This document shows positions 1 through 40,877 of a DNA stretch of 40,877 nucleotides, piece by piece (positions within the stretch are counted from its first letter, which is position 1; each line of letters begins with the position of its first letter). The DNA is from a virus. Under the pieces are notes generated by a model. The model was given only the letters and a program-made list of their open reading frames with translations, did no database searches and was not told the origin of the DNA. A program made the position numbers and the translations under genes. The stretch is from UHGV virus genome UHGV-1515682; one strand, given 5' to 3'.

Positions 1-46
1 TTAACAGCTAACTCATAGCAACTCATTCCTATTCAGATACTAATTT

Positions 47-73
47 AACCCTCTGTTTTTACAGAGGGTTTTT
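47..73 (+). other. Candidate attL core / terminator-like hairpin (aaccctctgt-tttt-acagaggg + T-run)
   Basis: 8-bp stem ccctctgt/acagaggg followed by T-run; 25/27 identical to 40742-40768 at the other end of the phage gene block. Confidence 0.45.
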
Positions 74-135
74 GTTTTTATGTATTCATTTCTATTCACT
101 CTACACCATATTTTTTGGCGGTACAGGTGACGGTA

Positions 136-150
136 TTACCTTAAAGGTAT
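136..150. promoter_or_regulatory. Dyad operator-like site ttaccttaaaggtat upstream of integrase
   Basis: Matches recurring TTACC-N5-GGTAA motif (one mismatch); flanked by inverted copies of tgacggtat (128-136) and ataccgtca (159-167). Confidence 0.45.
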
Positions 151-192
151 ACTCTCATACCGTCATGAAAATGGTTTCTATACGGGTGAATT

Positions 193-1443
193 GTGCTTAC
201 CGATACAAAATTAAAGAACCTCAAGCCACAGGACAAACTGTACAAAGTTTCCGATCGTGACGGGCTGTATGTAGCTGTGCTTACGTCAGGTACGGTCTCG
301 TTTCGCTATGACTACCGTATCAACGGTCGCCGCGAAACACTGGTAATCGGGCAGTATGGGCGTGACGGTATCAGCCTGGCAGAAGCGCGAGAAGAACTGA
401 TTGCTGCAAAGAAGCTGCTTAAAGCAGGCCAGTCGCCGGCTGCGGCTAAACGTGACGGTATCAAAAAGATTCGTGGTGCCGAGACGTTTGCGGTACATAC
501 CGACAGTTATATGAAACACGTCATCCTGGCTGACAGTACCCGCGCAATGAAGCAGGCGGTGATCGACCGTGACATACTTCCGGTTCTTGGCAACAAAATG
601 ATGACTGAAATTACCACATCGATGGTTCGTGATTTGTGTGACCGGATTGTCGAACGCGGTGGTCGGGCAACAGCAGTACAGGCAAGGGAGATCATCAGCA
701 GCGTATACCGTCACGCCAATGACCGTGGTCATGGTTTGTTTAATCCTGCGGCTGACATTAAACCTTCGTCTATCGCCATATTTAAACCAAGAGAGCGAAC
801 ACTGACACCAGAAGAAATTGGCCTGTTCTTCCGCACGCTGGATGCCATTGGTGCTATGGGCACTATGAAAATGGCTTTAAAGCTGGTGCTTATCACTATG
901 GTTCGTAAAGGCGAATTCACCAACGCAACGTGGGATGAAATAGATTTTAAAAAATGGACATGGACAATTCCTTCAGACCGCATGAAGGGAAGCCGGGCGC
1001 ACGTTATTTACCTGCCTAAACAGGCTCAGGATATATTGGTCGGGTTGCAGATGTGCGCTGGTGGAAGTGAATATCTGGTTCCTGGTCGTTACAATTTCCG
1101 GAAGCCATTATCTAATGCCGCGTTGAACTCTCTGATCGACAGAACGGTGAAAATAATAAATGAAGATGGTGAGCATATTCAGGGCTTCACCGTACACGAT
1201 ATGCGCCGTACAGCCAGTACGTTGTTGCATGAGGCTGGTTATCCTTCAGACTGGATTGAAAAGGCTCTGGCACATGAGCAGAAAGGTGTGCGCGCCGTAT
1301 ATAACAAAGCGGAATACGCCAGACAGCGCGCCTACATGTTGCAGCAGTGGGCCGATATGATTGATTCCTGGATTAACGGGGAGCATACGGATCTGATTCC
1401 GTTCTCCCCGTCGAAGTTTGAGAAGTGGATGGCGGGGGAATAA
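193..1443 (+). CDS. int: Phage tyrosine integrase (site-specific recombinase), GTG start
   Basis: 416 aa ORF; C-terminal HDMRRTASTLL...YNKAEY region typical of tyrosine recombinase catalytic domain; N-terminal arm-binding-like domain; position at prophage edge. Confidence 0.9.
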   Translation: MLTDTKLKNLKPQDKLYKVSDRDGLYVAVLTSGTVSFRYDYRINGRRETLVIGQYGRDGISLAEAREELIAAKKLLKAGQSPAAAKRDGIKKIRGAETFAVHTDSYMKHVILADSTRAMKQAVIDRDILPVLGNKMMTEITTSMVRDLCDRIVERGGRATAVQAREIISSVYRHANDRGHGLFNPAADIKPSSIAIFKPRERTLTPEEIGLFFRTLDAIGAMGTMKMALKLVLITMVRKGEFTNATWDEIDFKKWTWTIPSDRMKGSRAHVIYLPKQAQDILVGLQMCAGGSEYLVPGRYNFRKPLSNAALNSLIDRTVKIINEDGEHIQGFTVHDMRRTASTLLHEAGYPSDWIEKALAHEQKGVRAVYNKAEYARQRAYMLQQWADMIDSWINGEHTDLIPFSPSKFEKWMAGE

Positions 1444-1446
1444 CGT

Positions 1447-1641
1447 TTAATAGTTCTGCTGATTTTCTTCCATCTCTGCTTCTGCTGCCAGTGATTCAAT
1501 TTTGTTTTCGAATATTGCTGACAGTGTTGCAAATTCAGCATCAGTGACAGCGGGAATTGGAACAAACCTGATCCCGCTGTGTGCAAGCATGTTTGCAGTT
1601 TCAAGGCATTTTCTTAAATCTGCTGGTGATGCCCTGTTCAT
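1447..1641 (-). CDS. Hypothetical small protein (64 aa) translationally coupled to methyltransferase
   Basis: ATG at 1641-1639 overlaps methyltransferase stop (ATGA); shorter version of ORF 1447..1761. Confidence 0.35.
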   Translation of the reverse strand: MNRASPADLRKCLETANMLAHSGIRFVPIPAVTDAEFATLSAIFENKIESLAAEAEMEENQQNY

Positions 1642-2288
1642 GCAGCACGCTCCCGCCCCTGGTTGTCTGTTGGTGACATCGGAGCATTGCTGAATGCATT
1701 TGTTAATCCGCCAATATCCAACGCGTATCCAGGGTGTAGTTGCACTGCCGGGTCTTCGCACTGATTACCCCAAACATCGAAGCCATGAGACGTCTGGCGG
1801 GCGAACAGTTCAATGCGAGAAACATCGCCTAATAATTGCACAAGTTTTTCACGAACGATATCTGGCTTTCTTGAATGCCCAAGCCGCGGTGCGATAAATG
1901 ACTGAACGATCCCTGCATTAATGCGCGTAGGTAGTTTTCCCTTTACCGCAAACAGGCAATCTTCACTATTGGCGCGAGTCATGTGTCCCATACCCATAAC
2001 CAGTTTATCTGGTTGTCGACTACCACATTTTATCCACGTGAAGCCCTTCATCGTCATCAGACGGAATCCCCAGGCTTCAACAACTTTTAGTGCTTCGAGT
2101 GGTTGTGTTGGCACCCACCACATGGCCAACAGACAGTTTTCATCGGCCAAATCCCACACAGGAAGGCGGCAGATATCCAGCACACTCATAACCGGATATT
2201 TAAAACCGGCACCGCGATTACCATCTGCGGCTTTGTCCCGGTATACCCAGGGTGGATCTGCATAGATTAGTGTGTATTTCTTAGTCAT
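1638..2288 (-). CDS. MT-A70 family N6-adenine DNA methyltransferase (orphan, no cognate nuclease seen)
   Basis: N-terminal LIYADPPW motif (DPPW catalytic motif) and overall MT-A70-like sequence; start taken at ATG 2288 (MTKKYTLIYADPPW). Confidence 0.8.
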   Translation of the reverse strand: MTKKYTLIYADPPWVYRDKAADGNRGAGFKYPVMSVLDICRLPVWDLADENCLLAMWWVPTQPLEALKVVEAWGFRLMTMKGFTWIKCGSRQPDKLVMGMGHMTRANSEDCLFAVKGKLPTRINAGIVQSFIAPRLGHSRKPDIVREKLVQLLGDVSRIELFARQTSHGFDVWGNQCEDPAVQLHPGYALDIGGLTNAFSNAPMSPTDNQGRERAA

Positions 2289-2580
2289 AAACCACCCCAC
2301 AACATCCTATGCCGCTATAGTCGCCACGGCGAAGTCCGTTACCTTTTGTGATACATTGGTCCCTGCGAACCGCGATCCTTGCACGTTCAACATCACCAGA
2401 AGCAACATCCATACACTGAAGCCAAAGGTGAGCGGCAATGCGGAATTGCCCTTTTTTCTCTCTTTCAATCGCGCGTTTTTCGATCTCTATCGCCGCAGGA
2501 GTAACGGCGACAATCTTTGACGGACTGCGCATTGAAACCTTATTCATGTGATATTTTTCAAGTCGGCTTAACTTTCTCAC
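2281..2580 (-). CDS. Hypothetical protein (99 aa), GTG start with GAGGG RBS
   Basis: ORF upstream of and overlapping methyltransferase start; no recognisable motif. Confidence 0.45.
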   Translation of the reverse strand: MRKLSRLEKYHMNKVSMRSPSKIVAVTPAAIEIEKRAIEREKKGQFRIAAHLWLQCMDVASGDVERARIAVRRDQCITKGNGLRRGDYSGIGCCGVVYD

Positions 2581-2689
2581 TTAATCCAACCCTCTCTGAA
2601 AATTAATGCCAGCAGATAAAGCCATGCTGAAACAGAGGCCAGGAATAAGTACCATCCTGACCATTTGCTCCAGTGCCTTAGCAGCGCAC

Positions 2690-2938
2690 TCATGCAGCGT
2701 TGCTCACGGGACGATATACACGTTGCTGAACAGGAGGTTTTTTACCCTGGAACTCTGCCGGGCTTGCTGCCTGACGTTCATCAAGCCAACGCTCAACTTC
2801 GTCACGGTTCCATGCGCAGCGTTTGTCAGTGATATACCAGCGTTTAGGAAATTCCCCTGCGCGCTCCATACGGTCGATAGTGCTCCATGACAGTGGCACC
2901 ACCGCCAGGAGTTCCTTCTTACCTAATGCACCTTTCAT
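2690..2938 (-). CDS. AlpA-like / excisionase-like HTH regulator
   Basis: 82 aa; LLAVVPLSWSTIDRMERAGEFPKRWYITDKRCAWNRDEVERWL resembles AlpA/Xis-type winged HTH; strong RBS; near integrase. Confidence 0.7.
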   Translation of the reverse strand: MKGALGKKELLAVVPLSWSTIDRMERAGEFPKRWYITDKRCAWNRDEVERWLDERQAASPAEFQGKKPPVQQRVYRPVSNAA

Positions 2939-2987
2939 AAATACCTCTCTTGGTTGCAGTGCGGCGCGTGTGGCGCCGCGGTGGTGG

Positions 2988-3869
2988 TTACATAGATGTT
3001 TCGTTTAATTCTTCCCGACGAACGCTGTAAACGTCGGTGGCTTTTGCCAGCAGTTCGTCATCATCTGAAAGTTTTTGTGCAATGTATTTGTAAGCCTTAT
3101 CCAGTTCGGAGACAGTGCTGTAATTCATCGCTGCGCTGGTAAAGGCCATCAGCATTTCTTCTGGATCACGGCTATCCGCTTTACGAGTTTGCTCATCAGG
3201 CTTTTTCACTGGTTTAGCGTTGATCAGACTGTTCATTCCCGCAGCAGTAGTTGTTTGCGGAGTAATGTCTCGCTCAACGCGCGGTGCCGTTTCCTGTAAT
3301 TCGTCAGGGGTGTAAACACCGAGAAGCACATCAGGAGCGTGCAGGCGAGCCCATCGTTTCGTGCAAAGATAGGCAAGCTGCTGGCGCGGATCCTGTTCCC
3401 ACAATGGAGAGTTACGCACTCCGGCTTGCGCCATACTGATGGTAAGCTCACGGGGTTCTGCTTCTCCTTTAAGAACTGCTGACACAGTTACCGTCAGATT
3501 CGGTGATTTATCTGTTTTGCCGTTAACATTCGACCAGTCACCGCTCCAGCGATAATTCAGGCGTGTCGCCAGCAGGCTGGAAGAGGATACGACCGCGTTT
3601 ACCAACTGTGCTTCGTAGCCTAACGTTCCGTTTACCACATGCGTTTTCTGCGCCACGGCGAAAGGGTTCATTCCCCACTGTGCCGCCTGCATGGTCACCG
3701 CCAGACAATCGGCAGGTTTGCCTTCAAGATGTTTCGGTACAGTCGCTTTGCTTTGTGACATCAACTCCGCGAAACGCACCAGTTGATTCATGCCCTCCGG
3801 GCTGAAGATTGCCGCAGCAGTACCTACAGTTGCACCTGGTTGTGATGTGATTGCGATATCATTGCTCAT
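2988..3869 (-). CDS. recT: RecT-like single-strand annealing protein
   Basis: 293 aa; SPLWEQDPRQQLAYLCTKRWARL segment resembles the conserved RecT C-terminal region; sits directly downstream of and coupled (ATGA) to a PD-(D/E)XK exonuclease as in recE-recT pairs. Confidence 0.6.
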   Translation of the reverse strand: MSNDIAITSQPGATVGTAAAIFSPEGMNQLVRFAELMSQSKATVPKHLEGKPADCLAVTMQAAQWGMNPFAVAQKTHVVNGTLGYEAQLVNAVVSSSSLLATRLNYRWSGDWSNVNGKTDKSPNLTVTVSAVLKGEAEPRELTISMAQAGVRNSPLWEQDPRQQLAYLCTKRWARLHAPDVLLGVYTPDELQETAPRVERDITPQTTTAAGMNSLINAKPVKKPDEQTRKADSRDPEEMLMAFTSAAMNYSTVSELDKAYKYIAQKLSDDDELLAKATDVYSVRREELNETSM

Positions 3870-4687
3870 ACGTACATATCCTGTTTACGTGCCCAGTCAG
3901 GGCGTTTAATAATTTCCACTCCGCCCCACTCATCGTTGATGCGGCATTCGTGATAGGTATTCAGATCCCGGCGGAACAGAGCGTGCCCGGCATCGACATC
4001 CTGCGCATCCAGCTCGAACACGCGTACCGGATACCGACCACAATCAATGCTTTCGCTCACGGCAAGAAAGAAAAAACCATGCGGCTGACCAGTAACCCTC
4101 ATTGCTCCTTCGCGGTACATTGCGTCCTGCACGTGGTAGCGGAATTCCTCGATGTGGCGTGCAAAACGGTCCATATCTGCAACCTTTTTCACGTCGACGA
4201 TCACGTTGTGCTCGTTCAGCCATTTATCTGGACGAATTCGGCACAACTCACCCGTCTCTTCATCGTTCCAGTACATTGATGCTTCGCAGTAACCAGGTGC
4301 TTCCAGCATCCAGCGTGCCGCCGGGTGAGCCATTGCGCTATCACGCATCAGCTCCAGTTTCCGCCACTGCTCGGCATCAAGTACCGTAATCCCCATATCC
4401 GCTACATCACGAAGAAATGCTTCTTCGTCAGCTTTACCTTGTTTCGTCCGACGATCGAATTTCGGTGAAACAATGAAGCGTTTGTCGAACTCTCCAGGCT
4501 CCAGAAGCAGACAGTGCAATGCGGTTCCCATATCCAGTGCAGACTTTTTCTCTTCGTCTTCTGGTGCTGCCTGAACCCATTTAAGAAGCGCCGGATTCTT
4601 GGCAACCATGTCCAGTTGCGACTTACTCACGCCGTCACCGGCGTGGTAGTCTTCGTTGCTGATGTCGAAATAAATTCCCGGTTTCAT
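3866..4687 (-). CDS. PD-(D/E)XK exonuclease (RecE-like/YqaJ-like recombination exonuclease)
   Basis: 273 aa; acidic/Lys motifs (IVDVKK) consistent with PD-(D/E)XK fold; operon partner of annealase. Confidence 0.6.
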   Translation of the reverse strand: MKPGIYFDISNEDYHAGDGVSKSQLDMVAKNPALLKWVQAAPEDEEKKSALDMGTALHCLLLEPGEFDKRFIVSPKFDRRTKQGKADEEAFLRDVADMGITVLDAEQWRKLELMRDSAMAHPAARWMLEAPGYCEASMYWNDEETGELCRIRPDKWLNEHNVIVDVKKVADMDRFARHIEEFRYHVQDAMYREGAMRVTGQPHGFFFLAVSESIDCGRYPVRVFELDAQDVDAGHALFRRDLNTYHECRINDEWGGVEIIKRPDWARKQDMYV

Positions 4688-4983
4688 GCCGCGTCCCTCT
4701 GTCCATCAAGCTGATCCGCCAGATCCCAGCGGGCGATAATTGCCATTGCCTCGCGCCGGTAGGCATCCATAAGTTCTTCGAACTCAGGGCTGTCTTTAGC
4801 TGCCTCCAGCACTTCCTGGCGAACTCCTTTGCCTGTTACAGCGTCAAAAGTTGAGGCCAGTTGATGAAGCCGGATGCTCTCGATCAGTTCAACTTGTCGG
4901 TCATATAACTGTTCTGACAGGCGGTAGTCCTTGTCGAATGCCAGCATGATTTTTTGAAGATTTTTCTGCTGATTAACGTTCAT
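4684..4983 (-). CDS. Hypothetical protein (99 aa)
   Basis: ATG at 4983 (MNVNQQKN) with GAGGTG RBS; ATGA coupling to exonuclease gene. Confidence 0.5.
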   Translation of the reverse strand: MNVNQQKNLQKIMLAFDKDYRLSEQLYDRQVELIESIRLHQLASTFDAVTGKGVRQEVLEAAKDSPEFEELMDAYRREAMAIIARWDLADQLDGQRDAA

Positions 4984-4990
4984 ACCCACC

Positions 4991-6025
4991 TCAATATTTG
5001 ATATACGCGTCCTGCACTTTGCCGCCAGCGATAGCAAACATTGCTTTCTGCGCGAATTCTTCGGGAATGCCTTGGGCTATCAGATCTGCGATTACTCTGC
5101 GGTTAACGGTACGGCGATGCTCTTTATCTGCAGCTCGGCGCGCTTCTTCGTCGGCGATACGCTTCTGTTCGTCAAGGCGGGCTTTTTCTGCCGCCTCTTG
5201 GCGTCGGCGTTCCTCGGCAACGGCTTCTTCTTTTTCGCGTCGTGCACGCTGCTCTGCTTCAATTCGCTGACGTTCTGCTACTTCAGCACGTGCTTTTTCT
5301 TCCGCCGCCAGGCGTGCCGCAGCCTCAATTTCAGCTTTCGCTTTTTGTTCAGCTTCGAGCCTGGCCTGTTCAGCAGCTTCCCGGCGGATATTCTCTTCTC
5401 GCTCAATGCGCGCTTTTTCCTCCGCTTCTTTGCGAAGTCGCTCCAGCTCAGCGGCTTCATGCTCGTGTTTTTGAGCTACTGCGAGTGATTCTTCCAGTTT
5501 CTGGATGGTTGAATCCTTGGCTACTCCAGCTTCTGCTGCGTACTCCTGCCAACTTTCATCAAGTGCTACTGATTTAGCCTCTTGAATTCGTTCCTGAATA
5601 TCAGATGATGGCAAGTAGTTTCCGGAGAGATCGATCACGTCAGCTAGTGCTCGCAAATTTGTCAGGCGTTGTTGCAGTGCTTCAGTGCGTAATTTCTCAG
5701 CATTTTCCCACTCGGTGAGTGGGCGGCGTACTTCATCACGAAGCCGATCGCATTCGGTTACGAAGCGTCGTAACTCTGCTTCAACTACTTTCGGCTGTTC
5801 TTTCAGGCGTTTCAGATAATCACGTCCTGGTTTTTCTACCGCTGTTTTACTTCTTGAAACCTTCGCAGCCAGAGATGCAATGCGCTTTCTGCCTTTGTCT
5901 GTGCTAATGTCAGGCACTTCATTAACACCTTCACGGATCTGCTCGAGAAACTTTTCCAGCCCTTTTTCAACGTAAATTCTTGGTGCCATGTCTGGTGTGA
6001 TTTCGATGATTGATAATTCACTCAT
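4991..6025 (-). CDS. Hypothetical protein with long Glu/Ala/Arg/Lys-rich coiled-coil segment
   Basis: 344 aa; ~120 aa of EAxRxxAEEKAR-type repeats between N- and C-terminal globular regions; DNA 5040-5500 correspondingly repetitive. Confidence 0.6.
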   Translation of the reverse strand: MSELSIIEITPDMAPRIYVEKGLEKFLEQIREGVNEVPDISTDKGRKRIASLAAKVSRSKTAVEKPGRDYLKRLKEQPKVVEAELRRFVTECDRLRDEVRRPLTEWENAEKLRTEALQQRLTNLRALADVIDLSGNYLPSSDIQERIQEAKSVALDESWQEYAAEAGVAKDSTIQKLEESLAVAQKHEHEAAELERLRKEAEEKARIEREENIRREAAEQARLEAEQKAKAEIEAAARLAAEEKARAEVAERQRIEAEQRARREKEEAVAEERRRQEAAEKARLDEQKRIADEEARRAADKEHRRTVNRRVIADLIAQGIPEEFAQKAMFAIAGGKVQDAYIKY

Positions 6026-6183
6026 TTGCTAACTTCCTCCCATATCTCGTTATCGTTGGCCACATCGCGAGCTTCTTTGCTGACGAAAGCCCACTTAATG
6101 CCTTCCTGTAAGGTGCTGAACTTCCAGCTCATGAATCCGCATGCAGTAACGCAGTACCAACCGTTGATGATTTTCCACTGCAT
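6021..6183 (-). CDS. Small hypothetical protein (53 aa), first gene of leftward early operon
   Basis: ATG 6183 preceded by GAGGT; stop overlaps next start (ATGA at 6022-6025); below 60-aa cutoff of ORF track. Confidence 0.4.
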
Positions 6184-6202
6184 AACTTGTTACCTCGGTC
6201 TG

Positions 6203-6217
6203 TTACCGTTGAGGTAA
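6203..6217. promoter_or_regulatory. Dyad operator-like site ttaccgttgaggtaa (OL-proximal)
   Basis: Perfect TTACC-N5-GGTAA; overlaps -10/+1 of predicted leftward promoter. Confidence 0.55.
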
Positions 6218-6245
6218 TAATTATGCTTATTTGGTTTGGTGTCAA
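6217..6245 (-). promoter_or_regulatory. Putative leftward early promoter (PL-like): TTGACA-17-AATTAT
   Basis: Minus-strand TTGACA (6245-6240) and AATTAT (6222-6217) with 17-nt spacer, flanked by two dyad sites 62 bp apart. Confidence 0.45.
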
Positions 6246-6264
6246 TAGATATGAGTTAAAAAAA

Positions 6265-6279
6265 TTACCCGTAAGGTAA
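6265..6279. promoter_or_regulatory. Dyad operator-like site ttacccgtaaggtaa (OL-distal)
   Basis: Perfect TTACC-N5-GGTAA upstream of putative PL -35. Confidence 0.55.
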
Positions 6280-6292
6280 TCTATCTGGCAAT

Positions 6293-6316
6293 AAAAAAGC
6301 CGCCATGAGGCGGCTT
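6293..6316 (-). terminator. Rho-independent terminator after repressor gene
   Basis: Minus-strand hairpin GCCGCC-TCAT-GGCGGC followed by T6 (A-run 6293-6298 on + strand). Confidence 0.6.
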
Positions 6317-6336
6317 ACTTGCTGAAAACTATAGTT

Positions 6337-6921
6337 TTATTGTTTGCTTTTTTCGTTCTGGTTGATGACAAATTCAATGTAACTTTCGATCTTTGCTTTC
6401 TCTGTTTCAGGTAACAATGCGTAGCGCGAGCGGTCATAGTTGATAGTTGCAGGGTCGTGCGGGTGAATCAGTAGTTCATATCCGTGACGCCCGAATGCAG
6501 ATGCAACATTCTCCAGGGTGGAAATGGAAACGCTGACCTCATTGTTTAACAGGCGGCTGATTGTCACCTGGGCTACGCCGGATGCGCGGTGAAGTTTTCC
6601 CTGTGTTGAAAGGTCGCGGCTTTCGCTCATCCAGCGTTCCAGGTTGTGAGCCGCCAGCTGGCCAATGTCGCTTGGGCCGACAGGCTGAAAACCTTCCTGA
6701 GAAAGCGAGCGATCGATATCAAGCCAGTTACGGGGTTTATTGGCGGCAGCTTCAATTTTTCGTGCAACCTGGTCGCCGATAACCTTCTTGCCAAGAGCCC
6801 AGCGGTTTACCAGATTTGCCTGAGTTCCAAGTTTTTCTGCCATCCGCGTCTGAACACCATTGAATTCACGGTCGATCAAGTCGTTGAGATTTTGCCTGCG
6901 GACGTCCTGGATACTTTTCAT
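6337..6921 (-). CDS. CI-like repressor with two HTH (XRE-type) regions and no recognisable S24 peptidase domain
   Basis: 194 aa; two XRE-like HTH stretches (…TRMAEKLGTQANLVNRWALGKK… and …ASGVAQVTISRLLNNEVSVSISTLENVA…); divergent from cro-like gene across an operator-rich intergenic region; no S24-like Ser/Lys motifs. Confidence 0.65.
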   Translation of the reverse strand: MKSIQDVRRQNLNDLIDREFNGVQTRMAEKLGTQANLVNRWALGKKVIGDQVARKIEAAANKPRNWLDIDRSLSQEGFQPVGPSDIGQLAAHNLERWMSESRDLSTQGKLHRASGVAQVTISRLLNNEVSVSISTLENVASAFGRHGYELLIHPHDPATINYDRSRYALLPETEKAKIESYIEFVINQNEKSKQ

Positions 6922-6976
6922 TTTCTGGAAAATCGCCTCATATATGAATCAGTAGATGATTCAATTTAAAGCAATA

Positions 6977-6991
6977 TTACCCAACAGGTAA
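6977..6991. promoter_or_regulatory. Dyad operator-like site ttacccaacaggtaa (OR region)
   Basis: Perfect TTACC-N5-GGTAA in repressor/cro intergenic region. Confidence 0.55.
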
Positions 6992-6993
6992 AT

Positions 6994-7008
6994 GCACCTC
7001 ATGGGTAA
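6994..7008. promoter_or_regulatory. Degenerate dyad site gcacctcatgggtaa (OR region)
   Basis: Half-site GGTAA with weak left half, 17 bp from site at 6977. Confidence 0.25.
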
Positions 7009-7021
7009 CTATCCTTGATTT

Positions 7022-7050
7022 TTGTTACCTTATGGGTGAATATTTATTAT
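7022..7050 (+). promoter_or_regulatory. Putative rightward early promoter (PR-like): TTGTTA-17-TATTAT
   Basis: -35 7022-7027, -10 7045-7050; dyad site 7025-7039 lies between the hexamers. Confidence 0.4.
7025..7039. promoter_or_regulatory. Dyad operator-like site ttaccttatgggtga (OR region)
   Basis: TTACC-N5-GGTGA (one mismatch), overlapping predicted PR spacer. Confidence 0.5.
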
Positions 7051-7075
7051 CTGAAATAAATATCAGGCAATAGCT

Positions 7076-7306
7076 ATGAGCGATAACGGACATTTCGATT
7101 TCAAAAAGCACTGGCTTGCACTTACTCCGGATGAGCGTGAAGCCTTCGCACAGGAAGCCGGAACGACGAGTCACTATATCCAGACTCACTTAACAGGTAA
7201 GCGCAAAATGCCAGGTAAAGTATTGATGAATGGGCTTTTTAAAGCCTGTAAAACAAGACAATGGCTGCGCTCAAAAGCAGAACTGGCATACTTCTTCTAC
7301 TCATGA
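7076..7306 (+). CDS. Cro-like small HTH regulator (YdaS/Cro-type)
   Basis: 76 aa; first rightward gene opposite repressor; HTH-like segment AFAQEAGTTSHYIQTHLTGKRKMPG. Confidence 0.55.
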   Translation: MSDNGHFDFKKHWLALTPDEREAFAQEAGTTSHYIQTHLTGKRKMPGKVLMNGLFKACKTRQWLRSKAELAYFFYS

Positions 7307-7327
7307 TATCCAGCTACAACCCTCTGT

Positions 7328-7351
7328 AGACCGCCACCCGGCGGTCTTTTC
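7328..7351 (+). terminator. Rho-independent terminator after cro-like gene
   Basis: agaccgcc-accc-ggcggtct hairpin followed by tttt. Confidence 0.65.
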
Positions 7352-7361
7352 ATATCTATTC

Positions 7362-7376
7362 GTACCTCAAAGGTAA
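7362..7376. promoter_or_regulatory. Dyad operator-like site gtacctcaaaggtaa
   Basis: GTACC-N5-GGTAA (one mismatch) just after cro terminator, upstream of replication genes. Confidence 0.45.
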
Positions 7377-7456
7377 TAAATAACCAAATCTGGTTGATAT
7401 TTTTTTTGTGTCAGCACAAAATAACCGTAATCCCAATACTAATAGCAGGGCTTACC

Positions 7457-7657
7457 ATGGAAATCATTACACGTATTGATGCCGCAAAGCGCGGACTTAA
7501 ACGCTACTACACCGGAAAAACATGTAAGCACGGACATGACAGTGAACGCTGGGTTTACAACGGACACTGTGTTGAGTGCACCATGGAATCAAACCGTCGT
7601 ATCAGGGCAGAGATTAAGCAGATCATGATTAATTCCTCCCCACAACATTCAAGCTGA
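7457..7657 (+). CDS. Hypothetical small zinc-binding protein (66 aa)
   Basis: C-x-H...C-x2-C ligand pattern (CKHGHDSERWVYNGHCVEC); start at internal ATG 7457. Confidence 0.45.
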   Translation: MEIITRIDAAKRGLKRYYTGKTCKHGHDSERWVYNGHCVECTMESNRRIRAEIKQIMINSSPQHSS

Positions 7658-7672
7658 TAGCGGAGATTAATC

Positions 7673-8464
7673 ATGAGCAGACATGCAACAGATTGGGCCT
7701 GGGAGACAGATCCAGGTAGCTCGTCATTAAAGCTCATACTGCTCTCGATGGCTGACAGAGCCGATGAATATAACCTCTGCTACCCCAGCATAGAACGCCT
7801 CGTTAAAGACACTTGCCTGAATAAAAAAACCGTGCAGGCCGGACTTATATCGCTCATGAAAATGGGGCTTATTTCAGATACCGGAGAGAGAAAGGGAGCG
7901 ACGAAAAGAGTGCGGGTTTTCTCTCTTAATATAACCAAAAACGGGAACATTAAAGGCAACCGGGAAGGGGGTAATGAACCCGAAAACGGTAATGTTACCG
8001 AAAACGGGAATATACCCAAAAACGGGATGTTGAATGATCCCAAAAACGGGATCCAGAACCAGTCATATAACCAGTCATTTAACCAAGAGAGGGAGAGCAG
8101 GACAAAAACCGGGGATTCTGTTCCTCATGACCCCGGCGCAAACAACGCCGTGATGAATAACTTTGTTCCTCCTGGTGGGATAGGGCAATTAGGAAAATTT
8201 GTCATGCATGAACAATGGCAGCCATCAGATGACTTTCTTCGGAAAAGCTCATTGCAGGGAATCTACCTGGACAGTCTGCCAACGGCACAGGAACTTGCAG
8301 AGTTCAGAATTTACTGGATGGCTGAGGGTAAGGCATACCATCAGGCACAGTGGGAGCAGAAGCTGGCAAGGCGGCTGCAGATTAGCAGACAGAAGCAATC
8401 AACATTACCTGATAACAACGTTCCGCACTGGAACAGCCCTGAAGCATGGGAGGATTTCTTGTGA
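7673..8464 (+). CDS. Replication initiator, lambda O-like, with iteron-encoded repetitive linker
   Basis: 263 aa; N-terminal winged-helix-like region resembling lambda O N-terminus; central NGN/KNG repeats encoded by DNA iterons; followed by P-like gene. Confidence 0.65.
   Translation: MSRHATDWAWETDPGSSSLKLILLSMADRADEYNLCYPSIERLVKDTCLNKKTVQAGLISLMKMGLISDTGERKGATKRVRVFSLNITKNGNIKGNREGGNEPENGNVTENGNIPKNGMLNDPKNGIQNQSYNQSFNQERESRTKTGDSVPHDPGANNAVMNNFVPPGGIGQLGKFVMHEQWQPSDDFLRKSSLQGIYLDSLPTAQELAEFRIYWMAEGKAYHQAQWEQKLARRLQISRQKQSTLPDNNVPHWNSPEAWEDFL
7935..8052. repeat. Origin-like iteron array (five copies of CC(C/G)AAAACGG(G/T)A) inside the O-like gene
   Basis: Copies at 7935, 7978, 7997, 8015, 8038 followed by two accagtcat repeats; same arrangement as ori-lambda inside gene O. 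Confidence 0.6.
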
Positions 8465-9246
8465 ACAACGTTTTTACCGCGATACAAAACCGTGACGGAG
8501 AAGCCCTTTCTCGCATGTCAGGTTATGAGCATCAGTACGTCAACAATGACAATGTGGTTAACATGTCAGCAGAGAGGCTTGTTGATGCCCTTTTCAAACA
8601 GCTGAAACAACTGTTTCCGGCGGCAGTGGTAACCAACCTGAAGACGCCAGAGCAGGAAGTAGCTGCAAAACAGCAGTGGATTGCTGCGTTTGCCGAAGGG
8701 GGGATCCGAACCCGTGAACAGGTTTCTGCTGGTATGCGCCACGCCCGCGCCAGTGAATCTCCGTTCTGGCCGTCGCCTGGGCAATTCATCAAGTGGTGTA
8801 AAGACAGCAAGATGGTTCTTGGCGTCACCATTGACGATGTGATGGCGGAGTTTCACCGGTACAGCAAGGAAAAAAGTTTATATCCTGGTGGTCCCGAAAG
8901 ATTCCCGTGGCGACATCCGGTTATGTACTGGGTCGTATGTGATACCCGCCGTGCAATGTATCAGCGCCAGCTTAGCGAGATTGAGGTTGAGAAACACGCG
9001 CGCAGGCTGCTCGATGATTGGGCGAAAAAGGTGGCTTCCGGACAGCAGATACCCGATCCGGTGATCAGCATACAGGCAAAGCCAGAACCCATGAGTACAC
9101 CTCCGGACACAGGGAGAGACGTTTACCATCCACCAGGGCGAAGTTTCGGGTGCATGCCTAACGCCGCCACCCTAGGGGGAATAACACCGGCGCAGTGGCT
9201 GATGGAGGAATACAGGCGGGGAAAGGCGGCAGGATTTATCAAGTAA
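8461..9246 (+). CDS. Replication protein P-like helicase loader
   Basis: Recalled similarity to lambda P (FPAAVVTNL…QQWIAAFAEGGIRTREQVSAGMRHARASESPFWPSPGQFIKWCKD); GTG 8461 with GGGAGG RBS preferred over ATG 8446. Confidence 0.65.
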   Translation: MNNVFTAIQNRDGEALSRMSGYEHQYVNNDNVVNMSAERLVDALFKQLKQLFPAAVVTNLKTPEQEVAAKQQWIAAFAEGGIRTREQVSAGMRHARASESPFWPSPGQFIKWCKDSKMVLGVTIDDVMAEFHRYSKEKSLYPGGPERFPWRHPVMYWVVCDTRRAMYQRQLSEIEVEKHARRLLDDWAKKVASGQQIPDPVISIQAKPEPMSTPPDTGRDVYHPPGRSFGCMPNAATLGGITPAQWLMEEYRRGKAAGFIK

Positions 9247-9251
9247 TACCA

Positions 9252-9270
9252 GCGCGATAGCGCATTTTTT
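9252..9270 (+). terminator. Possible terminator after P-like gene
   Basis: Short gcgc-gata-gcgc hairpin followed by T7. Confidence 0.4.
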
Positions 9271-9283
9271 TACGTCTCAATGA

Positions 9284-9298
9284 TTACCTGATGGGTAA
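9284..9298. promoter_or_regulatory. Dyad operator-like site ttacctgatgggtaa
   Basis: Perfect TTACC-N5-GGTAA; 62 bp upstream of site 9346. Confidence 0.5.
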
Positions 9299-9317
9299 TA
9301 AAATATCCTAAAATCTA

Positions 9318-9346
9318 TTGATTTCGTGTCTTATGTGGTTTTTAAT
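9318..9346 (+). promoter_or_regulatory. Putative promoter TTGATT-17-TTTAAT for nin-like operon
   Basis: -35 9318-9323, -10 9341-9346, bracketed by two dyad sites. Confidence 0.4.
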
Positions 9347-9360
9347 TACCTTAGAGGTAA
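9346..9360. promoter_or_regulatory. Dyad operator-like site ttaccttagaggtaa overlapping -10/RBS of gene at 9364
   Basis: Perfect TTACC-N5-GGTAA; right half doubles as GAGGT Shine-Dalgarno. Confidence 0.5.
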
Positions 9361-9363
9361 ATC

Positions 9364-9708
9364 ATGAGAAAACAGATACAGGCTCTTGGTCGACTCAAAA
9401 CAGGCCAGATGAACAAAACAGAATCTGCGTATTGCCAGCACCTTGAGCAGCGTAAACGTGCAGGGGAAATCGCCTGGTATCGATTCGAGGGTATCAAGCT
9501 GCGGTTAGCTGATAACACGTTCTATACGCCAGATTTTGCTGTGATGCTCGCCACCGGAGAGATGGAACTGCACGAAGTGAAAGGTTTCTGGACCGACGAC
9601 GCCAGGGTGAAAACCAAAGTCGCCGCAGATCAGTATCCGTTCCGAATCATCGGTGTAACGGTTAAACCAAAGAAAGCAGGTGGTGGCTGGAACATCGAAG
9701 AGTTCTGA
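9364..9708 (+). CDS. Hypothetical phage protein, possibly DUF1064-like
   Basis: 114 aa ORF with RBS; domain assignment from recalled family resemblance only. Confidence 0.45.
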   Translation: MRKQIQALGRLKTGQMNKTESAYCQHLEQRKRAGEIAWYRFEGIKLRLADNTFYTPDFAVMLATGEMELHEVKGFWTDDARVKTKVAADQYPFRIIGVTVKPKKAGGGWNIEEF

Positions 9709-9769
9709 ATCGACGATCTTTTTAGTTATCAATGTAATCAATAAGTTATGTGGATAAGCGAGGGTAAAG

Positions 9770-10213
9770 ATGGAAAGTAATATCAAAGGGTTAGTTTCCG
9801 CCTGGCATGAGATGGCTTCGGAACTGAAAGCAGAATGTGGTGCCGTTGATATGCGCAGTGTGGCAAAGCTGATCAGCGATTTGGCAACGCAACTGGAAGT
9901 GCAACTGGTGCGTGCTAATGCGCTGGCAGCGGAGAATGCGGGGCTAAAGGCGATATGTGATGACCGTCGCAGGTTCATCATGAATGGGGTGCAGATGGGT
10001 TATATCAAGGTGCCAGCAGCGGAAACAGATCCAGACCTTGAGACAATTCGCATTGCTATATCACCACAAAAGCCCATTCCAGCCACCGATGCTTTCCTGG
10101 CTGAAGTACGGGCGCAGGGCGTGGAGATGTTTGCGGAGTGTGCATACACGCTTGAACATCATGATCACGCAGTAGCCTTCGCCGCTGAGCTTCGCAAAGG
10201 AGGCAACCAGTGA
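9770..10213 (+). CDS. Hypothetical protein (147 aa)
   Basis: ORF with GAGGG RBS; no recognisable motif. Confidence 0.5.
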   Translation: MESNIKGLVSAWHEMASELKAECGAVDMRSVAKLISDLATQLEVQLVRANALAAENAGLKAICDDRRRFIMNGVQMGYIKVPAAETDPDLETIRIAISPQKPIPATDAFLAEVRAQGVEMFAECAYTLEHHDHAVAFAAELRKGGNQ

Positions 10214-10695
10214 GCGAAATTAATTACCAGGCACTGCGTGAGGTGGCGGAACGTGCAATTCCAGCAATGGAACGCCTGTTAATGTTGCCAGCTGATGATG
10301 ACTTGTTAAGTGAACAGGAACTTAAAGACTACGGTGTGGATATTGATGCGCTCAACGCCTTCAAATTTCTGACCGGACCAGAAACCGTGCTGGCACTGCT
10401 GGATGAACGGGAAAGAAACCTGCAATACATCAAAAGCCGCGATCAGGAGAACGAGGATATTGCGCTAACGGTAGGGAAGCTGCGCGTTGAGCTTGAAGCA
10501 GAAAAACAGCGGGCAAAAGTTCTATTTATGGAAAATGCTCGGCTTAAGTCAGGCATAGCCGGTCTGATACACCTCGGTATTCGATATGCAGATGTTGAGG
10601 TCATGAAAATTGCTGGAGATGCCCAGCTTTCTACCCCATGCACTGACAGCATCATAAACAGCATTGCAACAGGCATTCGCATCAAAGGAGAGTGA
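10210..10695 (+). CDS. Hypothetical protein, possibly Ead/Ea22-like
   Basis: 161 aa; GTG start with AGGAGG RBS; coiled-coil-rich; weak recalled resemblance to ead/Ea22 proteins. Confidence 0.4.
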   Translation: MSEINYQALREVAERAIPAMERLLMLPADDDLLSEQELKDYGVDIDALNAFKFLTGPETVLALLDERERNLQYIKSRDQENEDIALTVGKLRVELEAEKQRAKVLFMENARLKSGIAGLIHLGIRYADVEVMKIAGDAQLSTPCTDSIINSIATGIRIKGE

Positions 10696-10696
10696 T

Positions 10697-11212
10697 ATGG
10701 CGTTAACACACCACGAACTATGTCAGATTGCGTACAAGTTCCTTAAGCGCAACGGGTTCAAGGTTTGCTTTCATGACCGCTTTGTTGCTGTAACCAGTAC
10801 CGGAGAACAGCCAGATGCTATGGGATTCAGAAATTCAGCATCATGCCTGATAGAGGCGAAGTGTTCTCGTGCTGACTTGTTGGCAGATAGAAAAAAGCGT
10901 TTCCGTAAAAATCCCTCACTTGGCATGGGCGACTGGCGATTCTTTATTAGTGAGCCGGAAATTATTTCAGTTGAGGATTTACCTCCCGGCTGGGGATTAC
11001 TTCACGTTGTTAACGGAAGAGTACGGAAAGTACATGGGTGGCCCAAGGGTAATTGCTGTTGGGGTAATCCTGACGATAAGCCATTTACTGGAAATAAGCA
11101 GGTTGAATGCGATTACATGTTATCTGCATTAAGGCGCATGGAGTTGAGAGGGCACCTTAATGAAATATATGACGGTGTAATTGTTAATAAGAAAGAAGGA
11201 AATGCGGCATGA
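10697..11212 (+). CDS. Hypothetical protein with possible PD-(D/E)XK-like motif
   Basis: 171 aa; …EQPDAMGF…LIEAKCSRADL… resembles D…ExK nuclease signature; AGGAG RBS. Confidence 0.4.
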   Translation: MALTHHELCQIAYKFLKRNGFKVCFHDRFVAVTSTGEQPDAMGFRNSASCLIEAKCSRADLLADRKKRFRKNPSLGMGDWRFFISEPEIISVEDLPPGWGLLHVVNGRVRKVHGWPKGNCCWGNPDDKPFTGNKQVECDYMLSALRRMELRGHLNEIYDGVIVNKKEGNAA

Positions 11213-11805
11213 CCACTTTTACCGACAAAGAAATGATTAAAGAAATCAAAGAGCGCATAGGCAGCTTGGATGTGCGAGACAATATTGAGCGCCGGGCTTA
11301 TGAAATAGCATTAGCCTCGCTGGAAGCAGAACCGGTGGCATGGCTGCATTCAGACAATGGCTTGGGTATTCCAGCAATAACCAGAAGTAAAAACGTTGCT
11401 GACAGTTGGTTATCAAAGGGCTGGTATGTTCAGCCGCTATATATAGCCAAGCCAGTGCCGGTGGTGCCAGATGCTCGTCCGTCTTTAAATAATGGCATAG
11501 TCGGCTTTGATGAAGGCTGGAACGCCTGCCGCGCCACCATGCTTCATGGTGCCAAACCTGTAAGCCAGACTTACAAGTTGAACGAGCTATCGGGCAACTC
11601 TCCGGTAACTCCGGATGGTTGGATAAGCTGTAGTGAGCGAATGCCCCCTCAAGATGATTGGATTTTAATTTATTCAAAGCACGGCGAGTATATGGCAGGA
11701 CAGGTACAAGGGGAATACGTGGAGTTGAGCGACGGCACTTTATCGTGGTTAGGGAACGCCTTGTTCTGGATGCCGCTACCAGAACCGCCGCAGGAGGTGA
11801 AGTGA
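11209..11805 (+). CDS. Hypothetical protein with DUF551-like C-terminal domain
   Basis: 198 aa; C-terminal WISCSERMPPQDDWILIY…WMPLPEPP typical of the phage DUF551 domain. Confidence 0.5.
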   Translation: MTTFTDKEMIKEIKERIGSLDVRDNIERRAYEIALASLEAEPVAWLHSDNGLGIPAITRSKNVADSWLSKGWYVQPLYIAKPVPVVPDARPSLNNGIVGFDEGWNACRATMLHGAKPVSQTYKLNELSGNSPVTPDGWISCSERMPPQDDWILIYSKHGEYMAGQVQGEYVELSDGTLSWLGNALFWMPLPEPPQEVK

Positions 11806-12089
11806 TGGACTCCTTCGCGAAATATACGATTATTGACTGGATAGCATTCCTTCAGGTTTTGCTCATCTGGTTTTATATGGCTTACAGGAGTGGACAGTGG
11901 ATTGTCAGTGTAGCCTGTAGCAAGGGATGGCGTTGGTGGAACCGAAAGAATAAAAAAGCACTGGCATTGGATTCGTTTTACGAAGCATTCAATCTTAACA
12001 GCCTTCAGCCTGGTTCTGTCATTGTAGTCACCACTCAAAGCGGCATGACGATACAAATTCACAAGCCAAAGGAGGAAGGTCGTGGCTAA
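11805..12089 (+). CDS. Hypothetical small membrane protein
   Basis: 94 aa; hydrophobic segment IIDWIAFLQVLLIWFYMAY; ATGA coupling to upstream gene. Confidence 0.45.
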   Translation: MDSFAKYTIIDWIAFLQVLLIWFYMAYRSGQWIVSVACSKGWRWWNRKNKKALALDSFYEAFNLNSLQPGSVIVVTTQSGMTIQIHKPKEEGRG

Positions 12090-12363
12090 CCTTCAACTTG
12101 CCGTCAAAGGTGAATACTTCGATGCCATGATTCGTGGAGAGAAAACGGAAGAGTATCGTCTGTGTAATGACTACTGGAATAAACGCCTCGTTAATCGTAA
12201 GTATGACCGCCTGATTATCACAAAGGGATATCCGAAGCGCGACGATTCCAGCCGCAGAATTGATGTTCCGTATGACGGATATGAAATCAAGACAATCACA
12301 CATCCTCACTTCGGCGATAAACCGGTAAATGTGTTCGCGATAAAGGTAAATATTGATGGCTAA
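12082..12363 (+). CDS. Hypothetical protein, ASCH/PUA-like fold suspected
   Basis: 93 aa; N-terminal LAVKGEYFDAMIRGEKTEEYR pattern; GTG start with GGAGG RBS. Confidence 0.4.
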   Translation: MANLQLAVKGEYFDAMIRGEKTEEYRLCNDYWNKRLVNRKYDRLIITKGYPKRDDSSRRIDVPYDGYEIKTITHPHFGDKPVNVFAIKVNIDG

Positions 12364-12694
12364 ATCAGCAGCAGAGCGCAAAGCCGCTCAGAGAGCCAGA
12401 CAAGCTGCATCTGGTGTGCGTAAGCTGGAAATTGTGCTTGATGCTCAGGAAATTGAAATGCTGGAGCGTAACTGTGCCACGCGTCGCCCCGGGCGTGCGC
12501 CTTACGAATTTGGTGAGTATATAGCGTTACTGATCCGCCAGGATGATGCACGCGTGCGCGGGCGTATAAAATCGATCAGCAGAAAACGTTGCGGTAAGTG
12601 CGGCGAGAGAGTTCCAGTTAATTCATGCCCGTGTAATGGTGACTCGCAATGCTGGGTGACTAAAGGCTGGCATGAAACGAAATTAATAGTGTGA
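12356..12694 (+). CDS. Hypothetical zinc-ribbon protein at the Q-antiterminator position
   Basis: 112 aa; CGKCGERVPVNSCPCNGDSQC cysteine cluster; last early gene before a terminator and the terminase genes. Confidence 0.45.
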   Translation: MAKSAAERKAAQRARQAASGVRKLEIVLDAQEIEMLERNCATRRPGRAPYEFGEYIALLIRQDDARVRGRIKSISRKRCGKCGERVPVNSCPCNGDSQCWVTKGWHETKLIV

Positions 12695-12702
12695 CATGTC
12701 AC
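12691..12702. repeat. Perfect 12-bp palindrome GTGACATGTCAC (copy 1)
   Basis: Overlaps stop codon of 12356-12694; identical copy at 32686-32697; both followed by a terminator hairpin. Confidence 0.5.
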
Positions 12703-12742
12703 GAGTAGATTATGCATGATGAATTTGATGGTTTTGAATACT

Positions 12743-12768
12743 GCCGCCAACTATGGCGGCTTTATTTT
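12743..12768 (+). terminator. Rho-independent terminator upstream of terminase genes (tR'-like)
   Basis: gccgcc-aactat-ggcggc hairpin followed by tttatttt. Confidence 0.6.
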
Positions 12769-12811
12769 GCATGGTACTATTACCACAACGGTAACTATTA
12801 CCACGGTGGTT

Positions 12812-13408
12812 ATGATGCCTGCTGAACCTAAAACCTATAAACGCAAATCAACGCAATTTAAGCCGCTCACAGCAATGCAGGAGGCTTATTGCCAGTCATA
12901 CATCAAAACGCCTGAAAACCAGACTCAGGCAGCGATTAACGCAGGATTCTCCCCAAATACAGCGGCAGTTAAAGCCAGTGTCATGATGCGCGATGAACGC
13001 ATTCAAAAACGGATTGCCGAGTTGATGGAGGAGCGCAACAAACGAATGCGCGTCAGTGCTGATTACGTTCTCATGCGCCTGGTGGAGATCGACCAGATGG
13101 ACGTGATCGACATCCTCAACGACGATGGGAGCCTTAAGCCAATCCGCGAGTGGCCGAAAATCTGGCGCACTACGCTTAGTGGCTTTGATCTGTCATCGAC
13201 CATCATGAACATGAACGAGGATTCGATAGAGACAATCCTCAAAAAAATTAAATGGCCTGACAAGGTGAAGAACCTCGAACTGATTGGTAAGCATGTTGAT
13301 GTCAACGCGTTCAAAGAACGTCTGGATGTTAATGTGAATGTGACAATTGCTGATCGCATAGCAGCAGCCAGGAAGCGACTCAAAGAACGTCAGGATGGTA
13401 ATCAGTGA
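12812..13408 (+). CDS. Terminase small subunit
   Basis: ~198 aa; motif QEAYCQSYIKTPENQTQAAINAGFSPNTAAVKASVMMR typical of phage small terminase; immediately upstream of and overlapping large terminase; start at ATG 12812. Confidence 0.65.
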   Translation: MMPAEPKTYKRKSTQFKPLTAMQEAYCQSYIKTPENQTQAAINAGFSPNTAAVKASVMMRDERIQKRIAELMEERNKRMRVSADYVLMRLVEIDQMDVIDILNDDGSLKPIREWPKIWRTTLSGFDLSSTIMNMNEDSIETILKKIKWPDKVKNLELIGKHVDVNAFKERLDVNVNVTIADRIAAARKRLKERQDGNQ

Positions 13409-14880
13409 AAGATACAGCGTTATCTCCTGAAGAGCAGTTGATCGAGGATATTGCAGGGTTCACTCACGATCCGCTTGGTTATGCCCTCTATGCGTTCCCG
13501 TGGGGGGAAGAGGGGACTGAACTGGCACATGCCACCGGTCCACGTCAGTGGCAGGCCGATGCGTTCCGAGAGATACGTGATCACCTGCAGAATCCAGAGA
13601 CGCGCTATCAGCCGCTTATGCTGGCACGCGCTTCTGGTCACGGTATTGGTAAATCCGCATTCATCTCAATGCTGATCAACTGGGGCATGTCCACTTACGA
13701 GGATTGTAAGGTCGTGGTGACCGCCAACACCGACAACCAGCTACGAACGAAGACCTGGCCGGAAATTATCAAGTGGTCGAACCTTGCTATCACGAAAGAC
13801 TGGTTTACCTGTACCGCTACCGCGATGTACAGCAATGACCTAGGGCACGACAAGCGGTGGCGGGCTGACGCAATACCCTGGTCTGAGCACAACACCGAGG
13901 CATTCGCCGGACTACACAACGAGCGCAAACGCATCATCGTGGTGTTTGATGAAGCGTCGAACATTGCGGATCTGGTGTGGGAAGTTGCCGAGGGTGCGCT
14001 TACGGACGAAGACACTGAGATTATTTGGGTGGCGTTCGGAAACCCTACACGTAACACCGGGCGTTTTCGCGAATGTTTCCGCAAATATAAACACCGCTGG
14101 AAAACTGCGCAGATTGACAGCCGGACGGTGGAAGGCACTAACAAACAGCAGTTGCAGAAATGGGTTGATGACTACGGGGAAGACAGCGACTTCGTTAAAA
14201 TCCGTGTGCGCGGCATATTCCCTGATGCATCTGAATTGCAGTTTATCCCTACCGGTCTTACTGATGAGGCAATGAAACGGGTGGTAACCGCTGCGCAGGT
14301 TGCACATGCTCCGGTGATAATCGGCGTTGACCCGGCATACTCCGGCGTTGATGACGCTGTGATATACCTGCGGCAGGGGCTGCACAGTAAGGTGCTGTGG
14401 ACCGGCAACAAGACCACTGACGATCTGATTATGGCAAAGCGTATCGCTGACTTTGAAGACCAGTATCAGGCTGACGCGGTGTTCATCGACTTCGGTTACG
14501 GTACCGGGCTGAAGTCAATCGGTGACGGTTGGGGGCGCACATGGCAACTTGTTCCGTTCGGTGGCGCGTCTACTGACCCGCAGATGCTCAACAAGCGTGG
14601 GGAGATGTTCAACTCATGCAAGACATGGCTGAGGCTGGGCGGCATGCTGGATGACCAGGAAACAGCGGACGACCTGTCGGCGGCAGAGTACAAAGTTCGC
14701 GTGGACGGTAAAATCGTTATCGAACCGAAGGAAGATATCAAAGAGCGGCTTGGGCGTTCTCCTGGTAAAGGCGATGCGCTACTGCTGACGTTTGCGTTCC
14801 CTGTGTCGAAGCGTCTGCGAATTCCCGGGCAGCAGAACCAGCAAGGCAAGGCGCTTACCGAGTACGATCCATATGCTTAG
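13405..14880 (+). CDS. Terminase large subunit
   Basis: 491 aa; Walker A-like ASGHGIGKS, ATPase plus nuclease regions; GTGA overlap with small subunit. Confidence 0.9.
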   Translation: MKDTALSPEEQLIEDIAGFTHDPLGYALYAFPWGEEGTELAHATGPRQWQADAFREIRDHLQNPETRYQPLMLARASGHGIGKSAFISMLINWGMSTYEDCKVVVTANTDNQLRTKTWPEIIKWSNLAITKDWFTCTATAMYSNDLGHDKRWRADAIPWSEHNTEAFAGLHNERKRIIVVFDEASNIADLVWEVAEGALTDEDTEIIWVAFGNPTRNTGRFRECFRKYKHRWKTAQIDSRTVEGTNKQQLQKWVDDYGEDSDFVKIRVRGIFPDASELQFIPTGLTDEAMKRVVTAAQVAHAPVIIGVDPAYSGVDDAVIYLRQGLHSKVLWTGNKTTDDLIMAKRIADFEDQYQADAVFIDFGYGTGLKSIGDGWGRTWQLVPFGGASTDPQMLNKRGEMFNSCKTWLRLGGMLDDQETADDLSAAEYKVRVDGKIVIEPKEDIKERLGRSPGKGDALLLTFAFPVSKRLRIPGQQNQQGKALTEYDPYA

Positions 14881-15695
14881 TCTTTATTTTTATCATCGAA
14901 ACCTGATAATCCAGATAGAACACCAAAGTTATTAAAAACGTTTGGCTTACCAGATTTTAATCCGGATAAGTTGTGTTGCTCCAAAAAGTTGCTAATTGTT
15001 TGGCCGTTGCCAAGTGCAAGGCTTTTTATTTGAGATTTTTCAGGGTATTTGAGTTTGTATTCGTCGAAATCATTTTGGAGGGTCTTATATGCCTCATTCA
15101 TTCTTCCCAGAGTTTCCGATATCTCTTTTAATGAATGATTTAGAGCTGCTAACTGAGCACTGGCGGATCTCAATTCGTCATCTTTAGCTTTCAACTCGGC
15201 AGTCAATTCCCCCATACTATTCTTTGATCGAATAATCTCTTCTTTCATCTCTTGGATGTCTTTTTCCGCGCCAGTCTTAACTTTGTCGTATGTAACATCT
15301 TTTTTAGCCAATAACCTCTGCAGTCTGGTTTCACGCTGGATTTTTCTTGCCTTCAGGTGATTTTCGATTGAGTCATTATTATCAAGAGGCTTTGCTTGCC
15401 ATACGTTAATGATATTGTTTACCCATGGTAATAGGCAGCAGATAGCAATTACAGATAAGCATGGATAAAACATAACAGTTTTCCATGTGCTGTTATCTGA
15501 GATATATGAAATTTTATCTATTATGTTTGATTTGCTAAAAAATAGATAAAGAATTGATTTCCAGTTGAAGGCGCACCAGGACATAACAAAAGCACCAAGC
15601 ACAGGGTTTTTGGCTCGATTCACGGCAGTATTGGCAGTAGATAAAAACAGCTCTTTAAACGATTCAAACATGCTAATTACCTTGAAGTTTTTCAT
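14877..15695 (-). CDS. AT-rich cargo gene: membrane-anchored coiled-coil protein of unknown function
   Basis: 272 aa from ATG 15695 (MKNFKVISMF); two predicted TM helices then long coiled coil; opposite strand to flanking late genes; low GC. Confidence 0.6.
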   Translation of the reverse strand: MKNFKVISMFESFKELFLSTANTAVNRAKNPVLGAFVMSWCAFNWKSILYLFFSKSNIIDKISYISDNSTWKTVMFYPCLSVIAICCLLPWVNNIINVWQAKPLDNNDSIENHLKARKIQRETRLQRLLAKKDVTYDKVKTGAEKDIQEMKEEIIRSKNSMGELTAELKAKDDELRSASAQLAALNHSLKEISETLGRMNEAYKTLQNDFDEYKLKYPEKSQIKSLALGNGQTISNFLEQHNLSGLKSGKPNVFNNFGVLSGLSGFDDKNKD

Positions 15696-15699
15696 GATT

Positions 15700-15714
15700 A
15701 TACCTTTAAGGTAA
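15700..15714. promoter_or_regulatory. Dyad operator-like site atacctttaaggtaa adjacent to cargo gene start
   Basis: ATACC-N5-GGTAA (one mismatch) 5 bp upstream of ATG 15695. Confidence 0.45.
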
Positions 15715-15767
15715 TTTGCGGTCATCAAGCAAAAAAATGCCCGGCGAACCGGGCGAACTGGAAGCAA

Positions 15768-15790
15768 TGAGTTATGCCTTCCGTGGCTGT
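15768..15790 (-). terminator. Rho-independent terminator downstream of tRNA (minus strand)
   Basis: Minus-strand GCCCGG-TTCG-CCGGGC followed by T7 (A-run 15768-15774 on + strand). Confidence 0.55.
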
Positions 15791-15917
15791 ACGGGTTTAC
15801 AGCATGAAGTCATCGCAATGGCGTCCTGCTGTAAAAAGGGCGGTGATAGTCCTTCAAGGGAAACCATCACCGCCAAGCACCTGGAACTTCTGGCATCACG
15901 GTCCTTAGGCGTGATTC

Positions 15918-15994
15918 TGGCGTGGCATGCAGGATTCGAACCTGCGACCAACCGCTTAGAAGGCGGTTGCTCTGTCCAACTGAGCTAATGCCAC
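15918..15994 (-). tRNA. tRNA-Arg (anticodon UCU)
   Basis: Hand-folded cloverleaf: acceptor GTGGCAT/ATGCCAC, D-arm GCTC…GAGC, anticodon stem ACCGC/GCGGT with loop CTTCTAA, T-arm GCAGG-TTCGAAT-CCTGC, discriminator G, encoded CCA. Confidence 0.85.
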
Positions 15995-16315
15995 AACGCT
16001 GAGAGCACTTAGCCTGTTAAGGCGCCACACTTTGTCGCGGCTCCATAAATGCTCTCATCGTTGTACCCTCGTCTCTTCCGAGGCGTCACACCGAATCGCC
16101 GGGATGGTGAATCCCGTGCGCGGAATAAAACCGCTCGACTTGCACATTCCGGCTACCTGGTTCGTTTGCCCGAGCAAGGGAGGGTGCCCCTTAAACGGAT
16201 CCAGACCGCTATCGGCGCATGTGCCATACGCCGTACTGCTCAAAATAAAAGCTCACTCCACCTGTTTAATTTAACGACAAGCCAGTCAGGTTAGTAACCA
16301 GAATGAGCTCTTTAG

Positions 16316-16330
16316 TTACCTGAAAGGTAA
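16316..16330. promoter_or_regulatory. Dyad operator-like site ttacctgaaaggtaa upstream of head gene operon
   Basis: Perfect TTACC-N5-GGTAA; same sequence as site 35925. Confidence 0.5.
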
Positions 16331-16420
16331 TAATTCACGCGTTAAATGTCAACTTTCTACGATAAATAAATCATATGTGGTTAAATTGGTAATAATTTAA
16401 TTGCGTACGGAGTCATTGAT

Positions 16421-16627
16421 ATGTGCATGGGTAGCTCACCATCAGTGCCTGCAACACCAGAAGTTCAGGCAGCACCACAGGAGCAGGATGCCGCCGTTGT
16501 TGATGCCCGCGACGAAGAAACACGTCGCCGTCGCGCTGCTGCTGGTCGTAGTTCTACGCTGCTTACCGGTTCTCAGGGCGACACATCAACCGCTAATACC
16601 AGCGGTAAAACGCTGCTTGGTCAGTAA
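16421..16627 (+). CDS. Hypothetical small protein preceding portal
   Basis: 68 aa; ACGGAG RBS identical in context to the portal RBS. Confidence 0.45.
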   Translation: MCMGSSPSVPATPEVQAAPQEQDAAVVDARDEETRRRRAAAGRSSTLLTGSQGDTSTANTSGKTLLGQ

Positions 16628-16641
16628 CCGGAGTCATTGAA

Positions 16642-18321
16642 ATGGCGGAAACAACTAAAGAGCGATTGAACAAACAGTTCGCACAACTTGAAAGCGAGCG
16701 TCAGTCGTTCGAGCCGCACTGGCGCGAGTTGAGTGATTACATCAACCCGCGTGGTTCCCGCTTTCTGACTTCTGAGGTCAACCGTAACGATCGACGCAAT
16801 ACACGCATTATTGATTCGACCGGGACTATGGCGGCGCGAACTCTCGCCAGCGGCATGATGTCAGGCATCACAAGCCCCGCGCGTCCGTGGTTTCGCCTGG
16901 CTACGCCAGATCCTGAAATGATGGATTATGGCCCTGTTAAGTTGTGGCTTGAGGCGGTGCAGAACCGCATGAACGATATGTTCAATAAGTCGAATCTCTA
17001 CCAGTCTCTTCCGCAGTTATACGGAAGCCTCGGCACATACAGCACCGGTGCAATGGCGGTACTGGAGGATGACGAGGACATCATTCGCACAATGCCATTC
17101 CCGATAGGCAGTTACTACCTGGCTAACTCACCTCGTGGCAGTGTGGACACCTGTTTTCGCAAGTTCTCTATGACTGTTCGTCAGCTTGTTCAGGAGTTCG
17201 GGCTAAATAACGTCAGCGAATCCGTAAAAAGCATGTGGGAAAGCGGCACCTACGAGAAGTGGATTGAAGTGATGCATTCGGTTTACCCGAACATTGACCG
17301 CGATACATCGAAGCTGGATAGCAAGAACAAGCCATTCAAATCGGTTTATTACGAGGTTGGTGGCGATAACGACAAGTTGTTGCGTGAGTCCGGATTCGAT
17401 GAGTTTCCAATTATGGCTCCGCGCTGGGAAGTTAACGGCGAAGATGTTTATGGATCATCATGCCCGGGTATGCTGGCGCTTGGACCTGTTAAGGCATTGC
17501 AGCTTCTCCAGAAGCGCAAGTCGCAGTTGATTGATAAAGCCACCAATCCGCCGATGGTTGCTCCGACTTCCCTCAAGAATCAGCGCGCCTCCCTTCTTCC
17601 TGGCGACATCACGTATATCGATCAGATTACTGGTCAGGATGGTTTCAGGCCTGCTTATCTGGTTAACCCCAGTACAGCAGATCTGGTAGCAGACATTCAG
17701 GACACTCGCCAAATCATTAACAGCGCCTACTTTGTCGATCTGTTCATGATGTTGCAGAACATCAATACCCGCTCGATGCCTGTTGAAGCAGTGATCGAAA
17801 TGAAAGAAGAAAAGCTTCTGATGTTGGGGCCGGTTCTGGAGCGTCTGAACGACGAATGTCTTAATCCTCTCATTGACCGCGCTTTCTCGATGATGGTGCG
17901 TAAAAACATGCTGCCGCCACCGCCTGACGCGATGGAAGGCATGCCCCTGAAGGTCGAATACATTTCCGTCATGGCTCAGGCGCAGAAGTCTATCGGCCTG
18001 TCCAGTCTGGCGTCTACGGTCAACTTCATTGGTCAACTTGCGCAAGCGAAACCAGAAGCTCTCGACAAACTCAACGTTGATCAGGCGATCGATGCATTCG
18101 CTGATATGTCCGGAGTGTCTCCAACCGTCATTGTTCCGCAGGAACAGGTTGAGCAGGCTCGCCAGCAACGGGCACAGCAGCAACAGCAGCAACAAATGAT
18201 GGCGATGGGAATGGCGGCGGCACAGGGCGCCAAGACGCTAAGCGAAGCTAAAACTTCGGATCCGAGTGTTTTGTCAGCTATGGCGAATGCAGTTAGTGGT
18301 CAGGGTGGGCAATCACAATGA
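16642..18321 (+). CDS. Portal (head-to-tail connector) protein
   Basis: 559 aa; size and position ahead of scaffold/capsid; C-terminal Gln/Ala-rich tail. Confidence 0.65.
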   Translation: MAETTKERLNKQFAQLESERQSFEPHWRELSDYINPRGSRFLTSEVNRNDRRNTRIIDSTGTMAARTLASGMMSGITSPARPWFRLATPDPEMMDYGPVKLWLEAVQNRMNDMFNKSNLYQSLPQLYGSLGTYSTGAMAVLEDDEDIIRTMPFPIGSYYLANSPRGSVDTCFRKFSMTVRQLVQEFGLNNVSESVKSMWESGTYEKWIEVMHSVYPNIDRDTSKLDSKNKPFKSVYYEVGGDNDKLLRESGFDEFPIMAPRWEVNGEDVYGSSCPGMLALGPVKALQLLQKRKSQLIDKATNPPMVAPTSLKNQRASLLPGDITYIDQITGQDGFRPAYLVNPSTADLVADIQDTRQIINSAYFVDLFMMLQNINTRSMPVEAVIEMKEEKLLMLGPVLERLNDECLNPLIDRAFSMMVRKNMLPPPPDAMEGMPLKVEYISVMAQAQKSIGLSSLASTVNFIGQLAQAKPEALDKLNVDQAIDAFADMSGVSPTVIVPQEQVEQARQQRAQQQQQQQMMAMGMAAAQGAKTLSEAKTSDPSVLSAMANAVSGQGGQSQ

Positions 18322-18614
18322 CAGATTACGAAGATGATCAACTGAAAGAAGAAAACGCCCGTAAGCAACGTGACATGGCACAGCGTGAAATTGATGACAT
18401 TCGCTTTGTCATGAGCAGTGAACAGGGGCGTCGCGTTGTCTGGTCGGTGCTGGAGAAAGGCCGTGTGTTTTCCGCTATCTCACCGATGGACGCTATGGCA
18501 ATGGCATTTAATGAGGGGCAACGCAATCTGGCGCTGGAACTGTTTCAGCGCGTTATGGCGCATTGCCCTGAACAGTATTTGAAGATGGCCAAAGAGGCCA
18601 GTGAACAGGAGTGA
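18318..18614 (+). CDS. Hypothetical head-module protein
   Basis: 98 aa; ATGA coupling to portal. Confidence 0.5.
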   Translation: MTDYEDDQLKEENARKQRDMAQREIDDIRFVMSSEQGRRVVWSVLEKGRVFSAISPMDAMAMAFNEGQRNLALELFQRVMAHCPEQYLKMAKEASEQE

Positions 18615-18616
18615 TC

Positions 18617-19312
18617 ATGAATTTATTTGAGCGTTTGCTGTATCGCCGTCTTTGCAATGAGCAACCAGTCGATGGTGGAGCAGCTCCGGCTGCGTCAGAA
18701 CCGTCAGCGCCTGCAGGTGATAACCCTGCTCCAGTTGGTGATCCATCACAATCGGAAGGTGATAAGCCACAACCTGTTGCTGATGGCGATAAACCTGCTG
18801 ATGACAAAAAGCCTGAAAACGATAAGCAGGATGAAAAAAAGGACGGCGATAAACCAGAGGGTGCGCCTGAGAAGTACGAGTTTCAGGCTGCCGAAGGCGT
18901 AGAGCTGGATACAGAAGCGTTGAAGGAATTCGAGCCGGTGGCGCGAGAACTTAACCTGACCAACGAGCAAGCGCAAAAGCTGGTTGATGCTTATCCGAAG
19001 ATTCTGGCAGGTGTGCAGCAGCGCCAGGCAGAAGCCTGGCAGAAAACAACCGAGCAGTGGGCTGCTGATGTAAAAGCTGACAAAGAAATCGGTGGCGACA
19101 AGTTGATTTCTAACCTTAGCGCCGCACAGCGTGCGCTTGACCAGTTCGGGACACCTGAACTCAAAGAATATCTGAACACCACCGGGCTGGGTAATCACCC
19201 TGATCTGGTCAAAACGTTCGTGAAAATCGGAAAGGCGATGTCTGAAGATGGCATGGTCACCGGTGGTAATGAAGGCCAGCGTAGTGCGGCCGAAGTGCTC
19301 TATGGCAAATAA
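18617..19312 (+). CDS. Putative scaffolding protein
   Basis: 231 aa; acidic low-complexity N-terminus and helical C-terminus; between portal and capsid; AGGAG RBS. Confidence 0.5.
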   Translation: MNLFERLLYRRLCNEQPVDGGAAPAASEPSAPAGDNPAPVGDPSQSEGDKPQPVADGDKPADDKKPENDKQDEKKDGDKPEGAPEKYEFQAAEGVELDTEALKEFEPVARELNLTNEQAQKLVDAYPKILAGVQQRQAEAWQKTTEQWAADVKADKEIGGDKLISNLSAAQRALDQFGTPELKEYLNTTGLGNHPDLVKTFVKIGKAMSEDGMVTGGNEGQRSAAEVLYGK

Positions 19313-19320
19313 GAGAGGAA

Positions 19321-20313
19321 ATGACAATGGCTGTTAAAGGCTTAACTGCGCTAACGCTGGCTGACTGGGGTAAGCGCGTCGATCCAAACGGGAAAGTCGA
19401 TAAGATTATCGAGCTTCTCGGTCAAACTAACCCGATCCTTCAGGATATGCCTTTTGTCGAAGGGAACCTTCCTACCGGACACCGAACCACCATTCGTTCT
19501 GGTTTACCTTCAGCTACCTGGCGTTTGCTGAACTATGGCGTACAGCCAAGCAAATCAACCACAGTGCAGGTAACCGATTACGTTGGCATGCTGGAAACCT
19601 ATGCTGAAGTCGATAAGTCACTGGCTGATCTGAACGGCAATACCGCCGAATTCCGCCTGTCTGAAGACCGCGCATTTATTGAAGCGATGAATCAGCAGAT
19701 GGCGCAGACGCTGTTTTATGGTGATTCCAGCGTTAACCCTCAGCAGTTTATGGGACTGTCCTCCCGCTATTCCAGCCTGTCTGCAGGTAATGCTCAGAAC
19801 ATCATTGATGCTGGTGGCACGGGTACAGATAACACCTCAATCTGGTTAGTGGTGTGGGGCGAAAACACAGTGCATGGCATCTTCCCGAAAGGGCAGAAGG
19901 CTGGCATTCAGATGGAAGATAAAGGCCAGGTGACACTGGAAGATGCTAATGGCGGCAAGTACGAAGGCTACCGTACCCATTACAAATGGGACAACGGACT
20001 TGCTCTGCGTGACTGGCGTTATGTTGTTCGCATTGCAAACATCGATGTCAGCAATCTTTCAGAACCTTCCTCTGCCGCAAATATTGCGAAGTTGATGGTT
20101 AAAGCACTGCATCGCATTCCAAATCGTGGCATGGGTCGCCCGGTGTTCTACATGAACCGCACTGTAGGCCAGGCTCTTGATCTGCAATCTCTGGAGAAAA
20201 CATCTCTGGCGATCAGCGTAAAAGAGACAGAAGGCGAGTGGTGGACTTCATTCCGTGGTGTACCAATCCGTGAAACTGATGCGCTTCTGGAAACAGAAGC
20301 CCGCGTGGTGTAA
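19321..20313 (+). CDS. Major capsid protein
   Basis: 330 aa; position after scaffold, strong RBS, followed by terminator region. Confidence 0.65.
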   Translation: MTMAVKGLTALTLADWGKRVDPNGKVDKIIELLGQTNPILQDMPFVEGNLPTGHRTTIRSGLPSATWRLLNYGVQPSKSTTVQVTDYVGMLETYAEVDKSLADLNGNTAEFRLSEDRAFIEAMNQQMAQTLFYGDSSVNPQQFMGLSSRYSSLSAGNAQNIIDAGGTGTDNTSIWLVVWGENTVHGIFPKGQKAGIQMEDKGQVTLEDANGGKYEGYRTHYKWDNGLALRDWRYVVRIANIDVSNLSEPSSAANIAKLMVKALHRIPNRGMGRPVFYMNRTVGQALDLQSLEKTSLAISVKETEGEWWTSFRGVPIRETDALLETEARVV

Positions 20314-20364
20314 CGCCTGTTATTAACCTGTGGGTCGTAACAGACCCACTAATGGAGAAAGAAG

Positions 20365-20802
20365 ATGATCACCGACAAACTGTTGATGTTCTCCGAAGCT
20401 CAGGCGGTTACGAATACCGCGGCTTCTACTGACGTAATCGATCTCGGTCCAATTGATGGAAACCGTCGCGATATCGGTGTGGGTTACCCGCTTGAGTTTT
20501 GGGTGCTGGTTAACGAAGCCGCCACGGCAAGTGGTGAGGCAACTGTAAACATCCAGTTGCAGACGAGTGAGAATAACAGCTCTTGGACCACTATTTATGA
20601 TAGTGGTGCGTTGGCAAAGGCCACCCTGACAGCAGGTAAGCGAGTTGTTTCTGCAAAGGTGCCAGCCGGTGTTCAGCGATATCTGCGTGTTAACTACTCC
20701 GTCGCAACTGGCCCACTAACGGCCGGCAAATTCACTGCGGGTATCAGTCTGGATGTTGATGCCAATACGCCGTACCCGATCCGCTCAAAAGTAACTGGTT
20801 AA
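20365..20802 (+). CDS. Putative capsid decoration/accessory protein
   Basis: 145 aa; immediately after capsid gene. Confidence 0.4.
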   Translation: MITDKLLMFSEAQAVTNTAASTDVIDLGPIDGNRRDIGVGYPLEFWVLVNEAATASGEATVNIQLQTSENNSSWTTIYDSGALAKATLTAGKRVVSAKVPAGVQRYLRVNYSVATGPLTAGKFTAGISLDVDANTPYPIRSKVTG

Positions 20803-20812
20803 GGTGATATCG

Positions 20813-21148
20813 ATGTCAGGTGAGAAACCAAGATACCGCGTTCTGCGCCTCTCTCATATCCATAACACTCTGTGGCCGGAGGGGGCAGAAATCGAATACG
20901 AAGGTGAGCCTGGTAGCGCACTGGAACCTGTTAACGATGCAGCCAGACAGGCAAAAGCAAAAGTTGCAGGAAAGGTGTCAATGGCAGCAACCAGCACCAA
21001 AATCATCAACGATGTGTCAGATGATGGTGAACTGGATAAGCTCTGTGAAGAGTACGAATTGCTCTTTAACGAGAAGCCACACCATAACGCCAAAGCCGAA
21101 ACGCTACGCGAGAAGATCGCAGATAAGCGTAAAGAACTGGGCGTGTAA
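20813..21148 (+). CDS. Hypothetical virion-module protein
   Basis: 111 aa; AAGGTG RBS; followed by strong terminator. Confidence 0.45.
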   Translation: MSGEKPRYRVLRLSHIHNTLWPEGAEIEYEGEPGSALEPVNDAARQAKAKVAGKVSMAATSTKIINDVSDDGELDKLCEEYELLFNEKPHHNAKAETLREKIADKRKELGV

Positions 21149-21164
21149 GCCTCGCGAATCAGAC

Positions 21165-21186
21165 AAGGGGCTTCGGCCCCTTTATT
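21165..21186 (+). terminator. Rho-independent terminator after capsid block
   Basis: aaggggc-ttcg-gcccctt hairpin followed by T-rich tract. Confidence 0.65.
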
Positions 21187-21204
21187 GCAGGAGTATAGAA
21201 ACTT

Positions 21205-21810
21205 ATGGCCTCTGTAGTAGAGATCTGCAATCGTGCGCTGTCCAATATTGGCAACAGCCGCAGCATTAACAGCCTGACGGAAGCCAGCAAGGAAGCGGGG
21301 GAATGTTCGCTGCACTTTGAGGCCTGCCGTGATGCTGTGCTTTCTGATTTTGACTGGAACTTTGCTACCAAACGCGTGGCGCTTGCAGATACGAGCAATC
21401 CACCACCTGACTGGGAATATGCGTACCAGTACCCGTCAGATTGTCTGCGCATTACTGAAATTATGCTTCCTGGTGTACGCAATCCAACAGCAGCAATGCG
21501 CGTTCAGTACGAAGTTGGTGCAGACACCAACGGAACAGGAAAGTTGATCTACACAGACCAGCCTCAGGCATGGCTCAAGTATGTCTCTCGCGTTACAGAT
21601 GTGAACATGTTTGATGCCATTTTTATGGAGGCGTTGGCCTGGCGTCTTGCGGCAGCTATTAACATGGCGCTGACTGGGAATGCAGACCTCGGTACGTTTG
21701 CCCTCAATATGTACAATCGCGTGATTCTTAGTGCTGGCTCGCATAGCCAGAATGAATCACAGGAACCACAGCCACCGGTTGACGAGTTTACCATTGCGAG
21801 GTTGTCCTGA
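21205..21810 (+). CDS. Tail tubular protein A-like (T7 gp11-like)
   Basis: 201 aa; size and N-terminal pattern resemble podovirus tail tubular protein A; precedes ~820-aa protein. Confidence 0.45.
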   Translation: MASVVEICNRALSNIGNSRSINSLTEASKEAGECSLHFEACRDAVLSDFDWNFATKRVALADTSNPPPDWEYAYQYPSDCLRITEIMLPGVRNPTAAMRVQYEVGADTNGTGKLIYTDQPQAWLKYVSRVTDVNMFDAIFMEALAWRLAAAINMALTGNADLGTFALNMYNRVILSAGSHSQNESQEPQPPVDEFTIARLS

Positions 21811-24281
21811 TGGCTATCAGTTGGATCCAGCCCAGCTTTGCTGGTGGTGAGATTGGACCGTCGTTGTACGGACGTATCGACATGGCGAAGTACCAGGTGG
21901 CATTGCGCAAGTGCGATAACTTTATCGTGCGGCAGTATGGCGGCGTTGAGAATCGACCTGGTACGCGTTTTGTCGGTGCCGCCAAATATCCAAATCGGAA
22001 ATGCCGCCTGATCCCGTTCCAGTTCTCGACGGTTCAGACTTATGCTCTGGAGTTCGGACACCAGTACATGCGCGTTATCAAAGATGGTGCGTTGGTGCTG
22101 AACAGCAGCAATGTTATTTATGAAATTTCCACGCCATATACTGAAGCCGATCTGTTCCGAATTAAATTCACGCAAAGCGCAGACGTGCTTACGCTGGTTC
22201 ATCCGGCATACCCGCCGAAAGAGTTGCGCCGCTATGCGCATGACAACTGGCAACTGGTTGATGTGGTAACGAAGAACGGGCCATTTGAAGATATCAATAT
22301 TGACGAGTCAGTGACGGTTTATGCCAGCGCCAGCACCGGGACAATTACGCTAACGGCAAGCGCCTCTATTTTTGGCGCGGAGCAGGTAGGCAAATTGTTC
22401 TATCTGGAACAGCCTGCAGTGGATTCTGTGCCGGTATGGGAAACCAGTAAGAGTACGTCGATTGGCGATATTCGCCGAGCAGACAGTAACTACTATCGCG
22501 CCGTTAAAGCAGGCAAAACAGGTACTTTGCGCCCTTCGCATACAGAAGGCACATCATGGGATGGCTGGGGCGGATCCGGTGATGATGATACTGGCATTGA
22601 GTGGGAATATCTGCACAGTGGTTTTGGCATTGCCCGTATCACTGCTGCAAATGGAACTACTGCAACTGCCGAGGTGATTTCCTATATCCCTTCGCAGGTA
22701 GTTGGCGAGGATAATGCCAGCTATAAATGGGCTAAATATGCCTGGAACAGTGTTAATGGTTATCCTGGCACTGTTGTTTATTATCAACAACGTCTTTACT
22801 TCGCCGCATCGACTGCGTTTCCTCAGACTATCTGGGCCAGCCGTACCGGGGATTATAAGGATTTTGGCAAAAGCAATCCTACGCAGGATGACGACAGAAT
22901 TATCTACACCTATGCCGGGCGTCAGGTTAATGAGATCCGTCACCTGATTGATGTTGGTTCGCTGGTGGCGCTGACTTCCGGAGGTGAGTACGTCATCACT
23001 GGCGACCAGAACAAAGTGCTTACCCCATCATCATTTGCATTCAGCTCTCAGGGATCAAATGGCTCGAGCAATGTCCCACCAATTGCCGTGGCGAATATTG
23101 CTCTGTTCGTCCAGGAGAAAGGCAGTGTTGTCCGTGATCTGGCCTACTCATTCGATGTTGACGGCTATCAGGGGAACGACCTGACCATCCTTGCCAATCA
23201 TCTTTTTCAGAAGCACAGTATTGTTGACTGGTGCTTCTCTATTGTCCCTTACTCCAGCGCCTTCTGCATTCGTGATGACGGTAAATTACTGGTGATGACC
23301 TATTTGCGTGATCAGCAGGTTTTTGCATGGGCACCACAATCCAGTACCGGAAAATATGAAAGCACATGCAGTATCAGCGAAGGAAATGAAGATGCGGTGT
23401 ATTTCGTCGTTAACCGAACCGTTAACGGGCAAACAGTGAGATACATCGAGCGACTGTCCAGCCGTTTATTTACCAGCGATGAAGATGCTTTCTTTGTTGA
23501 TTCTGGCCTTAGCTATGATGGAAGAAATACGTCTGACAGAACGATGACCATCACTGGTGGTTCTGGTGAATGGGATTACCGCGCGGAATATACAATCAGT
23601 ATTTCTGGTGGTGCGTACTTCACCAGTAGTGATGTCGGCGCGCAACTACAGTTCCCTTATGCCGGAACTGATCCTGGTACTGGCGATGAAGTGTCAAAAG
23701 AATTACGTTGCGACATTATTTCTGTAACCAGCAATACCGCTGTAGTGGTTCGTGCTAACAGGAACGTCCCGCCATCCCTCAGGAATGTGGCCACCACGAA
23801 CTGGCAGATGGCGCGCCGGACATTTGGAGGCCTGTCTCATCTTGAAGGCCAGACCGTAAACATTCTCTCTGATGCGAACGTGGAACCACAGAAAGTGGTT
23901 TCCGGAGGTGCCGTCACGCTGGAATCACCGGGGGCTGTAGTGCACATCGGCCTGCCAATAACTGCTGAATTCGAAACACTGGATATCAACATTAACGGAC
24001 AGGAAACGCTGCTGGACAAAAAACAGGTGATCCCCTCCGTTACTCTGGTTGTGAATGCCAGTCGCGGCATCTGGGCGACTACGCCCGGCGGTAAATGGTA
24101 CGAATATCCACAGCGTGAATTCGAGTTCTACGATGATCCTGTTGATGATGCTACCGGAAAAGTAGAAGTGAAACTGGACAGTAACTGGGGCAAAAACGGA
24201 CGTGTAAAAATCCGTCAGCTTGATCCGTTGCCGCTGTCTGTTCTTGCCGTTATTCCTCGCCTTACTGTTGGGGGATTCTGA
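21810..24281 (+). CDS. Tail tubular protein B-like (T7 gp12-like)
   Basis: 823 aa; position and size; ATGA coupling. Confidence 0.5.
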   Translation: MAISWIQPSFAGGEIGPSLYGRIDMAKYQVALRKCDNFIVRQYGGVENRPGTRFVGAAKYPNRKCRLIPFQFSTVQTYALEFGHQYMRVIKDGALVLNSSNVIYEISTPYTEADLFRIKFTQSADVLTLVHPAYPPKELRRYAHDNWQLVDVVTKNGPFEDINIDESVTVYASASTGTITLTASASIFGAEQVGKLFYLEQPAVDSVPVWETSKSTSIGDIRRADSNYYRAVKAGKTGTLRPSHTEGTSWDGWGGSGDDDTGIEWEYLHSGFGIARITAANGTTATAEVISYIPSQVVGEDNASYKWAKYAWNSVNGYPGTVVYYQQRLYFAASTAFPQTIWASRTGDYKDFGKSNPTQDDDRIIYTYAGRQVNEIRHLIDVGSLVALTSGGEYVITGDQNKVLTPSSFAFSSQGSNGSSNVPPIAVANIALFVQEKGSVVRDLAYSFDVDGYQGNDLTILANHLFQKHSIVDWCFSIVPYSSAFCIRDDGKLLVMTYLRDQQVFAWAPQSSTGKYESTCSISEGNEDAVYFVVNRTVNGQTVRYIERLSSRLFTSDEDAFFVDSGLSYDGRNTSDRTMTITGGSGEWDYRAEYTISISGGAYFTSSDVGAQLQFPYAGTDPGTGDEVSKELRCDIISVTSNTAVVVRANRNVPPSLRNVATTNWQMARRTFGGLSHLEGQTVNILSDANVEPQKVVSGGAVTLESPGAVVHIGLPITAEFETLDININGQETLLDKKQVIPSVTLVVNASRGIWATTPGGKWYEYPQREFEFYDDPVDDATGKVEVKLDSNWGKNGRVKIRQLDPLPLSVLAVIPRLTVGGF

Positions 24282-24745
24282 TGATCGACGTTCAAATTAT
24301 TCCCGCTACCGAAGAGCATCTTCAGATGATTTTGCCGGATGTTCGTCAGGCTGATATTGACGAACTGTATGCGGTATCGCTGATGACTACCGAAGATGCG
24401 CTGCGTGTTGGTCTGCGTACTGCGACTATGGCCTGGTCAGGATTTGCGAACGGAGAACTGGTAACCATGTTTGGCGTATCTCCGGCGTCAATGATCGGTG
24501 GCAATGGTACGCCCTGGCTGGTAGGAACCAGCCGTATTGAAAAATATCAGAAGACATTTCTTCGCCACTGCCGCCCTGTATTGCAGCAGATGCTGGCAGT
24601 TTATCCGCGCCTGGAAAACTACGTCGACGAGCGAAACCATGTTGCCAAAGCATGGCTGCACTGGCTTGGATTCAGGCTTGAAGAAGCCGCGCCTTATGGT
24701 GCTCTTGGTCTTAATTTCCACAGATTTCACATGGAGAGAAAATAA
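24281..24745 (+). CDS. Hypothetical virion protein
   Basis: 154 aa; coupled within tail gene string. Confidence 0.5.
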   Translation: MIDVQIIPATEEHLQMILPDVRQADIDELYAVSLMTTEDALRVGLRTATMAWSGFANGELVTMFGVSPASMIGGNGTPWLVGTSRIEKYQKTFLRHCRPVLQQMLAVYPRLENYVDERNHVAKAWLHWLGFRLEEAAPYGALGLNFHRFHMERK

Positions 24746-25284
24746 TGTGTAACCCAGCCATCGCTTTGGTTGCCGTCACAGTGGCATCCACAGCCGCGTC
24801 AATGTACAGCCAGAGCAAGCAGGCAAAATACCAGTCAGCCATAGCTGATCGGAATGCTGAAATTGCTGAAGCTCAGGCACAGGATTCAATCAATCGTGGG
24901 AATATTGAAGCGGATCAGCGTCGTCGTGAAATGCGTCAACGCTCAGGCACTGCGGCGGCCACTATGGGGGCTACCGGTGCGGAATTAAGTAGCGGAACAG
25001 CTCTTGACGTTTTTGCGGATAATGCTCAGTTCGGCACTCTTGATGCGTTAACGACAGTGAATAATGCTCAGCGTGAGGCATATGGGTATCAGGTTCAGGG
25101 AATGAATGCTCAGGCACAGGGGGCTGCTGCTCAGTCGGCTGCTAAATCATCGATGACCAGCACTTTGTTAACGGCACCACTAAAAGCATACGGTGCATAC
25201 CAGATGGGCGGCGGAACGTGGAGCCCGTTCTCTCAGAAGGCTGCGCCGATTTCTGCTGCTGTTGGCACTCCAACCGGTCGATAA
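24745..25284 (+). CDS. Putative internal virion protein (gp14-like position)
   Basis: 179 aa; N-terminal hydrophobic segment, Ala/Gln-rich. Confidence 0.45.
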   Translation: MCNPAIALVAVTVASTAASMYSQSKQAKYQSAIADRNAEIAEAQAQDSINRGNIEADQRRREMRQRSGTAAATMGATGAELSSGTALDVFADNAQFGTLDALTTVNNAQREAYGYQVQGMNAQAQGAAAQSAAKSSMTSTLLTAPLKAYGAYQMGGGTWSPFSQKAAPISAAVGTPTGR

Positions 25285-25296
25285 GGGGATAATAAG

Positions 25297-27810
25297 ATGC
25301 CAGTTGTACCAACAACATCGGGCCGTCAGGTTCAGAGCAGAGGGATTTCGACGCAGGGATTCTCATCGTTTCAGACACCAAATGTCGGTGATGTACTTGG
25401 CGATGTTGCAGAGCAATATGCAGGTATTATTGCGCAGGCAAAACAGCGTGCGAATGTTGCTATGGCTCAGGATGCTTCTCTTAGCTTAAGCCAGATAAGC
25501 AGCGATCTGCTGAATAACCCTGAAACAGGTTTGCTTAACCTGAAAGGGAAAAATGCTATTGGAAAAGGTCAGGAGTATACGCAGCAGTTTGATGCTCAGG
25601 TCGAACAACTGGCTATGTCGCTGCCGGATGAACAGGCTCGTAATGCTTTCATGCAGCAGGCGCAGCAGCAGCGCATTCAGTTCACTACGCAGGCCGGGCG
25701 GCACGAGATAGGGCAAATAAATGCCTACGAAGAAGGCCAGTTTCAGGCTACGCTGCTGAACAATGGTAAAAATGCCGCAGCATTGTATGGCGACAACGCC
25801 GCATACGTATTGGCTAATAAGCAAACTTTCCAGCAAATTGAGGATTACGGCATTGCACATGGCTGGAGTGACGAGCAAATCCAGGCCAAGAAAATCGAGT
25901 TTAAAGAAGCAACAGCAAAAGCAACTGCTCAAAATGCTATTGGAGCAAACTATCTTCAGGTAAGACAGCAAAACGGCGAGTTAAGCGATACTGCTGCTGG
26001 TTCTCGCCGTGCTGTAGCAGATAGTGGCTCTTCCGATCGTACCCGCGGTATACGCAACAATAACCCCGGCAATCTTGAATACAGCAAAACTAATCCGTGG
26101 GTTGGGCAGACTGGTGATGATGGTCGCTTTGCCAAATTCGAAACCCCTGAACACGGTATTCGTGCATTAGGGCGGAACCTGATGTCGTATCAGCGGCAGG
26201 GTATTGATACCGTCAGCGAGATAATTAATCGCTGGGCACCGCCTACTGATAAAAATGACACTATGTCGTATATCAAAGCAGTGTGCGAACAACTTGGCGT
26301 TTCTGCTGATGAGCCTCTCGATGCATCAAATCCTGATACCCTGAAGGCGCTTTGTGCAGCCATTATCCATCATGAAAACGGTAGCCAGCCATACAGTGAT
26401 CAGCAGTTAACTGCAGGTGTTAGTGCTGCGCTGGGGCTTTCTCAGCTACCGACAAAAAATAAACGTTATACCGGTGTAGCCTGGTTCGATGCTTTAAGTG
26501 AATCAGATCAGGCCAGCGTGTTGCGACAGACTGATGCACTAGCCAGACAACAGCAGGCTGAATATAAAACGATGCTCGACAGCCGGGTTCGCGATGCGAC
26601 GGCTGCGTATATGCGTGGCATTGAATTTCCTAACCCACCTGGTGAGGATGATTTTATTGCAGCTTATGGAGTCAGAGAAGGAAACCTGCGATATACCGAG
26701 TTTAAGAATACGCAGATCGCCGGACAGTATATAGGCTCTTTCCGCAACATGCCGACAAGCAGCATTACAGCATATGTTGAGCAATTACGCCCGGATACTG
26801 GTGATACAGGGGAGGGGTATGCGGCACGCGCAACTCTTTATGACAACGTTGTTTCGGCTGCAAATCAGGTGATAAAGCAGCGGCAGTCGGATCCTGTGCA
26901 GTTCTCTCTTGCCTCCGGACAGGCAAAGCCTATCGACATGAGCAATAAGGATAACTTTGGACAGAGCGTTGCCTTGCGTGCCGCTCAGGTCAGTGACCTT
27001 GCTAAGTCATATGGCACTCCACTGACGTTCTTTTCCAAAGACGAGGCCAATCAGATCGGTGTTTTCTTTCGTGATGCTCCAGTTTCCCAACAGGCAGCAT
27101 ATCTCGATACCATCAGGCAGAGCACTGGTGGTGGGCAGGTGTATATGTCAGCACTACAGCAGATCAGTGCCAACGCTCCATCTGCTGCCGTTGCCGGGAT
27201 ACTGATGGATAAGCCTGGTGGTATTTTGGCAGAAAAAAACTGGTTTAATCCAGATGTTTCCGTGTCTCCTGAAACCGCTGCGCAGACAATTCTTGCTGGC
27301 GCGGCGGCTCGTAAAGGTACTGATGATGCGAAAGGTATTCCGATGCCTAAAGATGCTGATCTTCGCCTTGAGTTTTCTGACATGGTGAAGAATGCATTTG
27401 CTGGTGACGCTCAGGGCGCATCAATGGCATACGAGATCGCAAAGGATTATTACGCTGGTGTGATGGCGAAAAAAGGCGTGGTATCAGGCGAAATTGACAA
27501 TGATGTCTGGAAACAGGCTGTTAACGTAGCTACAGGTGGCGTGCATGACTATAACGGAATGGGGAATGTCCTTTTGCCGTGGGGAATGTCTGCAGAGCAA
27601 TTCGATAAGCAGGTTAATCAGGCTTGGAATGAACAAGTTGTCGGCTCCGGGATAAAAACACCGCCTGGTCAGTATGGTTTGCAAAGTTACGGCGATAGTC
27701 AGTACCTGGTGAAACTTGGTACTGGTTATCTGCTGAAAGATGATGGTTCTCCCGTTGTTCTTAATCTGACACAGAAGCGTCAGAGATTCTCCGGAGATAT
27801 TCCGCAATGA
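25297..27810 (+). CDS. Large internal virion/ejection protein
   Basis: 837 aa; first of three large proteins before tailspike; central GIRNNNPGNLEY region of uncertain assignment. Confidence 0.55.
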   Translation: MPVVPTTSGRQVQSRGISTQGFSSFQTPNVGDVLGDVAEQYAGIIAQAKQRANVAMAQDASLSLSQISSDLLNNPETGLLNLKGKNAIGKGQEYTQQFDAQVEQLAMSLPDEQARNAFMQQAQQQRIQFTTQAGRHEIGQINAYEEGQFQATLLNNGKNAAALYGDNAAYVLANKQTFQQIEDYGIAHGWSDEQIQAKKIEFKEATAKATAQNAIGANYLQVRQQNGELSDTAAGSRRAVADSGSSDRTRGIRNNNPGNLEYSKTNPWVGQTGDDGRFAKFETPEHGIRALGRNLMSYQRQGIDTVSEIINRWAPPTDKNDTMSYIKAVCEQLGVSADEPLDASNPDTLKALCAAIIHHENGSQPYSDQQLTAGVSAALGLSQLPTKNKRYTGVAWFDALSESDQASVLRQTDALARQQQAEYKTMLDSRVRDATAAYMRGIEFPNPPGEDDFIAAYGVREGNLRYTEFKNTQIAGQYIGSFRNMPTSSITAYVEQLRPDTGDTGEGYAARATLYDNVVSAANQVIKQRQSDPVQFSLASGQAKPIDMSNKDNFGQSVALRAAQVSDLAKSYGTPLTFFSKDEANQIGVFFRDAPVSQQAAYLDTIRQSTGGGQVYMSALQQISANAPSAAVAGILMDKPGGILAEKNWFNPDVSVSPETAAQTILAGAAARKGTDDAKGIPMPKDADLRLEFSDMVKNAFAGDAQGASMAYEIAKDYYAGVMAKKGVVSGEIDNDVWKQAVNVATGGVHDYNGMGNVLLPWGMSAEQFDKQVNQAWNEQVVGSGIKTPPGQYGLQSYGDSQYLVKLGTGYLLKDDGSPVVLNLTQKRQRFSGDIPQ

Positions 27811-29609
27811 GTTACTTTGGCCTTAATCCAGTAAACCAGAATCAGCAGCTTGACGAAGCAGCATCAAATCCAGCTGGCTTTAACAGCGATGTTGGTTTTT
27901 TCGACAATGCTGTAGGAGCGGCATTGTCTGGTTTGTACTCCGGGCTGGTGGCAAAGCCAGATCAGTTGCTATGGGCAGGGATGGATAAAATCGTATCCCC
28001 GATTGCTCAGTTTGTTAACGAAAACACCTCGATCAATGACACTTCAGTTTCATACATTGCTGAGCAGAGAAAACTAGCAGAGCAGCAGGTTAAGCGGCTG
28101 ACGCCTGATGCCGCGACAACCGGAACCGCCGGGCAGGTCCTTTATGGGTTGTTCGATATGGGCGGGCAGGCTGTTGTCGGTACAACGCTCGGTGGTCCGG
28201 TCGGAGGTGCTGCGGCGGTAACTTCTCTACAGGGTTTTTCTGAGTTTGAACGGCTTACAGCACAGGGTGTTGATTTCAGGACGGCGCAGGAAGCGGGATT
28301 AGTGCAGGGTATTACTGCTGGTGCCGGAACACTGATCCCTATGAGCCTCGGGTTACGTGCTGGTGGTGCGCTGGCGGAAGGTGTGGCGGCTCAGCTTGCG
28401 CGGACGGGTGAAAGTTCAGTGCGACGCGCCGCAGCAACAGCAGTACGTGCAACGCCAGATATTGCCTATGCCGCAGGTACAAATATTGCGTTCGGTATGG
28501 CACAGCGTGGGCTTACTGCAAAAACGCTTCGTGATGGTGGCTATAGCGAAATGGCTAACCAGTATGATGTGTTGGATCGACAGGCAATTGCTATTGATGC
28601 TGTTCTTGGGGTGGCGTTTGGTGGTGTCGGCAGATTTATTAACTCTCGCGGCGAGTCTACAAGCGCACCAAATTTTTCACCAGTTGATATCGATGCTGCA
28701 CTGGCGGCGAATGCCGCTCATCATGCTGAAATTGATATTGCTCCCGGCGTGCCGATCAACGTGCTTTCGCGTAATTCGCACATTCAGGCTCTGCGAAAAG
28801 CCATGTCTGATGTTAGCCAGGGGAGACCTGTAGACGTTGCCAGCATTGTTGAGTCTGCATCTTTCAGTGAAATTCCTGGACGCAAGAGTCTGCTGTCTCA
28901 GGCAGTTAATGAGGCTCTGTCATCTGTAGATGATGGAGTAACGGCGCGCGCTATAGAAAATCGGTTGCTTGAAGAACAGGCCGCGCAGCTTTTGCCGCGT
29001 GGCGATAGACAGGTTTACCAGTCTGAAATCGCTAATAGCCAACGAATTATTGAAAATCTCACTGAACAGCGCGCACAAATTCTTGCAGAAGATCCAGCCG
29101 GTAGCGGTAAGGCTTTATCTCGTGCTCGATCAGATAAACAGGCCAGACTTCGCGATATTGACCAACGAATCCGGCAGGCACAAGAACGCCTGGAATTTTC
29201 TCGTAACGCGTTGGCACCGCATGAGCCTGGCGGTCAGTTTTTTGAAGCTCGAGCAGAACTGGCTCGGAGACAGCAGGCAGAAAGTGAACTTAATGCTCAG
29301 GCTGTTTCATTCTATAAAACAGCAGAGGTCAGGACGCCAGACGAAGTAGCTCCTTTTGAGCCTGATAAAATATTGCAACAGGCAGAACAAAAAATGATGT
29401 CAGATCAGGCAGGAGATATTGATTTGCGCATAGCTGAAGACTCGCTGCTTGAATCACCTGACATGATAATCACCGTGCTGGATGATGATGGTAATCCACA
29501 ATCGCGCAGTGCGCGTGAAGCACTGGATGAAGCGAACAGGGAAAGTGAGCAGGCAATACAGGATTCCAGCCTGTTTGATGTCGCTGTGGCGTGTTTCTTG
29601 AGAGGTTAA
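27807..29609 (+). CDS. Large internal virion/ejection protein
   Basis: 600 aa; Gly/Ala-rich N-terminal half; ATGA coupling. Confidence 0.55.
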   Translation: MSYFGLNPVNQNQQLDEAASNPAGFNSDVGFFDNAVGAALSGLYSGLVAKPDQLLWAGMDKIVSPIAQFVNENTSINDTSVSYIAEQRKLAEQQVKRLTPDAATTGTAGQVLYGLFDMGGQAVVGTTLGGPVGGAAAVTSLQGFSEFERLTAQGVDFRTAQEAGLVQGITAGAGTLIPMSLGLRAGGALAEGVAAQLARTGESSVRRAAATAVRATPDIAYAAGTNIAFGMAQRGLTAKTLRDGGYSEMANQYDVLDRQAIAIDAVLGVAFGGVGRFINSRGESTSAPNFSPVDIDAALAANAAHHAEIDIAPGVPINVLSRNSHIQALRKAMSDVSQGRPVDVASIVESASFSEIPGRKSLLSQAVNEALSSVDDGVTARAIENRLLEEQAAQLLPRGDRQVYQSEIANSQRIIENLTEQRAQILAEDPAGSGKALSRARSDKQARLRDIDQRIRQAQERLEFSRNALAPHEPGGQFFEARAELARRQQAESELNAQAVSFYKTAEVRTPDEVAPFEPDKILQQAEQKMMSDQAGDIDLRIAEDSLLESPDMIITVLDDDGNPQSRSAREALDEANRESEQAIQDSSLFDVAVACFLRG

Positions 29610-29614
29610 ATTAA

Positions 29615-32089
29615 ATGAGACAGGAATGTATACAAGCGGTTCAGCAGGCGGCGCAGCGCATGTTAACGGCGCGAGAAATACAGAACATTGAAGACCGCAT
29701 TTATCGAAATATGCGCTCCATTGCTCGTGATGACCCTATGTCGTGGCGACAACTTTCCGAATCAGAGCGGCTATATCGAGCAGCACAATTGGCATCTGAA
29801 GAATTACAGCGAGAAGCGGCATTAAAGAAACGTCGTGTGGCTCTCACTATAGCCGCGCGTCAGAGATTGGATAAATTTATCAATAGCTATCAAGGGGCTG
29901 ATGGGAAACTTGGCGCTCTTAACCGTACTATAGCTTTTAATGCAGACGGTAAATCTAATTTCCTCTCTGTTGAATCCAGAACAAAAGCCACCCGTGATTA
30001 TGCATTGAGTCAATTGCAGGAGGCATTCGAAGCAGTTGATCCTCGCTTTTTTGGTCTGTTTGAAGATGAAGCGGGCGTACGTGACCTGGTATATGAAATG
30101 CGGGGGCAAAATACTGGCAATGCTAAAGCAAGAAACGGTGCTAAGGCGTGGAGAGAAGTTACAGAGCTGCTGCGCCGCCGGTTTAATGATGCTGGTGGGG
30201 ACATTGGCTATCTCGAAAACTGGGGGATCCCTCAACATCATTCTATGGAAAAGGTTGGGGCAGTATCAAAGGATAAGTGGGTTAGCGATGTTATAGGTAA
30301 GCTGGATCGCAAATATTATATCCGAGCCGATGGACAACTGATGAACGATGCCGAGTTGTCTTCATTTCTTGGAGAGGCTTATAACACGATCGCTACTGGT
30401 GGGCTGAATAAGCTTACTGATACCGGAATGCGAATTTCCGGCGCACGTGCTAACCGTGGTAATGCATCACGACAGATACATTTCAAAGATGCAGATTCCT
30501 ATCTGCAATATCAGCAACTTTATGGCGATCGCTCTCTATGGGAAATCATGGTCGGTCACCTGGAAGGTATCAGTAAAGATATTGCACTGGTGGAAACATA
30601 TGGCCCAAACCCCGATCATGTTTTCCGCTCTCTTCTTGATCAGGTGAAGGCAGAAACGGCAACAGCTAACCCGAGTAAAACCGGTAAAGTCGAGCGGCTG
30701 GCGAACAACACAGAGAATCTGTACAACTTTATTTCCGGAAAGACACAGCCTGTAGCGAATCCGCACATCGCGCGATGGTCTGACAATATCCGCAACTGGC
30801 TGGTTGCCAGCAGACTCGGATCCGCGTTGCTGTCATCGTTCTCTGATCTTGGAACCATGTATCTGTCTGCGAAGGTTACCAACCTTCCAATGAACCAGTT
30901 ATTCCGCAACCAGCTTGAAGCTATGGACCCAACGAACCGTACAGAACTTGCGCGGGCGCGCCGCGCTGGTCTGGCGATGGAATCTCTACTTGGCAGCGTT
31001 AACCGCTGGGCGATGGATAATATGGGGCCGTCAGTGTCTCGTTGGGCGGCAACGGCGGTAATGCGTGCCAGTGGGCTTACAGCATGGTCAGATGCGCACA
31101 AGCGCGCCTATGGCGTAACCATGATGGGAAGCCTGGGAGAAGTAGTGTCACGGACACCAGACCTTCGTAGCCTCGATGACTCTGATTTTCGTATCCTGAA
31201 AAGCAAAGGGATTACTGACATAGACTGGAGCGTATGGAAGCTGGCGAAACAGGAGGACTGGGGGAACGGTAATAATACGATGCTGACACCGGAAAGCATT
31301 ATGCGTATCCCTGATTCAGCAGTTAAACATCTTGGTGAGCCTGAACGCGTGAAATTTGAGGCAATGCGTAAACTGCTCGGTGCCGTAACTGAAGAAGTTG
31401 ATATGGCTGTTATTACACCGGGAGCACGTGAGCAACTGATAACCGGTTCTGGTATTCAGCGTGGAACATGGAAAGGTGAATTAACGAGAAGTGTTTTCCT
31501 GTTTAAATCGTTCCCTATCTCGGTTGTTATGCGTCACTGGTCACGCGCTATGGGTATGCCGTCTGCTGGTGGGCGTGCGGCATATATTGCGACGTTTATT
31601 GCCAGTACGACCATTCTTGGCGCTTTGTCGCAGCAACTTAACGACCTTGCGTCTGGTCGTAATCCTCGAGAGATGACAGGAGAAGATGCCGCAAAATTCT
31701 GGCTTGGTGCTCTACTGAAAGGTGGTGGTCTTGGCCTTTACGGTGACTTTTTATTGTCAGATCACACTAGGTACGGAAGCGGCGCGCTGGCGTCGATGCT
31801 TGGCCCGGTAGCTGGTCTGGTTGATGACGTAGTGAAGATTGCTCAGGGCATACCGTTAAATGCTGTGGAAGGGAAGAGTGAGCAGACTGGTGGTGATCTG
31901 GTGAAGCTGGGGAAAGGTTTGATGCCTGGTGCGAATCTCTGGTACTTGAAGGCGGCTCTCGATCACATGATCTTTAACCAGATGCAGGAGTATTTTTCAC
32001 CAGGCTATTTGCGTAAAATGGAGCAACGTTCGAAGAAAGAGTTTAACCAGACATACTGGTGGCGACCACAGGATGTCACTCCGCAATAA
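29615..32089 (+). CDS. Large internal virion/ejection protein
   Basis: 824 aa; C-terminal Gly-rich hydrophobic region. Confidence 0.55.
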   Translation: MRQECIQAVQQAAQRMLTAREIQNIEDRIYRNMRSIARDDPMSWRQLSESERLYRAAQLASEELQREAALKKRRVALTIAARQRLDKFINSYQGADGKLGALNRTIAFNADGKSNFLSVESRTKATRDYALSQLQEAFEAVDPRFFGLFEDEAGVRDLVYEMRGQNTGNAKARNGAKAWREVTELLRRRFNDAGGDIGYLENWGIPQHHSMEKVGAVSKDKWVSDVIGKLDRKYYIRADGQLMNDAELSSFLGEAYNTIATGGLNKLTDTGMRISGARANRGNASRQIHFKDADSYLQYQQLYGDRSLWEIMVGHLEGISKDIALVETYGPNPDHVFRSLLDQVKAETATANPSKTGKVERLANNTENLYNFISGKTQPVANPHIARWSDNIRNWLVASRLGSALLSSFSDLGTMYLSAKVTNLPMNQLFRNQLEAMDPTNRTELARARRAGLAMESLLGSVNRWAMDNMGPSVSRWAATAVMRASGLTAWSDAHKRAYGVTMMGSLGEVVSRTPDLRSLDDSDFRILKSKGITDIDWSVWKLAKQEDWGNGNNTMLTPESIMRIPDSAVKHLGEPERVKFEAMRKLLGAVTEEVDMAVITPGAREQLITGSGIQRGTWKGELTRSVFLFKSFPISVVMRHWSRAMGMPSAGGRAAYIATFIASTTILGALSQQLNDLASGRNPREMTGEDAAKFWLGALLKGGGLGLYGDFLLSDHTRYGSGALASMLGPVAGLVDDVVKIAQGIPLNAVEGKSEQTGGDLVKLGKGLMPGANLWYLKAALDHMIFNQMQEYFSPGYLRKMEQRSKKEFNQTYWWRPQDVTPQ

Positions 32090-32097
32090 AAGGAGAT

Positions 32098-32232
32098 ATG
32101 ATGGTTCAAATAACTTTTATTGTACTAATATGTGCAGCGTTTTTATGCTATTCATACATTTTGATAAAAATGGGTTTCAATTGGAATCTCTGTTGCGTGC
32201 AGCGGCATGGTTCGGCTTTGTAGTATTCGGAA
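32098..32232 (+). CDS. Small hydrophobic peptide (44 aa)
   Basis: ATG 32098/32101 preceded by AGGAG; hydrophobic product; AT-rich; below ORF-track cutoff. Confidence 0.3.
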
Positions 32233-32308
32233 TTGTATTGTTCGGAAGAATAATAAAATAACTAGTTAATTTGTGGATTGGTGCTGTTTTTCCATGATAG
32301 GGGTAATT

Positions 32309-32689
32309 ATGAGAAAAGTATTTTTGATTTTTGGATTTATGCTTCTCGTTGGATGCCAGTCAGCTGCACAGTTTGAAAGAAATATGCTTACGTGGCGCGG
32401 GCAGAGTATAGACGCAATGGTTCAGCAGTGGGGGTATCCTCAGGGAGAGCTTACATCTCCAGATGGAAACAGAGTGTATGTTTACTCAAGCTCTGGTAGT
32501 TATAACGTACCACAAACCACAACGTATAATACTACGTCTAATCTAATTGGTAATACTATATATTCAAACACATACGCAACAACTGATGGCGGTTATACAC
32601 TCCATTTCAGTTGCTCTGTTTACGTTGAGTTTGGTGCTGATAAGATTATTAAAAATGTTACATGGCGCGGTAATAATTGCGTTGCGTGA
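32309..32689 (+). CDS. Cargo lipoprotein
   Basis: 126 aa; signal peptide with lipobox (MRKVFLIFGFMLLVGC); AT-rich; Ser/Thr/Asn/Tyr-rich mature region. Confidence 0.6.
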   Translation: MRKVFLIFGFMLLVGCQSAAQFERNMLTWRGQSIDAMVQQWGYPQGELTSPDGNRVYVYSSSGSYNVPQTTTYNTTSNLIGNTIYSNTYATTDGGYTLHFSCSVYVEFGADKIIKNVTWRGNNCVA

Positions 32690-32697
32690 CATGTCAC
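32686..32697. repeat. Perfect 12-bp palindrome GTGACATGTCAC (copy 2)
   Basis: Overlaps stop codon of lipoprotein gene; immediately followed by terminator. Confidence 0.5.
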
Positions 32698-32722
32698 AGG
32701 CCGCTTTCGCGGCCTTGTTTTT
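32698..32722 (+). terminator. Rho-independent terminator after lipoprotein gene
   Basis: aggccgc-tttc-gcggcct hairpin followed by tgttttt. Confidence 0.65.
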
Positions 32723-32882
32723 AACGAATGCCACCGCCACCCGGGCGGGAATCCGCAGAACGCCCACCGCAGCGGGAGCCGTCAGCGGCAGTATCGCTGT
32801 CGTGCTGACAACGACCGGCAAAGGCCTGAGTTGAAGCTACCAGAGACAACAAAACGAACAGTGCAGCAAATGCTTTTTTCAT
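32721..32882 (-). CDS. Possible small secreted peptide (53 aa)
   Basis: Internal ATG gives MKKAFAALFVLLSLVASTQAFA signal-peptide-like N-terminus; mature part low-complexity and GC-rich, so may be spurious. Confidence 0.25.
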   Translation of the reverse strand: MKKAFAALFVLLSLVASTQAFAGRCQHDSDTAADGSRCGGRSADSRPGGGGIR

Positions 32883-32943
32883 TGTGACATTTCCATCTAT
32901 AAGCCACCTCAATGTGGCGTCAATGAGTGTAGCACTGACTTTT

Positions 32944-32966
32944 GTTTCGTCCACAAAAAAGCCCGC
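32944..32966 (-). terminator. Rho-independent terminator after 32981-33613 gene
   Basis: Minus-strand AGAAGCCCGC-AGCG-CGGGCTT followed by T6. Confidence 0.6.
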
Positions 32967-32980
32967 GCTGCGGGCTTCTA

Positions 32981-33613
32981 TTAATGCAGTTTATCTTTGC
33001 TTATAACCAGTAGTCTGTGGGTATGCACATCTTTATCACTGCCCCAACAGAAATCAGCCCACTGGCTATAGAAATCATCCCATGATGTCATGAAGCTAAG
33101 AGGTCTATCTTCTTCAGAGCCATCTGAAACGTATACATTATATCCTGGGGTGTTTATAGCCCAAGAAATCATTCTTTCCCAGAATCTTCTCCCATCGATT
33201 GTTTGTTGCTCATCAGATACAACGATCGCATATTGCTCTAGGAAGAACTGAAAAAAAATCTGAGGCAAACCATGAACAGCACGGTCATGAATAACATTAG
33301 GCGTACGCCATACCATGATCTGCGTACATGTTCTTTTGGCTTCGACGATATCTTCCCGAAAGATTAACTTAACCGCATACACCGTTTCTGGAGTATCGCT
33401 GGTAGTAATCATTCTGTAATGATCGCCATTACAAGATTTTACAAGGCGATAACCATAAGGTGTTGTGAATCCCGGAAGAACGAAGTCAACCACACCTTTC
33501 GCTAAGTAGCTTTCGGTGTGACTAGTGTTCTTCTCAGACATGTTCAGTTTTCTATCGAAATCTGCTTCTGGGATAATGTATGGCATCGCTTTTCTTGTTG
33601 TATTTGTTCTCAT
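32981..33613 (-). CDS. Cargo protein of unknown function (210 aa)
   Basis: AT-rich ORF with own terminator and operator-like site 60 bp upstream; no recognisable motif. Confidence 0.55.
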   Translation of the reverse strand: MRTNTTRKAMPYIIPEADFDRKLNMSEKNTSHTESYLAKGVVDFVLPGFTTPYGYRLVKSCNGDHYRMITTSDTPETVYAVKLIFREDIVEAKRTCTQIMVWRTPNVIHDRAVHGLPQIFFQFFLEQYAIVVSDEQQTIDGRRFWERMISWAINTPGYNVYVSDGSEEDRPLSFMTSWDDFYSQWADFCWGSDKDVHTHRLLVISKDKLH

Positions 33614-33672
33614 TTCGTCCTCCCATGTTTGGCTACAGGACGCGTTTTGAAGGGAAGATTAAAAATGCTTTC

Positions 33673-33687
33673 TTACCCTTGAGGTAA
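33673..33687. promoter_or_regulatory. Dyad operator-like site ttacccttgaggtaa
   Basis: Perfect TTACC-N5-GGTAA upstream of 33613 gene start. Confidence 0.5.
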
Positions 33688-33758
33688 TAGTACGCTATTC
33701 ACCCCAAGTCTGCAATCTGTACAGAATTATTTAAAGGTACGTCCCTGTGCCGCCGCCG

Positions 33759-34445
33759 TCAGAAGAACCCTGCCTTGTCGTTGATGTACTCCGCGTGCGT
33801 CTGGATATCACGCAGGCATTTGCTCACACCAACGATGTAACAGAACATGGTGGTCAGCTCCGCCGCCGCGCCCGATACGTCGTGCCCGTCTTCCTGTAAC
33901 TGGTTCAGCAGATTCATCAGCAGTGAGTTCTCCGTCAGGCCGAGAACACCAGACGGCGAATGAATCAGGCTACGGTAGCCTGGCTTCAGTGGGGCACTGT
34001 AGGTTTTGTTCTCTATCTTCATCGCCTGCATTACTGCTGACGCCGTGGCGTTGGCTACCTGGTCGGCAACCATCTTTATGCGTTCTTCCTGCGGGAGCGA
34101 GTTTTTAATGTAACTTCCGGTGCGGCGGATCTGAGGAAGAACCTCACCTGTAACCCATTTACGAAAGCGGTATGGGATAGTGCCTGGTGTCACCGCATCG
34201 CGGCAGCGGAGGATCAGTGTGTAGAGGCCTGACTCGTTGATAATATTGGTTTCGCCTTGACGGCCTAAGTTAAATTTAGCCCTTTCATCATCATCAAGAG
34301 ATTTTATTGACATAGTGGGGTTTGTCAGTTGAAGAGCTTTAATAACGTCTTTGGCAACAAACCAAGGATTTCCATCAATAACAATGGCTCGAATGGTTGC
34401 TTCTGATTCAAAATGAAAAACAGATGGGGTTACGTTAGCAGTCAT
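33759..34445 (-). CDS. Bro-N domain antirepressor-like protein
   Basis: 228 aa from ATG 34445; N-terminal Bro-N signature (FHFESEATIRAIVIDGNPWFVAKDV…GLYTLILR…RFRKWVTGEVLPQIRRTGSY); C-terminal ~70 aa homologous to the product of 35591-35848. Confidence 0.75.
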   Translation of the reverse strand: MTANVTPSVFHFESEATIRAIVIDGNPWFVAKDVIKALQLTNPTMSIKSLDDDERAKFNLGRQGETNIINESGLYTLILRCRDAVTPGTIPYRFRKWVTGEVLPQIRRTGSYIKNSLPQEERIKMVADQVANATASAVMQAMKIENKTYSAPLKPGYRSLIHSPSGVLGLTENSLLMNLLNQLQEDGHDVSGAAAELTTMFCYIVGVSKCLRDIQTHAEYINDKAGFF

Positions 34446-34721
34446 AGTGATCACCTTTGTAGTTAGGTTAATCACCACTACCGACGCCAATCGGTTGGTG
34501 GTGAACTGTGCAGGGTTGGCGTAACCGGCTACAAAGGACCCGGCGCACCTTTCGGTGCCCCCACACAGCCCACCATAGAATAGGTGCGCTTTACACATAA
34601 AAAAACCGCTTATGCGGCATATGTGCCTCTGTAGTAATCCGGGACGCCAATCCCGGCACTGGATTTTGCCAGTGCCCGATTACTATGGCACAAGAGGAGT
34701 GCGATGTAAATTTACCGTAAA

Positions 34722-34736
34722 GGTAATGATAAGCGC
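34722..34736. promoter_or_regulatory. Dyad operator-like site ttaccgtaaaggtaa
   Basis: Perfect TTACC-N5-GGTAA in divergent region between ant and 34840 gene. Confidence 0.5.
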
Positions 34737-34804
34737 GAAGAAACATTAAAATCAACCGTATTTGGTTGATTGCGTTTAACGCTTGATCACCTGAAAGCAA
34801 GATA

Positions 34805-34819
34805 TTACCTTTAAGGTAA
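34805..34819. promoter_or_regulatory. Dyad operator-like site ttacctttaaggtaa
   Basis: Perfect TTACC-N5-GGTAA 21 bp upstream of ATG 34840. Confidence 0.5.
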
Positions 34820-34839
34820 TGTTATTGTGAGGAAAAGCA

Positions 34840-35568
34840 ATGGAAGTTTTCTGGATAGTTGTTGGTGTGGTTGCGGTGATTATTTACGTTATCAACCAGA
34901 ACAAGACTAAGATCTCTGATCGTACGGTCGTTAATCATAACAAAACGATAAAGACCGAAGATGGGGAGATAACGATTAATCGTACACAGGTGATAGAACA
35001 CACCTCTACTCAGTTTCAAAAAACTGGAGGTAATGCGCCTAATATTTCCGCACCTCCTGCTTATGATAGTGCGGTAATCCAGACATATTATAAACAGCAG
35101 GAGTTAGCAAAAGAGAGGCAACTGATTCAGCCAAAGCCGTTTACAGCTGAGATTCCACCTGGAGTGTCAACGCGTCCGGCATATCATGGAAGATTCCCTG
35201 GTGATGACATATCGTCTCAGTCATCTAAAAAAGCACCTCAGGCAATATCAGAGCCAGCAAGAATACCTTCTGTATCGCCGCCAAAAGAAGAATCAGCTAA
35301 CAGAGTTTCAAGTGGTAGCAAGCAGTGCTTGCGATGCAGAATAAACCTTCCATATGAAAAATTCAGGAAATCGTCAAAAAATCCAGATGGATTGACTAAA
35401 TGGTGTGCAAGGTGTCTCGATGGCCCAAAGAATACACGCCATATGAAGTGGTGCCCAATTTGTAATGTCCGCAGAAAACGAACCAGCTTTTACCCTAATA
35501 ATCAAAATGCGGACGGCTTAATGGCATGGTGCAAAACGTGCTGGGATGAGCACAAAGCGAAACGATAG
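34840..35568 (+). CDS. Membrane-anchored protein with two C-terminal zinc-ribbon-like repeats
   Basis: 242 aa; N-terminal TM helix; repeated C-x2-C…DG…W-C-x2-C units. Confidence 0.55.
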   Translation: MEVFWIVVGVVAVIIYVINQNKTKISDRTVVNHNKTIKTEDGEITINRTQVIEHTSTQFQKTGGNAPNISAPPAYDSAVIQTYYKQQELAKERQLIQPKPFTAEIPPGVSTRPAYHGRFPGDDISSQSSKKAPQAISEPARIPSVSPPKEESANRVSSGSKQCLRCRINLPYEKFRKSSKNPDGLTKWCARCLDGPKNTRHMKWCPICNVRRKRTSFYPNNQNADGLMAWCKTCWDEHKAKR

Positions 35569-35584
35569 GCCGCTCTTGCGGCCT
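35567..35584. terminator. Hairpin between convergent genes
   Basis: aggccgc-tctt-gcggcct stem-loop overlapping stop of 34840-35568. Confidence 0.45.
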
Positions 35585-35590
35585 TTAAAT

Positions 35591-35848
35591 TTACCGGGTT
35601 TGTTTTCGTAATTGTTCGGCACAATAGTCGAGATGTGTTTGCAGATCCCGCATAGACATCTGTGAGCTGGTGACGTAGTTAATCAGTGCAGTCAGTTCGG
35701 CAAGTGGGCCATCGACATTAAATCCATCCTTATCGAGATCCCGGAGTAATTTCATCAAGTGCGATCCCTCCACCAGTGACCTGACGCCTCCCGGCGTGTG
35801 AATCCTTTCGGTAAATCCGTCTTCCAGTGGATAGTGATACTGCTGCAT
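35591..35848 (-). CDS. Small antirepressor-like protein behind a LexA box
   Basis: 85 aa from ATG 35848 (MQQYHYPLEDGF…) with GGAGAAG RBS; homologous to C-terminal domain of Bro-N protein; near-consensus LexA box 20 bp upstream. Confidence 0.6.
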   Translation of the reverse strand: MQQYHYPLEDGFTERIHTPGGVRSLVEGSHLMKLLRDLDKDGFNVDGPLAELTALINYVTSSQMSMRDLQTHLDYCAEQLRKQTR

Positions 35849-35867
35849 CTTATCTTCTCCATGCAAT

Positions 35868-35887
35868 AACTGTATGTTTATACAGTA
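35868..35887. promoter_or_regulatory. LexA (SOS) box AACTGTATGTTTATACAGTA
   Basis: CTGT-N8-ACAG with AT-rich spacer, 17/20 to TACTGTATATATATACAGTA; overlaps TATAAA -10-like hexamer on minus strand. Confidence 0.65.
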
Positions 35888-35924
35888 ACAAATAATTTGT
35901 TTGCTATCCAGCACGTTTTGCAAA

Positions 35925-35939
35925 TTACCTGAAAGGTAA
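35925..35939. promoter_or_regulatory. Dyad operator-like site ttacctgaaaggtaa
   Basis: Perfect TTACC-N5-GGTAA upstream of LexA box. Confidence 0.5.
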
Positions 35940-36043
35940 TATCTATTCGTATTTACAGCATTTCTATCCATATGTGGTTTTTCAGGTAATAGAATAACCA
36001 GATATGCGGCGCAACGGGTGCTGCGACTATCTGGAGATTTAAC

Positions 36044-38695
36044 ATGACGGTCTCAACCGAAGTTGACCACAACGAATACACTGGTAACGGAGCTACGACA
36101 TCATTTCCGTATACCTTCCGTATTTTCAAAAAATCCGACCTGGTTGTTCAGGTGTCTGACCTGAACGGGAACGTAACAGAATTGGTTCTGGATACTGACT
36201 ACACAGTAACCAATGCTGGAGGATATAATGGCGGTAATGTAATTCTGTCGAAGGCGTTGGCTAACGGTTATCATATTTCTATATCACGAGAACTCCCGGT
36301 TACGCAGGATACTGATTTGCGTAATCAGGGTAAGTTCTTCGCTGAGGTACATGAAGACGCGTTCGATAAACTGACAATGCTTATTCAAAAGTGTTTTTCA
36401 TGGATGAGGTTAGCACTTATAAAACCAAGCATTCTGGCTAACTATTATGATGCAAAAAATAATAAGATATCAAATCTAGCAAATGCCACTGACAGAAACG
36501 ATGCTGTCAATAAAGGTTATGTTGATGATCTTTTTACTGGAGGTGTAACGCCTACACCTAACAGCGCTAAAAACGATATTTTTACAAATCACCAAAGAAA
36601 GATTGTAGCTACGATGCCGCTTCTTTTTCCTGAATATGATGCGATTATGGCTGCTAACCCGTCAGCAACTTATATGTATCCTCAAGGATTCTGCGTTAGC
36701 GAAGATTTGATATACATCACTTATCCATTTGAGCCTAAACAGACGAATAATGTCGTCGCAGTATTTAACATATCTGGTATTTATCAAGGTTATTTCTATG
36801 TTCAGGCTGGCGGCCCAGGCTTCGCTGCTGAAGGAATCGTGGTTACGTCAGACTATGGCCCCAAAAAAATGTTTGTTGGTCACACAAACGGAATACTGCG
36901 TGAATTTAATATGGAGGGGGCATTATACGGAAGCAATCTGCCTCTTGTACAAAACCATGATGTTGGATTATTCAACCAGTTCAGCTACAGAAGAGGTATA
37001 TGGCTCGTTGAGCAGAATGCGCCAGAAGTAGGACAGAAAATCACAAGAACTGTACTTGCAGTGTTCGACAGTGGTTTCAATCGCCTGTCAACTATAACGC
37101 TGCCGTTACATGATGTTGGGTATGTAACTAAAAGCACCTCACCTTATGCGCCTTATTTCAACAAGCGTCAGGGTATTGCGGTAGGTGATAACTACTTTGT
37201 CTGTGGCTATGGCGGCTTCATAGCTGATGGGGCAGGAAGCGCAGGATATAACGAATATCAGGGCAGCAAAGTTTTTAACCCTGACGGTACAAAGCGAACT
37301 GAATCAATGCTTCATCCTCAGGCCATGATGGATTTAATGAAAGCCGCAGGATTGAACGTCACTCGCATAGAAAATGAAGGCGTTTGTGTTTCTCAGGATG
37401 GAAAATCCATTTATTCACTTTACATTCATCAGGAAAGAACTGGCTCTGAACCTTACAATTCAGGTTTGGTTATTTTCGAAGATTTCTCCACTGATAAAGA
37501 TGCTATCGATTTTACACCTGCATCCAGGCTTTACCGCGGATTTGATATCGATCACGCGAGCATTGGGGTATATCCCCGTAGTGCGAAGGGGATTGTTAAC
37601 CCTGTAGATGGTACGTTGTTCACTAACATGACTGAAATTCTTCGCTATATGCAGGAGATGAGTCAGAAGGCATTTAATTTTTACACAGGGACTGTCAGCA
37701 TTGCTGATATATCTGGCGTGGCAATCCCTTCCAGCACATATGTTGAAATACTGAATGCGAATAATCAGACTTTTATAGTCAACTATTATTCATCTGATAG
37801 TGGTATTAGTTATTTGGTTGCAACTAATCCTTCTGGTGACTTTGTATTTGTGCGCCAGCGACCGGCACAGTGGGCATCTAACTTAACCATTCAGCAAAAC
37901 GCAGATCCTGATACAAACCAATTAAACCGCATCACTGCATCATCATATGCCGGTGCAACTACAAACTCTCAGAAAATATTGGTCCTTGACCAGCAGGCTA
38001 CAGCTAGCGCAAATAGCTTGGTATTGGGCGGTAGTTCTTCTGTGTTTAGGTCTGCCACCACGGTGGATATTGCATGCAACAGCGACCCGACAGCATTGGG
38101 AGGAACCATACGCTGGCGGTTTTATGATACAGGTCTTCGCCCGTTTGCTGACAATACCTATAATTTTGGTCAGGCATCGTTTCGTATTAAAGACGCCTAC
38201 TTTGCAAATGCCCCAACCGTTTCATCAGATGCCACGCTGAAAACCAATCCCGAGGCAATATCAGATTTAAGTGAAATGCTTTCTTCTGATAGAGACAGCA
38301 TTCTTGATGCCTGGGGCGATATTTCTGTTGTGGCGTATCGATGGCTCGACGCTATATCCATGAAGGGCGATGGTGCCAGATGGCATTTTGGCGTCATGGC
38401 TCAGCAGGTAAGGGATGTATTCTTGGCGCACGGAATTGATGGAACCAGATTTGGCCTTCTTTGCTATGACGAGTGGGACGATATTTTTGAGCCGGTAATC
38501 GCGACTAAAGAGATTACCGATACGTCTGGTGAGTTGGTCACCGTCGAATATGACACCGGAGAACAGAGGCTGGTTAAAAAAGCGGGTAGTTCATGGGGTA
38601 TACGGCCTGACCAGTGCGCTTGGCTTGAGGCTGCATATCAGCGCCGTCGATGCGATCGTATTGAAGAGCGACTCGAACTATTGGAATCAAAATAA
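36044..38695 (+). CDS. Tailspike/tail fibre with C-terminal intramolecular chaperone (S74-like) domain
   Basis: 883 aa; conserved tail-fibre N-terminus; C-terminal SDATLKTN…HFGVMAQQV…GLLCYDEWDD resembles the autoproteolytic chaperone domain; GGAG RBS. Confidence 0.75.
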   Translation: MTVSTEVDHNEYTGNGATTSFPYTFRIFKKSDLVVQVSDLNGNVTELVLDTDYTVTNAGGYNGGNVILSKALANGYHISISRELPVTQDTDLRNQGKFFAEVHEDAFDKLTMLIQKCFSWMRLALIKPSILANYYDAKNNKISNLANATDRNDAVNKGYVDDLFTGGVTPTPNSAKNDIFTNHQRKIVATMPLLFPEYDAIMAANPSATYMYPQGFCVSEDLIYITYPFEPKQTNNVVAVFNISGIYQGYFYVQAGGPGFAAEGIVVTSDYGPKKMFVGHTNGILREFNMEGALYGSNLPLVQNHDVGLFNQFSYRRGIWLVEQNAPEVGQKITRTVLAVFDSGFNRLSTITLPLHDVGYVTKSTSPYAPYFNKRQGIAVGDNYFVCGYGGFIADGAGSAGYNEYQGSKVFNPDGTKRTESMLHPQAMMDLMKAAGLNVTRIENEGVCVSQDGKSIYSLYIHQERTGSEPYNSGLVIFEDFSTDKDAIDFTPASRLYRGFDIDHASIGVYPRSAKGIVNPVDGTLFTNMTEILRYMQEMSQKAFNFYTGTVSIADISGVAIPSSTYVEILNANNQTFIVNYYSSDSGISYLVATNPSGDFVFVRQRPAQWASNLTIQQNADPDTNQLNRITASSYAGATTNSQKILVLDQQATASANSLVLGGSSSVFRSATTVDIACNSDPTALGGTIRWRFYDTGLRPFADNTYNFGQASFRIKDAYFANAPTVSSDATLKTNPEAISDLSEMLSSDRDSILDAWGDISVVAYRWLDAISMKGDGARWHFGVMAQQVRDVFLAHGIDGTRFGLLCYDEWDDIFEPVIATKEITDTSGELVTVEYDTGEQRLVKKAGSSWGIRPDQCAWLEAAYQRRRCDRIEERLELLESK

Positions 38696-38792
38696 GACCA
38701 AATTTAGGTAATTATTATCCGTAAATGGTTTATTGTGTATGATGGACCTCATCTTCTAAGGGGGTTTTTATGCACAATAAACGGTGGTTACC

Positions 38793-39194
38793 ATGAATGG
38801 CACGGTTACGGCGGATTCACTGAATCAAGGGTTAAGCTTGGGTGCGCTGGCCTCTGTCGTCTACGGCGTTCCGCCAGAGGTGGCTCTCGGTGCTCTGGCT
38901 GGTGCGGTAATATTTGTTACCTCTGCTGTAGAGTATCCTGTTCGTCGTCGTGTACTCTTGTCGATACTCAGCTTTCTTTGTGGTCTTCTCTTTTACAAAC
39001 CAACAACATCAATTCTTATCGGAATAGCCAGCATGATACCTACCATCACGCAGGACTCTTTCGAGAAAGGGATCGTTTTCTCTGCTGGCGCATTCGTGTC
39101 AGCAATTGTCGCAGTGCGAATTGGTATATGGCTCTATCACCGTTCTGATAATCCACGCCAGTTAATTCCTGGGAGAAAAGGCGATGGTAACTAA
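38793..39194 (+). CDS. Holin-like membrane protein
   Basis: 133 aa with several hydrophobic helices; first gene of lysis cassette. Confidence 0.5.
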   Translation: MNGTVTADSLNQGLSLGALASVVYGVPPEVALGALAGAVIFVTSAVEYPVRRRVLLSILSFLCGLLFYKPTTSILIGIASMIPTITQDSFEKGIVFSAGAFVSAIVAVRIGIWLYHRSDNPRQLIPGRKGDGN

Positions 39195-39492
39195 TGAGCT
39201 TGTTTTGCTTATCACCAATGCAATTATTTGTACTGGCATAGCAATTCGCGTTGTCACATTCCGGCGTAACGGCTCTCAACATCGAAGATGGGGAGGGTGG
39301 CTTGCTTATTTCCTTATTGTTGCTGCGGCCAGTATTCCTGTTCGTGTCGCCTATGCAATCTGGTTACGTACGCCAATGGCTGTGGATTTATCTGAGGTCA
39401 TTATCAACGCTGTCATGCTTGCCGCGGTTATTAAAACACGCGGTAACGTTGTTCAGATTTTCAAAACATCGAGGTCTAAACATGGAGATTAA
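39184..39492 (+). CDS. Second holin/antiholin-like membrane protein
   Basis: 102 aa; TM segments; overlaps neighbours on both sides. Confidence 0.45.
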
Positions 39493-40111
39493 ACAATTCC
39501 AGCGAGCTGCTGGTATTAGCGAGGCTCTGGCCGCACGCTGGTTCTCGCATATAACTTCTGCGATGAAAGAGTTTGGTATCAGAAAACCCGAAGATCAGGC
39601 AATGTTTATTGCTCAGGTCGGGCATGAGTCTGGTGGCTTCACCAGGTTGCAGGAGAATTTCAATTACAGCGTCACCGGACTGGCTAACTTCGTTCGTGCC
39701 GGTCGTCTTACTCAGGGACAGGCTAACGCATTGGGTCGTCGTGCAGGCGAGCCACCATTGCCACCTGAGCGCCAGCGTGCGATTGCCAATCTGGTGTACA
39801 GCAAACGCATGGGGAACAATGCCTCTGGTGATGGCTGGAATTACCGTGGCCGCGGACTTATCCAGATTACCGGTTTGAATAACTATCGTGATTGCGGAAA
39901 CGGCCTGAAAGTGGACCTGCTGGAGAATCCTGAACTGTTGGTGCAGGACGAATACGCGGCTCGTAGCGCGGCGTGGTTCTTCTCCAGCAAAGGTTGCATG
40001 AAGTATACCGGCGATATTGCACGTGTAACTCTGATTATCAATGGTGGCAGGAATGGCATCGACGACCGGCGCGTGCGGTACATCACTGCCAGTAAGGTGC
40101 TGGCGGTATGA
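39482..40111 (+). CDS. Endolysin, glycoside hydrolase family 19-like
   Basis: 209 aa; [12 protein letters not shown] and [16 protein letters not shown] motifs typical of GH19 lysozyme/chitinase-type endolysins. Confidence 0.75.
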
Positions 40112-40590
40112 TCTGGGCATTCGCAAAAGCATACTGGAAACAGTTGGTTGTCATGGCGATGCTTGCTGTTCTGGTCATATCAGGAGTTGTTGCCTGGAAT
40201 GTGCACGGCAGTCGTCAGTACGACGCTGGGTATGCACAGGCGAAAGAAGACCGCAAAACCGAAGATGAGAGAGTTCGTCAGCACTACGAACAGGAGAAAT
40301 CGATCAATGAACGTGAAGCGCAGCAGAGGATCGACCAGGCGCGCAATGATGCTCTTGATGCTGCCGCTCGCGCTGGCCGGTTGCAGCAACAGCTCGTTGC
40401 CATCCGTGAGCAGCTCAGGCACTATAACGCCATTGTCGGCGCTGGGTCGTCAGCCGCAGACACCGGAGTTTTGCTTGCCGACGTGTTCAGCAAATCTCTC
40501 GAGAGAAATAGACAACTGGCAGAGTATGCTGACCGGGCAGCCGAAGCCGGAAGAGTCTGCGAAAAACAGTACGACACCCTGACCAGATAG
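40108..40590 (+). CDS. Rz-like i-spanin
   Basis: 160 aa; N-terminal TM helix then coiled-coil periplasmic domain; ATGA coupling to endolysin. Confidence 0.65.
40346..40582 (+). CDS. Rz1-like o-spanin embedded in +1 frame of Rz
   Basis: Lipobox [13 protein letters not shown] followed by Pro/Ser-rich short mature peptide; entirely within Rz-like gene. Confidence 0.55.
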   Translation: MMLLMLPLALAGCSNSSLPSVSSSGTITPLSALGRQPQTPEFCLPTCSANLSREIDNWQSMLTGQPKPEESAKNSTTP

Positions 40591-40741
40591 CATGGCATTT
40601 TTCATGGTACTGATTTCCGGTGACGGTATATAAAACGGTACGAGAAAAATTCATCTTTGGAAAAATGTTATCACTCAATTGGTTATGTGTGTCGTAAATA
40701 ATTGAGTGGGAATGATTTGACCCTGCACTATGAATGAACAA

Positions 40742-40768
40742 AACCCTCTGTTACTACAGAGGGTTTTT
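40742..40768 (+). other. Candidate attR core / terminator hairpin (aaccctctgt-tact-acagaggg + T-run)
   Basis: 25/27 identical to 47-73; follows last phage gene. Confidence 0.45.
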
Positions 40769-40877
40769 TGTGCACAGAAAACCCCCAGCTAGGCTGGGGG
40801 TTCCGGAAAGCTTTCAGCTTTGAGCCAGTTATTAAAACCCCTTTTGATTTGTTAAAACACCTTGCGGTCTGGCAACT

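Follow-up and report, generated by a model that had tools for sequence, protein, structure and literature searches.

The locus described here raises the question of whether a gene for an 85-aa protein, lying behind a near-consensus LexA box, lets DNA damage induce the prophage that carries it, and if so by acting on which repressor. We analyzed the whole stretch of DNA in which the locus lies, a window of 40,877 bp. The DNA sequences that it matches are those of podoviruses in the genus Uetakevirus, of the epsilon15/phiV10 type (TL-2011b with 96%, ZX5, phiV10 and others), which identifies it as an E. coli prophage of that type. It is probably integrated, since it runs from an integrase gene to an att core (Table 1). 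The same core has been assigned to the 3' end of guaA in ZX5 (PMC9782041), and a truncated match to the sRNA STnc490, 3' of the core, is possibly host DNA. The patterns detected make it very probable that the locus is the SOS-sensing arm of an antirepression switch of the type found in the Salmonella phage SPC32H, with the small gene, ant, encoding the antirepressor and with Rep, encoded about 29 kb away, as its presumed target.

Table 1. Coordinates of features in the 40,877-bp window (nt, nucleotides; aa, amino acids).
Feature	Position	Strand	Remarks
Integrase gene	193-1443		window start
rep, two-HTH repressor, SPC32H Rep orthologue	6337-6921	minus	194 aa
Two operator-like sites	6977-6991, 7025-7039		divergent rep/cro-like intergenic region
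Gene of Bro-N protein with Ant-like C-terminal ~80 aa	33759-34445	minus	228 aa; Pfam Bro-N 7.8e-20
C4 antisense RNA gene	34494-34580	minus	Rfam RF01695, 79.5 bits against gathering score of 45
isrK-type sRNA gene, own terminator	34599-34675	minus	upstream of C4; Rfam RF01394, 76.8 bits against 50
Two operator-like sites	34712-34726, 34805-34819		divergent promoter region of isrK-C4-BroN unit and 242-aa gene
242-aa gene	34840-35568	opposite to ant	between ant and Bro-N module
G+C-rich hairpin	35567-35584		6 nt past ant stop codon; terminator scan
ant, antirepressor, SPC32H Ant orthologue	35591-35848	minus	85 aa; ATG at 35848
Shine-Dalgarno GGAGA of ant	35856-35860	minus	8 nt before ATG; read from sequence
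LexA (SOS) box AACTGTATGTTTATACAGTA	35868-35887		unique in window; 19 nt before ant ATG
TATAAA hexamer	35882-35877	minus	within LexA box; not conserved
Candidate ant promoter	35882-35910	minus	-35 TGGATA 35910-35905, 17-nt spacer, -10 TACTGT 35887-35882
Repressor-operator-like palindrome ATTACCTTTCAGGTAAT	35924-35940 (motif 35925-35939)		between ant and tailspike gene
att core ATTGAGTGGGAATGATT	40701-40717		window end

The first-pass annotation of this DNA had placed a near-consensus LexA box just upstream of the 85-aa reading frame, and both its sequence and its position hold, the distance to the ATG being 19 nt where 20 bp had been given. AACTGTATGTTTATACAGTA is the sole site in the window with no more than three mismatches from the E. 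coli LexA 20-mer consensus TACTGTATATATATACAGTA, and 100 dinucleotide-preserving shuffles yielded no match to the 20-mer. A box that is unique in the window and absent from the shuffles is a real observation and not the product of chance. The shorter pattern CTGT-N8-ACAG is found at three sites in the window against 0.55 expected, and those at 15787-15802 and 20328-20343 were rejected as LexA sites on account of their G+C-rich spacers and more than three mismatches from the 20-mer. A single base in 20 separates the window 20-mer from the LexA site annotated at p95, the SOS promoter that drives tum in phage 186. By homology, the box would be bound by LexA.

Alignment of the intergenic region between ant and the tailspike gene from eight phages (the window, SPC32H, epsilon15, Tyrion, BUCT554 and three Klebsiella phages) showed the box at an identical position in all of them; five had CTGT-N8-ACAG in perfect form, and in the remaining three, from Klebsiella, one half-site was weakened, with ATGT for CTGT. 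Among six E. coli relatives, some of them chromosomal prophages, CTGT and ACAG were invariant and the spacers read GTTT, ATTT, AAAT or AAATAC. Invariant half-sites around a variable spacer are the pattern that would be expected under selection on LexA contacts. A natural variant was also informative. Over the 1449 bp surrounding ant, SPC32H and SPC32N are told apart by two bases only, and a change from ACAG to AAAG at one of them, the equivalent of window position 35872, breaks the LexA box. Kim and Ryu reportedly found in 2013 that the two genomes are two nucleotides apart overall and that the change in the LexA box of SPC32N makes Ant constitutive and drives this phage into lytic growth. Our comparison of the two sequences is consistent with that account.

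It had been suggested from the first pass that a TATAAA hexamer overlapping the LexA box serves as the -10 element of ant. The hexamer is indeed there, on the minus strand, but its role as a -10 is doubtful, since the orthologous promoters do not conserve it: the position reads TATGTT in SPC32H and epsilon15 and TATAAG in Tyrion. A better candidate promoter for ant would be TGGATA-N17-TACTGT, in which the -10 hexamer coincides with the first six bases of the LexA box. All eight aligned phages have the core CTGGA of its -35 element, the full hexamer being TGGATA in five of them and TGGAAA in those of Klebsiella, and the geometry parallels that of annotated p95 of phage 186, where the -10 TACTGT also lies inside the LexA box. 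A sigma-70 promoter scan called none for ant at its threshold, and we therefore infer the exact promoter from homology. Under both assignments of the -10 element, the LexA box would overlie the predicted ant core promoter.

An alternative explanation could be that ant is not under the control of the LexA-like palindrome, which would either be an AT-rich palindrome arisen by chance or serve the tailspike gene, divergent from ant. The empty promoter scan and the ATGT half-site of the Klebsiella relatives would both suit such a reading, but it would not account for the absence of matches from the shuffles, for E. coli relatives holding the half-sites invariant while the spacer varies, or for the location of the SPC32N change within the box; moreover the box is 19 nt from the ATG of ant and about 155 nt from that of the tailspike gene, on the far side of the operator palindrome. 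We regard this alternative as highly improbable, and LexA control of ant as the preferred reading.

The protein encoded behind the box could be identified with confidence. A phmmer search of PDB with Ant returned a single match, the 86-aa chain E of 5D50, named 'Anti-repressor protein' (E 1.4e-46, residues 2-84 against 3-85), and the identity to SPC32H Ant, a stand-alone protein, is 87.1% over the full length; identity of 87% to a crystallised chain settles the identification. With tblastn, Ant was found in 35 phage records, with a coverage of the protein of 80% or more in each, and these include SPC32H 'ant: anti-repressor protein' (SPC32H_020), epsilon15 gp19 and phiV10p24. General domain resources were less telling. 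Ant falls in phrog_450 of PHROGs (E 7e-48), which is listed as of unknown function, and has no Pfam match above cut-off and no NCBIfam model; the one match below it, to DUF724, scored 17 bits where 38.4 was required and was dismissed as noise, and Pfam detected neither a Bro-N nor a KilAC (ANT) domain in the 85-aa protein.

The reading frame of ant, on the minus strand, opens MQQYHYPLEDGF. A 126-aa version in the mechanical list of open reading frames (35591-35971, start at 35971) was rejected because its extension contains the LexA box and because, in SPC32H, the ant coding sequence and the crystallised protein of 86 aa begin at the inner ATG, both starting at the position of MQ(R)QYH. The extension also falls within the part of the intergenic alignment that contains indels. 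In the same eight-phage alignment, the GGAG of the Shine-Dalgarno sequence is present in the five non-Klebsiella phages and displaced in the Klebsiella phages. The hairpin that follows ant is common to it and the convergent 242-aa gene, and is probably a bidirectional terminator, with a good T-run on the plus strand only. Upstream, ant is divergent from the tailspike gene, which begins at 36044 on the plus strand, and the same layout of the two genes is found in SPC32H, epsilon15, BUCT554 and ZX5.

Rep, the presumed target of Ant, matches chain A of 5D50, 'Repressor', with E 3.5e-42 over residues 1-190, and chain A of 5D4Z, the Rep C-terminal domain, with E 3.6e-20. It is 43.8% identical to SPC32H Rep, the N-terminal domain reaching 52% and the C-terminal domain 40.6%. 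The first reading of the repressor as a protein with two helix-turn-helix regions and no S24 autocleavage domain was borne out by Pfam, which placed HTH_3 in two stretches and other HTH families in both halves and gave no Peptidase_S24 at E up to 1. Rep and Ant travel together, being found in 36 and 35 phage records, respectively, that are essentially one and the same set. With Rep at 44% identity, and 41% in the C-terminal domain to which Ant binds, we infer binding between the Ant and Rep of the window from homology with the SPC32H pair.

It could also be proposed that Rep cleaves itself through a cryptic domain when stimulated by RecA, and that Ant has a different function. No evidence in support of this was found, and it is at odds with the absence of any S24 match in Pfam, with the alignment of both halves of the 194-aa Rep, each an HTH domain, to the crystallised SPC32H Rep, and with PDB 5D50 itself, which is a complex of Rep and Ant. 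We consider self-cleavage of Rep to be extremely improbable, and return to antirepression by Ant as the means by which Rep would be inactivated.

Sites at which Rep might act are abundant. The motif TTACC-N5-GGTAA, with one mismatch allowed, occurs 16 times in the window against 0.65 expected, and most of the sites lie between open reading frames. Two are in the divergent region between rep and a cro-like gene, and SPC32H rep is flanked by the motif too. Another, the palindrome ATTACCTTTCAGGTAAT, lies upstream at a distance of about 40 bp from the LexA box; its TTACC and GGTAA are invariant in all eight aligned phages, and the epsilon15 site aligned to it is annotated protein_bind 'repressor; lysogeny' in AY150271.2. 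The stretch singled out in the first-pass annotation happens to stop, at 35939, at this operator-like motif (35925-35939).

In SPC32H, by the accounts of Kim and Ryu in 2013 and Kim and colleagues in 2016, Rep is said to stay uncleaved and LexA to repress ant. The switch in the window would work in a similar way. In the lysogen, Rep would keep phage promoters off via ATTACC-N5-GGTAAT operators, and host LexA would occupy the SOS box over the ant core promoter, so that ant would be silent. DNA damage would activate RecA, LexA would cleave itself, and ant would be transcribed; the 85-aa Ant would then bind Rep, by analogy with the SPC32H Ant tetramer dismantling the Rep tetramer. Rep would leave its operators uncleaved, lytic genes would be turned on, and the switch would be reversible if LexA recovers. 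In SPC32H the Ant tetramer binds two Rep dimers and thereby breaks the DNA-binding Rep tetramer (PMC9638917), and the sequence of SOS response, LexA self-cleavage, production of antirepressor and inhibition of the lytic repressor has been reviewed (PMC7380047, citing Kim and Ryu 2013).

Resemblance to SPC32H goes beyond the two proteins. The phages belong to the same genus, their Ant proteins are 87% identical and of equal length, and the two-HTH Rep is orthologous over its full length; in both, ant is transcribed away from the tailspike gene and lies a long way from the immunity region, the LexA boxes coincide in the alignment and share one 16-nt core, found on the opposite strand, and the operator-like motif is ATTACC-N5-GGTAAT. 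The window differs from SPC32H in its host, E. coli, in a Rep of a different sequence group (44%), and in the inversion of the central four bases of the box. It further differs in the 242-aa gene between ant and a Bro-N module. That module, consisting of isrK, C4 and Bro-N genes, is present beside ant in the E. coli lineage and absent from the two Salmonella loci that could be judged by their flanks (SPC32H and 65FD).

The first-pass annotation had described the locus as a Tum/Gifsy-type mechanism, in which LexA acts through an antirepressor on a repressor that is not cleaved. As a statement of logic this stands, given the orthologues, the gene order and the position of the box, but the family is that of SPC32H Ant. 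Phage 186 Tum shares with the window a LexA box over the promoter, a small antirepressor and a non-cleaved repressor, and at p95 the likeness extends to a LexA site one base apart with the -10 TACTGT inside the box. However, Tum, with 146 aa and a DinI-like half, is unlike Ant, and the repressors targeted are unrelated. In a single BLASTP comparison, Ant and Tum could be aligned, with gaps, over 47 aa at 16.9 bits and E 0.056, which is not significant, and Pfam and NCBIfam detected no DinI match in Ant; membership of Ant in the Tum family was rejected on both grounds. Since no relationship to Tum was detectable, the term 'Tum/Gifsy-type' can name the logic and not the family. The antirepressors GfoA, GftA and GfhA of Gifsy-1, -2 and -3 (Lemire et al. 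2011, PMC3121763) are likewise small and LexA-controlled, and their genes, too, lie outside the immunity region; the repressors are uncleaved, and the mechanism is reversible and open to cross-talk. Compared by description, the Gifsy antirepressor gene follows a dinI homologue in a LexA operon, whereas ant in the window is apparently a single-gene unit with no adjacent dinI found. Kim and Ryu reportedly view SPC32H Ant as structurally distinct from the Gifsy antirepressors.

A second antirepressor module, under separate control and new relative to the first-pass annotation, is formed by the Bro-N gene. It had been noted that the 85-aa protein is homologous to the C-terminus of a Bro-N protein, and BLASTP agrees, with 41% identity over 78 aa (E 3e-16); the Bro-N protein also matches 5D50_E, through its C-terminus (1.1e-13), and phrog_450 (4e-36). 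Its counterpart in ZX5 is ORF4, to which it is 82% identical overall and fully identical from about residue 74 to the end. Overexpression of ORF4 lowered lysogens from about 10^9 to 10^6, i.e. about 1000-fold, in a paper that makes no mention of the small ant gene (PMC9782041). The ZX5 record lists ant as 'hypothetical protein'.

Directly upstream of the Bro-N gene are genes for a C4 antisense RNA and an isrK-type RNA. The C4 loop CCUUUGUAG (34537-34529) is complementary over 9 nt to CUACAAAGG (34462-34454), which overlaps the Shine-Dalgarno sequence of the Bro-N gene, and CGCCAA in C4 (34521-34516) is complementary over 6 nt to UUGGCG (34491-34485) just upstream of it; isrK holds repeat copies of both C4 target sequences. 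With these pairings, the arrangement of isrK, C4 and Bro-N is a P1/P7 immI-like architecture. A 279-aa version of the Bro-N reading frame (33759-34598) overlaps the C4 RNA gene and was for that reason rejected as an artefact, the gene starting at 34445. The window shares with P1/P7 immI (c4, icd, ant) and with Gifsy-1 isrK-anrP the placement of isrK/C4-family RNA genes directly upstream of the antirepressor gene, and the complementarity of C4 loops to the ribosome-binding region and an upstream repeat. It departs from them in showing no icd-like open reading frame that we noticed between the C4 gene and that of the antirepressor, in having an antirepressor that joins Bro-N to a domain resembling SPC32H Ant, and in having a repressor of the SPC32H Rep type and not the P1 C1 type.

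Both isrK and the whole isrK-C4-BroN module are kept in ZX5, phiV10, TL-2011b and Tyrion. In ZX5 and phiV10 the module directly follows ant on the same strand, and with such a tandem, LexA-controlled read-through into it is possible in those phages. The 242-aa gene has been inserted between ant and the module in the window, TL-2011b and E. coli strain PAR, and may uncouple ant from the module in the window. In the divergent promoter region of the module and the 242-aa gene, a promoter-like site (34755-34726) terminates on the operator-like site at 34712-34726.

An Ant-like domain is also carried by the Bro-N protein, whose counterpart in a close relative is active, so that the small Ant is perhaps neither the sole nor the essential route to induction. 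Carried further, this would make the Bro-N protein, under isrK/C4 RNAs and Rep operators and not under LexA, the working antirepressor, with the small Ant an accessory or a factor acting in trans on other prophages. Consistent with such an arrangement are the homology of the Bro-N C-terminus to Ant, the effect on lysogens of overexpressing ZX5 ORF4, identical from about residue 74 (PMC9782041), and documented cases, such as FsoA, of repressor-controlled antirepressors that hit non-cognate repressors (PMC3121763); the conservation of Ant at 87% against 44% for Rep would also suit a trans-acting factor of broad specificity. However, a gene repressed by Rep could not initiate induction alone, no Bro-N module accompanies ant at its locus in Salmonella Uetakeviruses such as SPC32H and epsilon15, which are reliant on the small Ant, and ant and its LexA box were retained in every relative examined. 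We consider a leading role for the Bro-N protein unlikely, and prefer the small, LexA-controlled Ant as the SOS-responsive antirepressor.

A more tentative proposal is that, in the E. coli branch of these phages, both modules belong to a two-tier circuit that employs one protein domain twice, with LexA-gated Ant as the trigger and the Bro-N-fused Ant fold as a second tier under isrK/C4 control and operator-like sites; we hold this to be possible, though on balance doubtful. The fusion could be a feed-forward lock that engages when Rep falls, or an anti-immunity factor on superinfection. Of the whole system, only this fusion of an Ant domain, controlled by C4 and isrK, might merit experiment. 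The much stronger conservation of Ant (87%) than of Rep (44%) also raises the possibility that Ant might cross-induce heteroimmune Uetakevirus prophages.

The switch of LexA, Ant and Rep is already known from the congeneric SPC32H, both genetically and structurally, including a crystal structure of the complex, and the present analysis adds no new biology to it but locates it in an E. coli prophage. Because the system is known and every inspected E. coli copy of ant is annotated 'hypothetical protein', the main value of the finding is for annotation. Where ant is recognized, the prophage that carries it would be expected to be SOS-inducible, by a route that is reversible and involves no proteolysis. 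Of 5426 complete E. coli genomes, 531 (about 10%) carry the locus of ant with its LexA box, and an O157:H7 strain that was inspected is one of them.

Ant, the small antirepressor, is 87% identical to its orthologue in Salmonella phage SPC32H, versus 44% for Rep, its presumed target, and 41% for the Rep C-terminal domain. One possible reading of this asymmetry is that a small conserved patch is what Ant recognises; another is that Ant is able to cross-induce heteroimmune relatives. Of 5426 complete E. coli genomes, 531 carry the locus, and the gene is labelled "hypothetical protein" in all the E. coli phage and chromosome records inspected (phiV10, ZX5 and three E. coli chromosomes). Pfam and NCBIfam hold no model for the small protein, and its PHROGs family, phrog_450, is listed as of "unknown function".

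The palindrome TTACC-N5-GGTAA occurs 16 times in the window against 0.65 expected, mostly between ORFs; the sites include some on both flanks of rep and one upstream of ant. In the epsilon15 GenBank record the aligned palindrome site is labelled a repressor-binding site and, if that label is right, nearly every transcription unit of the window would be under Rep control. All eight aligned phages keep a block at 35945-35995 (TATTACC....AAACC.TATATG.AT), which has the operator palindrome on one side and the tailspike gene on the other; the IHF site of the epsilon15 record aligns to 35939-35961, and this conserved block probably represents the promoter region of the tailspike gene together with a half-operator.

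Features located in the window
Feature	Position	Strand	Remark
TTACC-N5-GGTAA sites	136, 6203, 6265, 6977, 7025, 7362, 9284, 9346, 12780, 12798, 15700, 16316, 33673, 34712, 34805, 35925		
rep	6337-6921	minus	
tRNA-Arg(tct) gene	15918-15994	minus	
isrK-type sRNA and C4 antisense RNA genes	34494-34675	minus	directly upstream of Bro-N antirepressor gene
242-aa gene	34840-35568	plus	phrog_6762, PHROG of unknown function
ant	35591-35848	minus	
att core ATTGAGTGGGAATGATT	40701-40717		same as attP/attB core for guaA in phiV10, ZX5
Truncated STnc490 Hfq-binding sRNA match	40780-40877		after att core

The arrangement of the isrK and C4 RNA genes, the C4 loops and the Bro-N antirepressor gene resembles immI of P1/P7, and both 34454-34462, in the ribosome-binding region of the Bro-N gene, and 34485-34491 are complementary to the C4 loops. 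Since these two RNA genes occupy the DNA just ahead of the Bro-N coding region, a 279-aa ORF from 34598 was rejected as spurious and the gene start is 34445. Inserted between ant and this unit is the 242-aa gene, which shares a hairpin terminator with ant, is present in phage TL-2011b and E. coli strain PAR and is absent from phiV10 and ZX5. Its product carries CxxC zinc-ribbon repeats at the C-terminal end, with weak resemblance to endonuclease VII, HNH and Lar-like proteins, and the gene looks like a moron.

The several hundred bases after the tRNA-Arg gene (15995-16420) contain no convincing ORF, and the stretch is flanked by a G+C-rich CTGT-N8-ACAG site (15787-15802) and by two of the operator-like sites, 15700 and 16316. 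At the far end, the att core is followed by the STnc490 match, which is possibly host DNA, and the window thus appears to be an integrated prophage that ends a little beyond the core.
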